A stretch of 64,000 nt of DNA from assembly GCA_035528375.1 (NCBI GenBank), contig DATKYS010000132.1, positions 731 through 64,730 on the forward strand, read 5' to 3'. Both the position numbers and the translations under genes were made by a program. Origin of the DNA: a bacterium (GTDB lineage Bacteria; RBG-13-66-14). Below, piece by piece: positions 1-64,000 of this stretch. The notes below the pieces were generated by a model, which saw only the letters and a program-made list of their open reading frames with translations, was not told where the DNA came from and did no database searches. Numbering within the stretch: the stretch's first letter is position 1; each line of letters opens with the position of its first letter.

Positions 1-1
1 G

Positions 2-1498
2 CTGGGCGAGATAGAGTCCACCAACCCCTGCGGTGAGCAGCCGCTTCTGCCCTACGAGTCGTGCAACCTGGGCAGTCTCAACCTGGGGCGGATGATGAAG
101 CGCTCAGGCGATTCCCACGAGATTGACTGGGACAAGCTGGCCCGCACCGTCCACGACTCCGTGCATTTTCTGGACAACGTCATAGACCTGAACAGCTATC
201 CCCTGGAGGAGATTTCACAACAGACGCGGGCCAACCGCAAGATCGGCCTGGGAGTGATGGGCTTCACCGACATGCTGGTCCGGCTGTGGGTCCCCTACGA
301 CTCGGCGGAGGCGGTGAAAATCGCCGGGGACGTAATGTCGTTCATCCAGGCCGAGGCTTGCAAGGCGAGCGAGAAGCTGGCCGAGACGCGCGGGCTTTTC
401 CCGAACTACCCCCACTCGTCCTTCGCCCGCGAGAAGGGCCCCAAGCTGCGCAACGCCGCGCTGACCACCATCGCCCCCACCGGCTCCATTTCCATCATCG
501 CAGGCTGCTCGTCGGGAATCGAGCCCTACTTCGCCCTGGCCTTCTACCGCCGGGTGCTCGACGACGACAAGCTCCCGGAGATCAATCCCCTCTTCCGGGA
601 GGTGGCCGAGAAGCGGGGTTTCGCCTCGGATGACCTGTTCAAGAAGGTGGCGGAGCACGGCTCCGTGGCCGGCCTCAAGGACGTGCCCGAGGACGTCCGG
701 CGCATCTTCGTCACCGCCCACGAGATAGAGCCCGCAGACCACATCCGCATCCAGGCCGCCTTCCAGAATCACGTGGATGCGGCCGTGTCGAAAACCATCA
801 ATTTCCCCACGAGCGCCACCGAGGCCCAGATAAAAGAGGCGTACCGGGTGGCCTACGACCTGGGGTGCAAGGGGATCACCGTTTACCGCGACGGCTCGCG
901 CGACGCGCAGGTCCTCAACATCGGCCGGGAGGAGAAGAAGGTCGAGGAGAAGCTGCGTGAGCCGCGCCCGCGCCCCATGGTCACCCATGGCCAGACCATC
1001 AAGATGACCACCGGTTGCGGAACCCTCTACGTGACCATCAACGAGGACGCCGAGGGCCTGTGCGAGGTTTTCGCCCAGATGGGCAAGGCCGGCGGGTGCG
1101 AGGCCAGCCAGAGCGAGGCGGTGAGCCGCCTCATCTCCACCTCCATCCGCGCCGGCGTGGACGTGAACAAAATCGTGGACCAGCTCCGCGGCATCCGCTG
1201 CCCCACCCCCATCTGGCACGGCGGCGAGCAGATTCTCTCCTGCCCCGACGCCATCGCCCGGGCCATCCAGTACTACCTCGACCCCGAGAAGCACGGCTTC
1301 GGCGGACGCGCCGCCAAGCAGATGACCTTCGAGGCGATAGAGGGCAAGGTGCCGGAAGAACAAGGCGACGGGAACAACGGCGGCAAGCAGAAGGTGATGC
1401 TCCCGGTGAAGTCCGCCTGTCCCGACTGCCACGGCCAGCTCTACTTCGCCGAAGGGTGCCTGATTTGCCCGGCCTGCGGCTACTCGAAGTGCAGTTAA
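2..1498 (+). CDS. nrdJ: Adenosylcobalamin-dependent (class II) ribonucleotide reductase, C-terminal portion; 5' end lies outside the window
   Basis: In-frame translation from nt 2 reads LGEIESTNPCGEQPLLPYESCNLGSLNLG (class II RNR NPCGEQ active-site motif), continuing into TTIAPTGSISIIAGCSSGIEPYF. C-terminal CPDCHG...CPACG zinc ribbon. The ORF track Met at 92 is internal. Confidence 0.85.
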   Translation: MGEIESTNPCGEQPLLPYESCNLGSLNLGRMMKRSGDSHEIDWDKLARTVHDSVHFLDNVIDLNSYPLEEISQQTRANRKIGLGVMGFTDMLVRLWVPYDSAEAVKIAGDVMSFIQAEACKASEKLAETRGLFPNYPHSSFAREKGPKLRNAALTTIAPTGSISIIAGCSSGIEPYFALAFYRRVLDDDKLPEINPLFREVAEKRGFASDDLFKKVAEHGSVAGLKDVPEDVRRIFVTAHEIEPADHIRIQAAFQNHVDAAVSKTINFPTSATEAQIKEAYRVAYDLGCKGITVYRDGSRDAQVLNIGREEKKVEEKLREPRPRPMVTHGQTIKMTTGCGTLYVTINEDAEGLCEVFAQMGKAGGCEASQSEAVSRLISTSIRAGVDVNKIVDQLRGIRCPTPIWHGGEQILSCPDAIARAIQYYLDPEKHGFGGRAAKQMTFEAIEGKVPEEQGDGNNGGKQKVMLPVKSACPDCHGQLYFAEGCLICPACGYSKCS

Positions 1499-1594
1499 CC
1501 CCCGTTCGGTGAGGTTTTCTCCGTATCGAGGCCGGCGGGCGCTGACCGCGGATACGATGCGTCGAGCTGTTTTGCTCTATTCCAAGGGGTAACG

Positions 1595-1945
1595 ATGCAC
1601 GAATATGGGGCTTACTGCGGGCTGGACTGCGACGCCTGCGAGGCGCGGCTGGCCCACGTGGACAACGACTTGGCCAAATTGGAAGAGCTGGCCCGCAAGG
1701 CCCGCGAGGAGTGGGGCATGGCCGACGCCACCGCCGAGGACACCCGCTGCGTCGGCTGTTACGGCGACCCGCCCGACCCGCTCATCGGGTACTGCCTCGA
1801 GTGCGGCATCCGGGCCTGCGCCCGGGGGAGGGGTGTTTCCACCTGCGCCGAGTGCCCCGACTACGCCTGCGAGCAACTCCGGGGTTTCATCGAAAAGTCC
1901 CCCGAGGCCAAGGGGAACCTGGAGGCCCGCCGAGCTGAGATGTAA
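1595..1945 (+). CDS. DUF3795-like cysteine-rich (zinc-binding) small protein
   Basis: 116 aa with multiple CxxC/CxC pairs (CGLDCDAC, CVGC, CLEC, CAEC), the typical DUF3795 pattern. Terminator hairpin follows. Confidence 0.55.
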   Translation: MHEYGAYCGLDCDACEARLAHVDNDLAKLEELARKAREEWGMADATAEDTRCVGCYGDPPDPLIGYCLECGIRACARGRGVSTCAECPDYACEQLRGFIEKSPEAKGNLEARRAEM

Positions 1946-2004
1946 ACCGCCGCCCCGTTTCCCGTCTCTGTACCGAGTTGTAACCGTGAAGTCCGAAACA
2001 AGAA

Positions 2005-2027
2005 AGGCGGCCCGTGCCGCCTTTTTA
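2005..2027 (+). terminator. Rho-independent terminator (GGCGGCccgtGCCGCC + T5)
   Basis: Perfect GC hairpin followed by TTTTT directly after the DUF3795 stop. Confidence 0.6.
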
Positions 2028-2040
2028 ATATCGCTTTAAT

Positions 2041-2301
2041 TCAAACTTCATTGACTTCTTGGATGGGGGTACCTGTACCTGAAGGGATTGTAACCACATT
2101 GAATTCCCCACAGTTAGGGCAAGTGAAAGGACTTGTGTTAAAAGTGTTAACTGGGAATATAATTTTACACGCCGGACACCAAGCAGCTGCGTTATTTCCC
2201 AACGCCCAAATAGGAAATGACCTTCTATTTAACAGATTTTCCGGTATTTGCCTGTATGATTCTTGACCTACTGCGCCGTATTTGTATCTCATTCCCATCA
2301 C
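2041..2301 (-). CDS. Small zinc-ribbon protein (CPAC...CPNC), part of a low-GC islet
   Basis: 86-aa ORF with two CxxC pairs 22 aa apart. Lies in a 30-40 % GC segment against a 65 % GC background. Co-directional with and 85 nt downstream of the 237-aa orphan. Confidence 0.5.
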   Translation of the reverse strand: MMGMRYKYGAVGQESYRQIPENLLNRRSFPIWALGNNAAAWCPACKIIFPVNTFNTSPFTCPNCGEFNVVTIPSGTGTPIQEVNEV

Positions 2302-2386
2302 CTCACCTTTCCTTTAGAGTTGAAAAAATCATTTTGTCCTGATAGAGTGCTAGGTAATTTAATGTATGTTTCTGTACAGCTATATT

Positions 2387-3100
2387 TTAGTATCTGTTTA
2401 TGAAATCTAAGAATTTCAAACCAGATGTGTCAATTATATTTGTGTGGTATTTGTTTGTATCATATTTATACTTATCATCTTGAATGTTTTGTTGTTTTGT
2501 ATAACCACCATATAAGAAGAAAATGTGTGTAGAGGTGATTATTGATTGAGCAATGTCGGATGGTAAGTCTGGTAATGCTTCTTTAATTAGTAAATATTGT
2601 GGACTATTAGGTGGATTGTGTTGTAAAAACCTATCATAAATGTCTTTCTGCACTGATATTTCTAAGAGAGTTAGATGTAAACTTGTTAGGCTATTAAGGC
2701 AATGTAAATAATAGTCAGCTAAATCTAATTCTATACGTTCTTTTTTTGATATATTTAAAATAGCATTTTTATAATTATTAATTTTGCTTGTATTCTTGGC
2801 GGTTGTGGCACTTATTAAAACGTCTTCGAAAAAACAGGTGTATTCATCGGTTCGAAGAAAATTATCATCTAATATATGCTTATTCGATAATTCATTCAAA
2901 CCCGCTGCTATTTCGAATAGTAATCTTTTTAATACATCAAATCTCCTTTTAGTAATTCGATAGCTAATAATATTATCTATTGATGAACCAACTATTGGAA
3001 ATGCCGTTATAAGTGGCTTAATAATAGATTCATATAGTTCTTCATGTGGTTTTGATAAATCTCTAAGGTAATCGTATAATTTATTATTTGCTTCTACCAC
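2387..3100 (-). CDS. Orphan hypothetical protein (237 aa), low-GC islet; no recognisable family
   Basis: Long uninterrupted ORF in an AT-rich segment (many Lys/Asn/Ile/Tyr codons), starting 5 nt after the pilQ stop. I can see no conserved catalytic motif. Confidence 0.55.
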   Translation of the reverse strand: MVEANNKLYDYLRDLSKPHEELYESIIKPLITAFPIVGSSIDNIISYRITKRRFDVLKRLLFEIAAGLNELSNKHILDDNFLRTDEYTCFFEDVLISATTAKNTSKINNYKNAILNISKKERIELDLADYYLHCLNSLTSLHLTLLEISVQKDIYDRFLQHNPPNSPQYLLIKEALPDLPSDIAQSIITSTHIFFLYGGYTKQQNIQDDKYKYDTNKYHTNIIDTSGLKFLDFINRY

Positions 3101-3105
3101 AGAGT

Positions 3106-5223
3106 TTACTCCGGGCGGACCAGGTGCGGGGTGACGAATATCAACAGCTCGCGCACCTCGTCGGAATCCGACGTGCTCTTGAACAACAGGCCCAGTACCG
3201 GGATGCTGGATAACAGCGGCACCCCCTGCTCAATCGATTCGGTCTTGCGCCGCAGGAGGCCGCCGATGACGCCGGTCTCGCCGTTCTGCAGCAACAGTGT
3301 GGTGCTGGCCTCGGTGGTGTCCACCTGGAACTCGAGCCCCGGCGCCGGGGTGCGGGACATCTCCGAAATCTCCGGCCGGATGTCCAGGGTTATCTCGTTG
3401 ACCGAGTTCACGTGGGGGGTGACCGAGAGCTTGATGCCCACGTCGTAGAGCTCGACGTAGGTGTTGCCGTTCTCGTCGAGTAGGTTGACGGGGATGCGGC
3501 TGCCGACGAGGATGCGGGCCTCCTGGTTGTCCAGGGTGGTGATGCGGGGGGCAGAGAGGATGTTGGTGTCGGTGTCGGCGGCGTTGGCCTGGAGGGTCGC
3601 CTGGAGTGTGGCGGCGTCGAGGGCCGTGCGGCCGGTGGCGGTGAGGGTGCCGGCGTTGGACGGGGTGTCTATGACCACCGAGTTGCCCCGGAGACCGAAC
3701 TCCCAGTCTATGCCCAGCTCGGTGAGGGTGGTGATGCGCACGTCGAAAATTTTCGCCTCGATCATCACCTGGGCGGTGCGGGCGTCGAGCTGCTCGACCA
3801 GTCGGCGGATGCGGTCGCGGCGCTCCAGGGTGTCGGTGACGATGAGGGAGTTGGTCCGCGGCTCGACCTGAATCTGGCCCCGGTCCGAAATCATGGACTC
3901 GAAGCTGGCCTTGAGGCTGGCCGCCGTGGCGTAGCGCAGGGTGATTATCTCGGTGCCCACGGGCGAGGCGGCCTCGGCCTCGGCCATCTTCACCAGCTCC
4001 TCGGGGGTGTTGACCCGGATGATGGAGCCCTCGACGCGGTAGGAGAGGCCGTGGGCGGCCAGAATCACGCGCAGCGCCTCGTCCCAGGGCACGTCGCGCA
4101 GGGCGACGGTGACCTTGCCGGTGACGTTGGGCCCGGCCACGATGTTCATCCCCGTCTCGAAGGCCAGCATCCGCAGGACGTTGCCGATGTCGGCGTCCTT
4201 CAGGTCCATGGATATGCGCTTGCCCGAGGGGATGGTGCCTCCCCCGCTCGAGCCGCCGTAGCCCGTCTCGGCGGTGTAGGTCTCGGTGGTGTGGTAGGAG
4301 GTGGAGCCGACGCCCGACTCGGCGACCTCGGCGGTGACGTAGGTCTCCACGCGCTCCAGGTCCACGCTGGAGGTGTAGCCGTAGCTCAGGCCGGCGAAGG
4401 GATCGGTCTCCTCGGTGATGACGTCCAGGTAGAGGGCGTTGCCCCGGCGGGTGATGAGGTAGGGGTAGTCGCCGGTGGTCTGGGTGACGACGCGGACGAT
4501 GCGCTGGGGGGTGGTGGAGTACTGTGTGGCGCTGACCTTGACCAATCCGCCCCGGTCCAGGTAGAGGGTCGGCTGGTCGAGGTCCACCCGGGCGCCGATC
4601 AGGTCCAGCACGAAGGTCCGCGGCGATACGGTCTTAGAGAAATCGAACTTCAGCGGCGCGTCGGCGGTAATCTCTATCCGGGTCTTGCCGATGAGCTCGC
4701 GCACCTCGATGTCGCCGACCGCGGCTATCTCCGCCGTAATCCGCTCCTCGGGCCGTCCCCCGGGCGGGGCGGGGAAGCGGACCTCGATGGTGTTGCCCTC
4801 CTTCGTCAGGTAGTAGGGTTCGAACCGGGTCAGATCAATGACCACGCGGACTATCTTGGAGGGTATCTCCGAGTACTGGCTGGAGCGGATGCGCTGTATG
4901 TTATGGCCGGTCTCGACCTTGACCAGGGGGTCGCACTGGTGGACCGAGTTCTTGATGTCCACGATGACCCGGGGCGGGTCCTCCAGGGAGAAGACGTCGT
5001 AAACCAGGGAGGCGTCGCCGGTGATGGTGACTATCTCGTCGCCGCCGGCGTCGGTGGAGAACTCGACGGAGGATACGCGGGGCGCCTGGGCGAGGGCGAT
5101 CGTCGCCGACAGGAAAACGATGAGCAATAACGGGGGTCTGACTCTCACGGCCACTTCCCGTTCGGGGCGGGTATTCTTCCCCTGAAGTATAGCAGAAATC
5201 GAGGGTGATGCAAGGGTGTGCAA
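3106..5223 (-). CDS. pilQ: Type IV pilus / type II secretion secretin (PilQ/GspD family)
   Basis: Signal peptide, N-terminal AMIN-like repeats, C-terminal secretin motifs (GETGVIGGL...VPLLSSIPVLGLLF...ELLIFVTPHLV). Confidence 0.8.
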   Translation of the reverse strand: MHTLASPSISAILQGKNTRPEREVAVRVRPPLLLIVFLSATIALAQAPRVSSVEFSTDAGGDEIVTITGDASLVYDVFSLEDPPRVIVDIKNSVHQCDPLVKVETGHNIQRIRSSQYSEIPSKIVRVVIDLTRFEPYYLTKEGNTIEVRFPAPPGGRPEERITAEIAAVGDIEVRELIGKTRIEITADAPLKFDFSKTVSPRTFVLDLIGARVDLDQPTLYLDRGGLVKVSATQYSTTPQRIVRVVTQTTGDYPYLITRRGNALYLDVITEETDPFAGLSYGYTSSVDLERVETYVTAEVAESGVGSTSYHTTETYTAETGYGGSSGGGTIPSGKRISMDLKDADIGNVLRMLAFETGMNIVAGPNVTGKVTVALRDVPWDEALRVILAAHGLSYRVEGSIIRVNTPEELVKMAEAEAASPVGTEIITLRYATAASLKASFESMISDRGQIQVEPRTNSLIVTDTLERRDRIRRLVEQLDARTAQVMIEAKIFDVRITTLTELGIDWEFGLRGNSVVIDTPSNAGTLTATGRTALDAATLQATLQANAADTDTNILSAPRITTLDNQEARILVGSRIPVNLLDENGNTYVELYDVGIKLSVTPHVNSVNEITLDIRPEISEMSRTPAPGLEFQVDTTEASTTLLLQNGETGVIGGLLRRKTESIEQGVPLLSSIPVLGLLFKSTSDSDEVRELLIFVTPHLVRPE

Positions 5224-5290
5224 CCCCTTCTGACTGACCGCCCCCCGCCGGACGGCGCTTCGATCATACGGACGGGGCGCGTTTTACCGG

Positions 5291-5788
5291 TCACCAGCCC
5301 TCGACGATGCGGTCCACGACACGCTGGGCCAGGAGGTTGACCGACTCGGTGTAGGCCTCCGCCTCGGTCCCGCTCCCCGCGCCGGTCTCGACGTCGTAGT
5401 ACGTCACGCGCTCGGAGAGGGAGGTGTCCCGCCAGAGGTCGCGTTTGGCGTCCAGGTCCCGGAAGACCACCTCGAGCTCCACGGTGAGCTCGCGTTTTTT
5501 CACCGCCTCCTCCACGTCGTAGGCCACGGCGCGGGTGACGTAGCTGGTGATGGTGACCAGGAGGAGGGAGTCGGCGCGCGCCTCGGGGGCCACGGTCAGG
5601 GGCGAGTTGACCAGGAGTTCCTCGATGATGGCGGCGGTGAGCTCCTGCTCGATGCCGTACTCGAATGTGGCGTTGGCGACGGTGGGCACCGCCACCGACT
5701 CGATTCCCGGCGGCAGGTTGGGGCTGAAGGTGTAGCGGCAGCCCGCGGTAAGGACCAGCGCCACGAGTGGAGCGACGATTCTCCTCAC
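5291..5788 (-). CDS. Lipoprotein, LptE-like (LPS-assembly lipoprotein) candidate
   Basis: Lipobox LTAGC, then a Y/F pattern. Length and overall layout resemble LptE. Weak call. Confidence 0.4.
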   Translation of the reverse strand: MRRIVAPLVALVLTAGCRYTFSPNLPPGIESVAVPTVANATFEYGIEQELTAAIIEELLVNSPLTVAPEARADSLLLVTITSYVTRAVAYDVEEAVKKRELTVELEVVFRDLDAKRDLWRDTSLSERVTYYDVETGAGSGTEAEAYTESVNLLAQRVVDRIVEGW

Positions 5789-6450
5789 GGCCGTTCCTCT
5801 TTCAGGAAGTCCACGAGCCGCTTCAGCGCTCGGCCGCGGTGGCTGACGGCGTGCTTGGCCTCCGGGGAATGTTGGGCGAAGGTAAGCTCCGACCCCTCGG
5901 GGATGAAGAGGGGGTCGTAACCGAATCCCCCGTCGCCTACCGGCCGGTCCCCGATCCGCCCCTCCACCTTCCCCACGGCGGCCAGGAGAACCTCCCCCGC
6001 CGGAGTGACCAGGGCGACGGCGCAGGTGTAGCGGGCGATGCGGTCGGAGAATCCCTCGAGCTCGGCGAGGAGCCGCACGTTGTTGAGCGAATCCGCGGGG
6101 ACGTCCGTCGCCGTCAGCGGACGGCCTCCGGGGTATTCTGGATAAATGCCGCGAAGCATTTCGGCGTCGAGGGCGTGGTACCGGGCGGAGAAGATACCCG
6201 GCGCGCCGCCCAGGGTGTCCACGGACAGCCCCGAGTCCTCGCCCAGCCCCAGGTCGCCGAACCTCTCGGCTACGGCGGTGGCCTTGAGGACGGCGTTTTC
6301 GGTGAAGCTCCGGCCGGTCTCGGCAATCTCGAGGGTGCCCGCGGGGTCGAGCTCCAGGAGGGAGACCGGGTGGTACCCCTCGGTTCCGAGGATGTCCCGG
6401 AGCTCGCGGAGCTTGTCGGGGTTTCGGCTGGCGATCAGGATGCGGCTCAT
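5785..6450 (-). CDS. rdgB: Non-canonical purine NTP pyrophosphatase (dITP/XTP pyrophosphatase, Ham1/RdgB)
   Basis: MSRILIASRNPDKLRELRDIL...TFAQHSPEAKHAVSHRGRALKRLVDFL, the full-length Ham1 family pattern. Confidence 0.85.
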   Translation of the reverse strand: MSRILIASRNPDKLRELRDILGTEGYHPVSLLELDPAGTLEIAETGRSFTENAVLKATAVAERFGDLGLGEDSGLSVDTLGGAPGIFSARYHALDAEMLRGIYPEYPGGRPLTATDVPADSLNNVRLLAELEGFSDRIARYTCAVALVTPAGEVLLAAVGKVEGRIGDRPVGDGGFGYDPLFIPEGSELTFAQHSPEAKHAVSHRGRALKRLVDFLKEERP

Positions 6451-6495
6451 GGTTTAAAATAATTCATGCGTTTATTAATTAAATTAATTTTGCAC

Positions 6496-6524
6496 TTGAC
6501 ATTATAAATGTTTCTCGCTACACT
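6496..6524 (+). promoter_or_regulatory. Sigma70-type promoter, TTGACA-17-TACACT
   Basis: Consensus -35 hexamer, 17-nt spacer, good -10, about 100 nt upstream of the DUF2089 start. Implies the real start is the Met at 6628, not the track start at 6508. Confidence 0.55.
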
Positions 6525-6627
6525 TTCTCTCGGACCGGGTGAACGCGCAAAGAAGAAGTCGCCAACCTGGACATTTTACCAGACGCACGGGATCCGTACT
6601 GAGCCAAAATCGTCCGAGGAGCCGAAA

Positions 6628-7029
6628 ATGCCCTATCCCATACCCGGCCACTGCCCCGTCTGCGGCAAGGAGTTCAACGTCACCGAGCTCCTCTGCAAGA
6701 GCTGCCGCGCCACTCTGCGCGGTGACTTCACCCTCTGCGATTTCTGCCGCCTGAGCTCTGAACAGCGCGCCTTCCTGAAGCACTTCGTCGCCGTCGGCGG
6801 GAGCATCAAGGACATGGAGGGCATCCTGGGCATCAGCTACCCCACGGTGAAAAAGCGGCTGGCCGAGCTGGCCGACATCCTGGGCGTGGGGCACCGATTC
6901 CCCCGACCGGACCCCAAACGGGCGGCCGCCGAGAGGCTCAGGTTGCTGGAGATGCTGGCGGCCGGCGAGATGACGGCCGACGAGGTTTCCAAACGGTTCG
7001 AGGAGATGAACGAAGAGGAGGAACGATGA
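6628..7029 (+). CDS. DUF2089-like protein: N-terminal zinc ribbon + sigma-70 region-4-like HTH + C-terminal SHOCT-like helix
   Basis: MPYPIPGHCPVCG...CKSCR...CDFC zinc ribbon. SEQRAFLKHFVAVGGSIKDMEGILGISYPTVKKRL is an HTH. C-terminal ERLRLLEMLAAGEMTADEVSKRF is SHOCT-like. RBS GGAG 8 nt upstream. Confidence 0.65.
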   Translation: MPYPIPGHCPVCGKEFNVTELLCKSCRATLRGDFTLCDFCRLSSEQRAFLKHFVAVGGSIKDMEGILGISYPTVKKRLAELADILGVGHRFPRPDPKRAAAERLRLLEMLAAGEMTADEVSKRFEEMNEEEER

Positions 7030-7406
7030 CCGCCGAGGAGAGAAAGAAAATACTGGAGATGGTGGCCGACGGGACCGTCACCACCGACGAGGCCGAACGG
7101 CTGTTCACCGCCGCCGGACCCGACGACGACACACCGAGGATCGTCCGGGCCGACAACAAGTTCCTGATCATCAAGGTTCATCAGGGCGACAAGACCAACG
7201 TAAACGTGCGCGTACCGCTCGCCCTGGCCCGGCTGGCCAAGATGTTCATCCCCAAGGACATCGAGGTCAACGGCAAGCCGCTCAACGTTGACATGGACCA
7301 GATCATCAACCTCGTGGAGTCCGAGGTCGAGGGCAACATCGTCGAGGTGCACCAGGAGGACGACGACTCCGGCGAGATTACCGACGTGGAAATTTATCTC
7401 GAATAA
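7026..7406 (+). CDS. SHOCT-like N-terminal helix + conserved C-terminal domain protein, paralog 1
   Basis: 126 aa. Start overlaps the DUF2089 stop (ATGA). About 60 % identical to the next gene over the FLIIKVHQGDKTNV...NIVEVHQ...TDVxIYLE region. Confidence 0.65.
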   Translation: MTAEERKKILEMVADGTVTTDEAERLFTAAGPDDDTPRIVRADNKFLIIKVHQGDKTNVNVRVPLALARLAKMFIPKDIEVNGKPLNVDMDQIINLVESEVEGNIVEVHQEDDDSGEITDVEIYLE

Positions 7407-7426
7407 CGGCACTACGGGAGGCAGAG

Positions 7427-7789
7427 ATGAAGTCCGAGGAGAGGCGCGAGGTGCTGGATCGGGTGGTAGGTGGCGAGCTCTCCGCCGAGGAGGCGGACCG
7501 GCTCCTCGTCGGGGACGTCCCCGCCGTGGCCGGGCGGAACAGGTTCCTCATGATCAAGGTCCGCCAGGGGGACAAAACCAACGTGGACGTCCGCCTGCCC
7601 ATCGGTCTGGCGAAAATTGCGAAGTTGTTCGTGCCCAAGCGGATAGACGTGAACGGCGAATCGGTGGACTTCGATTTCGACGAAATCATCCGGGTCGTCG
7701 AGAGCGAGGTGACGGGGAACATCGTCGAGGTGCACCAGGTGGACGACGAGACCGGCGAGGTCACCGACGTGAGCATCTATCTCGAATAG
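7427..7789 (+). CDS. SHOCT-like N-terminal helix + conserved C-terminal domain protein, paralog 2 (tandem duplicate)
   Basis: 120 aa. FLMIKVRQGDKTNVDVRLP...GNIVEVHQVDDETGEVTDVSIYLE. Same architecture as 7026..7406. Confidence 0.65.
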   Translation: MKSEERREVLDRVVGGELSAEEADRLLVGDVPAVAGRNRFLMIKVRQGDKTNVDVRLPIGLAKIAKLFVPKRIDVNGESVDFDFDEIIRVVESEVTGNIVEVHQVDDETGEVTDVSIYLE

Positions 7790-7825
7790 AGCCTTGTGTC
7801 CATGTGTCCGCGACGACGAAATTAG

Positions 7826-7849
7826 GCAAGGGGCTTAAGCCCCTTGTCT
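7826..7849. repeat. Palindromic repeat GGCAAGGGGCTTAAGCCCCTTG (also a plausible bidirectional terminator)
   Basis: Near-identical copy at 56372..56397 and a degenerate copy at 21055..21080. Perfect 8-bp stem around a TTAA loop. Confidence 0.6.
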
Positions 7850-7913
7850 TGTTGGGTTCCGACCCGCCTTTTTCCGCCCCCGCCTCGGGAGCCGCTCGAT
7901 GGACGGCGCCCGG

Positions 7914-8717
7914 CTAATGGGCGCCGTTGATGAGTAGCGCACGCTCCACCGGCTGGTTCGTGTCCACGTTGAACTGGTTGAAGATGTCCTTCGAGCCGAA
8001 CTCCTCGGGGCCGATTCCCAGCTTGAGCGTGTAGGTTCCCGTCTCCTGCCTGAGCTTGATCACCGTGGCGAAGAAGCCGTCGGGGTCGGGGGTTATCGGG
8101 GCGAATTCCTGGGCGGAACCGCGGACGAAACAGCCGGGCCAGCCGTCGGCCAGGAGCCAGCCGGTCAGCTTCACGTTGTAGAAGGCGCCGTCGGAGACGA
8201 TGGATATCGGGTTCAGCTCGATGCGCTTCGAGGTGAACACCTCCGTGACGTGGATTCCCTCCAGGTCCCCCCGGGAGCTGTGCACGATTCCGATGCCCAC
8301 CCGGTTGAAATCTGGGTCGAGGATGTTCGCCCGGTGGGGCGGCGAATCCATCAGGCCCTCGAAGGTGGACCGGGTGAGGGTCGCCCAGTCGTAGGGCCCG
8401 CTGCGGTAATCGGCCCCGATGTTCTCCCCGACCCAGACCTCCGTCAGCCCCGCGTTGGCCACGCGTTGGGGAACCGTCTCGCTCCCCGAAACCGGCGACT
8501 CGTGGCTGAAGTAGCCCAGGGTAACCATCTCCCAGGAGTGCTGTCGGGCGACCTGGGTGAAGGCGGGGTCCATGGCGAGGGGGGCCACGCCATCCTCGGC
8601 GCGGGCGGCGTTGACGAGCTCCAGCATGAGCTCCTCCGCCTCCGCCTCGCCGGTGAAGGCGGCGGCACCGACCGCCGGGAGCAGGCAGAATATGATTGCG
8701 AAGAGCCCTTTGGGCAC
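7914..8717 (-). CDS. Secreted CAP/SCP/PR-1 domain protein
   Basis: Signal peptide, then LVNAARAEDGVAPLAMDP...HSWEM...GENIG...HRANILDPDFNRVGIG, the CAP-domain signature. Confidence 0.75.
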   Translation of the reverse strand: MPKGLFAIIFCLLPAVGAAAFTGEAEAEELMLELVNAARAEDGVAPLAMDPAFTQVARQHSWEMVTLGYFSHESPVSGSETVPQRVANAGLTEVWVGENIGADYRSGPYDWATLTRSTFEGLMDSPPHRANILDPDFNRVGIGIVHSSRGDLEGIHVTEVFTSKRIELNPISIVSDGAFYNVKLTGWLLADGWPGCFVRGSAQEFAPITPDPDGFFATVIKLRQETGTYTLKLGIGPEEFGSKDIFNQFNVDTNQPVERALLINGAH

Positions 8718-8840
8718 GGTTCAGCCGCCTTTCCGCCACCAATTATAGCGGCAAGAGCCCGCAGTTATCCAGGTTTTGCCGCTTGGCCGGCGGGTTCCCC
8801 CTGTGTTACCGTAGCCCCGTTCGAACCACCGGGAGGGTTT

Positions 8841-9302
8841 ATGAGAAGGGTTCCTCTAGTTTTGATTACCCTCGTTTTCCTGGCCTCCTGCGGCGGCAAG
8901 CCGCCCCGGGAGGAGTACGTTCAGGACCCGCGGTCCACCGCTGCCGAGACCCCCGACGTCACCGAGCCCCTGGGGTTCCCCGCCGGCGATCCGACCGCGG
9001 CGGTGGAAGCCTTTCTCCTGGCCGCCAAGCTCGGTCAGGACGAGAAGCTCGGGGAGATGCTCTACCCGCCCGGGGTGGGTGAGGAGGGCGCCGGGCTGGG
9101 TGAGAAGCTTAAAAACCTCGATGGCGCGGGAATCACCAATTGGGGCGAGGTCACCGTGGGCGCGGAGCGCCCGGGCGAGGGGGAGGTGCTGGAGAGCCGG
9201 GAGGTTACGGCGCGGGTACACCGGGGTGAGTCGTCGCGGGTCTGGCGCTTCACCGTGGTGCGCACGAACGCGGGCTGGTACATCCGGGATTTTGAGGACT
9301 GA
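8841..9302 (+). CDS. Hypothetical lipoprotein
   Basis: MRRVPLVLITLVFLASCGG lipobox, 153 aa, in frame within the longer track ORF 8250..9302. Confidence 0.5.
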   Translation: MRRVPLVLITLVFLASCGGKPPREEYVQDPRSTAAETPDVTEPLGFPAGDPTAAVEAFLLAAKLGQDEKLGEMLYPPGVGEEGAGLGEKLKNLDGAGITNWGEVTVGAERPGEGEVLESREVTARVHRGESSRVWRFTVVRTNAGWYIRDFED

Positions 9303-9305
9303 GCC

Positions 9306-10313
9306 TCACGCCCCGGTGAGCTCCTCCAGGAATGCGGGCCAGCCGCCCCGCCCCTTCGCGGCCAGGGCGTGGACGAGCTCGAGGAAGGCGGTCTCGATGG
9401 CCGGCAGTCCGCGTTTCACCGCCGCATCGAAGCCCAGCAGCGCCGACTGCGCCTCCCACAGCTCGCGGGGCGTGTGCCGTCCGGCCGCCCGCCGGTAACC
9501 GTCGAGGAAGTAGGGAGTCACCCCCGCCAGACGCGCCAGCTCGCCTTTTTCGAGGTCGCGCCGCGAGTGGAAACGGATGAGCTGTAAAATCCGGTAGTGA
9601 CGCGCCAGGAGGCCGACGAGGCGGGGCATCTCGGCCGGGTCGGCCAGGGATCGGGCGGCCATGAGGCAGGCCTCGGCCTCCCGACCCGCGGTGACCAGGT
9701 CGCACAGACGGAAGGGATCGAAACCCGGCGCCGTGCCGACCGCCTGGGCCACCTGCTCCGCGGTGAGCGTGCCCCCCTTCTCCACGAGGAGGGACAGGCT
9801 CTCGCAGGCGTTCTCCAGGGTGTCCAGGTTCCCGGCGACGGCCAGGATAAGCTCCAGCGCCGGGGGGGCGGCCTTGACACCGCGCTCGTCGAGGAAGTGG
9901 AGGGCGGCCTTGCGCAGGTCGGCCTCTTTCAACGGCTCGCACTCGACGGTGGAGTCCTGCAATTCCTTCGACAGGCGGGTGCGCCGGTCCAGCCGTTCCA
10001 GCACCACCGCCAGGTGGTTGGGCGGTCTGACATTAGGGAGAAGTTTGAGTACCGTCTCCACCAGCTCCGCCGGGAGGGTGTCCCCCTCGATGACGGCGAG
10101 GCGTGCGGCGCCGAAAAGGGGCAGCGTCTGAACGGCGTCGGCGAGCTCGCCGGGCGCCACGTCGGTGCCGTACCGCTCCAGGTCGGCTCCCGCCCCCAGG
10201 GTGTCGCGCAGCGCTGCCAGGGCCCTCCTCCGCAGCCCCGCCTCCGGACCGGCGATGAGGGCCACGGCGGGCGGCTCTTTTCCCAAAACACTGCGCCAAC
10301 GTGTAAGGTTCAC
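9306..10313 (-). CDS. holA: DNA polymerase III delta subunit
   Basis: 335 aa with HolA-like N-terminal (LIAGPEAGLRRRAL...), middle and C-terminal helical domains. Confidence 0.7.
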   Translation of the reverse strand: MNLTRWRSVLGKEPPAVALIAGPEAGLRRRALAALRDTLGAGADLERYGTDVAPGELADAVQTLPLFGAARLAVIEGDTLPAELVETVLKLLPNVRPPNHLAVVLERLDRRTRLSKELQDSTVECEPLKEADLRKAALHFLDERGVKAAPPALELILAVAGNLDTLENACESLSLLVEKGGTLTAEQVAQAVGTAPGFDPFRLCDLVTAGREAEACLMAARSLADPAEMPRLVGLLARHYRILQLIRFHSRRDLEKGELARLAGVTPYFLDGYRRAAGRHTPRELWEAQSALLGFDAAVKRGLPAIETAFLELVHALAAKGRGGWPAFLEELTGA

Positions 10314-10402
10314 GCCCCAAGGATACCCGGCTCCGCCCTTTGTATCAAGGGCCGAATTGGCGTCTATTGTCTTAGGCCGCCCCAGGCCGTATAATCACCA
10401 CC

Positions 10403-11470
10403 GTGAGATTATTCGCGACCCTCCTGGTGCTTCTGGCGCTCCTCGCCGTCTCCTCCGGTGCGACGGAGGCCTACTACCGCACCCTTTCAAATTTAAACTG
10501 CCGTCCCCTGGCGATGGGCGGCGCCTTTCTGGCCGTACCCTGCGAGTTCGAGGCGGCGCTCTACAACCCGGCCGGCTTCGTCCACGGGGAGGGGTTCGGC
10601 GGGGTGCTGAACCTGGGCCTCACCATGTACTGGCTCTGCCGCGGATTCGGGGAGGAGGCCCGAATGCAGGACGTGGAGCTCGGCGGCTCTCCGGGCTCCG
10701 ATTTCGCCACCCTCGCCCTCTCCACCCTGGTGGGCGCCAAAGCGCTCAGCTACTCCGTCGGTGGATTCTACGCCTTCTGCAACCTCTGGGAGGAGAGCCT
10801 CGCCGATCCGGCGACCTTCGATGACCCCCATTTCTTCCACGTCAAGGGGCTCTGGGCCGATCGCACCAACACCCTCGGGGCGGGATACCGCTTCCCCGAG
10901 GGGGTCACGCTGGCCGTGAGCGGGAGCTACTACTCCCGCGAGTACCCGGTGGTGCGTGAGGGTGGGGCTCTCGATGAAGTCGTTGACTGGGAGCGCAGGA
11001 GCGGCTACGGCTTTACCGTGGGCGCCACCTGGGAGTTCATCCCCCGCGCCTACGTGGCCGCCACCTATGTGGACCTCCCCGATAATCTCCCCGGCTGTCG
11101 GGCCAACCTGGAGGGCCTGGGCGACGAGACCATCAACGTCGGCGCCGCGTGGTTCCCCTTTCCCGACGTCGTCTTCTCCCTGGACGTACGCAACCTGGTC
11201 AACAGCCGGGCCGAGGCCTTCCGCGAGGTAAGGGTCGGGCTGGATCAGCGTCTGCTGCCCCACCTGACCTTCCGGGCCGGTTACGCCTACACGGGTGAGG
11301 AGGAGCACCTGTGGAGCCTCGGGTTGGGGGTGGGTGACGGCAGCCTGGGCGCCGCGGGCGGCATCCAGACGAACCTGGCCCAGAGCAACTACATCCTCAA
11401 CTACACGTTTCTGAAGAACCAGACCGCCGACCAGATTTACCACCTCCTGAGCTTCGTCGTGACGTTCTAG
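10403..11470 (+). CDS. Outer-membrane beta-barrel protein (possibly PorV/FadL-like)
   Basis: Signal peptide, alternating amphipathic strands, C-terminal ...LLSFVVTF aromatic terminus typical of OMPs. Family call uncertain. Confidence 0.5.
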   Translation: MRLFATLLVLLALLAVSSGATEAYYRTLSNLNCRPLAMGGAFLAVPCEFEAALYNPAGFVHGEGFGGVLNLGLTMYWLCRGFGEEARMQDVELGGSPGSDFATLALSTLVGAKALSYSVGGFYAFCNLWEESLADPATFDDPHFFHVKGLWADRTNTLGAGYRFPEGVTLAVSGSYYSREYPVVREGGALDEVVDWERRSGYGFTVGATWEFIPRAYVAATYVDLPDNLPGCRANLEGLGDETINVGAAWFPFPDVVFSLDVRNLVNSRAEAFREVRVGLDQRLLPHLTFRAGYAYTGEEEHLWSLGLGVGDGSLGAAGGIQTNLAQSNYILNYTFLKNQTADQIYHLLSFVVTF

Positions 11471-11517
11471 CCCGCGGGCTCCCTTGACACAACGGTTTAA
11501 CGGGAATACCATCCACG

Positions 11518-12099
11518 GTGGAAATGGGTGCCGCCGCAAAAGCCCTGATTCCGCTTCCCGCGCTCCTCCTGCTCGGCTCCCTGGGCTGCGTTCAGGCCCA
11601 GTTCAACGTCGAGCTGGTGGACGCCAAGACGATGTTGGAAAACCAGGTTCTGGGCAGCTACGCCGAGCTGGGGGAAGACGTGTGGATGGTTTCCAACGTC
11701 CGTGCGACCGGGGAGCTCATCTACGGCTACGAGCCCCTGATATTCGAGGGTGAGCTGGACCCGGAGAAGGCCGCCGCCCTGACCGCGCTCCTGGACACGC
11801 TCTACACCGCCGATGAGGTCACCCGCCTGAAGGCGACCGGGCTCATCGGGGAGACCGCCGGGGGCTACCTGGCGGTGACCCCCGCCGGCGAGGGGGGCGT
11901 CTACGCCGAGGAGATCGTCGGACGCGAGAACAACAACCGGGGCCTCGTATACGACCGGCTGGCGGTCACCACGCCGGAGCTGGCCCGTTTCCCCGACCCC
12001 CGGGCCGAGGTGGAGAAAGTCTTCGCCCGCTACTACCGGGAGAAACTCGCCCCGGGGATGTACTACCTCGACGAAGCGGGCAACTGGTTGCAGCTCTGA
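11518..12099 (+). CDS. DUF1318 (YdbL-like) periplasmic protein
   Basis: Signal peptide. GRENNNRGLVYDRLA...ELARFPD matches the DUF1318 core. Confidence 0.55.
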   Translation: MEMGAAAKALIPLPALLLLGSLGCVQAQFNVELVDAKTMLENQVLGSYAELGEDVWMVSNVRATGELIYGYEPLIFEGELDPEKAAALTALLDTLYTADEVTRLKATGLIGETAGGYLAVTPAGEGGVYAEEIVGRENNNRGLVYDRLAVTTPELARFPDPRAEVEKVFARYYREKLAPGMYYLDEAGNWLQL

Positions 12100-12165
12100 A
12101 CGTCGCGGCGGGGATGGGGAACGGCGCGTCCAGCCGCTTCTTTTTTTATCCGAGGTGGATCGCCC

Positions 12166-13338
12166 TTGAGTAAGCGGGATAAAGTCAAACGGCCGGCTTT
12201 CCGCACGCAGCGGGAAGGGGTGGCCTTCCGCCGCCACGATTTCGCCAGGCTGCGCTCCAACGCGCAGAAGGCGCTGAAGGCCCTGCAGAAACGGGACCCC
12301 GACGGCGAGAAGAGGCTGCTCGACGACCGGGACGGCTTCGGCGCAGCCGTGGCCGCACTCGTCAAGGTCCCCGAGTGGTCCAACGTCCGCCTCGACCCGC
12401 GGGTCATCGCCGACTACATCGCCTCGAAGAAGCCGCCCGAGGGGGGCAAAGAGGAGGCGATGGCCGAATACATCGGGACCTGCCTGGACGAAATCGTGGA
12501 CGACCAGGCGCGGATGGGACTCACCGTCATCGCCCTGAGCGCGCAGGTGAACCTGGTCGGCCGGAACGAGGACCGCCTGGCCTGGATGAACCTCGTCATG
12601 CTCAACCTTTTCACCAATCCCGAGGCCAAGCCCCGGGGCATCCCGATACTGCACCACCTGTTCTGGCTCAACTACGGCGATTACGTGTTTCAGCGCAACG
12701 TAATGGGCTTCGTGGGGCAGGTGCTCGATCCGGACCTTCTCCAGGGCGATGTGTTCCGCGAGGTGCTGGCCCAGGATTGGGAGGCGGAGGCGATTGACCT
12801 CGGGGGTCTGGCGGAGAGCCTCGGGGTCAAGCCCGAGGATGTTCCGGTCAAGGTCTGCGAGACGACCCGGCTGACGACCCTCGCCGCCGAGCGGTTCGAG
12901 GGGTTCGTTCCCGACGATGACCTGGTGGAGCGGACCCTGGACGTCATCTCAGACCAGGCGGTGGAGCTGATGCGGGCCGCTCTGGACAACCGGGCCAAGC
13001 GGGAGGAGCTCGAGGCGGCCGCCGCCGGCCTGGTCCGCCAGGTGGCGACGGAGGCCGCCCGCGCCTTCCAGGCCAAGGGGTATCTGGAGAATCTGGAGCG
13101 GACCCTGGCCGAGCTGGAGGCCTCCGACGCGGGATCCCTCCCCCGGGAGCTGGCGCGCCGGGCGAAGATCGTCCTCGGCAGCCTGCCCACCCGGTTCAAC
13201 CCCCTCTTCGACGCCCTCTTGATCCTCGGTGTGCGCCGGAGGGCCGCGCGGGACTACCACGAGAGCGCCGAGAAGCGGGCGGAGCCCACGGAGGTTCCCG
13301 GTGGGAAGGGGAAACCCGAGCCGCCCCCCGACGTATAA
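12166..13338 (+). CDS. Hypothetical protein (390 aa)
   Basis: Long ORF with GC3-biased codon use. No family recognised. Confidence 0.5.
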   Translation: MSKRDKVKRPAFRTQREGVAFRRHDFARLRSNAQKALKALQKRDPDGEKRLLDDRDGFGAAVAALVKVPEWSNVRLDPRVIADYIASKKPPEGGKEEAMAEYIGTCLDEIVDDQARMGLTVIALSAQVNLVGRNEDRLAWMNLVMLNLFTNPEAKPRGIPILHHLFWLNYGDYVFQRNVMGFVGQVLDPDLLQGDVFREVLAQDWEAEAIDLGGLAESLGVKPEDVPVKVCETTRLTTLAAERFEGFVPDDDLVERTLDVISDQAVELMRAALDNRAKREELEAAAAGLVRQVATEAARAFQAKGYLENLERTLAELEASDAGSLPRELARRAKIVLGSLPTRFNPLFDALLILGVRRRAARDYHESAEKRAEPTEVPGGKGKPEPPPDV

Positions 13339-13354
13339 AGACCAGGAGGTTTCG

Positions 13355-13741
13355 ATGCAGCGCCACACCGTATCCACCGACGAGGCTCCGCAAGCGGTAG
13401 GCCCTTACAGCCAGGCGGTCGTGTCTGGAGGCTTCGTCTTCACGGCGGGCCAGATTCCGCTCAATCTCTCCACGGGCGAGCTCGAGCAGAACGACATCGA
13501 GACGGCCACCCGGCGCGTCTTGGCGAACCTGGACGCGGTTCTGCGAGCCGCCGGAAGCTCCCTGGATCGGGCGGTCAAGCTCACCGTTTTCATGACCGAC
13601 CTGGGGCTTTTCTCCAGGATGAACGAGGTTTACGCCGGGTTTTTTAAAGGGGACCCGCCCGCGCGCTCGGCGGTCCAGGTCGGAGCCCTCCCCAGGGGGG
13701 CCGTCATCGAAATCGAGGCCGTGGCCGTCCTCGAGGGCTGA
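13355..13741 (+). CDS. ridA: RidA/YjgF family reactive-intermediate (enamine/imine) deaminase
   Basis: APQAVGPYSQAVVSGGFVFTAGQIP...KLTVFMTDLGLFSRMNEVYAGFF...PARSAVQVGALPRGAVIEIEAVA. RBS AGGAGG 8 nt upstream. Confidence 0.85.
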   Translation: MQRHTVSTDEAPQAVGPYSQAVVSGGFVFTAGQIPLNLSTGELEQNDIETATRRVLANLDAVLRAAGSSLDRAVKLTVFMTDLGLFSRMNEVYAGFFKGDPPARSAVQVGALPRGAVIEIEAVAVLEG

Positions 13742-13797
13742 TCCGTCCCGGCGGCGATGAGAAAACGTATCCGCGGCAGGTCCGATAAACCGCGGGC

Positions 13798-13827
13798 TTG
13801 ACAGCCCCTCGTTCTTAACCGTAAAAT
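13798..13827 (+). promoter_or_regulatory. Sigma70-type promoter TTGACA-17/18-(G)TAAAAT
   Basis: Consensus -35 with appropriate spacing, about 40 nt upstream of the 13862 gene. Confidence 0.5.
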
Positions 13828-13861
13828 CCAGCGGACTGACCAGAAAAAGGGAGATCAGTTC

Positions 13862-14656
13862 ATGAATCGCTCCCTCATTTACGCCGTCCCGTTCGTTTTT
13901 CTCCTGGCCCTCGCCTGCACGGACCTCCCCCTCAACGTCCACGGTGACACGCCCACCGACGGCCAGTTGAAGATCATGGCCCTGACCGACGTCGTGGAAA
14001 TCCTGGCCCGCAGGCCGGAGATGATGCCCGGCCTCATCCAGGGGATCAGCGACGTTTCCAAGGGGGACAAGACCGCCCTGCACGATAGGTTGGAAGAGGA
14101 GCTCATCAGCATCTTAACCCGACGGGGCTACTTCGTCGGGGCCGTGGCCGCGCCCGAGGAGGAGAGCGAGACGGAAGAGGCGCTGCGGGAAGCGCATGAA
14201 GAGAAGGAGATGGTGGTGTCCGGAGCGGGTGCTGACGGTAACACCGCCGGGGCCCAGGATCCCGTGGAATCCACCCCCTCGTCCTCTCCGTCCTCCCCGT
14301 CCCGGACCGAAGACTCTACCCATACCGTGGCCAAACCGGGCACCCTGGAGTACCGTCTGGTCGAGTGCCGGGTCATCTACACCCGGGCTGGATCGGGCGT
14401 GAAACGTCAGGCCGTGGCGGTGGTTCATTTCCGTATCCCCAGCTCCTCGGGCGAGGGGTACGCCTGGGCCGGCGACATCACCGGCTCCGCCGAGGACGTC
14501 GTGTCCACCACGGCCGCCGAGGAGTTGATAGACACCCGCTACGCCGACATCGGCCCCACGTCGCCCGAGGAGGAGGAGACGCCGATTCTGGAGCCGATTA
14601 TCGTGACCGCCGTAACCGTGGGTCTGATCGTCCTCTTCAGTTTCACCAGCCAGTAG
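13862..14656 (+). CDS. Hypothetical lipoprotein with C-terminal transmembrane anchor
   Basis: LLALACTD lipobox, acidic/Ser-rich linker, C-terminal hydrophobic helix. Confidence 0.5.
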   Translation: MNRSLIYAVPFVFLLALACTDLPLNVHGDTPTDGQLKIMALTDVVEILARRPEMMPGLIQGISDVSKGDKTALHDRLEEELISILTRRGYFVGAVAAPEEESETEEALREAHEEKEMVVSGAGADGNTAGAQDPVESTPSSSPSSPSRTEDSTHTVAKPGTLEYRLVECRVIYTRAGSGVKRQAVAVVHFRIPSSSGEGYAWAGDITGSAEDVVSTTAAEELIDTRYADIGPTSPEEEETPILEPIIVTAVTVGLIVLFSFTSQ

Positions 14657-14774
14657 GGTCGGCTGGAGGCGGGTCTGCGCCCCGGAATACCGCGATACGT
14701 CGAGCTGAGAAAAAGACTCCCGCGCATATTAGTGTTTCTGTTGACGGTGGCGGAATACAGCTCAATAACGATTA

Positions 14775-14802
14775 AAAAAACGCCCCCTCGGGCGTTTTTC
14801 TC
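14775..14802. terminator. Rho-independent terminator, copy 1 of a tandem pair (AACGCCCCCtcGGGCGTT + T-run)
   Basis: Hairpin flanked by an A-run 5' and a T-run 3', so it is bidirectional. Lies between convergent genes. Confidence 0.6.
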
Positions 14803-14851
14803 GCCGGCTCGCGGGCGTCCCCCGCCCGGGCCGCCACGAAGCTGAAATAAA

Positions 14852-14878
14852 AAACGCCCCCCCTGGCGTTTTTCTTCG
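14852..14878. terminator. Rho-independent terminator, copy 2 (near-duplicate of 14775..14802)
   Basis: AAAAAACGCCCCCCCTGGCGTTTTTCTTCG. Same architecture about 75 nt downstream. Confidence 0.55.
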
Positions 14879-14909
14879 TCGTTTTGCGGGCTTTTTCCCT
14901 TCGGCGATC

Positions 14910-15266
14910 CTAGCGGTAAAGGCTGAGGATTACACCCCAACTGGTCATCGCCACACCGCTGGGCTCCACGATGACGGTCCCGGTGGCGTAGGGGTACTGT
15001 GGGTCGTTGTAATCGAAGGAGCCCGAGGTGTTGAAGGTGCGGGTGTACGTTTCGCCGGGATCCAAAAATCCCGAGTCCCACAGCCCGTCCACGGATTTGG
15101 TACGGTGCGTGTGCGCGCCGTCGTTGGTCCAACGGACGCGGTCTCCGGGTGAGACGGTGACTATCGCGGGACTGAACAAGTTGTCGCCGATGCTGACCTC
15201 GTGGACCTCCGCCAGGGCCGCCAGCGCCAGGGTGAGGATGCCGAATACGAGCAATCCTCTTCTCAT
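14910..15266 (-). CDS. Secreted cupredoxin-like (plastocyanin/azurin-fold) protein lacking an obvious Cys-His-Met copper site
   Basis: Signal peptide. DNLFSPAIVTVSPGDRVRWTNDGAHTHRT resembles a cupredoxin beta-sandwich, but no C-terminal CxxHxxM motif. Confidence 0.45.
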   Translation of the reverse strand: MRRGLLVFGILTLALAALAEVHEVSIGDNLFSPAIVTVSPGDRVRWTNDGAHTHRTKSVDGLWDSGFLDPGETYTRTFNTSGSFDYNDPQYPYATGTVIVEPSGVAMTSWGVILSLYR

Positions 15267-15479
15267 CGCGCAGCCTCCGATTTCGGGGGGATTTGGCAGA
15301 TCCTCCACTGTAAGAATAGCCTGAAATAAGGAAATGTCAAGAGCCGGCGTGTATTTTTTATATTTCGGACGACCGGGCTGTTCCGGGTGAACCGTTGTCG
15401 TTCCGGTTTTTTATGTACGTCTAGCCACCCACGCCAAAGCCCCCGCCGCGGTGCGGCAGGGGCTCGTCGTCGTAAAATC

Positions 15480-15683
15480 CTACGGCTCGACGGCGTTAAG
15501 CTCACGTAAAAGGTCGTCCGGATCGAGCCCGTGGAGGATGGCGTAGAGCTCCAGGGTTTCGTCCCCGGCTGCGGGACAACCGGCGCAGTCTGAGCCGGTT
15601 ATCCGCTTTACCGCCTCGGCCAGCCGCGGGGAGCGGCCGATGAGCTCGGCCATCGTCGTGTCCCGGGTGATTTTATCCGCCAT
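15480..15683 (-). CDS. DUF1858 (hybrid-cluster-protein-associated redox disulfide) small protein, paralog B
   Basis: MADKITRDTTMAELIGRSP...CAGCP, 67 aa. Immediately downstream of paralog A. Confidence 0.55.
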   Translation of the reverse strand: MADKITRDTTMAELIGRSPRLAEAVKRITGSDCAGCPAAGDETLELYAILHGLDPDDLLRELNAVEP

Positions 15684-15685
15684 GC

Positions 15686-15904
15686 TCAGTTGCCGCCCGT
15701 GTCCGCGGCGGTTTCGTTCAGGTCCTTCAACAGGTTCGCGACGTCGTCCAAGCCGTGGCCCAGGGCGCCCTGCTCGATGGTCTCGTAGTTGGCGATGTGG
15801 CAGCCGATGCAGTGCAGGCCGTGGGCCATGAAGACGGGGATGGTCTTCGGGTACTTCCGGACGACGTCCTCGATGATCATGTCCTTGGTGATTTTCTCGG
15901 CCAA
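15686..15904 (-). CDS. DUF1858 small redox protein, paralog A
   Basis: MAEKITKDMIIEDVVRKYPKTIPVFMAHGLHCIGCHIA, the DUF1858 pattern with a CxxC. Confidence 0.6.
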   Translation of the reverse strand: MAEKITKDMIIEDVVRKYPKTIPVFMAHGLHCIGCHIANYETIEQGALGHGLDDVANLLKDLNETAADTGGN

Positions 15905-15988
15905 TGGTCCTCCATTTTGCGTCCCGTCGGGGGCGGTTTTTTTTAGTTTCGCAGTGCTCGAACGTCATTCTAGCCGAAAATGCGCTCG

Positions 15989-16017
15989 TTGACAACCAGG
16001 AAGACGGTGCCTATACT
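15989..16017 (+). promoter_or_regulatory. Sigma70 consensus promoter TTGACA-17-TATACT
   Basis: Perfect -35 and near-perfect -10, directly upstream of the phosphohexomutase gene. Confidence 0.6.
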
Positions 16018-16031
16018 CTTTTTAATACCCT

Positions 16032-17408
16032 TTGAGACTCACTGGAGGCCGATTGTTCTTCCGGTTTTCCGTTTCCGGGGCGCGGGGAATAGTGGGCGAC
16101 GGCCTGGACCCCAAGCTGGCTCTCGAGCTCTCCGCAGCTTTCTCGGGGATTTTACCGACGGGTCCGGTGATCCTCGGCCGCGACAGCCGGACTTCGGGGC
16201 CGGCGCTCCGACGGGCCGTCATCGCCGCCTTGACGGGCTGCGGGCGGGATGTGGTGGATCTGGGCATCTGCCCCACCCCCACCGTGCAACTCGCCGTGGA
16301 GTGGCTACGGGCGGCCGGAGGGATGATCATCACCGCCAGCCACAACCCCGCCGCCTGGAACGGCCTGAAATTCGTCGGCGCGAGGGGGACCTTCATCCCG
16401 CCCGAGGAGCTCTCCCGGCTGAAGAAAATCCACTCCAACGGCGAGTACGGCTGGGTGTCCCACGACCGAATCGGATCCGTCTCCGAGAGAAAAGACCTCG
16501 TCGCCCGCCACGTGGACGAGGTGGTCGGGCTCGTGGACCCGAGGCAGATAAAAAACGCCGGCCTGAACGTGGTGGCCGACTGCTGCCGCGGGGCCGGCGG
16601 CGCGGTCATACCGAGCCTCCTGGAGAAGCTGGGGGTGAAGTTCCGCTGTCTCGGCGCCGAGACCGACGGGCGCTTCCCCCGCGACCCCGAGCCGGTGCCC
16701 GAGAACCTCGCCGAGCTGTCCCAGGCCGTGGTCGAATCGCGGGCCGACCTGGGGCTGGCCTACGACGCCGACGTGGATCGCCTGGCTCTGGTCGGGACCG
16801 ATTGGAAGCCCATCGGAGAGGAGCGGACGCTGCAGTTGGCCTGCTGGGCCCTTTTGGACCGGGGCGAGCGGGGTGACCTGGCGACCAACGTCTCGACCAG
16901 CCGGGGCCTGGACGACGTGGCCGCCCGCTTCGGGGTGAAGGTCCACCGAACCCCCGTGGGCGAGGTGAACGTGGTCGAGACCATCGTCGAAAAAAACTGC
17001 CTCGCGGGGGGCGAGGGGAACGGCGGCGTCATCTACCCCCGCCTGCACCTTGGACGCGACGCCCTGGTCGCCACGGCGCTCATCGTCGAGTTCCTGGCCC
17101 GGTCGGGCAAGGGGATTCTGGGTCTCGTCGAGGAACTCCCCGTGTACGTGATGCTGAAGCGGAAGGCCCCTATGCCCGAGGAGAGAGTCCTGCGCCGGGT
17201 TTACGACCGCCTCCGGGACGTCCATCCCGACGCGGCTTTCTCGGAGCTGGACGGTCTCCGGCTGGACTGGGGGGACCGCTGGCTCCACCTGCGGCCCTCG
17301 GGGACCGAGCCCATCGTGCGCATCTTCGCCGAGGCGCCCGACGAGGACACGGCCCGCGGTCTGGTGGACGGGGCCCGGGCGGTTCTGGAGGCCGGCGATG
17401 GAGGATAG
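16032..17408 (+). CDS. glmM: Phosphoglucosamine mutase / phosphomannomutase family (alpha-D-phosphohexomutase)
   Basis: GARGIVG...ITASHNPAAWNGLKF (active-site Ser motif), four-domain length. The true start may be a few codons downstream because the promoter sits so close. Confidence 0.7.
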   Translation: MRLTGGRLFFRFSVSGARGIVGDGLDPKLALELSAAFSGILPTGPVILGRDSRTSGPALRRAVIAALTGCGRDVVDLGICPTPTVQLAVEWLRAAGGMIITASHNPAAWNGLKFVGARGTFIPPEELSRLKKIHSNGEYGWVSHDRIGSVSERKDLVARHVDEVVGLVDPRQIKNAGLNVVADCCRGAGGAVIPSLLEKLGVKFRCLGAETDGRFPRDPEPVPENLAELSQAVVESRADLGLAYDADVDRLALVGTDWKPIGEERTLQLACWALLDRGERGDLATNVSTSRGLDDVAARFGVKVHRTPVGEVNVVETIVEKNCLAGGEGNGGVIYPRLHLGRDALVATALIVEFLARSGKGILGLVEELPVYVMLKRKAPMPEERVLRRVYDRLRDVHPDAAFSELDGLRLDWGDRWLHLRPSGTEPIVRIFAEAPDEDTARGLVDGARAVLEAGDGG

Positions 17409-17862
17409 CCCTTCCGTCGTCGTACGGCCCTGCGGCGTGGCCCACACCCCGTACACCCCCGAAGCGCAGGGGCCGATTCAGGGCGTCTTCCGCGAGGACG
17501 TCGAGTCGCGCCTGGAGATTTTCCCGCCCTACGACGCCTGTCTGGACGGCCTGGAGGGCTATTCCCACCTCATCGTCCTGTTCCACTTCCACCTCGTCTC
17601 CGAGCGGGAGCGCACCCTCGTGACCAAGCCCTACCTCTACGACCACGAGGTGGGCGCCTTCGCCTGCTGCTCGCCGAGGCGGCCGTCGGGGCTGGGGCTG
17701 GACATCGTCCGGCTGCTCCGCCGCGAGGGGAACGTGCTGGTCGTCGCCGGTGGGGACATGACCGACGGCAGCCCCATCCTGGACATCCGCCCCTACATCC
17801 CGGAATTTCACTCCTTCCCCGACGCCGAGCTGGGGTGGATTCGGGGCCGCATCCCCGAATAG
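17398..17862 (+). CDS. tsaA: tRNA (adenine37-N6)-methyltransferase TrmO/TsaA (YaeB family)
   Basis: VRPCGVAHTPY...FPPYDACLDGLEGYSHLIVLFHFH...DGSPILDIRPY, the TsaA signature. Confidence 0.75.
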   Translation: MEDSPSVVVRPCGVAHTPYTPEAQGPIQGVFREDVESRLEIFPPYDACLDGLEGYSHLIVLFHFHLVSERERTLVTKPYLYDHEVGAFACCSPRRPSGLGLDIVRLLRREGNVLVVAGGDMTDGSPILDIRPYIPEFHSFPDAELGWIRGRIPE

Positions 17863-17975
17863 CGGCGCGCCGGTGGGAATCGTTAAAAAGGGACCACCGG
17901 TCCCTTTTTCCTACAGGAACCTGGAGCGGAACGGGGACGTAGAATACTAATCGTCCCTTCTCCCGAGGAGTCGTC

Positions 17976-19052
17976 ATGCGGATACGGCATTTTCTCATCG
18001 TTCTCGTCGTCTTCGTCGCCCTGGGCTTCCTGGGGTCGCTCTCGGCCCAGGAAAACGAGTCCCCGTCGCAGAACGCCGGCGAGCCGCAACTGGAACAGGT
18101 GTCCAACCTCTGCGCGGAGCCCGAGGCGACCCTGGAACCACTCGACACCGACACCCTCGCGGCCCTGGCCGGCGGGCTCAGGCTCGGCTCCCCGGAGCGG
18201 GTGGGAGGGGCTTGGGTCTTCCCACTGTACCTGGATAAACCCGGGACGCGGGAGTACCTCACCCTGGCCGAGGCCGGGGAGGAGGGCCTCCTGGGAGTCA
18301 ACGAGCTGGAGTCGGCGGAGGTGAACGCGGTGGAGCTCGTCTGGGAGACGAAGAGGCCGCTCTTCATCATGGCCGGCCAGATGATCCGCGGGGCGAAGCA
18401 GGACCGGGTCTTCGCCCGGGACGTGCTCGTGATCGGTCAGGGGCGCGGTCCCCTGCCCGTTTACTGCGTGGAGTCCGGCCGCTGGACCAGCGGACCGACG
18501 GCGTTCACCGCGGCCAAGATGGTGGTCGGCAACGAGGTTCGCGGCGCGGTGAACCTCCAGGCCGACCAGGGGACGGTCTGGTCCAAGGTCTCCGAGGTGC
18601 AGGAGAGCGTGGGCCGGTACTCCGAAACGTCGGCCTACCGGGTTGTGCTCGAGGACTCGGTGGTGAGCGGCATCGCCGGGGATTTGGGGGATATTTTCAA
18701 CGGGTTCGCCGAGGACGGCGCCTGCGGCGTGCTGCTCTTCGGCGGGGGGTACGTGCTGGGGCTGGACGTGTTCGATAACGCGGCGCTCTTCGGCGATCTG
18801 TCCGGGGAGCTGGGCGTGGCCTACGCGACCCAGGTGGCGGTCCTGGATGAGGAGCCCGGCCATCCCGAACCGGGGAAGCTGGTGAAGGAGTTTTTGGGGG
18901 ATTTGGGCGGTCTGGCGACCTTCACCTACCCCGGCGAGACCGTGGGCGAGGGCGAGTTCGTCGTCGTCAACGACGGCCACCTCTCCGGGGGTTTCCTGAA
19001 TACGGACGGCGGGATCGTCCACCTGATGCTGACGCAGTCGGCGCCCGAATGA
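17976..19052 (+). CDS. Secreted hypothetical protein (358 aa)
   Basis: Signal peptide. No confidently recognised domain. Confidence 0.45.
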   Translation: MRIRHFLIVLVVFVALGFLGSLSAQENESPSQNAGEPQLEQVSNLCAEPEATLEPLDTDTLAALAGGLRLGSPERVGGAWVFPLYLDKPGTREYLTLAEAGEEGLLGVNELESAEVNAVELVWETKRPLFIMAGQMIRGAKQDRVFARDVLVIGQGRGPLPVYCVESGRWTSGPTAFTAAKMVVGNEVRGAVNLQADQGTVWSKVSEVQESVGRYSETSAYRVVLEDSVVSGIAGDLGDIFNGFAEDGACGVLLFGGGYVLGLDVFDNAALFGDLSGELGVAYATQVAVLDEEPGHPEPGKLVKEFLGDLGGLATFTYPGETVGEGEFVVVNDGHLSGGFLNTDGGIVHLMLTQSAPE

Positions 19053-19113
19053 TCCCGGTTTTCTTTTTGATCTGCGGGGAGCCGGTCGGCTCTCCTTTTT
19101 CACGCGTGTCTGT

Positions 19114-20184
19114 CTACCGCGTGTACTTCAACAGGAAGCGCCACAGCCAGCGCAGGCCGAAGTACAGCCCGGCGGCCACGGCGATCAAGAGGGGGAAGAA
19201 TGCGGTTAAAAGGTGGGTGGAGAGGTACTCCCACAGGGTCTCGTACCACGTGCTTACCGAGCCCTCTCGCAGGCTCTCCACCACCCGGTCGAAGAGTGCC
19301 TCGAAGGAGCGGTGGTTCGCCTCGGCGGTTTCACCGTGGATGGCGTAGGTCCCGCGGTTGCCGTATAAAACGACGCAGCGCCAGCGAAAGGGGACGCCGT
19401 CCACCCGGTAGATGCCGTTCAGTCTCTGGGCCGCCAGACCGGCGGCCTCGCCGGGTGTCGAGTCGAGCAGCCGGAATCCGGGGCGGTGGCTCTCGGCGTC
19501 CAGGAGCAGGCTTTCCAGGAACAGGGCGCGGTTCTCGTTGTCGGCGGCCGCTCCCGAAACGATGACCCCGATCTCGGCCACCGGCGCCCTCTCGTCGGTG
19601 AGCTCGGCCAGATAATCGTAGGCCCCGGCGGGGATTATCCGCCACTCCTGCGGCAGGGCGAGTCGGAAACCCGGTCCGACGCGGATGACGAGCTCCCCGC
19701 CGAAGTCGCGGCTCTCCTGGGCGACCGCCAGGGGCAGGCGGCAATCCAGGTCCCGGAGGGCCACCGTCCCCAGGGCCGCCAGCCGGTCCCGCTCCCGCCA
19801 CGGCCCCTCCAGCTTCCAGAGCCAGAGTCGGCGCGCGGCGTAGATGCCGGCGAAGAGCCCGAACCGGTTCCCCCGCCGGTACTCCACGGTGCGGGCGTAG
19901 GTCCCGTCAAGCTCCCGGGAGATGAAGGGGCCCAACAATTCCGCGCCCCCAAGCCCTCCCAACGACACGAGCCCCCCGTCGGTGGGGGGGGCTTCCAGTT
20001 TCGGCAGCAGGGTCAGGCTGAATCCGGCGGCGCCGTCGGCCCGTTCGGCGAGGAGTGAGCGATCCCGGTAGGACACCTCCCAGCCCTTCGGCACCTCGGC
20101 GACCATCGTCCCGGCGGGACCGATGACGGGGCGGAGGGGCCAGGAGGCGATGACGCCTAAAATCCAGAAGATTAGGTGGCTCAC
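19114..20184 (-). CDS. Hypothetical membrane-anchored protein (N- and C-terminal hydrophobic segments)
   Basis: N-terminal MSHLIFWILGVIASW and C-terminal LLTAFFPLLIAVAAGLYFGL helices. Confidence 0.45.
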   Translation of the reverse strand: MSHLIFWILGVIASWPLRPVIGPAGTMVAEVPKGWEVSYRDRSLLAERADGAAGFSLTLLPKLEAPPTDGGLVSLGGLGGAELLGPFISRELDGTYARTVEYRRGNRFGLFAGIYAARRLWLWKLEGPWRERDRLAALGTVALRDLDCRLPLAVAQESRDFGGELVIRVGPGFRLALPQEWRIIPAGAYDYLAELTDERAPVAEIGVIVSGAAADNENRALFLESLLLDAESHRPGFRLLDSTPGEAAGLAAQRLNGIYRVDGVPFRWRCVVLYGNRGTYAIHGETAEANHRSFEALFDRVVESLREGSVSTWYETLWEYLSTHLLTAFFPLLIAVAAGLYFGLRWLWRFLLKYTR

Positions 20185-20975
20185 GCGGTTACGATGATAG
20201 GTCCGGTCGCGTCGCGGATGGCGCGCTGGGTCCTAGGCTCCAGGATGAGGTGATCCGCGCTCCCGGTGGCCCCGATGACGACCAGCTCGCCGGGGTCCAG
20301 ATCGGCGATGCGCTCCTCGAGGGGCAGGGTCAGCTCCTCGTATTCGGCCGGTCGGTCGTAGCTCGCCAGGAGCTTCTCGGCGTCGGCGCGGGTCCCGCCC
20401 TCGTGGATGACCAGAATCCGGTGCCCGCCGGAGAGGTCGGCGGCGAACCGCAGGGTCTCCTCGGCGGAGGGCTTGTCGTCGGCGAAAACCACGACGCGGG
20501 ACGGCTTCTCGAAATCGGCCGGGGCCAGCATGACCGCGGTGTTCACCCGCTTGAGCACCCCCTCGGCGACGTTGCCGAGCATGTCGTTCTCGTACTCGGC
20601 GTGGTCGCCCTGGCGCCCGATGACGACGAGATCGGCCCTCTGCGCCCTCTCGACCAGGGTGGTGGCGACGGGGCCGCTGGTGATGATTTCCTCGTAGGAA
20701 ACCCCCGCCTTGCGGGCCAGCTCGGAGATGAAGCCCAGGGCCGTCTCGCCCAGGCCGCGCAGGACAGGTTCGGCCGCGGCGCGGAAGTCGGTCGCCGGGG
20801 CGAAGCCCAGCATCGCCGCCAGACGGGCGAAAAAGGGCCCATCCAGCAGGCGGATGTCCAGGACGTAGCAGCCGATCAGCTTGGTGCCAGCGGCCTGCGC
20901 CGCCCAGACGCCGTAACGGGCGGCTCCCTCGGCGTAGCGCGAGCCGTCGGTGCCGACCAGGACGTTGCGGATCAT
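20181..20975 (-). CDS. Tandem-domain universal stress protein (UspA family)
   Basis: MIRNVLVGTDGS...ADLVVIGRQG... and a second VIHEGG...LVVIGATG half. Two USP domains. Confidence 0.75.
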   Translation of the reverse strand: MIRNVLVGTDGSRYAEGAARYGVWAAQAAGTKLIGCYVLDIRLLDGPFFARLAAMLGFAPATDFRAAAEPVLRGLGETALGFISELARKAGVSYEEIITSGPVATTLVERAQRADLVVIGRQGDHAEYENDMLGNVAEGVLKRVNTAVMLAPADFEKPSRVVVFADDKPSAEETLRFAADLSGGHRILVIHEGGTRADAEKLLASYDRPAEYEELTLPLEERIADLDPGELVVIGATGSADHLILEPRTQRAIRDATGPIIVTA

Positions 20976-21054
20976 CTGTCTCTCCCCGGGTGCGGTTCCG
21001 GCCAAGTGTACCAAAAAAGGAAGCCGTGTCCCCGGCAAAACGAAGTTATTCCGG

Positions 21055-21080
21055 ACGAGGGGTTAGCCCCTTGCCTTACA
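21055..21080. repeat. Degenerate copy of the GGCAAGGGGCTTAAGCCCCTTG palindromic repeat
   Basis: GACGAGGGGTTAGCCCCTTGCCTTA. Sits between the trmFO stop and the usp start. Confidence 0.4.
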
Positions 21081-21091
21081 CATGAACGGAG

Positions 21092-22441
21092 CTACGCCCC
21101 CGGCGACTCGATCCGCCACCGGAAGGCGCGCATCGCGGCCAGGGCCCGGAGCGCCAGCGCCGTCCGCCGGTCCCTTTTTCCCCGCACCCGGGTCGAAAGC
21201 GGCGGCAGGAGTCCGTAGTGGGCGTTTACCGGGCACGGGGGATCGTCCTCGTCGTTACGGTCCGCGCCGGACAGGGTTCTCACCAGACCGCCCAGCACCG
21301 TCTCCCTTGGCGGAACGATCGGCTCCGACCCCGACAACCGGCGGGCGAGGTTCTTTCCCGCCAGAAGGCCCGTGGCGACTGCCTCGACGTACCCCTCCGC
21401 CCCCGAGAGCTGCCCCGCGACGAAGACGCCGGGCCGTCCCCGAAGCTCCAGGCTCGCCTCCAGCAGCGCCGGGGCGTCCAGGTAGCCGTTGCGGTGCATC
21501 CGGCCGTAGCGGACGAACTCGGCCCGCTCCAGGCCGGGCAGGGAGCGCAGGAGTGTTCGCTGGGCCGACGGGGTCAGGCGGGTCTGGCAGCCGACGAGGC
21601 TGTACCGCGTCCTTTCCCGATTCTCGGCCCGGAGCTGGATGACGGCGTGGTAAGACTGCCCGGTGTCCGGCCGGCGGAGACCAACGGGTCGCAACGGACC
21701 GAAGCGCAGGGCGTCCCGGCCCCGCTCGGCGAGGACCTCCAACGGCAGGCAACCCTCGAAGACCGCGAACGCGTCCCCGACCAACTCCCGGTCCACCGCG
21801 TGAACCGGCGCCCGGGGCAGCGTGAGCAGATTTTGCCAAAAATTCTCGTACACCTCGGCACAGAGGCCCACGTTCATGTAGTCGTCCCCGAGGCCGTGGC
21901 GCCCGGCGGGGAAGACCTTCTCCGGGTCGAGGCTCTCCGCCGTCACCACGGGCGAGGTAGCGTCGTGGAAAAAAAGCCGCCCGCGACCCAGCTCCTCATC
22001 CAGCCTTCCCATGAGCGTCGGTCCGGTGAGCGGGCCGGTGGCCAGGACGGCCGGAGCCTCCGGGGGCTCGGTCACCTCCTCCCGGACGACCTCGACGAGC
22101 GGATTGGCCGTCAGTCTACGCTCCACCTCCGCCGAGAAGAGCTCCCGGTCCACGGCCAGCGCCGAACCGGCCGGCACCCGGTAAATCTTCGCCGCTTCGA
22201 TTAAAAGGGACCCCAGGAGCTCCAGCTCGGCCTTCAGGCAGCCGTGGGCGTTGTGGAGCTCGACGCTCTTGAGCGAATTGGAGCAGACGAGCTCGGCCAG
22301 CCCGCCGCCGGTGTGTGCGCCGGTCCCCTTGCCGGGGCGCATCTCGAACAGCCGCACCGGATGCCCGGCCCGGGCGAGCTGCCACGCCGCCTCGCAGCCC
22401 GCCAGCCCCCCTCCGACCACGGTCACGTGTCCGGGAGTCAT
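21092..22441 (-). CDS. trmFO: Methylenetetrahydrofolate--tRNA-(uracil54-C5)-methyltransferase TrmFO
   Basis: VTVVGGGLAGCEAAWQLA...VCSNSLKS...FFAGQLSGAEGYVEA, the TrmFO/Gid pattern. Confidence 0.85.
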   Translation of the reverse strand: MTPGHVTVVGGGLAGCEAAWQLARAGHPVRLFEMRPGKGTGAHTGGGLAELVCSNSLKSVELHNAHGCLKAELELLGSLLIEAAKIYRVPAGSALAVDRELFSAEVERRLTANPLVEVVREEVTEPPEAPAVLATGPLTGPTLMGRLDEELGRGRLFFHDATSPVVTAESLDPEKVFPAGRHGLGDDYMNVGLCAEVYENFWQNLLTLPRAPVHAVDRELVGDAFAVFEGCLPLEVLAERGRDALRFGPLRPVGLRRPDTGQSYHAVIQLRAENRERTRYSLVGCQTRLTPSAQRTLLRSLPGLERAEFVRYGRMHRNGYLDAPALLEASLELRGRPGVFVAGQLSGAEGYVEAVATGLLAGKNLARRLSGSEPIVPPRETVLGGLVRTLSGADRNDEDDPPCPVNAHYGLLPPLSTRVRGKRDRRTALALRALAAMRAFRWRIESPGA

Positions 22442-22494
22442 CCCGAGTCCAAAGGCCCCCGCGGGGGCCTCTCGCCTGAGTCCGTGCGAACCAT

Positions 22495-24174
22495 TTACCC
22501 CCCCTCGGATATGTATCGGTCCACCGTCAGGCTGACCTCTTCGGCCAGGTCCACGTCCAGGGGTTCCTCGACTTCCGGCTCGAGCGCCTTCAGCGCGACC
22601 AGGGTCATGTCGTCGAACTGCCTCTTCTCCCCGGCGAATGCGCGCGCCGTTTCCGCCAGCCTTTTCACCAACTCCGGCGGCGCGAGCTCGGCGGAGGCGG
22701 CGAAAGCATCCTGAAGCCTTCTGTCACCGAAGATTTCCATTTCTTCGTTCATGGCTTCGGAGACGCCGTCGGTGTAGAGGAGAACGGTGTCCCCCGGTTC
22801 CAGGCGAAGCGTCGTGGATTCCAGGGTCCGGCAGAACTCGTCGGGCTCGATAAGACCCAGGGGGCGTCCCCGGGTCTTGACGACCTCCACCAGCTTCTCG
22901 CTCGCGCGGAATACGAGCATCGAGTTGTGCCCGGCGTTGACCACGTCCAGGCTTCCGTTGCGGGAGTCGTAAACGTAGTAGAGGCAGGTGACGAAGTTGC
23001 CGGAGCGCATGTCGGGGCTGAGAAGGGTGTTGGTTTCGCAGAGGGTGGGCAGGGCGTCGAAATGCCGCGGGGCGGTGCTCTTGAGTATCGTGCGCAGTAT
23101 GAGCATGACCATGAGCCCCTGGAGACTTTTCCCCGACACGTCGGCCACGACCACGCCCAGCCTCCGTTCATCTATGGGGATGAAATCGTAGTAATCGCCG
23201 CCCACCTCGAAGGCCGGTTCGCAGAGGCCGGCAACGGCCATGCCCGGGTAGTCTGGCGGTTCGTCGGGCAGGTAGGAGAGCTGGAGCTGGCGGGCGATTT
23301 CCAGGTCCCGCAGGAGACGCCCCCTGTCGCCGGAGGCGTCGCGCGGGTTCTCCAGTCTCTCGGCCAGGTCGTTGACGGCCGCGGCCAACCGACCGAGCTC
23401 GTTCCTGGCGGAAGCCTTCAGGCGGTAGGTGATGTTGCCCGCCCCGAGCTTTCTCACCCCACGCTGGAGCTCCTTCAGGGGTCCCAGGATCCGCAGGATG
23501 AAGAGAACGCCCAGGCCCGTGGTGATGAGGAACGCCGCCGCGCCGATGAGGACGCCGTTGACCGTGGCCCGCTCCAGGGCCAGGCGCACCGGCTCCGCCG
23601 ACATCACCAGGCGCAGCTTCCCGAGGGTGGTGAAATCACCCGGCGGGCGCGCGGGGTGGTACACCGGCAGGGTGAGGCAGAAGGACCCGCCGTCGGAGAC
23701 GAGCTCCTCCCTCGCCCGGAGAGATCCCAGCTCCGCCGGCTCCCCCCCGACGTTCAGGGGGACTATCTCCTCGTCGGCCGAGTAGATGCCGCCCCGGTCG
23801 TCGAAGTAGTAGGCGCCGGTGAGGTGCGGGTTGTCCTCCAAAACCTCGGCCAGCGTCCGCACGATCCCCTCCCCCGCGTCGGGATCCCGGGCGATCGGGG
23901 AGAGCGTTCGGGCGACGGTCCGACCCTGGCGCACCAGCGAGGTCTGGAGTCCCTGGTAGAGGTTCGCCCGCTCGGAGGCGACCAGAAACCAGGTAAGCCC
24001 CGTCGCGGTGACGAGGACCAGCAGCCCGACGAGGATGGCGAACTGCCAGTGCAGGTTGAGGCGTCTCTTTTCCTTATCCGTCAAATCGGCTTCCCGGGTC
24101 GTCGTTCGCCGTGAGGTGGCCCGTGCTCCGAGCGAAGTGCTCTCCAATCTGTAGCTTACACCCATACGCGGCAT
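22495..24174 (-). CDS. Membrane HAMP-domain PP2C-type (SpoIIE/RsbU-like) serine phosphatase
   Basis: TM helix, HAMP region (LGPLKELQRGVRKL...), C-terminal PP2C motifs (AFEVGGDYYDF...VVADVSGKS...LYTDGVSE). Confidence 0.75.
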   Translation of the reverse strand: MPRMGVSYRLESTSLGARATSRRTTTREADLTDKEKRRLNLHWQFAILVGLLVLVTATGLTWFLVASERANLYQGLQTSLVRQGRTVARTLSPIARDPDAGEGIVRTLAEVLEDNPHLTGAYYFDDRGGIYSADEEIVPLNVGGEPAELGSLRAREELVSDGGSFCLTLPVYHPARPPGDFTTLGKLRLVMSAEPVRLALERATVNGVLIGAAAFLITTGLGVLFILRILGPLKELQRGVRKLGAGNITYRLKASARNELGRLAAAVNDLAERLENPRDASGDRGRLLRDLEIARQLQLSYLPDEPPDYPGMAVAGLCEPAFEVGGDYYDFIPIDERRLGVVVADVSGKSLQGLMVMLILRTILKSTAPRHFDALPTLCETNTLLSPDMRSGNFVTCLYYVYDSRNGSLDVVNAGHNSMLVFRASEKLVEVVKTRGRPLGLIEPDEFCRTLESTTLRLEPGDTVLLYTDGVSEAMNEEMEIFGDRRLQDAFAASAELAPPELVKRLAETARAFAGEKRQFDDMTLVALKALEPEVEEPLDVDLAEEVSLTVDRYISEGG

Positions 24175-24260
24175 CGGGGCAAGCGGATGCCTCCGGCGTC
24201 GTTGTGGTATGATGATCGGGTGTGGGACAGCCCATTTCCCTGGAGTTCAAAGGAGACACC

Positions 24261-25280
24261 ATGGTCCGGAAAGCCGTCACGGCCCTGCTGCTTCTCGCGG
24301 TCGGGGCGCTCCTCGCCGAGGCCACCTACCCCATGCCCGAGGGTTCTTTGAGTTACTGGGAGTTCTTCGGCGACACCCCCTTCACCCCCGGTCGGGGTTT
24401 CGTGGGGAAGCTGGAGCTGGGCGATCTGGTCTCCGACATGTACAATCGCGTCGGCGGCGGGATGGAGGAAATGGACTACCCCTTCTGGTACTTCTTCGAG
24501 GACGGACCCTACGCTTTCACCGTCATCGGCCAGTACGACATGGATTCCATGACCTTCCCCATCGTCGGGCTGGCCCTGGGCGGTATGGCGGATTTACCGC
24601 CACCCGCCATCATCACCCCCGAGGGGATAGGGGTCGGGGCGACGTGGCCCGAAGTGGTCGCCCTTTACGGTCGTCCCCCCCTGGGTGTGCGCGCGGCCGG
24701 GGCGTCGTACCCAGAGTTGGGGCTGGTCGTGTACCTCGACAACTACTTCAACGTCTCCACGCTCTTCGTCCAGGTGCCCGGTCCTCCCGAGGAGCCTTCC
24801 GGGATGCGCTACGAGAACGACGGTGTGGAGCTGCCCCAGGTCGTGACGCCGGCCAAGGGCATCCTGGCCGTGCCCCTGCCCGCGGGGTGGTCGCTGAGCG
24901 ACTCGGCCGACGTGACCGCCTTCTACGCCGATCCTTCGGACGGTTGGAACGTCCAGGTGTCCACCTGCGTGGACTGCAGCGACGACGTCACCCAGTGGGC
25001 GGACATGCAGGAGGGGTTGCTGTACGGTTCGAATCTCCTCCCCGTCGGCGAGTGGTACCTTCATCCCGAAGCGCTCGCGGCCTACGGCGCGGACGAGAGT
25101 TATTGCGCCGAGTATTCGAGCGATTTCATGGGGCACGGCTGGAGTCTCTTCCTGCGCCGGAACACCGAGACGGTGAACGTCACCGTCAACTGCCTGGATC
25201 CCGTGATGTACGGGGATGATCCCGAGGGGGCGGACCGTCTGGCCAGCGCGATTCTGGCCGGGCTGGAATTCGTGGAATAG
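24261..25280 (+). CDS. Secreted hypothetical protein
   Basis: Signal peptide MVRKAVTALLLLAVGALLA. No domain recognised. Confidence 0.45.
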   Translation: MVRKAVTALLLLAVGALLAEATYPMPEGSLSYWEFFGDTPFTPGRGFVGKLELGDLVSDMYNRVGGGMEEMDYPFWYFFEDGPYAFTVIGQYDMDSMTFPIVGLALGGMADLPPPAIITPEGIGVGATWPEVVALYGRPPLGVRAAGASYPELGLVVYLDNYFNVSTLFVQVPGPPEEPSGMRYENDGVELPQVVTPAKGILAVPLPAGWSLSDSADVTAFYADPSDGWNVQVSTCVDCSDDVTQWADMQEGLLYGSNLLPVGEWYLHPEALAAYGADESYCAEYSSDFMGHGWSLFLRRNTETVNVTVNCLDPVMYGDDPEGADRLASAILAGLEFVE

Positions 25281-25343
25281 GCCGAACCCTTGACATGTCC
25301 GACCCGTTCTTGCTACGCTCGCCCTGCTGTAAAAAGGCCGCGG

Positions 25344-25419
<76 letters not shown>

Positions 25420-25587
25420 TCGGTCCGGTGGGCCGGTGTCGGTGATAAAAGGTGGGGCGAACGGGTAAATGATATCGCCTTAGCCCTTCGGGGAGTCCGC
25501 CCCGGTCGGACGCGGGCGGTTGTGTGGCGCGGCGGAGCCGTAAGTCAAAAAGCCGGGTGCTGGTTGACTTTACCCCGGGAGGTCGAA

Positions 25588-26760
25588 TTGGGCGCGAAGC
25601 GCTATCTCAACGTTCTGGTCACCTTCGTCCTCTTCATCATCTGCCTCGGCGTCGTCTACCTACTGTCCCTGGATCGAACCGAGGGGCATCGCGGCGCCGG
25701 TGACCAGTTATACGGGAAATACGAGTACGAGGCCGCGCTGGAGGAGTACAGGCAGGCCTGCCTCGTGGAGTACAGTGACATTTTCGAGAGCATCGCCGAC
25801 CCCGGTTCGCTGCCGCTCGACGACATACTCGATATTCTGACGGACCACGGCGTCGGCAACGAACGCGTCCTGAACAGCATCAACGACTGCTGGTTCCAGA
25901 TGGGGTCCATCGAATTCGACAACTTCGACAAGAAAGGCCTCGATGTGGCCCTCCTCCCGGCCGAGACATACCTGACCAAGGTGGAGCGCGGCGAGCATAT
26001 GGAGGAAACCCAGGAGATGCTGGCCAAGGTGCAGACGGCCTTGAAGGAGGAGGTGGATATAGAAACCGGCACCCGCGTGGTTTGCGCATACACGGTGTAC
26101 ATGGGCTGGCCCGAACCCCCCGAGGACCTGGTATACGAGGGCCCCGTTCCGCCTAAGGGCTATCTCTACATCATGAACGACACCATCCACACCGAGAAGC
26201 TCACCAAGCGGGCCTATCTCAAGTACTCCGATGAGCTGAAGACCGTCATCATTGACGACTACGCCTCCCAGTATTACGCCAAGGATTTCATGGGCATCCC
26301 GAGCCACATCGCCGACGACAGCCCCGTAGACCTCTCGGTTAAAAGCGACACCCGGGAGACATCCATCGAGCTTTCCGGCGGCGACAGGCTCAACGCCGAG
26401 CCGTACAGGTACATGGTCTTCGTTCTCATCGAGATCACGAACCGGAGCAACGATCCGGAGTACATGGGCGGCCCCGAGCCCTACGAGTTCGAGCTGGCGA
26501 ACTGCCGCCTGTACAAGTCCTTGGAGACCAACTTCGACGAGCCGATGGCGTCCGACCAGAAGGATTCCCGCGATCCGCGCAAAACCTATCTGCCCGACAC
26601 CGCGACCATCCTGCCCGGCGAGACGCTCTCCGGCTGGATCATGTTCTACACCTGGGATTCGGCCGAGTACTACTTCAAGATTATCCGCAAGAAGGTCAAC
26701 CCCGATACCGGGATGGAGTTCTCCGAGCCGCTGGTCGGCAAGACCCTGCCGGCGTTCTAG
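25588..26760 (+). CDS. Membrane-anchored hypothetical protein (N-terminal TM helix + extracytoplasmic domain)
   Basis: TTG start with GGGAGG RBS. LNVLVTFVLFIICLGVVYLL helix. The track ORF start at 25387 overlaps tRNA-Phe and is rejected. Confidence 0.45.
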   Translation: MGAKRYLNVLVTFVLFIICLGVVYLLSLDRTEGHRGAGDQLYGKYEYEAALEEYRQACLVEYSDIFESIADPGSLPLDDILDILTDHGVGNERVLNSINDCWFQMGSIEFDNFDKKGLDVALLPAETYLTKVERGEHMEETQEMLAKVQTALKEEVDIETGTRVVCAYTVYMGWPEPPEDLVYEGPVPPKGYLYIMNDTIHTEKLTKRAYLKYSDELKTVIIDDYASQYYAKDFMGIPSHIADDSPVDLSVKSDTRETSIELSGGDRLNAEPYRYMVFVLIEITNRSNDPEYMGGPEPYEFELANCRLYKSLETNFDEPMASDQKDSRDPRKTYLPDTATILPGETLSGWIMFYTWDSAEYYFKIIRKKVNPDTGMEFSEPLVGKTLPAF

Positions 26761-26780
26761 TAGCCCTCGGTGTTTCAAAC

Positions 26781-26809
26781 GGCGGGGGATTGGTCCCCCG
26801 CCTTTTTTT
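26781..26809. terminator. Rho-independent terminator, copy 1 of a tandem pair (GGCGGGGGAttggTCCCCCGCC + T7)
   Basis: Between convergent genes 25588..26760 (+) and 26970..32651 (-). Confidence 0.65.
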
Positions 26810-26854
26810 CAGGTTCGTACATCTTGCTCTGGCGAAGTCGGTGTTTTAAAAACG

Positions 26855-26881
26855 GGCGGGGTTCGGTCCCCGCCTTTTTTC
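26855..26881. terminator. Rho-independent terminator, copy 2 (GGCGGGGttcgGTCCCCGCC + T6), near-duplicate
   Basis: Same flanking GTGTTTyAAA(AA)CGG motif as copy 1. Confidence 0.6.
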
Positions 26882-26969
26882 GACCCCCAACCCCGGCCCG
26901 CGCCTCGCGGATTGCGATGACGTGGGGGCGCGTGTCCGCACCCGTACCCCTTTTCGTCACCGTCCCGCG

Positions 26970-29900
26970 TCAGAACTTCAGCTCCAGAGCCAATTTCACG
27001 TCGAAGCTCGAGTAGTCGTAACCCACCGAGGTCTTGTTGGTAAAGTCCTCGTAGGTCAGCGTCAGATTGGCGTGGATGTTGGTGGTGAGGTAGTACCCGC
27101 CGGTGAGCGAGGCGGTGTGGCGATTGGTGTCGTCGGGCGGCGTCTGGCTGCCTCCGGAGACGCTGTTCTCGACGATGGTCAGGCTGTAGCTCGCGGTGAG
27201 TTGCAGCTCGTTGCGCAGCGGCACGTTCTCGCCGAGGAAGGGGATGCGGAAGGAGCCCGGCAGCTCCATCACGTAGGTGAGGCTCGCCCCGGGGTTGTAC
27301 GTGTTGGTGACCCGGTGGGTGTCGCCGATGCCGTACGCCGACCCGCTCTCGTCGGTTATGGTCGAGGCCTCGGTGTAGGAGAGCATGGTGGAGAGGTCGT
27401 CAGACCAGGCGGCGCGCCAGGAGATGCTCGGTGTGTACGTCCGCGACAGGCTGACCCCGATCCACTTCGTCGTCTGTTTCTGGTAGGAGAGCTTGACCGT
27501 GGACTGCTGCAACAGGGACGCGAAGATGGGAAAATACTTGTGCCCGGTGATGGTGAGCTCGGCGGCGGGCCAGACCTCGGTCCAGGTCCGGCTGCTGCTG
27601 CCGTAGGCCTCGGAGAGGTCCGTGGAGAAAGAGTACTTGATTTCCCCGAGAAGGACGTCGTAGCTCGCCAGCTCGGGGTCGTCGAATCCGCGGAAGAACT
27701 CCAGCGGGCGGAAGCGGTTCGAGACGAGATAGGAGTAGCCCCGCCCCGAATAGGTGGGCTCGCCGGCCTCGTGCCAGATGTGGTCCCAGCCCCAGACGTA
27801 CTCGGGGGGCGGCTTTTGGGTGACCTCGTCGTAAGTCGAGCTCCTCCGGAGGGTGTAGTTCAGGTTGGTCGTCCAGGAGCCGAACCACTTCTCGATGAGG
27901 GTTCCCAGTGAGAGGGGCAGGCTGGCCGAGAAGTTGTTGCTGACGCTCACGTCGTAGGTCTCGGAAGCGTAATCCGAGGGGGGGTTGAAGAGCTCCGAGT
28001 AGGTGGTGCCGAAATCCAGCGACGGCTGAGCCAGGCGGAATCGGCTGAAGGAGAGCATCAGCCCGGAGTTCTGCGTGTGACTCACCGGTTCGGAGTGCAG
28101 CAGGTCGCGGGTATCCGAGATGGAGAAGCTGGGGGAGAAGGACAGCCCGCGGATGAACTGCCAGGTTACCGAGGTGGTGACCTCTTCCTTTCCGGTAATG
28201 GTGTCCACCCGCCCCGTTTCCTCGTCGTAATCGGTGGAGTCCTTCTTGTAGAGGTACCGGGCGTTTATCTTTGTCGGGACGAAGAAGAGCTCGGAGATTA
28301 ACGAGTAATCGAAGCTGGCGCTCGCCGACTCATCGTGGTCGTTGCGGCGGGCCGTCTCGTTCAACCCTCGGTAGTCGGTGTAGGAGAAGCCGAGCGTGGG
28401 CCAGCCCGTCTTCGAGAAGGCCAGGTTGGCCTTGGCGGTGTCCGAGACCGTCTTGCCCAGGTCTTCGACGGAACCCTCGTAATCGGCGATGTTTTCCACG
28501 TAGACGGTGGAGTGGGTCATGGAGCCGGTCAGCGGTATGTTGACGCGCCAATCGTCGGGCATGAAAGCGCCCAGCGCCAGGGTGGCCGCCCCGTCCAGGT
28601 CCTCGGCCGTGACCCCGGTGCGCCGGAGCCCGATGGACTGGAAGTCCCCGTCCACCTTCTGGTAGCTGCCCTCCACGGTGAGCACGTCGCCGAACTTCAG
28701 CGAGAGCCTCCCCCGCTGAGCCAGCCCCTCGCGCACGACCGGGTTTTCCAGGTCTATATTGTTTACCCAGACCCGACCCAGTCCCCCTCCCGGCTGGAAG
28801 GCGCCGCTCATGGGGCTGGTGGTCCCGACGCCGCAGGTGACCTCGTACGTGCGTACCAACTGCGGAGACCCGGCCACGGTGAGGTTGTTCCTCGTGTATG
28901 TCTCCGGACGCACCTCGGGGTCGAGGGCCTCGTACTCCTGCCTGAGGGCGATGAGCTCGGTGAAGTCCACTTCCAGCTTGTTCCAGCCCGGCGCCGCCAG
29001 GGGCATCGCCGCCTCGTAGTAGTTGTTCTCGTCGGTGCCGAAGCGGATGAAGAAGAGGTCTTCGCCTGATCTGTCCAGGTTTCGGTTGTTGATGGATACG
29101 GTCAGACGGTCGTGGGTGGTGAAGTCGCGGCTCTCCAGGAACTCCTGCACCGTGTAGCCTCGGATGACGTCCTCGGTGTCCAGCACACCGTTGCCGGCCC
29201 CGGTGGCCTCCGGGTCGTAGCCGGACCACCCGACGTCCTCGCCGGGGTCGAGGATGCCGTTGTGGTTCGTATCCTCGGTGTTCAGGATGCCGTCCCCCTC
29301 GCCGTTGTCCGGCTCGCCGGTGTCGCGGAACCGGGGATTCGGTTGGAAGGAGCCCCGCCCGAAACGTCCGTCGTAGCCCCAGTCGTTCCAGCGGACGAGG
29401 TTGTAGGCAAGGTCGAGGGCCTGCTCGCGGATTAAAAACCCCTGCGTGTCCTCGCGCTGCTCCAGCGGCTCGTAGTCCTGGTTGTCCTCGGAGTTCACCG
29501 TGCCCACGGCGAAGTGATTCCTCGGGTTTTCGGGCTCGGTGACCGGCGCCTCCCACCGGACGCCGGTGAGCCGGAGGTTGTACACGAGGACGGCCGTGTC
29601 CTCGCCTCCGACGAAATCCCCGGTGTTCTCGGACTCGATCCAGATGCGCATGGCCTTGATCAGTTTGGACAGAGGCGGCATGTAGTCCCCCGGCCGCGTC
29701 TCGTCGGTTTCCAGGGGGATGCGGATGGCCAGCCAGCCGTTGCCCAGGTCGCGCCCCAGGTACTCCTCGGGGATGTCCGCCAGGGGGAGGGCGTAGCCGA
29801 AGTGCTGCTCCGTGGTGTCCAGGGTGAGGTTGAAGTCCAGGTCCTCTGTGTTGAGGAGGGAGTTGTTCCGACCGATGACGACCTCGTCGTAGATGCCGCC

Positions 29901-32651
29901 GTCGCCCGTGTTGTTGAAGGTCCAGCCGCGCTCGTCCTCCGAGTAGTTCAACCGCCCGTCCAGTTCGCCGGGATCGGAGAGGTCGTCGGAGATACCCTCG
30001 TGCAGCCCCTCGTCCTCGGTGTCGTAGCCCTCGTAGCCGAAACCCGTGTAATCGCCGTCCGAGTCCTCGTTGATGAACCCGATGTCGAAGTGCAGCACGC
30101 CGCCGTTGATCTCGCCGCGGCGGTAGAGGTAGAACTCCAGGTACTTGAGGTTTTTCTCCTCGAGGTCCAGGCCGTTGGGGGAGATTATCCGGCAAACGGA
30201 GTCCCACTGCCCCGCCTCCTGGGGCAACGGCCGCGATTCGTCGGCGCCGAAAACCATGACGCGCACGACGTCCTCGTTCCACTCGTCGTTTATCTGGCTG
30301 CGGATCCACTCCTCATCCCCCACCTTCATGAGCCTCCGGTAGGCCTGGTCGTAGGCGCCGTCCTGGGTTACCGGCGGTGAGCTCGGGCCCCACTCGTCGC
30401 CGTCGGCGGGGAAGGAGATGGACTGGTGCGCGCTCTCCATGTCGTCCACGTGAGCCCGACCCGCCCGGTTCGGGTCGTAGAAGCTGTAGGCCCATTCGCC
30501 CTCGAGGGTGATGTTCGATTCCTCCTTCGATTCGACGAAGGGCAGGAGGTTGATGAAGTCGGTCATGAATTGGTTCCGCACGTTCAGGCTGGCGTCGGCG
30601 TCCATCACCTGATGGGAGCTGGGGATGGCCCGCAGCTCGGGAATCTCCAGCTTGTCCACCGGTAAGTCGGTCCACTCGCCGATGTAGGTCCCCCCCAGCG
30701 ACAGCACGTCGCCGAGGTTGAACTCCAGCCGGCCGCCGGCCAGCGTCTTGCCGGCCTCGCCGAAGAGCGGCTTGTACTCATATTTTATATTCAGGTCGGC
30801 GTCCGAGGAGTCGGCGCCGGGGACCAGGAATTCGATGTACCCGGAGTCGTAATCTATGATGTAGTCCACGTCGCGGACCAGGCGCCGGCCGTTCAGCGTC
30901 ACCTCCTCGGAGCCGGGGATGATGTTGGGCTTGAGGAAGCGGACGGCCGAGGCGCTGTGGTACTCCACGTGGATGTCGTAACGGTGGTTGCGCCGGGAGT
31001 AGCTCTCGTCGTAGGCGTCCTCGTCGGTGCCCTCCTCACCCTCCTTCTGGAAGGGGTAGCGTTTGGGGAAGATCAAGAGGCCGTTGGCAAAGTCTATGTA
31101 GTTGATGTTGACCCGGTCGTCGGAGCCGTCGGCGGCGCGGGTGAGCCCGAAGACGCGTAACAGCGGTTCCGAGGTGTTGCCGTCCCCGTCGAAGTCGTCG
31201 GCGTCGTTGGCCCGGTCCTGGAGGTCGAAAATCTCCAGGATGAAGTCGGAGTCGTTCTGCAGCCCGGAAGCCCCCAGGTAGTAGATGTTGTGGTACATGT
31301 ACCCGGTCAAAAGCGGGTTGATGATCCCGCTCTTGACGAGCTTGGGGTTCGCCGTCGCACCTCCACCGTAGCCCACCGAGTAGATGACGCCGGTGGGGCT
31401 GGAGGGGCTGGCCACCTTGTACTTGATCGCCACGTAATCGGTGGTGCTGATGCTGGTGGAGAAGGTGACCCTGCCGGTCGCCTTGTTGACGTAGAAATCC
31501 TGCACGTTCTCCAACCGGCGCCAGAAGTTGGAACTGATGGGATCATCGCCTGTCGGGATGGGCGGGTCGGTGGGGTTGCCCCCCTCGCCGTCCGAGTAAA
31601 TTTGGGCGTCGAGCGAGTAGTAGGTGTAGGTGGGGTCGCGCTGCTGGCCGTAGGAATAAACGTAGATCTCGATGAGGGCGCTGCCGTCAATGGGGGATTC
31701 GGCTATCTGCAACTGCGGTCCGAAGTGGGCCGGGTTGGTGTCCACCCGGTAGTAGATCCGCTCCGAGTAGCTCGTGTCCCGGATGTCCTCCCGCTGAAGC
31801 TGGCCGGTGCCGGTGAACTCCTCCTCCTCGGTGATGCCTTTCTCCCGGGAGCCGATCAGGGTGAAGGTGAACCACTCGCCCAGCCCGCCGATGACCTTGG
31901 CCCCGAAGAGGCTCTTCGCCGAGTAGCTGACGAACCGCGTCCCGGGGATGGAGAGGTTGACATCGCCCAGCTCGGCCCGGCGTATGAGCTCGTCCTCCCG
32001 GCCGGTGTAGATGAGGGACAGCTTGTTCCGCGAGTCGTTCTCCCGGGTGTCGTCGTAGTCCACGTTGACGGTAACCCGCTCGGCGATGGTCCCCTCGACC
32101 CGGATCTGGGTCTCCTGGTCCATGTTGAAATCACCCTGGGTACCCACCAGGAGTGGGTCGGGGGGATTTACGTAGGTTTTGGACGTGTAGCCGAGGACGA
32201 AGAGCTTGCGGCCGGTGATTTTCAGGGTGGTGGCGAGCCAGTCTATGGAGATGTCGCCGATGAGCCCCTCGTCGGCCTCGCGGGCGTAGGTCCGCTCGCG
32301 GAACCGGAGATTCGCCACCCGCTCGGACCACTCGTCGAGGTTGAAGGGGTAGGGGTAGGGATCACCGAAGGCGTCGTAGGTGCGGTTGTAGCTCCAGAGC
32401 CGTTCCCCGAGCTCCTCGGCGGTGGGAGGTGCGTAGGCGAAGGGCTCGAGGACGAGCTCCTCGTAGAAGCCGGGGGTTCTCGGGTTCTCGAGCTCGGGGG
32501 TGAAGAACGCCTCGTAGGGGTGGCGTTTGGGCGGGTTGATCCGGTAGTAGAACCTCTCGATCCGGTAGCCGTCGTCGGGTCTCGCCCGGAGTGTGCCGAC
32601 GACGAGGAGGACGGCGAGGAAGGCCAGGATTACCGGGACGACAGGGCGCAA
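26970..32651 (-). CDS. Giant (1893 aa) secreted/outer-membrane beta-rich protein; SprA/Sov-like T9SS translocon candidate
   Basis: Signal peptide. 5.7-kb uninterrupted ORF rich in D/E/Y/T/G/N. C-terminal ...YDYSSFDVKLALELKF OMP-type aromatic terminus. The SprA assignment rests on size and architecture only. Confidence 0.6.
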   Translation of the reverse strand: MRPVVPVILAFLAVLLVVGTLRARPDDGYRIERFYYRINPPKRHPYEAFFTPELENPRTPGFYEELVLEPFAYAPPTAEELGERLWSYNRTYDAFGDPYPYPFNLDEWSERVANLRFRERTYAREADEGLIGDISIDWLATTLKITGRKLFVLGYTSKTYVNPPDPLLVGTQGDFNMDQETQIRVEGTIAERVTVNVDYDDTRENDSRNKLSLIYTGREDELIRRAELGDVNLSIPGTRFVSYSAKSLFGAKVIGGLGEWFTFTLIGSREKGITEEEEFTGTGQLQREDIRDTSYSERIYYRVDTNPAHFGPQLQIAESPIDGSALIEIYVYSYGQQRDPTYTYYSLDAQIYSDGEGGNPTDPPIPTGDDPISSNFWRRLENVQDFYVNKATGRVTFSTSISTTDYVAIKYKVASPSSPTGVIYSVGYGGGATANPKLVKSGIINPLLTGYMYHNIYYLGASGLQNDSDFILEIFDLQDRANDADDFDGDGNTSEPLLRVFGLTRAADGSDDRVNINYIDFANGLLIFPKRYPFQKEGEEGTDEDAYDESYSRRNHRYDIHVEYHSASAVRFLKPNIIPGSEEVTLNGRRLVRDVDYIIDYDSGYIEFLVPGADSSDADLNIKYEYKPLFGEAGKTLAGGRLEFNLGDVLSLGGTYIGEWTDLPVDKLEIPELRAIPSSHQVMDADASLNVRNQFMTDFINLLPFVESKEESNITLEGEWAYSFYDPNRAGRAHVDDMESAHQSISFPADGDEWGPSSPPVTQDGAYDQAYRRLMKVGDEEWIRSQINDEWNEDVVRVMVFGADESRPLPQEAGQWDSVCRIISPNGLDLEEKNLKYLEFYLYRRGEINGGVLHFDIGFINEDSDGDYTGFGYEGYDTEDEGLHEGISDDLSDPGELDGRLNYSEDERGWTFNNTGDGGIYDEVVIGRNNSLLNTEDLDFNLTLDTTEQHFGYALPLADIPEEYLGRDLGNGWLAIRIPLETDETRPGDYMPPLSKLIKAMRIWIESENTGDFVGGEDTAVLVYNLRLTGVRWEAPVTEPENPRNHFAVGTVNSEDNQDYEPLEQREDTQGFLIREQALDLAYNLVRWNDWGYDGRFGRGSFQPNPRFRDTGEPDNGEGDGILNTEDTNHNGILDPGEDVGWSGYDPEATGAGNGVLDTEDVIRGYTVQEFLESRDFTTHDRLTVSINNRNLDRSGEDLFFIRFGTDENNYYEAAMPLAAPGWNKLEVDFTELIALRQEYEALDPEVRPETYTRNNLTVAGSPQLVRTYEVTCGVGTTSPMSGAFQPGGGLGRVWVNNIDLENPVVREGLAQRGRLSLKFGDVLTVEGSYQKVDGDFQSIGLRRTGVTAEDLDGAATLALGAFMPDDWRVNIPLTGSMTHSTVYVENIADYEGSVEDLGKTVSDTAKANLAFSKTGWPTLGFSYTDYRGLNETARRNDHDESASASFDYSLISELFFVPTKINARYLYKKDSTDYDEETGRVDTITGKEEVTTSVTWQFIRGLSFSPSFSISDTRDLLHSEPVSHTQNSGLMLSFSRFRLAQPSLDFGTTYSELFNPPSDYASETYDVSVSNNFSASLPLSLGTLIEKWFGSWTTNLNYTLRRSSTYDEVTQKPPPEYVWGWDHIWHEAGEPTYSGRGYSYLVSNRFRPLEFFRGFDDPELASYDVLLGEIKYSFSTDLSEAYGSSSRTWTEVWPAAELTITGHKYFPIFASLLQQSTVKLSYQKQTTKWIGVSLSRTYTPSISWRAAWSDDLSTMLSYTEASTITDESGSAYGIGDTHRVTNTYNPGASLTYVMELPGSFRIPFLGENVPLRNELQLTASYSLTIVENSVSGGSQTPPDDTNRHTASLTGGYYLTTNIHANLTLTYEDFTNKTSVGYDYSSFDVKLALELKF

Positions 32652-32802
32652 CGGATAACTCCCGGGCGGGGCTTCGGGGATTGAAAACGGCGGAATACGT
32701 TAATCTCAAACAGGATACGACGTTCTTTGATTCCCGGTTCCCCTCTCGGGACGGTATAAAGAGACCCTCCGCGGCGCGGGTCGCACACTCCGGAGGGGTC
32801 GC

Positions 32803-34983
32803 CTACTCGGCCTGGATTAAAGAGAGGTCGCCCACACGGCCGAAAACGCCCACCAGCTCGTTCAATAGTGCCAGGCGGTTGTCGCGGAGCTCCTCGGAGT
32901 CGGTGAAAACCGTCACCTCGTCGAAGAAGCGGTCTATTGCCTCGCGGAAGCCGGCGATTTTCCCCAGAGCGGCGTCGAAGTCTCCCCGCCGGACTGCGGC
33001 GGCCACCCCCTCCCCGTCGCGGGCGAGCAGCTTCGCCAGCCTGCGTTCCTCGTCCTGCTCCAGCCTGGCCGCATCGAAGGGCTTAAACTCGGTGAGGTCG
33101 AATTCCCTGGCTGCCTGGCGGAGGATGTTGCAGGCCCGTTTGTAGCCGGTCGCCACGTCGGCGAACTCGGTACTCCCCTTGGCCCGGGCGAGGGAGTGGG
33201 CCGAGCGCCAGGCGGACCAGGGGCGGGTCGGGTAGGCCCCCAGCGCCGCCCGAACGGCATCGGTCGGCAGACCCAGCTCTCCGAGCAGGCGGAGGGCGCG
33301 TTCGGCGAGGAAGGCCACCAGCTTCCCGTACACCTCGCCCTCGTCGAAAGCCCTCTTGGTCGTTCCGCTGAAATTCGAGACCGCAATCCGCAGGAGCGGT
33401 TCCAGGTCGAGCCGCGCGTGGTCGAATCCCGTGGGCTCGTGTCCCTCCACCCCGGCGGCGATGCCGATGATCCCCCGCGCGGCGCGGCGCAGCCCGTAGG
33501 GGTCCCTCGATCCGGTGGGGGAAAGACCGATGGCGAAGCACCCCGCCAGGGTGTCCAACCGGTCCAACAGCGCCAGGAGGCATCCCGCCGCCGTTTGCGG
33601 CAGCTCCTCCGCCCGGCCCGAAAATCTTTTCGGGAGGTACTGCTCACAGACGGCTCGCCAGACCGGCTCGGGCTCCTTCTGCGTCCGCGCCAGCTCGCCG
33701 CCGATCAGCCCCTGCAGGCCGGTGAACTCGACGACGAGACGGGTGAGCAAGTCCTGCTTGGCCAGGGAGGCCGCCCGCTCGAGGTGTCCCGCCACGGCCG
33801 GGTCGGCGCCGCAAAACCCCTCCGCGTTGACCGACTGCACGAGGGTGAGGAGGCGGTTCCTCTTGTCGGAATAACTTCCCAGACCGCGGATGAACTGGAG
33901 GTCGGCGAGCTCCTCGGTCAACGAAACCAGGGACCGCTTGCGGTCCTGATCCCAGAAGAAGGCGGCGTCGGTGAGCCGCGCCCGCAGGACGCGCTCGTGA
34001 CCGGCGACGACGCCCCCGACGTTCCTGTCCCCACCGTCCCGCACGACGATGAAACGCGGCAGGAGCGCACCTGTTGCGTCGCGCACCTCGAAGTACTTCT
34101 GATACTCCTTCAGGACGCTGGAGACCACCACCTCGGGCAATTCCAGGAACCGCTCCTCGAACCCGCCCTCCAGACAGGTCGGATGCTCCACCCCATTGGT
34201 GACGTCGAGGAGCAGCTCTTCGTCAAAAATTACGTTGCCGTGCGCGGAGAGCAGTTCTTCCAGACGCTTTTTGAGATACGAATACCGTTCTCCCGGCGAC
34301 TGGACGCCCCCCTCGTCGTCCACGGTGGTGCCGTCGGGGATGAGGTCGTGTTCCCGGCAGGCGCGGACGTAGGTGTCCAGGGAGGCGTCGGGCAGCTCGA
34401 ACTCGACGTCCGCCAGGAAACGGTGCCCCCTAGAGTGGCGCCCGGCCTTGATCTCGCCTATTTCCAGCGGCACCACCGCGTCGTCGGCCAGGGCCACGAG
34501 CCAGCGGATGGGCCGCAGGAACCTCACCTCGCCGGCGCCCCAACGCATGGCCTTGGGCAGCGGCAGCTCGGTGACGAGGGCCTCCGAGATGCCGGGGAGC
34601 AGGTCCACCGTGGATGCTCCGCCCGTTTTTATCTCCACCTGCACCCGTTCCCCCTTGGGCGTCTGGGCTATCCCAAGGTCGGCCTCGGTGAGGCCGAATT
34701 TCGCGGCGAAGCTGATGGCGGCCGCGGTGGGATTGCCCTCGCCGTCGTAAGCCACGTGGATGGGAGGGCCGAGCTTGAGGTCGGTCCTCTCCGGCTGCCG
34801 GTCCGCGAGCCCGGAGGCGTGGACCGCCAGCCGCCGCGGGGTGCCGAGGGCCGTTATCGAGACGAAGCCCAGGTCATTCTGGGTCAACTTTTCGCGCAGA
34901 AGGGCCGCGAGGTCGCCCAGGGCCGGGGTGAGGAAGCGGCTCGGCAGGTCCTCGACGCCGATTTCCAGAAGGAAGTCCATCAC
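32803..34983 (-). CDS. glyS: Glycine--tRNA ligase beta subunit
   Basis: MMDFLLEIGVEDLPSRF... N-terminus and full-length GlyS-like layout. Overlaps the glyQ stop by 4 nt. Confidence 0.85.
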   Translation of the reverse strand: MMDFLLEIGVEDLPSRFLTPALGDLAALLREKLTQNDLGFVSITALGTPRRLAVHASGLADRQPERTDLKLGPPIHVAYDGEGNPTAAAISFAAKFGLTEADLGIAQTPKGERVQVEIKTGGASTVDLLPGISEALVTELPLPKAMRWGAGEVRFLRPIRWLVALADDAVVPLEIGEIKAGRHSRGHRFLADVEFELPDASLDTYVRACREHDLIPDGTTVDDEGGVQSPGERYSYLKKRLEELLSAHGNVIFDEELLLDVTNGVEHPTCLEGGFEERFLELPEVVVSSVLKEYQKYFEVRDATGALLPRFIVVRDGGDRNVGGVVAGHERVLRARLTDAAFFWDQDRKRSLVSLTEELADLQFIRGLGSYSDKRNRLLTLVQSVNAEGFCGADPAVAGHLERAASLAKQDLLTRLVVEFTGLQGLIGGELARTQKEPEPVWRAVCEQYLPKRFSGRAEELPQTAAGCLLALLDRLDTLAGCFAIGLSPTGSRDPYGLRRAARGIIGIAAGVEGHEPTGFDHARLDLEPLLRIAVSNFSGTTKRAFDEGEVYGKLVAFLAERALRLLGELGLPTDAVRAALGAYPTRPWSAWRSAHSLARAKGSTEFADVATGYKRACNILRQAAREFDLTEFKPFDAARLEQDEERRLAKLLARDGEGVAAAVRRGDFDAALGKIAGFREAIDRFFDEVTVFTDSEELRDNRLALLNELVGVFGRVGDLSLIQAE

Positions 34984-35879
34984 GCAACCACCGCCCCGGA
35001 ACCGAGAATCCAGTCCGGCCTCTTTTCGATTCGTTCGAGGTAGAGGGCGGCGAGAGCGGAGGTAATCTTGCGCAGCCGGCCCAGGTAACGCGCCCTCTCG
35101 GCCACGCCCACCGCCCCCCGGGCGTCCAGGACGTTGAACAGGTGGGCGGCGTAGCTGACGAGATCGTAGGCGGGATAGATGAGCGGCTCTTCCGCCTGGA
35201 GAAGTTTCTCTATCTCCGCCTCGAGCTCGTCGAACTGCCTCGTGTAAAGCTCCACGTCGGCCGTTTCGTAGGAGTAGCGGCTGTTCTCGTACTCGGACAT
35301 CTGCTGGACCCGCCGGTAGCTCACGTCGGGCGACCAGAGGAGCTCGAAGCCGTCATCCACGCCGGCGATGTGCATCAACAGACGTTCAAGGCCGTAGGTC
35401 AACTCGACGGTGACCGGTTTGAGCAGGGCGCCGCCCATCTGCTGGAAGTAGGTGAACTGGGTTATCTCCATCCCGTCCAGGAGCACCTGCCAGCCGGTGC
35501 CCCAGGCGCCCAGGGAGGGGGATTCCCAGTTGTCCTCGTCGAACTTCACGTCATGGTCCAGCGGCTCGATGCCCACCGCCCGGAGCGAGTCCAGGTAGAC
35601 GTTCTGGATGTCGGCCGGCGAGGGCTTGAGGATGACCTGGAGCTGGAAGTGCTTGTAGAAGCGGTGTGGGTTCTCGCCGTAGCGGCCGTCGTCGGGCCGG
35701 CGCGAGGGCTCCACGTAGGCGGTACGCCACGGCTGCGGCCCCAGGACGCCGAAGAAGGTCAGCGGGTTGGCGGTCCCCGCCCCCGTGGGCATGTCGTAGC
35801 CGTGGCCTATAAGGCAGCCTTGGTCCGCCCAGAAGCGGTAGAAACGGAGGGTGAGCTCTTGAAGTGTCAGAATATTCAT
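34980..35879 (-). CDS. glyQ: Glycine--tRNA ligase alpha subunit
   Basis: MNILTLQELTLRFYRFWADQGCLIGHGYDMPTGAGTANPLTFFGVLGPQPW, which is highly conserved GlyQ. Confidence 0.9.
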   Translation of the reverse strand: MNILTLQELTLRFYRFWADQGCLIGHGYDMPTGAGTANPLTFFGVLGPQPWRTAYVEPSRRPDDGRYGENPHRFYKHFQLQVILKPSPADIQNVYLDSLRAVGIEPLDHDVKFDEDNWESPSLGAWGTGWQVLLDGMEITQFTYFQQMGGALLKPVTVELTYGLERLLMHIAGVDDGFELLWSPDVSYRRVQQMSEYENSRYSYETADVELYTRQFDELEAEIEKLLQAEEPLIYPAYDLVSYAAHLFNVLDARGAVGVAERARYLGRLRKITSALAALYLERIEKRPDWILGSGAVVA

Positions 35880-36124
35880 GTTCTATATAGTGTCATCAAA
35901 AATAAGGACTCGACTCCGGTTCGCAACCCGGTGAAAACCCGCGCAAAGCGAGATTTTAGGCCTTCCCGGCTGTCGTGTCAACCTGCGGCGCCGGTTCGGG
36001 GGTGCGGTTTGCGTCCGTGCACACCGCCGTTTTTACGGCTTCGCCACCGCACTTGCCCCTTGACCATACCGGGGATTCCCCGTATACTGTGCCCTCGAAG
36101 GAACCGACCCAAAGGGGAGCCCGC

Positions 36125-37174
36125 TTGGAAGAGATCCTCAAAAAGCTCACCGGAACCATCGGGCTCACCGGGATGGAGGAATCGGCCGCCCAGGTCGTCC
36201 GCGATCTCTGGGAGCCGTACACCGACGAGCTGCGCACGGACCGGATGGGGAGCGTCATCGGGTTCAAGCGGGGAGACGGACCCAAGGCTGAAAGGCTCCG
36301 CCTGGCCGTTCTGGCCCACCTAGACCAGATAGGCCTCGTGGTGCACAAGATCGAGCCGGGCGGCTACCTGCGCCTGCACCGGGTCGGCGGGGTGGACCGG
36401 CGCATCCTGCCGGGTCAGCTCCTCACCGTGTGCGGCTCCGAGCCGGTGAAGGGCGTCGTCGGCTCGGTCCCCCCCCACCTGCAGCAGGCCGGCGAGAAGA
36501 ATAAGGTCACCTCCTGGAACGACCTCTACCTGGATACCGGGCTCCCGGAGCGCGAGGTGCGGAAACGAGTCCGGGTGGGCGACCCCGTGGGTTACCCCAC
36601 GTCCTTCGTCGAGCTGCAGAACGACCGTCGGGTGATGGCCGGGGCCGACGACCGCTGTTCCGTGGCCGCCCTCACCTGGGCGCTCCGGCTCGCCCGGCGC
36701 CAGCGGCACAAGCACGACATCTACGCCGTCGCCGAGGTGCAGGAGGAGTGTACCGGAGTCGGCGCCTACGCGGCGGTTTACGGGATCGAGCCGCACTGTG
36801 CGATCGTCGTAGACGTGGACCAGGGGCGCCACGAGGGCGTTCCGGAAAAGGACTCCGTCGAGCTCGGCAAGGGGCCGTCGGTCAGCTTCGGTCTCAACAA
36901 CTACCCCGACCTGGTCGAGACGACCCTTAAGGTCGCCGCGGCCCAGAACATCCCCCACCAGAAGTTCTTCTGGCCCAGCCCCTACGGCACCGACGGGTCC
37001 ACCGTCGAAACCCTGCACTCCGGCATCCCGACCATCAACCTGGGCATCCCTCTGAGCTACATGCACTCCACGGTGGAGATGCTGGACATGGGCGACGTGA
37101 AGAACGCCGGCCGGCTGATCCTCGCCATCGCCGACGCCGATGGGCTGCCGGTCATCCCGCCGGTGGACTGGTAA
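36125..37174 (+). CDS. M42 family (FrvX/CelM-like) aminopeptidase, paralog 1 (TTG start)
   Basis: LEEILKKLTGTIGLTGMEE...AHLDQIGLVV...MAGADDRCSVAAL. M42 metal ligands present. Confidence 0.7.
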   Translation: MEEILKKLTGTIGLTGMEESAAQVVRDLWEPYTDELRTDRMGSVIGFKRGDGPKAERLRLAVLAHLDQIGLVVHKIEPGGYLRLHRVGGVDRRILPGQLLTVCGSEPVKGVVGSVPPHLQQAGEKNKVTSWNDLYLDTGLPEREVRKRVRVGDPVGYPTSFVELQNDRRVMAGADDRCSVAALTWALRLARRQRHKHDIYAVAEVQEECTGVGAYAAVYGIEPHCAIVVDVDQGRHEGVPEKDSVELGKGPSVSFGLNNYPDLVETTLKVAAAQNIPHQKFFWPSPYGTDGSTVETLHSGIPTINLGIPLSYMHSTVEMLDMGDVKNAGRLILAIADADGLPVIPPVDW

Positions 37175-37185
37175 AGGATTCATCC

Positions 37186-38235
37186 ATGCTCGACAAGCTC
37201 TCCAACGCCTTCGGTACGTCGGGATACGAGAAAGAGGTCCGCGAGCTAATCCTCGGCGAGATCTCCAAGAAGGTGGACCTGCACCAGGTGGACACCCTGG
37301 GCAACCTGATCGTGCGGGTGTCCGGCCGCGCCCGCTATAAGGGGCCGCGCCTCCTGCTTTCGGCCCACATGGACGAGGTCGGCTTCGTCGCGAGCGAAAT
37401 CACCGGCTCCGGCGACCTGAAGTTCCAAAAGATGGGAAGCACCGATGACCGCGTGCTTCTGAGCAAGCGGGTCGTCGTCCGCCACGAGGATTCCGGGGTA
37501 CCGGGCGTCATCGGCATGAAGAGCCCGCATCTGCACAAGAAGCGCGAGGAGTTCGAGCAAGTCCTGGACTACGACAAGCTGTACGTGGACATCGGCTGCT
37601 CGAAGAAGGAGGAGGCGGAGAAGCTCGTCGCCGTGGGGGACGGGATTTACTACGACACCCGATACTTCGAACAGGGTGGCCGGGTCTTCGGGAAGTGCTT
37701 CGATGATCGGGCCGGCTGTTCCGTCATCGCGGAAGTCGTCAAGGGATCGCCGAAACTGACCGGCGGAACGCCCTTCTACGCCGCCTTCACCACCCAGGAG
37801 GAGATAGGCGTCCGGGGGGCGCGGGTGATAGGGAACGCGGTGAAGCCCGACGTTTACATCGCCGTCGAGGGTACCGCCGCCGGTGAGGGACCGCCGTCTT
37901 GGATCGGCCGCGACGCCTCGCCCTCCACCGAACTGGGACGGGGACCGGCGCTCTCCATCCTCGACCGCTCCCATATCGCCGACCCCGCCTGGCTCGAGTT
38001 CGTCCAAAACATCGCCCGCGAGGAGAACATCCCGTACCAGTTCAAGAGGTTCGTGACGGGGGGCACCGAGTCCAGCGTCGTGCAGCGGAGCATGGCCGGC
38101 GTGCGCGTCGTGACCATCTCGGTCCCGGTCCGCTACATCCATTCCCCGGTGGGCATCCTCGACAAGGGCGATTATCGGAACACGAAGCGGCTGGTAGCCG
38201 CCGTCATCCGGCGCCTCGAGGAATTCAAGCCCTAG
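37186..38235 (+). CDS. M42 family aminopeptidase, paralog 2
   Basis: MLDKLSNAFGTSGYEKEVRELI...SAHMDEVGFV...FDDRAGCSVI. Confidence 0.8.
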   Translation: MLDKLSNAFGTSGYEKEVRELILGEISKKVDLHQVDTLGNLIVRVSGRARYKGPRLLLSAHMDEVGFVASEITGSGDLKFQKMGSTDDRVLLSKRVVVRHEDSGVPGVIGMKSPHLHKKREEFEQVLDYDKLYVDIGCSKKEEAEKLVAVGDGIYYDTRYFEQGGRVFGKCFDDRAGCSVIAEVVKGSPKLTGGTPFYAAFTTQEEIGVRGARVIGNAVKPDVYIAVEGTAAGEGPPSWIGRDASPSTELGRGPALSILDRSHIADPAWLEFVQNIAREENIPYQFKRFVTGGTESSVVQRSMAGVRVVTISVPVRYIHSPVGILDKGDYRNTKRLVAAVIRRLEEFKP

Positions 38236-38258
38236 CCGAAGAGTCCGGAGGACTACCG

Positions 38259-39266
38259 ATGGAGGAAACCATCCGCGCCCTGTGCCAGCTCTACGGCCCC
38301 TCGGGTCACGAGGAACGGGTTGTGGAGAGGATCGAGAAGATGGTGAAGCCGCACGTGGACGAGCTTCGCCGCGACGTGATGGGCAACCTGCTGACCCGGA
38401 TCGGTTCGGGCGGCAGTAAGCTGATGTTCGCCGCCCACACCGACGAGATCGGCGTGGTGGTGCACTACATAGACGAAAAAGGGTTCGCCCGCATCTCCCC
38501 CGTGGGCGGGGTGCAACCGCTGTGGCTCTACGGGCGGCGGGTTCAGTTCGCCAACGGTACCGTCGGCGTCATCGGCCGGGAGCAACTCGGCACCGAGCCG
38601 AAGGACACGGACTGGAACAACCTGTTCCTCGACGTGGGGGTCACGTCGAAGAAGGACGCGGAGAAGCTCATCGCCGTGGGAGACTTCGGGGTTTTCGTGC
38701 GCTCAACAGTAGCCCAGGGCAGGGTCTTCATCTCCAAGGCGCTGGACGACCGCATCGGCTGCGCCGTCCTCGTCGAGGCGCTGAAGAAGCTGAAGAAAAA
38801 GGCGAAGAACGAGGTCCACTTCGTCTTCACCGTCCAGGAGGAGGTGGGCGTCCGCGGGGCGCGGACCAGCGCCTGGAGCGTCACCCCCGACGTGGGCTAC
38901 GCCATTGACATCACCGGCTGGGGGGACACGCCCCTCGTCGAGCCGATGAACGTCGAGCTGGGGAAGGGTGTGGCGATCAAGGCCATGGACCAGGGTACCA
39001 TCGTCTCGCCTAAGGTCCGCAAGCTGATGGTTGATACGGCCGTGGCGAAGGGCATCCCGTACCAGATGGAGGTGCTGCGCGGCGGCGCCACCGACGCCTT
39101 CGCCATCCAGTTCACGAAGACCGGCGTGCCCTGCGGCGTCATCTCCATCCCGACCCGTTACGTCCACCAACCCAGCGAAATGGCGCACATGGACGATTTC
39201 GCCGGCGCCGTCAAGCTGGTCTGCGCCCTGGCCAACGCCGACCATTCGGCGGTCCTGGCCACTTGA
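38259..39266 (+). CDS. M42 family aminopeptidase, paralog 3
   Basis: MEETIRALCQLYGPSGHEERVVE...AAHTDEIGVVV...LDDRIGCAVL. Start moved to an in-frame ATG inside the track ORF 37899..39266. Confidence 0.8.
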   Translation: MEETIRALCQLYGPSGHEERVVERIEKMVKPHVDELRRDVMGNLLTRIGSGGSKLMFAAHTDEIGVVVHYIDEKGFARISPVGGVQPLWLYGRRVQFANGTVGVIGREQLGTEPKDTDWNNLFLDVGVTSKKDAEKLIAVGDFGVFVRSTVAQGRVFISKALDDRIGCAVLVEALKKLKKKAKNEVHFVFTVQEEVGVRGARTSAWSVTPDVGYAIDITGWGDTPLVEPMNVELGKGVAIKAMDQGTIVSPKVRKLMVDTAVAKGIPYQMEVLRGGATDAFAIQFTKTGVPCGVISIPTRYVHQPSEMAHMDDFAGAVKLVCALANADHSAVLAT

Positions 39267-39339
39267 TTCCGAGCCCTTGTGTAGTCAAACGGGCCGGCCA
39301 TTTGGTCGGCCTTTTTTTCGGGGCGACCGATGGGCGAGG

Positions 39340-39665
39340 GCTGCCGCGTGTCCCCTCCCCCCGTTGGGGGGAGGGCTAGGGTGAGGGGTGGAAAGCGGCG
39401 GGGATAGGAATCCCCGCCCTACATTTAAGGAAAGCTCGTAGGAGCCGACGGGCCAGGGTGAGGGTCGGGGTAGGGAATGTGGAAACGGCGGCCCGCGACC
39501 TCCCTCTCCCTCCGGGAGAGGGATTGAGGGTGAGGGCCACTATTGATAAAAGACGGCGTGGACTAAAGTCCCCGCCCTACATTAAGGAAGCGCAACGCCC
39601 TCGTAGGGGCCGACCTTTAGGTCGGCCCGCGGGCGGGTGTGGACACCCGCCCCTACTGCGGAGGT
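39340..39665. repeat. Cluster of short dispersed/palindromic repeat modules (GGGTGAGGG..., (T)CCCCGCCCTACATT(T)AAGGAA x2, GTAGGGGCCGACCTTTAGGTCGGCCC, GGGCGGGTGTGGACACCCGCCC)
   Basis: Internal duplication within the region. The last two modules recur together at 48483..48600, downstream of groEL. Confidence 0.6.
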
Positions 39666-39715
39666 GTGAGCGTGATACTCGAAAGGGCCCGCCCAAAGGC
39701 AGGCCCGTTTGCGAC

Positions 39716-39791
39716 TGGTGGAGATGAGCGGGCTCGAACCGCCGGCCTCAGCCTTGCGAAGGCTGCGCTCTCCCAGCTGAGCTACATCCCC
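39716..39791 (-). tRNA. tRNA-Ala (anticodon CGC)
   Basis: Reverse complement GGGGATGTAGCTCAGCTGGGAGAGCGCAGCCTTCGCAAGGCTG...CATCTCCACCA. G3:U70 Ala identity pair. Anticodon loop TTCGCAA. Confidence 0.9.
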
Positions 39792-39944
39792 TCAAACCCC
39801 CCATCCCCCCCATCTTGGGGGGGCACAGTCGCGGGGGGAATTTTTCTCGATTCGACAATCACCGCCGCGTGCGGAGCCCGGTTTCCGTTTGAAGCCCCTC
39901 AACCCCCCCATCTTGGGGGGGGCACAGTCGCGGGGGGAATTTTT
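39792..39944. repeat. Two ~50-nt direct repeats (CCCCTCAAaCCCCCC..CCCCCCATCTTGGGGGGGCACAGTCGCGGGGGGAATTTTT) abutting the tRNA-Ala 5' end
   Basis: Copies at 39792..39845 and 39893..39944. Each contains a C7-ATCT-G7 hairpin followed by a T-run. Confidence 0.6.
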
Positions 39945-40066
39945 AAAATTAGCTACAATTGCGTTGCGTACGGAAGGTAAATTTCCCGTTCTCGGCGGCC
40001 CGCAGAGGACTCGTCCTACGGGGCCGCCCTACATTAACAGAAACGGCGGAATTGTAAACATGCGTC

Positions 40067-40230
40067 GCTCGCGGCGTTGACTTTCGAATGGATTAACCGT
40101 TCGTCGCGGAACCGGGGTCCAGCGCCCCGCGCTTCAAGAAAAAATAAGGAACTGAAAAAGGGCTCCACTCGCGGCGTTGACTTTCGAATGGATTAACCGT
40201 TCGTCGCGGCTACGCTGGCGGCTCAGCCGC
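40067..40230 (-). repeat. Tandem pair of the tRNA-3'-flank element (copies B 40067..40133 and A 40161..40230) downstream of tRNA-Ser(GGA)
   Basis: Both end (tRNA sense) in CAACGCCGCGAGTGGAGCC and carry GACGAACGGTTAATCCATTCGAAAGTCAA. Homologous to the elements at 40390..40549 and 59593..59760. Confidence 0.65.
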
Positions 40231-40324
40231 TGGCGGAGAGGGAGGGATTCGAACCCTCGAGGGGAGGATAAGTCCCCTACGCGATTTCCAGTCGCGCCCC
40301 TTCGACCAACTCGGACACCTCTCC
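40231..40324 (-). tRNA. tRNA-Ser (anticodon GGA), type II with long variable arm
   Basis: Reverse complement GGAGAGGTGTCCGAGTTGGTCGAAGGGGCGCGACTGGAAATCGCG...GAGGGTTCGAATCCCTCCCTCTCCGCCA. Confidence 0.9.
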
Positions 40325-40389
40325 GCGTGCCTGGAGTTCGAAGCTGTCAGTGGGGCGTTAGGCTGCATCTTTAATACTTGAATTAATAC

Positions 40390-40640
<251 letters not shown>

Positions 40641-40754
40641 AGCGCGCTCGCGAGTATAACCGAGGGTGTAGAGGCTGTCAAGAAGCGGCTCGGAGGCGCC
40701 TTGCGCTCGACCGAAGCATCGGTTATTCTCGGGTTGCGACCGAGGGGGCCGTGA

Positions 40755-42191
40755 ATGTCGTTGCCGAAAAACATCGTCCGGTTGGGTGAGTTCGAGTGGC
40801 GCATCGAGCCGTGGTATTTTCGCGGGATGCTCCGTCCTGCGCGGATCTTCGTCGGCGAGGAGGAGCTGGAGCGCGCGCACGCCGACGGCGCCCTGCGGCA
40901 GATAGCCGAGGTGGCGTGCCTGCCGGGCGGGGTGGGCGAGGCGCTTGCGATGCCGGACATCCACCACGGGTACGGCTTCCCGATCGGCGGCGTGGCGGCC
41001 TTCGATGCCGTGGAGGGAATAGTCAGCCCCGGCGGCGTGGGGTACGACATCAACTGCGGGGTGCGGGCCCTGACGACACCCCTGACCGCGGATGAGGTCC
41101 GGAAATGGGTGGACCGGCTGGCCGACGCCCTCTTCAGTGGAGTTCCCTGCGGCGTGGGTTCGCACACCCGGGAGTCCTTCTCCGACGATGAGCTGGACCG
41201 CGTCATGCGAGACGGCGCCGGGTGGGCCGTGGCCCTGGGGCGGGGCTTCGGGGAGGACCTATCCGCCTGCGAGTCGGAGGGCGCGGTGGAGGGGGCCGAT
41301 CCCCGGGCCGTTTCCGCCACGGCCAAGGAGCGTGGGCGGAACCAGTTGGGCACCCTGGGGTCGGGGAACCACTTCCTCGAGGTGCAGCGCGTGGCCGAGG
41401 TGTACGATCCCGACGTGGCCGCCGAGTGGGGCGTCGAGACCGTGGACCGGGTCACGGTGATGATCCACTGCGGCAGCCGCGGCCTGGGGCACCAGGTCTG
41501 CGACGATTACCTGAAGCTGCTCCGGGCGGGCGGGGGGGACTGGCCGAACCGGGAGCTGGTTTACGCCCGGATCGGTTCCCCCGAGGGCGGGCGCTACCTG
41601 GCGGCGATGGCCGCGGCGGCCAACTACGCCTGGGCGAACCGCCAGCTCATCGCCCATAAGGTGCGCGGCGTCTTCGAGAAGATTTTCGGCGTCCGGCCGG
41701 ATGGACTCCGCCAGATCTACGACGTGGCCCACAACGTGGCGAAATTCGAGGAGCACGTCGTGGACGGTCGGAAGCGGAAACTACTCGTCCACCGCAAGGG
41801 GGCGACCCGGGCCTTTCCCGCCGGCCATCCCGACCTGCCTGAGCGTTTCCGCCCCCTGGGCCAGCCGGTGATTCTACCCGGCGACATGGGCACGGCCAGC
41901 TACCTGCTCCTCGGCATACCCGGCGTTTTGGAGAAGAGTTTCGGCTCGACGGGTCACGGGGCCGGTCGGCGGATGAGCCGCAAGGAGGCGGTGCGGACAC
42001 TCCGGGGTCGGAAAATTGTCGAGGAACTGGGCGAGCGGGGCGTCACCGTCCGCTGGGAGGGGCGGGACACGCTTTACGAGGAGCACCCCCTGGCGTACAA
42101 GGACGTTCACGAGGTGGCCGCGGTCTGCGAGGGCGCGGGGCTGGCGCGCAGGGTCGTCCGCCTGGAACCGCTGGCGGTGATTAAGGGATGA
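40755..42191 (+). CDS. rtcB: RNA-splicing ligase RtcB (3'-phosphate/5'-hydroxyl RNA ligase)
   Basis: DIHHGYGFPIGGVAA...GYDINCGVR...GSGNHFLEVQ...HCGSRGLGHQV...HNVA, the conserved RtcB metal-site motifs. Confidence 0.9.
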   Translation: MSLPKNIVRLGEFEWRIEPWYFRGMLRPARIFVGEEELERAHADGALRQIAEVACLPGGVGEALAMPDIHHGYGFPIGGVAAFDAVEGIVSPGGVGYDINCGVRALTTPLTADEVRKWVDRLADALFSGVPCGVGSHTRESFSDDELDRVMRDGAGWAVALGRGFGEDLSACESEGAVEGADPRAVSATAKERGRNQLGTLGSGNHFLEVQRVAEVYDPDVAAEWGVETVDRVTVMIHCGSRGLGHQVCDDYLKLLRAGGGDWPNRELVYARIGSPEGGRYLAAMAAAANYAWANRQLIAHKVRGVFEKIFGVRPDGLRQIYDVAHNVAKFEEHVVDGRKRKLLVHRKGATRAFPAGHPDLPERFRPLGQPVILPGDMGTASYLLLGIPGVLEKSFGSTGHGAGRRMSRKEAVRTLRGRKIVEELGERGVTVRWEGRDTLYEEHPLAYKDVHEVAAVCEGAGLARRVVRLEPLAVIKG

Positions 42192-43411
42192 CCTACGACG
42201 TGGTCGTTGTCGGTGGTGGCGCGGCGGGTCTGACGGCGGGATTGTCCGCGGCCCGGAGCGGCGCGCGGGTTTTAATCCTGGAGCGCGGTCCCCGGCCGGG
42301 ACGAAAGATTCTCGTCACCGGGAACGGCCGCTGCAACCTGACGAACGCCCTGGCCGACGGGATCGAGCATTACCGCGGCGCCGAGCCGCGATTCTGCTAC
42401 GGCGCCCTGCGCCGGTTCCCCGTCGCCGACACCCTGGCCTTTTTTTCGAAATTGGGGGTTCCCTGTGTGGACGAGGGGGACGGCCACTACTACCCCCGGT
42501 CCTTCTCGGCGGCCGACGTCGCCGATTCCCTGGAACTCTCCTACCGCGAGGCCGGCGGCGAGGTGGTCGCCAACGCGCGGGTCGTCGGGCTGGCCCCCGG
42601 CCCGCCCTGGGTAGTCGCGGGGGCGGGTGGTCGGAGCTGGTCCACCCGGGCGGTGGTCCTGGCGACGGGCGGTCGCTCGGCGCCCAAGACCGGCTCGGAC
42701 GGCGACGGTTTCACTCTGGCCGGGAAGCTCGGGCACTGGATTACGCCGGTGGCCCCGGCCATCGTCCCGCTCACCGTCGCGGGGAATTTGGGCCACTTCC
42801 TCCAGGGCGTGAAAGTGACGGCGGCGTTGCGGGCTCCCCGGTTGGGGTTGGAGGCGGGTCCCGCGGAGCTGATGTTCGCCCACTACGGTGTTTCAGGTCC
42901 GCTGGCCCTGGGGCTCTCCGTGGAAATCGGTCTGGCTGTCGAGAGCGGTCCGATGGACCTGGAACTGGACCTGTTGCCCGAGATGGGGCCGGAAGAACTG
43001 TCCACGTTCCTGCAATCACGCGCCGAAGCGCACCCCAAACGCGAGCTGGGAAACCTTCTCCTGGGCGTCCTGCCGCGGAAGGTTTTTCCCGCGGTGCTCC
43101 GCCGGCAGGGGATGGATCCCGGCGGGGCTCTCGGGGAGATGCGGGGGGAGCTGCGGGAGCGACTGGTCGGCCTCCTGAATGCGTACCCCTTGGTCTGCAC
43201 CGGCACCCTGGGGTGGGACGAGGCGGCGGCGACGCTCGGCGGCGTGGACACACGGGAGGTGGGGCCGAAGACCCTTGAGAGCCGGATACACCCCGGCCTC
43301 TTCTTCGCGGGTGAGGTCCTCGACGTGTGCGGGGAGTGCGGGGGCTTCAACCTCCAGTGGGCCTGGTCCTCGGGGTACGTCGCCGGCTCGAGCGCGGCCG
43401 GCGCGGATTGA
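42188..43411 (+). CDS. FAD-dependent flavoprotein, HI0933/YhiN (BaiN-like) family
   Basis: YDVVVVGGGAAGLTAG Rossmann N-terminus, ...ATGGRSAPKTGSDGDGF..., C-terminal FFAGEVLDVCGECGGFNLQWAWSSG. Confidence 0.75.
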   Translation: MTYDVVVVGGGAAGLTAGLSAARSGARVLILERGPRPGRKILVTGNGRCNLTNALADGIEHYRGAEPRFCYGALRRFPVADTLAFFSKLGVPCVDEGDGHYYPRSFSAADVADSLELSYREAGGEVVANARVVGLAPGPPWVVAGAGGRSWSTRAVVLATGGRSAPKTGSDGDGFTLAGKLGHWITPVAPAIVPLTVAGNLGHFLQGVKVTAALRAPRLGLEAGPAELMFAHYGVSGPLALGLSVEIGLAVESGPMDLELDLLPEMGPEELSTFLQSRAEAHPKRELGNLLLGVLPRKVFPAVLRRQGMDPGGALGEMRGELRERLVGLLNAYPLVCTGTLGWDEAAATLGGVDTREVGPKTLESRIHPGLFFAGEVLDVCGECGGFNLQWAWSSGYVAGSSAAGAD

Positions 43412-43464
43412 ACATCTTCGATTAAAAAAGGCCGGCGGTCCCGGCCTTTTCAATGCACGGATAC

Positions 43465-43683
43465 CTAGCCGACCACCTTGATCTTCCATCCGATTTCCGC
43501 CCCGGTCCAGGTGTCCTCGGCGAGGTCCTGTTTCTCGGCCGGGATGCGGACCGCCATGCTGCAGTCGGGGTCGCCCGGCGGGTTGGGGACGAGCTTCGCC
43601 TCGATCCCCTCCCTGACGATCGAGCGGTAGGCCATCATGGTCCGTGTGTTCGAGCCGAAGGTGTAGTAGGCGAAACCCGTCAA
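43465..43683 (-). CDS. DUF3343-like small protein (putative S/Se carrier-like), partner of the downstream cysteine-desulfurase-family gene
   Basis: 72 aa. YYTFGSNTRTMMAYRSIVREGIEAKLVPNPPGDPDCSMAVRI fits the DUF3343 pattern (F.S...A...L...GI...L.P.P.....C..A.R). Start overlaps the upstream stop. Confidence 0.5.
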   Translation of the reverse strand: MTGFAYYTFGSNTRTMMAYRSIVREGIEAKLVPNPPGDPDCSMAVRIPAEKQDLAEDTWTGAEIGWKIKVVG

Positions 43684-44858
43684 GCGAGTATCCCCCCCAG
43701 CGTCCGGTCCAGCACGTCCAGGTCGTCTTCGGTGTTGAAGGCCCCGAGGCTTACCCGCACGGCCCCGGTCTCATGGGTGCCCGCCAGCTCGTGTGCTCCC
43801 GGGGCGCAGTGCAGGCCCGTCCGGACCTGAATCCCCCCGCGCTCCTCGAGGTCGGCGGCCAGTCGGTTGGCGTCCCGGCCCGGGATGGTGAACGTGGCGA
43901 GGGGGACCCTGCCTTCGACGTCGGGCGGTCCGATCAGCCGGGCCCCGTTTTTTTTCAGAATGTCCAGGAGCTTTTTCAGCAGGCGGGTCTTTTGTCGGTG
44001 CAACTCCTCCACGCCCCGGTCCAGAACCCACTCGATGCCGGCGGTGAGCCCCACCAGGCCGACGACGTTGTAGGTGCCGCACTCGAGCCTCTCGGGCAAC
44101 TCCTCGGGCATGTCCTCGGTGATGGGCGTCCCGCCGCCGCCGCGCAGGAGGGGAATCGGCTCGACACCCTCGGCCGCGTACAGGCCGCCGGTGCCCTGTG
44201 GTCCGAGCATCCCCTTGTGGCCGGTGAAGGCGGCCGCGTCCACGCCCCATTTCTCCAATTCGAGGGGGACGACGCCGGAGGCCTGGGCGATGTCGGCCAG
44301 GACCAGGACGCCGTGCGCGTGGGCGACCGCCGTAAGCTCGGCGAGCGGCTGGACCGTTCCCAGGACGTTGGACACGTGGTTCAGGCAGAGCATCCTCGGC
44401 TGCTTCTCACCGAGCAGACGGTCCACGGCAGCGGGATCGTGGGGCCGGGTGTGATCGGCCGGGGCGAACCAGTCCAGCCCGATGACCCCCCGGCGGGCCA
44501 GGTCCAGGAGCGGTCGGCGCACGGCGTTGTGGTTGGTGACGCAGGCGAGGACTCGGTCACCCGGTTTCAGGAGGCCGTAGAGGGCCTGGTTCAGGGCCCA
44601 GGTGGCGCCGGGGCCCAGGCAGATGCGCTGCGGCTGTGTCACGCCCAGGAGCCGGGCTACCGCCTCCCGCGCCGCGAAGACAGACCCCGCGGCGTGGATG
44701 GCCCGGGTGTGTGAGCCGCGCCCCGCCGAACCGCCCTCCTCGGTGAGAAAGCGGGTCATCGCACGGGCGACGGCGGGCGGTTTGGGCCAGCTCGTGGCCG
44801 AGTTGTCCAGGTAGATGTAGCGGAACTCGCTCAACGGGATTCCGAGATTGGAAGACAC
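43680..44858 (-). CDS. Class V aminotransferase-fold PLP enzyme, cysteine desulfurase / selenocysteine lyase family
   Basis: PLP-lysine motif FTGHKGMLGPQG, active-site RTGLHCAPGAHE. 392 aa. Confidence 0.75.
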   Translation of the reverse strand: MSSNLGIPLSEFRYIYLDNSATSWPKPPAVARAMTRFLTEEGGSAGRGSHTRAIHAAGSVFAAREAVARLLGVTQPQRICLGPGATWALNQALYGLLKPGDRVLACVTNHNAVRRPLLDLARRGVIGLDWFAPADHTRPHDPAAVDRLLGEKQPRMLCLNHVSNVLGTVQPLAELTAVAHAHGVLVLADIAQASGVVPLELEKWGVDAAAFTGHKGMLGPQGTGGLYAAEGVEPIPLLRGGGGTPITEDMPEELPERLECGTYNVVGLVGLTAGIEWVLDRGVEELHRQKTRLLKKLLDILKKNGARLIGPPDVEGRVPLATFTIPGRDANRLAADLEERGGIQVRTGLHCAPGAHELAGTHETGAVRVSLGAFNTEDDLDVLDRTLGGILA

Positions 44859-45247
44859 CGTTTGAAGGCGTCGGTGAGCCAGGGTGGCGGACGACGGGGC
44901 GTACCGTCCCGGTTCGTCACCGCGTGCCGGGTGAAGCCGGTGACCAGGAGCTCGCCGTCGCGGTGAATCTCGTAGTCAATGCGCAGGCTGACCGGCCTGA
45001 GCTCGCCGACCACGGCGGTGACCTCGACCAGGTCGTCGTACCTCGCGCTATTCACGAACCTGGCGCCCGTTTCCACCGCGGGGAGGTAGTAGCCCCGCCG
45101 CTCCATCTCGATGTAGGGGAGGCCGGCCTCGCGGAGGAGTTCGGTGCGCGCCGCCTCGAACCACACGAGGTAGTTGACGTTGTACACGATGCCCATCTGG
45201 TCCGTCTCGGCGTAGAGAACCCGGTGGGTGATGGTGTGGGGCGGCAT
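44831..45247 (-). CDS. Acyl-CoA thioesterase, YbgC/4HBT (hotdog) family
   Basis: VLYAETDQMGIVYNVNYLVWFEAARTELLREAGL...VTAVVGEL, the hotdog thioesterase signature. Confidence 0.8.
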   Translation of the reverse strand: MPPHTITHRVLYAETDQMGIVYNVNYLVWFEAARTELLREAGLPYIEMERRGYYLPAVETGARFVNSARYDDLVEVTAVVGELRPVSLRIDYEIHRDGELLVTGFTRHAVTNRDGTPRRPPPWLTDAFKRCLPISESR

Positions 45248-45384
45248 GCAAACCTCTTCGGGCGTGTTTCAGGCCATTATAAAGGTTTAGCCGGGGACGG
45301 GCAAGCGGGCGGAGGTAACCGTGCCGCTTCACAAGCCGGGGGCCGTCTGGTAAGATAACCGCTCCCAACGCGCGCGAGGTTTCC

Positions 45385-46248
45385 GTGTACCCCGTTTTTC
45401 TCCGCGACATCCCGAACCCGCTCACCGGTGAGACCTTCGATATCCGGTGGTACGGCGTCTGGTTCATGGTGGCGCTTCTCGTCGGCCTGTTCGTCTTCGC
45501 CCGGCGCGGCAGGCGCATGTTGGGATTGCCCTTCGACGATGTCCTCATCCTGTCGGTGATCGTCATCGCCGCCGGTCTTTTCGGGGCCAAGCTGCTCACG
45601 GTCTTCCTCCGGTTGGACTACTTCTGGGCCGATCCCCTGGGTTTCCTCTTCGGTCGGAGCAACATCAGCATCACCGGCGGGCTGTTGGGGGGCGGTCTGG
45701 CGCTCTGGCTATGCACCCGTCGGAAGGAGGGGATCGGTTTCCTCGGAGTTGCCGACGCCCTGGCCGGGGCCTTGCCGCTGGCCCAGGCCCTGGGGCGCCA
45801 GGGCTGCTTCTCCGCCGGTTGCTGTTACGGCAAGCCCACCCACGCCTGGTGGGGCGTCACCTTCACCCACCCCGATTCGGTCTGCGGGCTGAAGGATGTC
45901 CCGCTCATCCCGACCCAACTCCTGGAGTCGGGGCTGAACCTCCTCCTCTTCATCGGGATAATACTCTTCGAGAAATTTTGCAAAAAAAGGCGTCAGGGGG
46001 CGACCTTCCTCGTGTACGGCTTCGGCTACGGGACTATCCGCTTCGTGATGGACTTTCTCCGGGCCGACAAGCAGGCCTTCTGGCTGGGGCTGACGACGAA
46101 CCAGTGGGCGGTCGTCGTCGGCTTCGTGCTGTTGGGGCTTGCCTGGTGGCGGCTCCTGCCGAAGTCCGCCCTGGCCGTCGAGGCTTATGCCGACCCTCCG
46201 GCGCGGAGGATTTTCAAGACGAGGATAAAGAAGAGGGACCGCGGCTAG
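45385..46248 (+). CDS. lgt: Prolipoprotein diacylglyceryl transferase
   Basis: Polytopic membrane protein with the Lgt signature GRQGCFSAGCCYGKPT. Confidence 0.85.
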   Translation: MYPVFLRDIPNPLTGETFDIRWYGVWFMVALLVGLFVFARRGRRMLGLPFDDVLILSVIVIAAGLFGAKLLTVFLRLDYFWADPLGFLFGRSNISITGGLLGGGLALWLCTRRKEGIGFLGVADALAGALPLAQALGRQGCFSAGCCYGKPTHAWWGVTFTHPDSVCGLKDVPLIPTQLLESGLNLLLFIGIILFEKFCKKRRQGATFLVYGFGYGTIRFVMDFLRADKQAFWLGLTTNQWAVVVGFVLLGLAWWRLLPKSALAVEAYADPPARRIFKTRIKKRDRG

Positions 46249-46343
46249 GCCAAAAAGGCACTCTCCCCTGCGGCGGTGTCAAGGTGGCGCTTTAAAATCG
46301 GGGACGGTGCGTCGTAAAACGGCCCGTGGCGGCCGATTTCCTT

Positions 46344-46359
46344 TGGCACGCTGCTTGCT
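46344..46359 (+). promoter_or_regulatory. Sigma54 (RpoN)-type promoter TGGCACG-N4-TTGCT upstream of groES
   Basis: Exact match to the -24/-12 consensus TGGCACG-N4-TTGCW, about 75 nt upstream of the groES ATG. No CIRCE inverted repeat (TTAGCACTC-N9-GAGTGCTAA) in this interval. Confidence 0.55.
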
Positions 46360-46435
46360 TTACCACCCAATGGACTATCCTGTTCCAGTGTTTCGGTTCA
46401 TTTTTTAAACAACCTCAGCCTTTCCCGGAGGAGAC

Positions 46436-46726
46436 ATGAAGTTCAAGCCTCTCGGAGACCGGATTCTGGTCAAGCGTCTCGTGGATGAGACCGAGAAAAC
46501 CTCGGGCGGCATCATCATCCCCGACACGGCCAAGGAAAAACCCCAGCGCGGGAAGGTCGTTTCGCTGGGCGAGGGCAAGCGCACCGAGGAGGGCAACCTC
46601 CTCCCCATGCGCCTGAAGAAGGGCCAGGAGATTCTCTTCGGCAAGTACTCCGGCAACGAGGTCAAGATTGACGGCGAGGAGTACATCATCATGCGCGAGG
46701 ACGACGTCCTGGGCGTCATCGAGTAG
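46436..46726 (+). CDS. groES: Co-chaperonin GroES
   Basis: [47 protein letters not shown]... Confidence 0.95.
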
Positions 46727-46730
46727 CTAA

Positions 46731-48413
<1,683 letters not shown>

Positions 48414-48482
48414 GTGTTCTGGCCGTATAAAAAAAAGAGGGCGGGATATTTCCCGCCCTTTTTCGTGTTGTCGTGATTCTGT

Positions 48483-48600
48483 AGGGGCCGACCTTTAGGT
48501 CGGCCCGCTCCCCTATCCACGTGGGAGGTCTGCGAGGCACAGGGTCGGGGGTGAGGGCTGCCTCGTTAAAACGGGCGGGTGTGGACACCCGCCCCTACGT
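48483..48600. repeat. Second copy of the repeat modules GTAGGGGCCGACCTTTAGGTCGGCCC, GGGTCGGGGGTGAGGGC and GGGCGGGTGTGGACACCCGCCCCTAC
   Basis: Matches 39455..39660 module by module. Located in the groEL 3' intergenic region. Confidence 0.6.
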
Positions 48601-48731
48601 CAGCGCAACCGGGTTGAGGGCTTACGAATATTCTCCTCTACCGGTAAGTACCGTCGAATCTTTTTTTATTTTCCGAGGGAAATAAAGCCGCACCTATACA
48701 ACCTAGGTCGTCTTCGATTCCCGGTTCCTGT

Positions 48732-49250
48732 TCAGGGGTATACGATCAGCCCCAGCCAGCCGGTCAGGCCCACGCCGGTCTCGATCGGCCCATTGCCAAA
48801 AAGGTTCCATTCACGGCCGGCGCCCACCGAGAGCTTCACGTCGGCCAACAGTGCCAGACCGTGGGCGATCTCCCACCGCCAGCCGCCGTCCAGGTTCATC
48901 TCCCACCAGGCGCGATCCAAACGCAGGTCCCAGTTGAACCACTGCCAGGTGAAGGGGTAGCTCATCCCGGCGCCGAAGCCGAAGCGCAACGCCTGCCGCC
49001 GGGCTATCTCGTAGTACCGGATGATGCCCAGGGTCATCCGGTTCACCGTGTTGAACTCGAAGTTTACGCCGTAGGTGAACTCGAGGGCGGCGCCGTCAGT
49101 GTCGAGGAAGATTTCCAGCCCGAAAGCCGTCCGCCAGCCACCGCCGGAAGGCCAGGTGTAGCCCTCCACGCCGCCGCGGATACCGGCGAAGGGCACCGCC
49201 GCCGCCCCGCAAGAAAGAAGGGAAAGGATGACGAAAATGCGCCGGGGCAT
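48732..49250 (-). CDS. Small outer-membrane beta-barrel protein (OmpA_membrane/OmpW-like)
   Basis: Signal peptide, alternating aromatic beta-strands, C-terminal ...GWLGLIVYP. Confidence 0.55.
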   Translation of the reverse strand: MPRRIFVILSLLSCGAAAVPFAGIRGGVEGYTWPSGGGWRTAFGLEIFLDTDGAALEFTYGVNFEFNTVNRMTLGIIRYYEIARRQALRFGFGAGMSYPFTWQWFNWDLRLDRAWWEMNLDGGWRWEIAHGLALLADVKLSVGAGREWNLFGNGPIETGVGLTGWLGLIVYP

Positions 49251-49261
49251 CGCCCTCCGCC

Positions 49262-49885
49262 CTAGAAGTAGTAGTTAACGCCCAGGCCGATGGCCCAGTG
49301 GACGCTGCCCGCGAAGTCGAAGAAGGTCGTCGGCCGCAGGGCGAGGAAGTCCATGACGAAGACCTCTATCCCCCCGTTGATGTTGAAGCCCACGTTGGTC
49401 TTGTCGCCGTCGTGGTAGACCGGGTCGGCGTTGTCCTCGGGGTCGTCATCGCCGCGGTCCGCGTAATCGAAGGCCTTCCAGGAGCCCATGTCCAGGGCGA
49501 TGCCCGCCCCCAGAAAGGCGGTGAACATCTCGCTCAGCGGAATGTTGTACTGGGCCCCCAGGTCCACGTGGATCATGTTGGTGTACTCGCCGAGGCCGAA
49601 ATCCAGGCCCAGCTTCGCCGCCAGGTTTTCCGCGAAGTAGTACGCCCCGGAAACCCCGACCAGAAAGCCGCCGCCGTCGTGGCCGTAGCCGTTCACGGGC
49701 CAGGTCATGTAACCCAGCATCAGCCCGGCGGAAATGGCCCCGGGTTTGTGGAAGTTGCCCTCGGCGTCGGGGGTCGTGGGTGTGGTCGTCTCCTCTCCGT
49801 CGCCGGGGTCGTAGGTGACCTCCTCCCGGGCCGCGCTCGGGGCGAGCAAGGCCGTCAGCAGGCAGAAGAGCAGCATGTACCTCAT
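49262..49885 (-). CDS. Small outer-membrane beta-barrel protein, adjacent to the previous one
   Basis: Signal peptide MRYMLLFCLLTALLAPSAA, C-terminal ...AIGLGVNYYF OMP terminus. Confidence 0.55.
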   Translation of the reverse strand: MRYMLLFCLLTALLAPSAAREEVTYDPGDGEETTTPTTPDAEGNFHKPGAISAGLMLGYMTWPVNGYGHDGGGFLVGVSGAYYFAENLAAKLGLDFGLGEYTNMIHVDLGAQYNIPLSEMFTAFLGAGIALDMGSWKAFDYADRGDDDPEDNADPVYHDGDKTNVGFNINGGIEVFVMDFLALRPTTFFDFAGSVHWAIGLGVNYYF

Positions 49886-49994
49886 ATCGGCGTCCTCGGT
49901 TTGGGTTGAGAGGCTTTTAGGGCAGTATAGCACGGTGGGGCAACGTCTTACAATTCTTACCCTTGACTAAAAAACGTCAGCGGGCTAAACTTCA

Positions 49995-51191
49995 GTGGGG
50001 TTCGGTGAAAAACGCTCCAGGGAGATGTTCGCCCAAATGGCTAAACGTTTCCAGCTCGGACCGGAGATCGAGCGCTACACACAGCTCCTGGCGCGCGATC
50101 CCGATTCCCTAGCCTTCGTGCCCCTGGCGGACGCCTACCGCAAGAGCGGCCTCTTCGAGGAGTCCTTCGCGGTGCTCAAGCGGGGGATGGGCCGGCGTCC
50201 CGATTACATCCCCGCCAAGATAGTTTTAGGCAAGTGCTACCTGGACCTGGGCAACTACCCCAAGGCTGAGACCACCTTTGAGGACATCCTGCGGTTGGAC
50301 CGGGACAACCTCGTGGCGCTCTCCTCCATGGCCAACGTCAGGTTGCACCAGCGGCGCTACGGCGAGGCGGCCACCATCTACCGCCGCATCCTCGAACTCG
50401 ACCCGTCCAACGACGCCGCGGCCCAGCAGTTGGCGAAACTGGAGGGCAAGGCCCTCTCGCAGAACCAGGGTGAGGTCATCGAGATAGACATTGAATCCAC
50501 CGCGACGAAGATCCCGGCCACCGAGCCTCTCTCCGGCGAGATCGAGGAGGTCGAGGAGAGGCCTCCGGACACCCTCGACTTCGAGAACGTGATGCGGGCT
50601 GGATCCCTCCCCTCATCCCGGGAATCCGGCGAGGCTCTGCCGGTGACGGAGCCGCCCGTGGATGGACCGGAGGTCTCGGTGGGGGAATCCCGGGGAAGCG
50701 GCGATGGTGCTGATTCACCGCCGATCACCGGGAAGGCTGCGACCGGTGTGGAACCGGCTGACTCCGGCTCGAACGGCGAACCCACGGAGATAGATTTGGA
50801 CCTCATCCCCCCGGTGGTGCCCCTCGACATCGTGGATGATGAGCCCCGGGAAACTGTCGCTGAAAAGGACGTGGTTCCCCCGGACCCGTCGAAAGCCGGA
50901 GGGGAGAAGCCGGTGAGGCACGCCGGCGACGAGCCCGAAATCAATGTTGATGTGCCCGTGCCTCCGCCGCCCGACACCGAGGAACTGGCCCTCGTGGAAC
51001 CGGAGCACGTCGAGGTGATGCCCGAAGACGAGGTGCCCCCGGAGATACCCCCGGTGAAGGACACGGCTCCGATTATTCCCACCGAAGAATCCGATAAACC
51101 CGCTTTCAAGACCTTCTCGAGCTGGCTCTCCGGCATGGCCGGACGGAAAGACGAAGAGGTAGAGGAAGAGGACAAAGGAGTCGAGCAGTGA
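49995..51191 (+). CDS. TPR-repeat protein with acidic/Pro-rich C-terminal tail
   Basis: Three or four TPR-like helices (AKIVLGKCYLDLGNYPKAETTFEDILRLD...) followed by a low-complexity PE/PV-rich tail. Stop overlaps the next gene's start. Confidence 0.6.
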   Translation: MGFGEKRSREMFAQMAKRFQLGPEIERYTQLLARDPDSLAFVPLADAYRKSGLFEESFAVLKRGMGRRPDYIPAKIVLGKCYLDLGNYPKAETTFEDILRLDRDNLVALSSMANVRLHQRRYGEAATIYRRILELDPSNDAAAQQLAKLEGKALSQNQGEVIEIDIESTATKIPATEPLSGEIEEVEERPPDTLDFENVMRAGSLPSSRESGEALPVTEPPVDGPEVSVGESRGSGDGADSPPITGKAATGVEPADSGSNGEPTEIDLDLIPPVVPLDIVDDEPRETVAEKDVVPPDPSKAGGEKPVRHAGDEPEINVDVPVPPPPDTEELALVEPEHVEVMPEDEVPPEIPPVKDTAPIIPTEESDKPAFKTFSSWLSGMAGRKDEEVEEEDKGVEQ

Positions 51192-51544
51192 ATGAGGTCG
51201 TGGAAATCCTGAAACGCCTGCTCGTGGTCAAAGAGGTCAAGGTCGCCGTGGTGGTCGGGGAGGACGGGCTCGTGCTCGATTCCGCCGGCTCCGAGGAGGC
51301 CGACGTCGAGGCCATCGGGGCGATTTGCGCCAGCGGCTACCTCTCCTTCAAGCAGATCGGCGAGGAGCTCAACTACGGGGCCGTAGTCCAATCCGTCACC
51401 CGATTCCAGTCCGGCGTCATCGTCCTCTCCCGGCTGCCCAACCAGCTGACCCTGGCCGTGGTGGCGACGGAAAAGGCCAACCTGGCCAAGGTCTGGGACG
51501 CCACCGGCGGAATAATCACCGACATGGCGCGGCTGCTGCGTTAA
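51188..51544 (+). CDS. Roadblock/LC7 (MglB-like) domain protein
   Basis: 118 aa. VVGEDGLVLDSAGS...AICASGYLSF...VLSRL, typical of Roadblock/LC7. Confidence 0.65.
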   Translation: MNEVVEILKRLLVVKEVKVAVVVGEDGLVLDSAGSEEADVEAIGAICASGYLSFKQIGEELNYGAVVQSVTRFQSGVIVLSRLPNQLTLAVVATEKANLAKVWDATGGIITDMARLLR

Positions 51545-51559
51545 GGACTCGCCGCGGAA

Positions 51560-52159
51560 TTGGATTATCAAACCCGACTCATCGAGGCCGCTCTGGCTGC
51601 CCTGGACGAGCGCCGGGGCGGCCATGTGCTGAGGACCGCCCAGGTCGCCGCCGGGCTTTCCCCGGGGATGGAGGGAAGGTTCCGCGAGCTCTCCCTGCCG
51701 GACGAGGAACCGGTCGCCGGTGTGCCGCTGTCCTCGCGGGCCTATCTGGCCGGCATCCTGCACGATTCACACCGCGACGGCTCCGGCCCCACACCCGATT
51801 TCCCCCTGGACGAGATTGAGGCGCGCTACCCCTGGAAGCTCGCCCACGCCGCCCTGGCGGCCCAGTTCGCCTACGATGGGGGACTGCGCGACGCGGGCGT
51901 GCTCTTCGCCGTCCGGTACCACACCATCGGCCACCCCTCGCCGACGCCGCTTCTGTGCTCCCTGATGCTGGCCGACGCAATCGAGCCGGGCCGCGCGCAC
52001 GAGGGCGTGGAGGAGATTCGAGAAACCGCCGGGCGCGACCCCGTCGCCGCCCTGGTTAAGCGTCTGAAGAGCACCACCGGTTTCGTCGCCGCTCAGGGGC
52101 TCGAGGTCCACCCGAACGCCCTGGCCCAGATAGCGACCCTGGAACGGGCTTTAAAATGA
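51560..52159 (+). CDS. yqeK: HD-domain bis(5'-nucleosyl)-tetraphosphatase YqeK-like
   Basis: HD motif (GILHDSHR), about 200 aa, positioned directly upstream of rsfS as in the conserved nadD-yqeK-rsfS arrangement. Confidence 0.55.
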   Translation: MDYQTRLIEAALAALDERRGGHVLRTAQVAAGLSPGMEGRFRELSLPDEEPVAGVPLSSRAYLAGILHDSHRDGSGPTPDFPLDEIEARYPWKLAHAALAAQFAYDGGLRDAGVLFAVRYHTIGHPSPTPLLCSLMLADAIEPGRAHEGVEEIRETAGRDPVAALVKRLKSTTGFVAAQGLEVHPNALAQIATLERALK

Positions 52160-52524
52160 GCACCACCCGGAAATCACCGCCCGAGGGAGAGGAGCTGGTC
52201 CGCCTCATCGCGCTCTGCCTCGACGAGGGCAAAGCGGAGGAGGTCGTCGCCCTCGACCTTAGGGGTATCGGGGCGATGAGCGACTATTTCGTCATCGCTT
52301 CGGGTGTCACCGACAACCACGTCCGGGCGCTGTGCGAGCGAATCGAGCGCGACCTCGTCCCGAAGGGCGCCAAGCCGCTCCATCGCGAGGGGCTCGAGAC
52401 CTGTAACTGGGTTCTCTTGGACTACTTCGAGGTGGTCGTGCACGTCTTCCGTCGCCCGGTGCGGCGGTATTACGACCTGGAGCGGCTCTGGGGCGACGCG
52501 CCGGCGCTGGAGCTGGGACTTTAA
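52156..52524 (+). CDS. rsfS: Ribosomal silencing factor RsfS (Iojap)
   Basis: KAEEVVALDLRGIGAMSDYFVIASGVTDNHVRAL...VLLDYFEVVVHVF, which is RsfS. Confidence 0.85.
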   Translation: MSTTRKSPPEGEELVRLIALCLDEGKAEEVVALDLRGIGAMSDYFVIASGVTDNHVRALCERIERDLVPKGAKPLHREGLETCNWVLLDYFEVVVHVFRRPVRRYYDLERLWGDAPALELGL

Positions 52525-52992
52525 GTGTTCACCGTCCGGCTGCTCACCGTCTCCCCGACGCGGCGCGATTTCGTCCGCGACGGGCTCGCATTCTACATCG
52601 AGCGCCTGAACCGCTTCTGCAATTTTCATCTGGTGGAGGTGCGTGAAGTTCCCCTGAAGGAGGGGGAGAAGGGGGGGGCGGAATGGGCCCGCCGGCGGGC
52701 CGCGGTCGCCCTGGCCGCCAAGCGCGCGGGGGGATTCGCCTCCGTTCAGGTGGATCCGCGGGGGCGGCAGCTCTCCAGCGAGGAGTTCGCGAAATGGCTC
52801 GACGGGGCAAGGCGGACTAAGCCGGGCCTGGACGTCATTCTCGGCGGAGCCGCGGGGCTGGAGCCGATGAAGGTGGACCTCATGCTTTCCCTCGGACCGT
52901 GGACGCTGCCCCACGAGCTGGCGCGCCTGGTGGTCATCGAAGGGCTCTACCGCACTTTCACCATCCTCACCGGACACCCGTACCACAAATGA
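52525..52992 (+). CDS. rlmH: 23S rRNA (pseudouridine1915-N3)-methyltransferase RlmH
   Basis: SPOUT-fold, 155 aa. ...ILGGAAGLEP...LPHELARLVVIEGLYRTFTILTGHPYHK. Probably a GTG start. Confidence 0.75.
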   Translation: MFTVRLLTVSPTRRDFVRDGLAFYIERLNRFCNFHLVEVREVPLKEGEKGGAEWARRRAAVALAAKRAGGFASVQVDPRGRQLSSEEFAKWLDGARRTKPGLDVILGGAAGLEPMKVDLMLSLGPWTLPHELARLVVIEGLYRTFTILTGHPYHK

Positions 52993-52996
52993 TTTT

Positions 52997-54826
52997 ATGC
53001 CTCTGGAAGATTTAAAGAAAAGCCTGTCGGCGATAATCGGCAAAACGGCCGAGGGGCTCTTCGACCTCCCGGACGGCCCGCCCGCCTTCGACCTCTCGCC
53101 CTCGGCGGAGCCGAAATTCGGGCACTTCGCCTGCAACCTGGCGTTGCAGCTCGCCGGTCCGCTGAAGCGCAGCCCGCGGCAGATTGGCGAGGCATTGGCC
53201 GGAGAGTTGGAGAAGGTTTTTGGGGATTTGGTGGAGCGGATCGAGGTCGCCGGGCCGGGTTTTTTGAACTTCCACCTCGCCGCCGGGGCGCAGGCCGAGC
53301 CGGTGAAGTCCATTCTCGCGGAAGAGAAGCCCTTCCTCTGGCCCGCCGAGAAGCCGCTAAAGATCAACTTGGAGTACGTGAGCGCCAACCCGACGGGTCC
53401 GCTGCTGGTGGTGAACGGCCGCGCCGCGGCCCTGGGCAGCGCGTTGGCGAAAATCCTCGTATCGGTGGGCCACCAGGTCACGGAAGAGTATTTCGTCAAC
53501 GATGCTGGTAGCCAAGTGGTCGAGTTCGGCAAGAGCGTGTTCCGGGAGAATAGGGACAAGTATCGTAAGGCTGGATATGAGATACCAAATAATGTTTATG
53601 ATTTGGGTAACGAGGGAGGCTATGCAGGTGATACTACTTCTGATGTAGCTGACACTGTTTATAAGAGCTTTATAGAAGAATACATGGCGACTACGCGAAA
53701 AATGATCTTTGACGAAAAAGCATATATAGATGAAGTAAATAACAGTGTAGTTGCTCAGCTGGAAAAGCAACAAATTACATTAAAACGATTTGGTTGTTTG
53801 TTCCAACAGTTTTATAAAGAGCACTATCTCTACTTCCCATCGGTTCGTCCATCCTATAGGAGCGTACTTGAAAATTATATTTTAAACGATGAATTATACA
53901 TTGAGCGACTTCCAGGCCCAATTCGGGATGCCCTTTACCTACTTAAAGAGCTACGGATCGCCTACGAGTCCGAGGGCGCGGTCTGGCTCAGGACCACCGA
54001 CTACGGCGACGAGAAGGACCGCGTCATCGTCCGCTCCAACGGCAAGCCGACCTATCTCCTCACCGACATCGCCTACCACCTGGACAAGTGGGAACGGCTC
54101 GGCGGGGACGAGTCGGGACGCCTGATGATTGACATCTGGGGACCGGACCACCACGGCCACATCCTCCCCACCAAGGCCGGCCTCCAGGCCGCCGGCATCC
54201 CGCCGGACAGGCTGGAGGTTTTAATCTCCGGTTGGGTGACGCTCAAACGCGGCGGCGAAATCGTCTCCATGAGCAAGCGCAAGGGGAACATCGTCACCCT
54301 GGACGAGCTTCTGGACGAGGTCGGGGTGGACGTGGCGCGGTACATGTTCCTCGAGCGCTCGCCCGAGGCGCACCTGGACTTCGACCTGGACCTGGCCGTC
54401 CAGCAGTCCTCGGAGAACCCGGCGTACTACATCCAGTACGCCCACGCGCGCATCGAGAGCATCTTCTCCGTGGCCCGGGAGGAAGGTTTTAGCGAGGATG
54501 AGCTTGGCGATGCCTCACTGGCGGAAGCCGACCTGACGCCCCTCTTTACCGACGACGACGCGGGCGAGCGTCAGCGGGAACTCCTGCGGCAGATAATCTT
54601 CTACCCCGGCGTGGTCGCGGGCGCCGCGGCGGGCTACGCCCCCCAGCGCGTGACCGCCTATCTGCACAACCTGGCCGGCGTCTTCCACCCGTACTACAAG
54701 AAGGTCAAGGTGCTGGTGGAGGAACGGGGGACGGCGCTGGCGCGGCTCGCTTTATGCCGGTCGTTGCAGAAAATCCTGGCCCACGGGCTCGGCCTGTTGG
54801 GCATATCGGCCCCCGAGTCCATGTAG
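52997..54826 (+). CDS. argS: Arginine--tRNA ligase (mosaic: in-frame low-GC segment at 53520..53900; degenerate HIGH motif)
   Basis: ArgS N-terminal Add-1 domain, ...EYVSANPTGPL[LVVN]GR... where HVGH is expected, ...WLRTTDYGDEKDRVIVRSNGKPTYLLTDIAYH..., SMSKRKGN, C-terminal DALR anticodon-binding domain. Confidence 0.85.
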   Translation: MPLEDLKKSLSAIIGKTAEGLFDLPDGPPAFDLSPSAEPKFGHFACNLALQLAGPLKRSPRQIGEALAGELEKVFGDLVERIEVAGPGFLNFHLAAGAQAEPVKSILAEEKPFLWPAEKPLKINLEYVSANPTGPLLVVNGRAAALGSALAKILVSVGHQVTEEYFVNDAGSQVVEFGKSVFRENRDKYRKAGYEIPNNVYDLGNEGGYAGDTTSDVADTVYKSFIEEYMATTRKMIFDEKAYIDEVNNSVVAQLEKQQITLKRFGCLFQQFYKEHYLYFPSVRPSYRSVLENYILNDELYIERLPGPIRDALYLLKELRIAYESEGAVWLRTTDYGDEKDRVIVRSNGKPTYLLTDIAYHLDKWERLGGDESGRLMIDIWGPDHHGHILPTKAGLQAAGIPPDRLEVLISGWVTLKRGGEIVSMSKRKGNIVTLDELLDEVGVDVARYMFLERSPEAHLDFDLDLAVQQSSENPAYYIQYAHARIESIFSVAREEGFSEDELGDASLAEADLTPLFTDDDAGERQRELLRQIIFYPGVVAGAAAGYAPQRVTAYLHNLAGVFHPYYKKVKVLVEERGTALARLALCRSLQKILAHGLGLLGISAPESM

Positions 54827-54868
54827 CGGCGGTCCGCGGACTGGTTTATACTGGTTCCGAGGGAACCC

Positions 54869-55765
54869 ATGCGGAAACTTTACGGCTTGATCCGGCTGAT
54901 GCGGCCCAGGCAGTGGCTGAAGAACGTCGTCGTCTTCGCCGGCGTCGTGTTCGCGCAGCTTTACACCTCCCCGGCGGCGCTTCTGCGGTCCCTGGAGGCC
55001 TTCGGCATCTTCTGCCTCCTTTCGGGGGCGGTTTACGCCCTCAACGACGCCGTGGACGCCGAGCGCGACCGCTCGCACCCACACAAGAAAAACCGCCCGG
55101 TCGCCTCGGGCTTGGTGCCCCGGTCGCTGGCCTACTCCTGGTCCATCGTTCTGGCCGCCGGGGGGCTCCTGGCGGCCTGGACGGTCACGGAGGGCTTCCT
55201 CATCGTCGGCGCCGTTTACCTCGGCCTGAACCTGATTTATAGCTTCTGGGCCAAGAAGGTGGTCATCCTCGACGTCCTCCTCGTCGCCTTCGGCTTCGTA
55301 CTGCGGGCCATCGGCGGCGTGGAGGCGCTGGTGGACTTTTCGCCGGGCCTGAAGTCCTCCCCCTGGTTCCTGGCGGTGACGCTCTTTTTGGCGCTCTTCC
55401 TGGCCCTGGAGAAGCGCCGGGCCGAGCTCACGTCCCTGGCCGAAGGCGCGGAGAGCCACCGCAAGACCCTGAGCGAGTACTCCACGCGCCTGTTGGACCA
55501 GATGTCCGCCGTGGTCACGACCGCCACCGTGGTGGCCTACAGCCTCTACACCCTCTGGCCCTCGACCGTGGAGCGGTTCGGGACCGAGGGGCTCGTCTAC
55601 ACGGTCCCCCTCGTTCTCTACGGCGTCTTCCGCTACCTCTACGACGTGGAGCAGCGGCGGCTGGGCGGCAACCCCTCGGCCATCCTCTCCAAGGACGTTT
55701 CGCTTTTGGTGGACGTTTTACTATGGGCCGCGGCGGTGGTGCTCATCATCCACTTCAAGCCGTAG
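54869..55765 (+). CDS. UbiA-family prenyltransferase, decaprenyl-phosphate phosphoribosyltransferase-like
   Basis: Polytopic membrane protein. NDAVDAERDRSHPHKKNRPVASG (Asp-rich motif), second motif region ~LALEKRRAEL. Confidence 0.7.
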   Translation: MRKLYGLIRLMRPRQWLKNVVVFAGVVFAQLYTSPAALLRSLEAFGIFCLLSGAVYALNDAVDAERDRSHPHKKNRPVASGLVPRSLAYSWSIVLAAGGLLAAWTVTEGFLIVGAVYLGLNLIYSFWAKKVVILDVLLVAFGFVLRAIGGVEALVDFSPGLKSSPWFLAVTLFLALFLALEKRRAELTSLAEGAESHRKTLSEYSTRLLDQMSAVVTTATVVAYSLYTLWPSTVERFGTEGLVYTVPLVLYGVFRYLYDVEQRRLGGNPSAILSKDVSLLVDVLLWAAAVVLIIHFKP

Positions 55766-55814
55766 TTTTAACGAAAGGCGGGCCCGGCCCGCCTTTTTAA
55801 AAACCCGCGAACGG

Positions 55815-56324
55815 TCAGTCCTCCATCGTCCACTGGTTGATGCCGAACCAGTGGCCGGTGTTGTTGATGTAATCGAGCTGTGACCTGAGCAGCTCGAAGT
55901 GACCCTCCTCCATCTGGGCGAGGTTTTTAAAGGTCTCGCGGACGGTGGCATCGTCGGCCTTGCGCGACCACTCGGTGTAATAGTCTATGGCTTCCCGCTC
56001 CAGGTTAATGGCCGTCTTGATGGCGTGGAGCTCGTTGGCGCCCTCGGCCCCGGCGGTCCTCTTCGCCACCGAATCGAGTTTCGGGACGAGCTCCGCAATC
56101 TCCGTCTGCGAGATTTCTATCGGCTCGATGGGCTTCCCGGCGAAGGCGTCGTTGAACTGCCGCCGCAGAATCTCGTAGTGGTCCACCTCCTCCCGGGCCA
56201 GGGTGATGAACATGTTCTTGCCGGTCTCGTCCCTGGTCTGCCGGGCGAACTCCAGATAGGTGGTGAAACCGGTTATCTCGGCCTCTATGGCCTGGGCGAG
56301 CACCTGTGCCACGGTTTTGCTCAA
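55815..56324 (-). CDS. Rubrerythrin-like ferritin-fold (diiron) protein, no rubredoxin tail
   Basis: EAEITGFTTYLEFA...LAREEVDHYEIL...ERE...MEEGHFELL, the ExxH diiron ligand pairs. Confidence 0.7.
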   Translation of the reverse strand: MSKTVAQVLAQAIEAEITGFTTYLEFARQTRDETGKNMFITLAREEVDHYEILRRQFNDAFAGKPIEPIEISQTEIAELVPKLDSVAKRTAGAEGANELHAIKTAINLEREAIDYYTEWSRKADDATVRETFKNLAQMEEGHFELLRSQLDYINNTGHWFGINQWTMED

Positions 56325-56371
56325 GGGTGCCTCCTGCGCTGGGTCGTTGATTATCGTCGTCTATCTCGTGC

Positions 56372-56397
56372 CGGCAAGGGGCTTAAACCCCTTGTCT
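56372..56397. repeat. Palindromic repeat GGCAAGGGGCTTAAACCCCTTG (copy of 7826..7849)
   Basis: 22 of 24 nt identical to the 7826 copy. Lies between the ychF stop and the rubrerythrin start. Confidence 0.6.
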
Positions 56398-56400
56398 CCT

Positions 56401-57465
56401 TTATACGGAAAAACGGAAGAGGATGACGTCGCCGTCCTGGACCGGGTAGTCTTTGCCCTCGATGCGGTAGAGGCCTCTCTTTTTGAGCTCGGCGATAGAG
56501 CCGTGCTCGCGCAGGTCTTCGAAGTGGGCCACCTCGGCGCGGATGAAGCCGTGGGCGATGTCGGAGTGTATGCAGGCCGCCGCCTCGAGGGCGGATGCGC
56601 CGCGCGGGAGAGTCCAGGCCCGGGTCTCTTTCTCGCCGGAGGTGAAGAAGCTCGACAGGCCCAAGGTGTCGTAACAGGCCCTGATCACTCGCTGGACGCC
56701 GTCTTCGGGCAGGTCGAACTCCCTCCTCATCAGTCCGGCTTCTTCAGGCTCCAGGCCGGCCAGCTCGCCCTCCAGCTTCCCGTGGATGACGAGCGGCTCG
56801 GCGGTCATTTGATCGAAATCTTTCGACAGGTCGCGCCCGTCGGCGTCCGCATTCAGGAGCGTGATGGTCGGCTTCAGCGTCAACAGGCCCAGGCCGCGGA
56901 CCAGCTCCTCCTCGGCGGGGGTGAGGTCCACGGCGGATGCGGGACCGCCCCCCTCGAGCGTCCGCGCCAGCCGCCCGAGAGCCTCCCGCTCGACGCTCGC
57001 CAACTCCAACGCCCGCTTGTCGCTCCGGTTCACCCCCCTGTCCACGTTCTCCATCCGGGTTTGAACCGCGCCGAGGTCGGCCACGCCCAGTTCCAGCACG
57101 AAGACCTCGAAATCCCGGGCCGGGTTCACGGAGCCCTCGGGGTGGGGAACGTTGGGGTCATCGAAGGCGCGCAGAACGACGAGAAGGGCGTCGGCACGGC
57201 GAAGCTCGCTGATGAAACGCGCCGCCACCGATCCCCCGCCCTGACCCCGGGCCAGACCGGCCACATCGAGGTAGGTCACCTGCGCCCGGGTAAGCTTCCC
57301 CTTCCCCTCCAGGGACCAGAGCCATTCCAAACGCTCGTCAGCCACCGGCGTCACCTCCACGTTGACCTCCACTTTCCCGGGGTGCGAGTCGTGGTGCGAT
57401 CCGGTCAGGAGGTTGAAGAGGGTGGTCTTGCCCGACTGGGGCAGCCCGCAGAGGCCGACGTTCAT
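56401..57465 (-). CDS. ychF: Ribosome-binding ATPase YchF (Obg-like ATPase)
   Basis: GLCGLPQSGKTTLFNLLT P-loop, ...TGS domain C-terminus (YPVQDGDVILFRFSV). Start set at MNVGLCGL inside the longer track ORF. Confidence 0.8.
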   Translation of the reverse strand: MNVGLCGLPQSGKTTLFNLLTGSHHDSHPGKVEVNVEVTPVADERLEWLWSLEGKGKLTRAQVTYLDVAGLARGQGGGSVAARFISELRRADALLVVLRAFDDPNVPHPEGSVNPARDFEVFVLELGVADLGAVQTRMENVDRGVNRSDKRALELASVEREALGRLARTLEGGGPASAVDLTPAEEELVRGLGLLTLKPTITLLNADADGRDLSKDFDQMTAEPLVIHGKLEGELAGLEPEEAGLMRREFDLPEDGVQRVIRACYDTLGLSSFFTSGEKETRAWTLPRGASALEAAACIHSDIAHGFIRAEVAHFEDLREHGSIAELKKRGLYRIEGKDYPVQDGDVILFRFSV

Positions 57466-57548
57466 CGTACCCGGTCCGTTTCGATGGCGGAAAAAGTATA
57501 GCAGCCGGTGCCGCGGCTGTCGAGACGACGGCGCCTGAACCTTCCCTC

Positions 57549-57577
57549 TTGACATCCGCCCGGCGTCCGGTTAAACT
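57549..57577 (+). promoter_or_regulatory. Sigma70-type promoter TTGACA-17-TAAACT upstream of rpmA
   Basis: Consensus -35, 17-nt spacer, acceptable -10, 41 nt before the rpmA ATG. Confidence 0.55.
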
Positions 57578-57618
57578 ACGCCGCGAAAAATGCCGCTGTA
57601 CCCGACGGGGGGAAAAGA

Positions 57619-57870
57619 ATGGCTCACAAGAAAGCGGGCGGCTCTTCCAGAAACGGACGCGATTCCGAGTCCAAGCGCCTCGGATGCAAGCGCTTCGCGG
57701 GGCAGTTCGTCACCGGCGGGTCCATCCTCGTCCGACAGCGGGGGACGGAGTTCTTCCCCGGCCCCGGCGCCGGTCTGGGGAGGGACAACACCGTGTTCGC
57801 CCTCTTCGACGGCGTGGTGGATTACTACCGCCGCCGCGACCGCCGCTACATCTCCGTGACGGTTAGGTGA
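57619..57870 (+). CDS. rpmA: 50S ribosomal protein L27
   Basis: [43 protein letters not shown]..., the canonical L27. Confidence 0.95.
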
Positions 57871-57961
57871 CCTCGTCTCTGTGCCGGTGTGCGGTGGCGA
57901 CGGGATGCAAATTTGAGAAGAACGAGACGCTCCCTTAAAACCCCGGACGGGGTTTTTTAAC

Positions 57962-59008
57962 ATGTTCACAGACCGGGCTAAAATTTACGTCTGCAGTGGT
58001 TCCGGCGGCGACGGCGTCGTCAGCTTCCGCCGGGAGAAGTACGTCCCCCGGGGCGGCCCCGACGGCGGGGACGGTGGACGCGGCGGGTCGGTCTACATCG
58101 CGGGCACCTACGGGCTCAACACCCTCGTCTGCTTCCGCTACCGTCCGAGGTACCTCGCCCCCGACGGCAAGCCCGGCGCCAAACAGCGGAAGACGGGCGC
58201 CTCGGGGGAGAATCTCGTTGTCTTATGCCCCGTGGGAACCCAGGCTTACCGTTTGCCGGAGAACGTCCTCGCGGCCGATCTCGACGAGGACGGCAAGCGG
58301 GTCCTCATCGCCCGGGGCGGACGCGGCGGCAAGGGCAACGTCCACTTCGCCACGGCGACAAGACAGGCCCCGCGCATTGCCACTCCCGGCGGGGCGGGGG
58401 AAGGCTTCGAGCTGCAACTGGAGCTGAAGCTCATCGCCGACGTGGGGCTGGCCGGGATGCCCAACGCCGGCAAGTCCTCCATCCTCGCGCGGCTCACCAA
58501 CGCCCGGCCCGAGATCGCCGCCTACCCCTTCACCACCCTGGAGCCCCACCTCGGCGTGGTCGAGCTGGACCGGGAGAGGGCCTTCGTCTTGGCCGACATC
58601 CCGGGCCTCATTGCCGGCGCCAGCAGGGGGGTCGGCCTGGGGCACGATTTCCTCCGCCACATCGAGCGGACACGCCTGGTGGCCGTGGTGGTGGACGCCG
58701 CGGGCACAGAAGGACGAGACCCCGTCGAGGATTTCGCCGTCGTGCTCGGCGAGTTGAACGCGCACAGCCCGGAGCTGGCGGCCAAGGTCGCCCTGGTCAT
58801 CGGCAATAAAATTGACCTGCCCGGTGCGACCGTCCACGTGCATCGGATGCGGGAGGCGACGGGGTTGCCGGTCCTCCCCCTGTCGGCCGTCAGCGGCGTC
58901 GGCTGCGACGACCTGATCTCCCTTCTCGCACGGGAGCTGGTCGCACGGGGGCTGTGGACCGTCGGGCTTCCCGCCTCCGACGAGGAGCCCTTCGATCCCC
59001 TCGCCTGA
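57962..59008 (+). CDS. obg: GTPase Obg/CgtA
   Basis: Obg fold with Gly-rich N-terminus (GSGGDGVVSFRREKYVPRGGPDGGDGGRGG), G-domain GMPNAGKSS...DIPGLI...NKID. Confidence 0.9.
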   Translation: MFTDRAKIYVCSGSGGDGVVSFRREKYVPRGGPDGGDGGRGGSVYIAGTYGLNTLVCFRYRPRYLAPDGKPGAKQRKTGASGENLVVLCPVGTQAYRLPENVLAADLDEDGKRVLIARGGRGGKGNVHFATATRQAPRIATPGGAGEGFELQLELKLIADVGLAGMPNAGKSSILARLTNARPEIAAYPFTTLEPHLGVVELDRERAFVLADIPGLIAGASRGVGLGHDFLRHIERTRLVAVVVDAAGTEGRDPVEDFAVVLGELNAHSPELAAKVALVIGNKIDLPGATVHVHRMREATGLPVLPLSAVSGVGCDDLISLLARELVARGLWTVGLPASDEEPFDPLA

Positions 59009-59063
59009 ACCCGACCCCATTTTCCTAGTCTAATAAAGCCGTATCGGGTATAATCGAGATGGG

Positions 59064-59426
59064 ATGGTGATTAACATGGAGGGCCCCTTGCTCCTGCCGG
59101 GCCACAACGACAACGTCGAGATTGACGACGAGGTGTATCACGTCCAGTCGGAGACCCGCGGCGAAGTTGATTCCCCCTACATCGTCACTCTGGTCTTCGT
59201 GGCCGGAGGCATCGTCTATCGCCGTAAAACCGAGTGGCTCGGTGCCGTGGATTCCGACGAGGCCCTGACCCAGTTCAAAGAGCTCCTGACGAACCAGCAC
59301 CGGTCGGTCATCGCCGATATCAAGAGCAACTCCCTCAAGAGGGTCAGCGTCGAGGAGCAGAAGCAGATCGAGATGGACGAGCGCGAGCTCATCGCACGCT
59401 TCCTCGACGAGTGGGCCAGCGAGTGA
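59064..59426 (+). CDS. Hypothetical protein (120 aa)
   Basis: ORF followed by a GC hairpin (CGGCGGGGGatcataCCCCCGCCG). No family recognised. Confidence 0.4.
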   Translation: MVINMEGPLLLPGHNDNVEIDDEVYHVQSETRGEVDSPYIVTLVFVAGGIVYRRKTEWLGAVDSDEALTQFKELLTNQHRSVIADIKSNSLKRVSVEEQKQIEMDERELIARFLDEWASE

Positions 59427-59507
59427 GCCGTTCCTCCGAAGCGGCGGGGCGCGGGTTTGTAAATGCGCGTTAACCCGGCGGGGGATCATACCCCCGCCGT
59501 CCGGTGA

Positions 59508-59592
59508 GCGAGAGTGGCGGAACTGGCATACGCGCTGGATTTAGGTTCCAGTGGCTCCGGCCGTGCGGGTTCAAGTCCCGCCTCTCGCACCA
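59508..59592 (+). tRNA. tRNA-Leu (anticodon TAG), type II
   Basis: GCGAGAGTGGCGGAACTGGCATACGCGCTGGATTTAGGTTCCAG + long variable arm + GCGGGTTCAAGTCCCGCCTCTCGCACCA. Confidence 0.9.
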
Positions 59593-59760
59593 GCATGATG
59601 CTGGACCCTGTTCCGCGGGGAACGGTTTGAGTCATTCGTGAGCAATCGCCGCGAGCGGGGCCTTTTTCTAATCGCCAAGTTTATTTAAACGCATGATGCT
59701 GGACCCTGTTCCGCGGGGAGAGGTTCAGTTTATTCCCACACAATCGCCGCGAGCGGGGCC
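59593..59760 (+). repeat. Tandem pair of the tRNA-3'-flank element (70-nt copies at 59593..59662 and 59691..59760) immediately after tRNA-Leu
   Basis: GCATGATGCTGGACCCTGTTCCGCGGGGA(AC/GA)GGTT...CAATCGCCGCGAGCGGGGCC twice. Homologous in sense orientation to the elements downstream of both tRNA-Ser genes. Confidence 0.7.
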
Positions 59761-59827
59761 AAGTCCAATTTTAATAGCACCAACCTCGCCGTATGCAGAC
59801 CGACATTGACCACCTCACCCCCCTCCG

Positions 59828-60793
59828 ATGCCAAAACACATAAACTCCTCCCTCTACACCCGCTTCGCCGGCCTACGCGACTTCCTGTCGCTGAAGCTGA
59901 CCGGCGCGTACCCCCGCCCCATCAACGTCCACGTCGAGATAAACAACACCTGCAATCTCGACTGCGTGATGTGCCCCCGGGACCGGCTTACCCGCCGGTT
60001 GACCCTGATGGACGACGACCTTTTTCGGAGCGTAGTGCGCCAGCTTGCGGGAATGGGGGTTCCATCCGTCAGCCTGTTCCTCTTCGGCGATCCGCTTTGC
60101 CACCCGCGTCTGGACGAGATGGTGGCTTACGCCGCGGAGCACGGCGTGGCCCCCGTCCTCAACACGAACGCGATGGCTCTGACCGAGGAGCGCGGTCGGA
60201 AGCTCCTCGACGCGGGGCTGAAAACCGTCATCTTCTCCGTGGACGGCGTCACGCCGGAAGTCTTTGCGGAAGTCCGCCGGGGGGGCGATTTGGAGCGGGT
60301 GCGGGCCAACATCCTCCGTTTCCTCGAGCTGGCGGCGGAGCGCCGACCGCGGCCGGCCACGGTGGTGCAGTTTGCCGTCTCCAATATCAACGAGCACGAG
60401 GTGGACGCCTTCCGGGCCTTCTGGGAGGGGAAGGTGGATCGGCTCAAATTCACCCGCGTCACCGAGTACGCGGGCATCGAGGGGCTCAAGACCTACGAAT
60501 ACAAAACGCTGGAGCGGCGTCCCTGCCCGGACACCTGGAGCAAGATGGTGATTCTGGCCGACGGCACGGTGACCACCTGCTGCCTGGACCTGAACGGTGA
60601 GCTGGGGATGGGGGACGCCGCCGCGACACCGCTCCGGGACCTCTGGCGCTCCCCCCGCTGGAGAACTCTCCGCCGGGCCCACCGGCGCCTGAATTTCGCC
60701 GAATACCCCGTCTGCGACGCCTGCCCCATGCCGCTTTTATACGCGGCCAACCTGGCGGACCGTTCCGCCGACGAGCTCCCGGAAAGGTCGTAA
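59828..60793 (+). CDS. Radical SAM enzyme with C-terminal SPASM/twitch-type cysteine-rich domain
   Basis: CNLDCVMC (CxxxCxxC) 4Fe-4S/SAM motif. C-terminal CPDTW...TCCLDLNG...CDACP auxiliary-cluster cysteines. Confidence 0.75.
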   Translation: MPKHINSSLYTRFAGLRDFLSLKLTGAYPRPINVHVEINNTCNLDCVMCPRDRLTRRLTLMDDDLFRSVVRQLAGMGVPSVSLFLFGDPLCHPRLDEMVAYAAEHGVAPVLNTNAMALTEERGRKLLDAGLKTVIFSVDGVTPEVFAEVRRGGDLERVRANILRFLELAAERRPRPATVVQFAVSNINEHEVDAFRAFWEGKVDRLKFTRVTEYAGIEGLKTYEYKTLERRPCPDTWSKMVILADGTVTTCCLDLNGELGMGDAAATPLRDLWRSPRWRTLRRAHRRLNFAEYPVCDACPMPLLYAANLADRSADELPERS

Positions 60794-60855
60794 GTTCCAA
60801 TCCACTAAAAAAGGGGAGAGCGTCGGCTCTCCCTTGCCAATTCGCGCGCGTTCGG

Positions 60856-61932
60856 TCAGCCTCTCTCGGCGGCGACCTCCCGGACCAGCCGTTCCAATCT
60901 CTCCGCCAGCTTCTTAGCGGGAACGGCCCGCTCCACTATTTCACCCCGGACGAAGATGTCGCCCGAGTCCGCGCCCCCGGCGACGCCGACGTCGGCGTGA
61001 GCGGCCTCCCCGGGACCGTTGACCACGCAGCCCATCACCGCCACCCTCAGGGGGGTGACGATGTCGGAGAGCCGTTTTTCCACCTCCCGCAGGAGCCCCT
61101 CCAGGTCGTAGTTGCAGCGGCCGCAGGTGGGGCAGGCGATGATTTCCACCCCCCGCTCGCGCAGACCGCAGGCGCGGAGTATCTCCCAGGCGACCCGCAC
61201 CTCGGCCGTCGGGTCTCCGGTCAGACTCACCCGCAGCGTGTCGCCGATGCCCTCCAGTAAAAGTGTGCCTATGCCCAGGGCGCTCTTGACTACACCGGCG
61301 TCGTGCCAGCCGGCCTCGGTCACCCCCAGGTGGAGCGGCCAGCTCGTCTTCTCCGCCAGGAGGCGGTAGGCGGCGAGGGTGTCCGTGACCGACGACGCCT
61401 TGGCGCTGATTTTAATGGATTCCAGACCGGCGTCCTCCAGCAACCGCACTTCATTCAGGGCGCTTTCGACCAGGGCTTCGGGCGCAGGGCCGCCGAATTT
61501 CGCCAGCAGGTCGGGATCGAGGGAGCCGGCGTTGACTCCGACCCGGATGGGAATCCCCGCCTCGACCGCCGCCCGAGCCACCCGGCGGACGGCCCCGGGG
61601 TCGCGCAGGTTCCCCGGGTTCAGCCGCAGGCCCGCGACGCCGGCCTCCACCGAGGCCAGGGCGAGCTGCTCCGAGAAGTGGATGTCCGCCACGAGGGGGA
61701 TGGTAGTTTTTTTCACCAGCTCCGGGAGCGTCTTGACCGCCCGGCGGTCCGGGACCGCCACCCGCACTATCTCGCACCCCGCCGCGACCAGCTTTTCGAT
61801 CTGCGCCAGGGTCTTTTCCGCGTCGTGGGTCGGGGTGTTGGTCATGGACTGGACGGCCACCGGCGCGCCGCCGCCGATGGGCACGCCGCCCAGAAAAATC
61901 CGACGCGTCGTCTCTCGGTGCAGAGGGGCCAT
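60856..61932 (-). CDS. ispG: 4-hydroxy-3-methylbut-2-en-1-yl diphosphate synthase (flavodoxin)
   Basis: VAVQSMTNT...IACPTCGRC...MGCVVNGPGE, the IspG/GcpE cysteine motifs and TIM-barrel region. Confidence 0.9.
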   Translation of the reverse strand: MAPLHRETTRRIFLGGVPIGGGAPVAVQSMTNTPTHDAEKTLAQIEKLVAAGCEIVRVAVPDRRAVKTLPELVKKTTIPLVADIHFSEQLALASVEAGVAGLRLNPGNLRDPGAVRRVARAAVEAGIPIRVGVNAGSLDPDLLAKFGGPAPEALVESALNEVRLLEDAGLESIKISAKASSVTDTLAAYRLLAEKTSWPLHLGVTEAGWHDAGVVKSALGIGTLLLEGIGDTLRVSLTGDPTAEVRVAWEILRACGLRERGVEIIACPTCGRCNYDLEGLLREVEKRLSDIVTPLRVAVMGCVVNGPGEAAHADVGVAGGADSGDIFVRGEIVERAVPAKKLAERLERLVREVAAERG

Positions 61933-61956
61933 GAATTTTATCGCTTAGGTTGGATG

Positions 61957-62535
61957 CTACCCGTCGAGATAATACCTTACGACGGGCCGCATGGGGGAGC
62001 GCCGGGACACCTCTCTGAATCCCATCTTCATATAAGTCGAGAAAAGGCCCATGTATGCGGAAATTTCCGGGTTCTTGCTCTTCTCGGGGATGAGCGGGTA
62101 GGCCTCGACGACCCCGCCGCCCCGCTCCTCGACGTAATCCACGGCTGCGCCGACGAGGGCCTCCGACATCCCGCTCCTGCGGTGCCGCTCCGGGATGAAG
62201 AAGCAGGTGATGGACCACACCGGCTCGTCGTCCACCCTCTTCAGGACCGGCGACCGGTCCTGGACGGGAAAAGTCTCCCGGGGCGCCACCGAGTACCAGC
62301 CCGCCGGCTCACCACCGGAGTAGGCCAGGATGCCGGGTACATCCCCGGATTCGATGATGCGGCGGAAATTTTTGCGGTTTTCCTCCCCGTAATTTTTCTC
62401 GAAGTCTTTGCGCCTGTTGCGCCGGTACATGCACCAGCAGCCCGGGAACGGGTGGCCGTCCCGGAACAGCCGCTCCAGGTCGTCCCAACGGTCGGCGGTC
62501 GCCGGCGCGAACACGAGCCCCTCGGTCCTTGTCAC
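61957..62535 (-). CDS. GNAT-family N-acetyltransferase
   Basis: 192 aa. ...RHRRSGMSEALVGAAVDYVEERGGGVVEAYP... acetyl-CoA binding segment. Confidence 0.65.
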   Translation of the reverse strand: MTRTEGLVFAPATADRWDDLERLFRDGHPFPGCWCMYRRNRRKDFEKNYGEENRKNFRRIIESGDVPGILAYSGGEPAGWYSVAPRETFPVQDRSPVLKRVDDEPVWSITCFFIPERHRRSGMSEALVGAAVDYVEERGGGVVEAYPLIPEKSKNPEISAYMGLFSTYMKMGFREVSRRSPMRPVVRYYLDG

Positions 62536-63683
62536 TGCTTTTTCCCCGCCTCGTCGTCCATGTCCCGGAGCGCCGCCGCGGCGTCCACCCCGGAGCCCTC
62601 TTTCAGCCGACCCCGTTGCAGTTGCCCCAGGCTCAGGCCCTCCCGGACGAGGAAAATCAGCCCCACGACGATGTACGGGAGCACCTGGGTCACGTGCAGG
62701 AGGATGGCGAAGGCCCCGGCCATGCCCTTACCCGCCTCGCCGTACACCCCGACGATGGCCGGCGCGCAGGTGGTGAGCCCCAGGTAGCCGAACTGCTCGA
62801 AGATGCCCAGGAATCCCGGCGCCGAGGGGAAGACCACCCCCAGGCACACGTAGGCCAGCGTGAACGGCGCGGCGAACCACGGCGTCAGCCCGGCGAAGGG
62901 CATCGCCTGAATGATGGGCACGTAAGAAAGCACCGCCGTGCCCCAGATGGCGAAGGACAGCCCCACGGCCGCCCACAGCCGTCCCTTGTGGTTGAAGATG
63001 TGCAGCCCGTCGCCGAAATTCACGAAGAACTCCCGGACCTTCTCCCGCGTCTTTTTCCCGAAGAGACGGGCCGGGAGCGACAGAATCTTCGCCACCGGGT
63101 CGCGCCGGTAGTACAGAAACACCAGCGCCAGGCATCCCGTCACGTACACCGCACCCACCGCGATGGCCAGCCCCATCTTCACCATCCCGCCGAAGGGGAA
63201 GAGGAAGAGCATCCAGATGAAAATCGCCATGATGACGAGGCCGTCGAGTATGCGGACGAAGATGACCGTGGCCAGCGCGCTGGAGTACTTGTACCCCGAA
63301 TTGCGGGTGACCACGTAGGGCCGGATGAGCTCCCCCGCCCGCAGGGGCAAGACGCCGTTGGCCATGAAGCCTATCATCGTCCCGCTCGCAGCGTTCAGGA
63401 ATTTCACCGGATGGATGGAGTCCAGGAAGAGCTTCCAGCGCCAGATGCGCAGCATGTAGCTCACCGCCAGCGGGACGACCCACCAGACTAAAATCAGGTA
63501 GTTGGCCTGGGCGAAGCCCCGGCCCAGCCCCTCCAGGTCCACGTCGTGGAAGAACCACCAGAGGAGCCCCCCGGAGATGACCACGCCCAGCCAGAAGCGC
63601 CAGTTCTTCAGCAAATCCCGGTCCCTCGGTCGCGAGGATGTGTCGCGTGCAAGTATAACGGAAATGCGCGCCCAAACCAACAA
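62532..63683 (-). CDS. Lysylphosphatidylglycerol-synthase-TM-like / flippase-like (UPF0104) membrane protein
   Basis: Eight predicted TM helices. ...ASGTMIGFMANGVLPLRAGELIRPY..., typical of the LPG_synthase_TM family. Confidence 0.65.
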   Translation of the reverse strand: MLVWARISVILARDTSSRPRDRDLLKNWRFWLGVVISGGLLWWFFHDVDLEGLGRGFAQANYLILVWWVVPLAVSYMLRIWRWKLFLDSIHPVKFLNAASGTMIGFMANGVLPLRAGELIRPYVVTRNSGYKYSSALATVIFVRILDGLVIMAIFIWMLFLFPFGGMVKMGLAIAVGAVYVTGCLALVFLYYRRDPVAKILSLPARLFGKKTREKVREFFVNFGDGLHIFNHKGRLWAAVGLSFAIWGTAVLSYVPIIQAMPFAGLTPWFAAPFTLAYVCLGVVFPSAPGFLGIFEQFGYLGLTTCAPAIVGVYGEAGKGMAGAFAILLHVTQVLPYIVVGLIFLVREGLSLGQLQRGRLKEGSGVDAAAALRDMDDEAGKKQ

Positions 63684-63705
63684 GATGACCCCCGGCGGGG
63701 GGTCG

Positions 63706-63782
63706 TGGAGCCGCTGCTCGGACTTGAACCGAGGACCTGCTCATTACGAGTGAGCTGCTCTGCCAAACTGAGCTACAGCGGC
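63706..63782 (-). tRNA. tRNA-Thr (anticodon CGT)
   Basis: Reverse complement GCCGCTGTAGCTCAGTTTGGCAGAGCAGCTCACTCGTAATGAGCAGGTCCTCGGTTCAAGTCCGAGCAGCGGCTCCA. Confidence 0.88.
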
Positions 63783-63903
63783 GCGCGGGGCATTGTAGCA
63801 TCCTCCGTTTGCGTGGTCAAGGCGCCCCCGGGGGCACCGGAAACCCCGACCGTGTTTGTGCTAGACTTTAGATGGGATTTTCCTCATCTTGGTGTTGAAG
63901 TTT

Positions 63904-64000
63904 ATGAAGAAGCTCGTCCTTGATTTTTTACTCATCCCCGTCGCGGCCACCTTCGCCGTTTACGAAGGCTGGTCTGAACCTGTACTAGTAGCTGACGGTG
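63904..64000 (+). CDS. Start of an ORF (MKKLVLDFLLIPVAATFAVYEGW...), 3' end outside the window
   Basis: ATG with a hydrophobic N-terminus. Only 32 codons visible. Confidence 0.25.
   Translation, partial: MKKLVLDFLLIPVAATFAVYEGWSEPVLVADG

Follow-up and report, generated by a model that had tools for sequence, protein, structure and literature searches.

The tRNA-Leu(TAG) gene at 59508..59592 on the plus strand (ARAGORN; Rfam tRNA model, 55.9 bits) is one of six tRNA genes in the 64-kb stretch of DNA analyzed here, which we refer to throughout as the window. It encodes its own CCA (59590-59592) and is followed at once by a pair of direct repeats, placed by a repeat search at 59593-59662 and 59691-59760, 98 nt start-to-start. 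An earlier note on this DNA had described two 70-nt copies separated by 28 nt, and both statements agree with the search; the near-identity of the copies likewise stands, albeit at 83% rather than the ~85% given there. The repeats were also said to begin at the first base after the CCA. This is right for the repeat of copy 1, but the unit proper, which we call an F unit, begins 3 nt further upstream, given that the tRNA's own CCA is part of its first hairpin, P1 (59590-59604, CCAGCAT-G-ATGCTGG).

The first unit, Leu-1, spans 59590..59662 on the plus strand and is recovered by the repeat search, by a composite motif and by a sequence profile (E = 2.6e-16). From P1 it continues through the linker ACCCTG into a core at 59611-59657 that reads TTCCGCGGGGAACGGTT...CGCCGCGAGCG, and ends in GGGGCC, after which come five T residues at 59663-59667. 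These open the AT-rich 28-nt inter-unit spacer (59663..59690, plus strand; sequence and repeat search). The second unit, Leu-2 (59691..59760, plus strand; repeat search, profile E = 1.4e-16), has a degenerate P1, of which the GCA/TGC pairs alone are left (59691-59702), and a core at 59709-59755; it carries no copy of the tRNA 3' end, and its ortholog is the last copy in a relative's contig (L008, 349-419). The terminus CGCCGCGAGCGGGGCC, earlier called identical in the tRNA-Leu and tRNA-Ser flanks, is shared by the two Leu copies only, the Ser copies having GGAGCC, TGGAGCC or CGACGC at this place. Downstream of the pair by 65 nt lies, as had been proposed, a radical-SAM/SPASM gene (ORF 59828-60793, with Radical_SAM and SPASM domains), the protein of which finds matches on metagenome contigs only. 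The mini-ORF inside the repeats is indeed fortuitous, its ATG and frame being missing from most copies. On the other side of the tRNA gene, ~10 nt 5' of it, a GC hairpin (GGCGGGGG-ATCATA-CCCCCGCC, 59476-59497) is kept at four related loci (L053, L076, L134 and L056) despite divergence of the remainder of the leader.

The claimed homology to the flanks of the two tRNA-Ser genes is borne out. The composite motif CCGCG-N26-32-GCCGCGWG occurs six times in the window, twice each behind tRNA-Leu, tRNA-Ser(CGA) and tRNA-Ser(GGA), against 0.43 expected and with none of 100 shuffles reaching six, so that the similarity is not one of GC-rich low complexity; the profile recovers these flanks at E = 2e-9 to 2e-18. 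All four Ser units lie on the minus strand and were found by motif and profile. Directly after tRNA-Ser(CGA) (40550-40640) is a unit at 40474..40549 (E = 1.7e-18), whose P1, CCAGCGC-GGG-GCGCTGG, starts after the tRNA's CCA. The second unit behind this gene (40388..40449, E = 1.4e-10) has lost P1, and CACCGCCAGCG just before it resembles the tRNA-Ser 3' end. After tRNA-Ser(GGA) (40231-40324), the adjoining unit (40161..40230, E = 2.1e-9) has GCGGC-TGA-GCCGC in place of the usual first hairpin and five T residues behind it; a further unit lies at 40062..40133 (E = 1.7e-15). All copies in the 64-kb window flank tRNAs, while motif and profile find no F copy downstream of the window's tRNA-Phe, tRNA-Thr or tRNA-Ala.

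The last of these genes is instead preceded by an inverted relative of the element. What we call an R unit lies at 39792..39885 on the minus strand (profile E = 6e-23) and ends at the 5' end of tRNA-Ala(CGC) (39716-39791); a second, partial one is found at 39893..39950 (minus strand, E = 3.3e-13). An R unit is ~100 nt long and consists of the F core in inverted orientation (~73% identical), a C7-AAGAT-G7 hairpin and G-runs that continue up to the tRNA 5' end. The hairpin side thus faces the tRNA in F and R units alike. Besides the two units before tRNA-Ala in the window, three to four stand before tRNA-Glu in the Lys-Glu spacers of relatives (L128 2655-2956; L034 5230-5690; L129 865-1266; L108 167-438). 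The G-runs of R units (GGGGGGGATGGGGGGGTTGAG) could form G-quadruplexes. Another repeat also resides in these spacers, a separate family of REP-like palindromes with a 5' GTAG (GTAGGGGCGGG-loop-CCCGCCC), often in the middle of an F...R spacer; examples are found in the window at ~39630-39665, 48588-48598 and ~40010-40040, all on the minus strand, and in relatives at L128 2622-2650 and L125 ~2130-2220.

Beyond the window, a profile search (nhmmer, with a profile built from relatives' copies) collected ~55 F units. Those near tRNAs are all downstream and on the same strand, behind tRNA-Leu(TAG), tRNA-Ser(CGA), tRNA-Ser(GGA), tRNA-Lys(TTT) and tRNA-Tyr(GTA), with the first unit of an array 0-3 nt from the tRNA end. 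There is one exception, a unit in L125 that immediately follows the stop codon of a protein-coding gene. An array consists of one to at least six units of ~75 nt, spaced at a period of ~100 nt, and even close relatives vary in how many they have. The loci compared are 8-kb stretches around pattern matches. The first pattern, applied to species-representative genomes, was too permissive, with at least ~110 chance matches in GC-rich genomes beside at least ~10 real loci of Coatesbacteria type, and the census in those genomes is therefore incomplete; the real genome matches among those listed all lie in MAGs, including RBG_13_66_14 and CSMAG_1439 of Candidatus Coatesbacteria. A tighter pattern added 12 further real loci in metagenomes and had no match in viral contigs. 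Among the matches listed, the F family was met only in Candidatus Coatesbacteria-like genomes and in metagenome contigs.

The tRNA-Leu/radical-SAM locus is syntenic in four of these relatives, and here the copy number behind tRNA-Leu ranges widely. The window has two copies, L056 (Coatesbacteria RBG_13_66_14) and L134 have three each, and L053, the most distant, has one strong copy and weaker ones. At least six are present in the MAG SRP214966_co4_317, whose neighbor proteins are 87-91% identical to those of the window and in which the locus is split over L076 and L008, contigs broken within the array. Contigs of MAGs end inside F arrays at several places (L076, contig end 3117; L008, contig start; L043/L108; L051), so that copy numbers in MAGs are lower bounds, the repeats breaking short-read assemblies at tRNA loci. 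In L130, two F units (88-259) are followed directly by gcpE (ispG; 727-1782) with the radical-SAM/SPASM gene of the window absent, which indicates that this gene is not tied to the F element. The picture of a single non-coding tRNA-3'-flank element, duplicated in tandem, thus survives comparison with all four related genomes; what the earlier note did not have are the CCA-containing hairpin, the inverted R units before tRNA-Ala and the restriction to one lineage. The F units are a new, lineage-specific family of tRNA-trailer/spacer repeats of Coatesbacteria.

Each F unit opens with P1, a GC hairpin of 15-17 nt whose 5' strand begins with CCA and which lies at or beside the CCA of the tRNA. In some loci, such as tRNA-Leu of the window, the two CCAs are one and the same; elsewhere P1 comes after the tRNA's own, giving CCACCA or even CCACCACCA, so that P1 varies in its geometry with respect to the tRNA end. 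Five stems occur (CCAGCGC/GCGCTGG, CCAACGC/GCGTTGG, CCAGCGT/ACGCTGG, CCAGCAT/ATGCTGG and CCAGCTT/AAGCTGG), and in some Ser and Tyr units an unrelated hairpin, GCGGCT/AGCCGC, occupies the P1 site. Across 27 aligned copies, 93.7% of cells are paired, as opposed to 20-52% with a slid partner; in two of the pairs both partners have changed, and the covariation score is attained by 0 of 500 shuffles. The two 15-nt classes of stem contribute additional compensatory changes, and imperfect stems carry their G.T wobbles on the tRNA-sense strand. These compensatory changes and sense-strand wobbles argue that P1 is selected as a folded single strand.

The linker that follows reads ACCGCNG or ACCCCKG, and covariation links the base in its middle to the final one of the P1 loop (CG in 15 copies, GC in 10, other combinations in 2; 0 of 500 shuffles). 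This covariation could reflect an alternative hairpin, P1', with CUGGAC in its loop, or equally two linked subfamilies. Every unit has a pair of conserved GGA motifs at a distance of 17 nt, and P1' would expose one of them in its loop. The core of ~47 nt follows the scheme TTCCGCGGGGAGAGGTT-N6-ATTC-N5-GCAAC-CGCCGCGAGCG and is 79-87% identical across genomes whose neighbor proteins are 66-91% identical; this apparent conservation is inflated, most copies having been gathered by sequence patterns, but 13 copies that match neither search pattern retain the same conserved blocks. The tail is variable, with ~40% of units ending in GCC(G)TTTT.

The check for compensatory base changes suggested in the earlier note thus comes out positively for P1 and negatively for the remainder of the unit. 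The core shows no compensatory change (RNAalifold, -3.8 kcal/mol, 0 covarying pairs), helix P2 has no covariation support, and a scan of column pairs over the units returns the P1 pairs and one loop-flank pair and nothing else, which leaves P1 as the one part with proof of RNA structure. Several other structures were considered and set aside. Single-sequence folds of whole units are no better than those of shuffles (z = -1.7 to +1.2); a long-range pairing between 5' linker and 3' tail shifts register between copies and has no covariation; and no tRNA-like fold, HDV-like or other ribozyme layout fits by inspection or is matched in Rfam. The GGAGAGG of the core is complementary to the 3' acceptor strand of tRNA-Ser and tRNA-Leu, but it is invariant across tRNAs, and we take the match to be a coincidence. 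Nor does the core fit a promoter of sigma-70, sigma-54 or ECF type, by inspection or by scan.

The arrays themselves bear traces of how they arose. In Lys arrays, 14-26 nt of the tRNA-Lys 3' end, from T-loop to CCA, stand before each further unit, and in Tyr and Ser arrays 6-7 nt of the tRNA 3' end are repeated. Such copies before the later units fit tandem duplication of a segment comprising tRNA 3' end and trailer, with unequal recombination as a later step. Behind different tRNAs the same unit subtypes recur (loop GGG with ACCCC; loop AGC with ACCGC), which implies exchange between tRNA loci. At some tRNA/F junctions the CCA is reiterated, as in CACCA-CCA-CCAGC, CACCA-CCAG-CCAGC and GCCACCA-CCAGC (L137 ~205-225, L126 ~250-265 and L132 7085-7095); a cut after the wrong CCA of the precursor would leave a tRNA ending in CCACCA.

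Upstream of tRNA-Ser(CGA), a scan finds a near-perfect promoter of sigma-70 type, TTGACA-17-TATACT, at 40653..40681 on the minus strand. None was found by the scan for tRNA-Ser(GGA) or tRNA-Ala, so that this is the sole one for the Ser-Ser-Ala cluster, which suggests a single operon of ~950 nt that is mainly repeat spacer and in which F and R units would be transcribed spacers. In relatives, tRNA-Tyr has a promoter of its own (TTGATT-18-TATAAT), and none was found for the tRNA-Gly that lies behind an F array; for this gene to be expressed, the array must be read through. Judged from this arrangement of promoters and genes, the F arrays are most likely transcribed spacers that are read through and then removed, and the module after the tRNAs is probably a transcribed tRNA-trailer element.

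How, then, might such an element act? The reading that we favor, and to which we give about an even chance, is that F units work in the transcript, P1 serving as a structural cap and the core as a binding platform. The units would be co-transcribed with the tRNA as part of its precursor, in which a folded P1 would sit at the tRNA 3' end, providing 3' processing with a barrier or a landmark and keeping the trailer from disturbing the folding of the tRNA. The core would offer a sequence-specific platform to a protein or to another RNA, and excised units may persist as small RNAs, like the RtT RNA of Escherichia coli. Arrays would grow and shrink via tandem duplication and unequal recombination, with unit types swapped between tRNA loci. 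We count against this model the L125 unit that follows a protein gene and the variable geometry of P1 at the tRNA end. A stronger version, in which the units are excised as discrete ~75-nt RNAs that make up a new class of tRNA-linked functional RNA, with the R units part of the same system, strikes us as distinctly unlikely. Such an RNA might be a multi-copy sponge or binding platform by way of its two GGA motifs, a switchable P1/P1' element controlling tRNA 3'-end maturation, or an RNA that itself directs cleavage at the CCA.

Of the competing accounts, one makes the core a duplex-DNA site for a putative nucleoid-associated, insulator, roadblock or topology protein, with arrays of such sites bordering strongly transcribed tRNA genes and any RNA a by-product. 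We regard this as a real if fairly unlikely possibility. It would explain why the core is conserved in sequence without covariation, and its conserved blocks (CCGCG, GGTT, ATTC, CAAC and GCCGCG) recur about every 10 bp, although this periodicity rests on judgement by eye. The core moreover occurs in both orientations, its hairpin-proximal end always towards the tRNA, F behind the 3' end and R before the 5' end; recognition at the level of DNA fits better here, since a factor binding RNA sequence-specifically would not read the inverted core before tRNA-Ala or tRNA-Glu. Pairing of F with R as a selected processing stem in the RNA was considered and rejected. Long hairpins are indeed predicted for whole spacers containing both (z = -4.0 and -7.9), but the positions that depart from Watson-Crick pairing are divided between 76 G.U and 71 A.C, and this balance leaves no RNA-level signature, which speaks for a duplex-DNA site. 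On the other hand, the compensatory changes of P1, together with the very different sequences tolerated there, speak for a folded single strand, the orientation of F units relative to transcription is strict, and the account comes without a candidate protein. A second account, which we hold to be about as improbable as the DNA site, sees in the units a selfish repeat of REP/BIME or MITE type, spread by transposition or gene conversion, preferring CCA or tRNA ends and having no dedicated host function. The units are multi-copy, each with a hairpin and a quasi-palindromic core; direct and inverted arrays both occur; a single orthologous locus holds anywhere from 2 to at least 6 copies; different tRNAs are followed by the same subtypes; junctions may repeat the CCA, as in CACCA-CCA-CCAGC; one copy follows a protein gene; and classical GTAG-type REP-like palindromes share the spacers. 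Against this must be set that each relative examined has the element at the same tRNAs, occupancy thus being stable rather than scattered, and that the core is still conserved where neighbor proteins are 66-77% identical. There are, besides, no target-site duplications or terminal inverted repeats within units, no transposase was seen linked to units at any of the loci, and viral contigs contain no match.

Two more conventional readings fare worse. That the F units might be intrinsic (Rho-independent) terminators of tRNA transcription units, as the earlier note had proposed for Leu-1 in a double role, is prompted by the T5 after Leu-1 and after the first tRNA-Ser(GGA) unit, by the predicted folds of these two units, which end in a stem beside the T-run, and by the ~40% of units that end in GCC(G)TTTT; we nevertheless consider it very unlikely. 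No U-tract accompanies P1, the first copies at orthologous loci lack the T-run, and on the sense strand a consensus scan detects no terminator in any unit of the window, Leu-1 included. The genuine terminators after tRNA-Ala and tRNA-Thr differ in appearance. The genes for tRNA-Ser(GGA), tRNA-Ala and the relatives' tRNA-Gly lie behind arrays without promoters of their own; these downstream genes need read-through, and F units are therefore not canonical terminators. Scarcely credible, finally, is the view that integrative elements targeting tRNA 3' ends left the units behind as scars or att sites, or that their small ORFs encode precursor peptides for the radical-SAM/SPASM enzyme; both readings are already contradicted by the data. 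The copies of the tRNA 3' end in Lys arrays, from T-loop to CCA, do recur as att repeats would, but they are only ~100 nt apart, with one F unit between them and neither integrase nor cargo, and five different tRNAs, at conserved loci, are followed by the same element; in the contig of the Leu locus (L001), gene calling yields no integrase. The peptide reading draws on the radical-SAM/SPASM gene 65 nt downstream of the Leu pair, but the ORF, MMLDPVPRGTV, has 11 codons, its start and frame do not extend to most copies, and such a neighbor is absent at most arrays.

If F units function as RNAs or as sites for protein binding, as in the transcript model or in the DNA-site account, they point to a hitherto unrecognized step in how tRNA operons are expressed or processed in this lineage and would constitute a new non-coding element for RNA family databases. 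Were they merely selfish, they would still be a useful genome marker for Coatesbacteria and a reason why assemblies break at tRNA loci. In searches of the window and its relatives with Rfam 15, only tRNAs reach the gathering score, and relaxed searches over F and R arrays return matches at chance level only, with no RtT among them. Two sub-threshold or misleading matches were discarded. That to sX4, a small RNA of Xanthomonas (40506-40655, minus strand; 39.4 bits, below the gathering score of 70), is due to the tRNA portion, the sX4 model being essentially a tRNA-Ser with a 3' extension; and the match to Plastid-psbl-rps4 is tRNA-Ser itself.

Among short bacterial repeats, REP/BIME elements are the obvious comparison. 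They are, like F units, short, GC-rich, hairpin-forming intergenic repeats at the 3' ends of genes, modular, clustered and present in both orientations; they are also transcribed, as F units appear to be. An F unit, however, lacks the 5' GTAG, its P1 starting with CCAGC and GTAG occurring inside one stem variant only; its hairpin measures 15-17 nt, as opposed to 20-40 nt for a REP palindrome, and a long conserved core that is not palindromic comes behind it; and F arrays are direct tandems linked almost exclusively to tRNAs. The hallmarks of MITEs, terminal inverted repeats and target-site duplications, are missing around F units, which are direct repeats. Intrinsic terminators placed after the CCA, such as those of tRNA-Thr and tRNA-Ala in the window, resemble the F unit in having a GC-rich hairpin immediately behind the CCA, but P1 has no U-tract and the F arrays must be read through. 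The 3'ETS-leuZ of E. coli, a tRNA 3' external transcribed spacer, reportedly becomes an RNA sponge once released from its precursor; it is a single short spacer rather than a repeat family, and the F element has no known pairing partner. In the archaeon Methanopyrus kandleri, a palindrome lies ~10 bp downstream of about half of the tRNA genes, and its discoverers speculate that it guides 3' maturation (PMC5217627). Here, too, a lineage-specific conserved palindrome sits just behind tRNA genes, but it is an archaeal motif of 18 nt (CGTTA-N9-TAACG), with no long core and no tandem arrays.

The closest parallel is with tyrT. To our knowledge, very few cases of tandem repeat modules at tRNA 3' ends are known, and the tyrT/RtT repeats, which are processed to a small RNA, are the classic one. 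In E. coli K-12, the tyrT-tyrV region contains three 178-bp tandem repeats, 95% identical, the last of which overlaps the 3' end of tyrV by 19 nt. This repeat region has been described as the small RNA RttR, co-transcribed and processed (bioRxiv 10.1101/2024.07.17.603846). In both systems, tandem repeats run from the tRNA 3' end and overlap or copy that end. The F units have no similarity to the tyrT repeats in sequence or in Rfam, however, and the two are to be seen as analogous rather than homologous; the F unit is ~75 nt with a ~100-nt period, compared with 178 nt, and its family is found with five or more tRNAs, is mirrored by an inverted form in tRNA leaders and contains no tpr-like ORF. 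The F family is thus an unrelated and much more widespread version of such tRNA-end repeats, found in an uncultured candidate phylum and extending there over five tRNAs or more.
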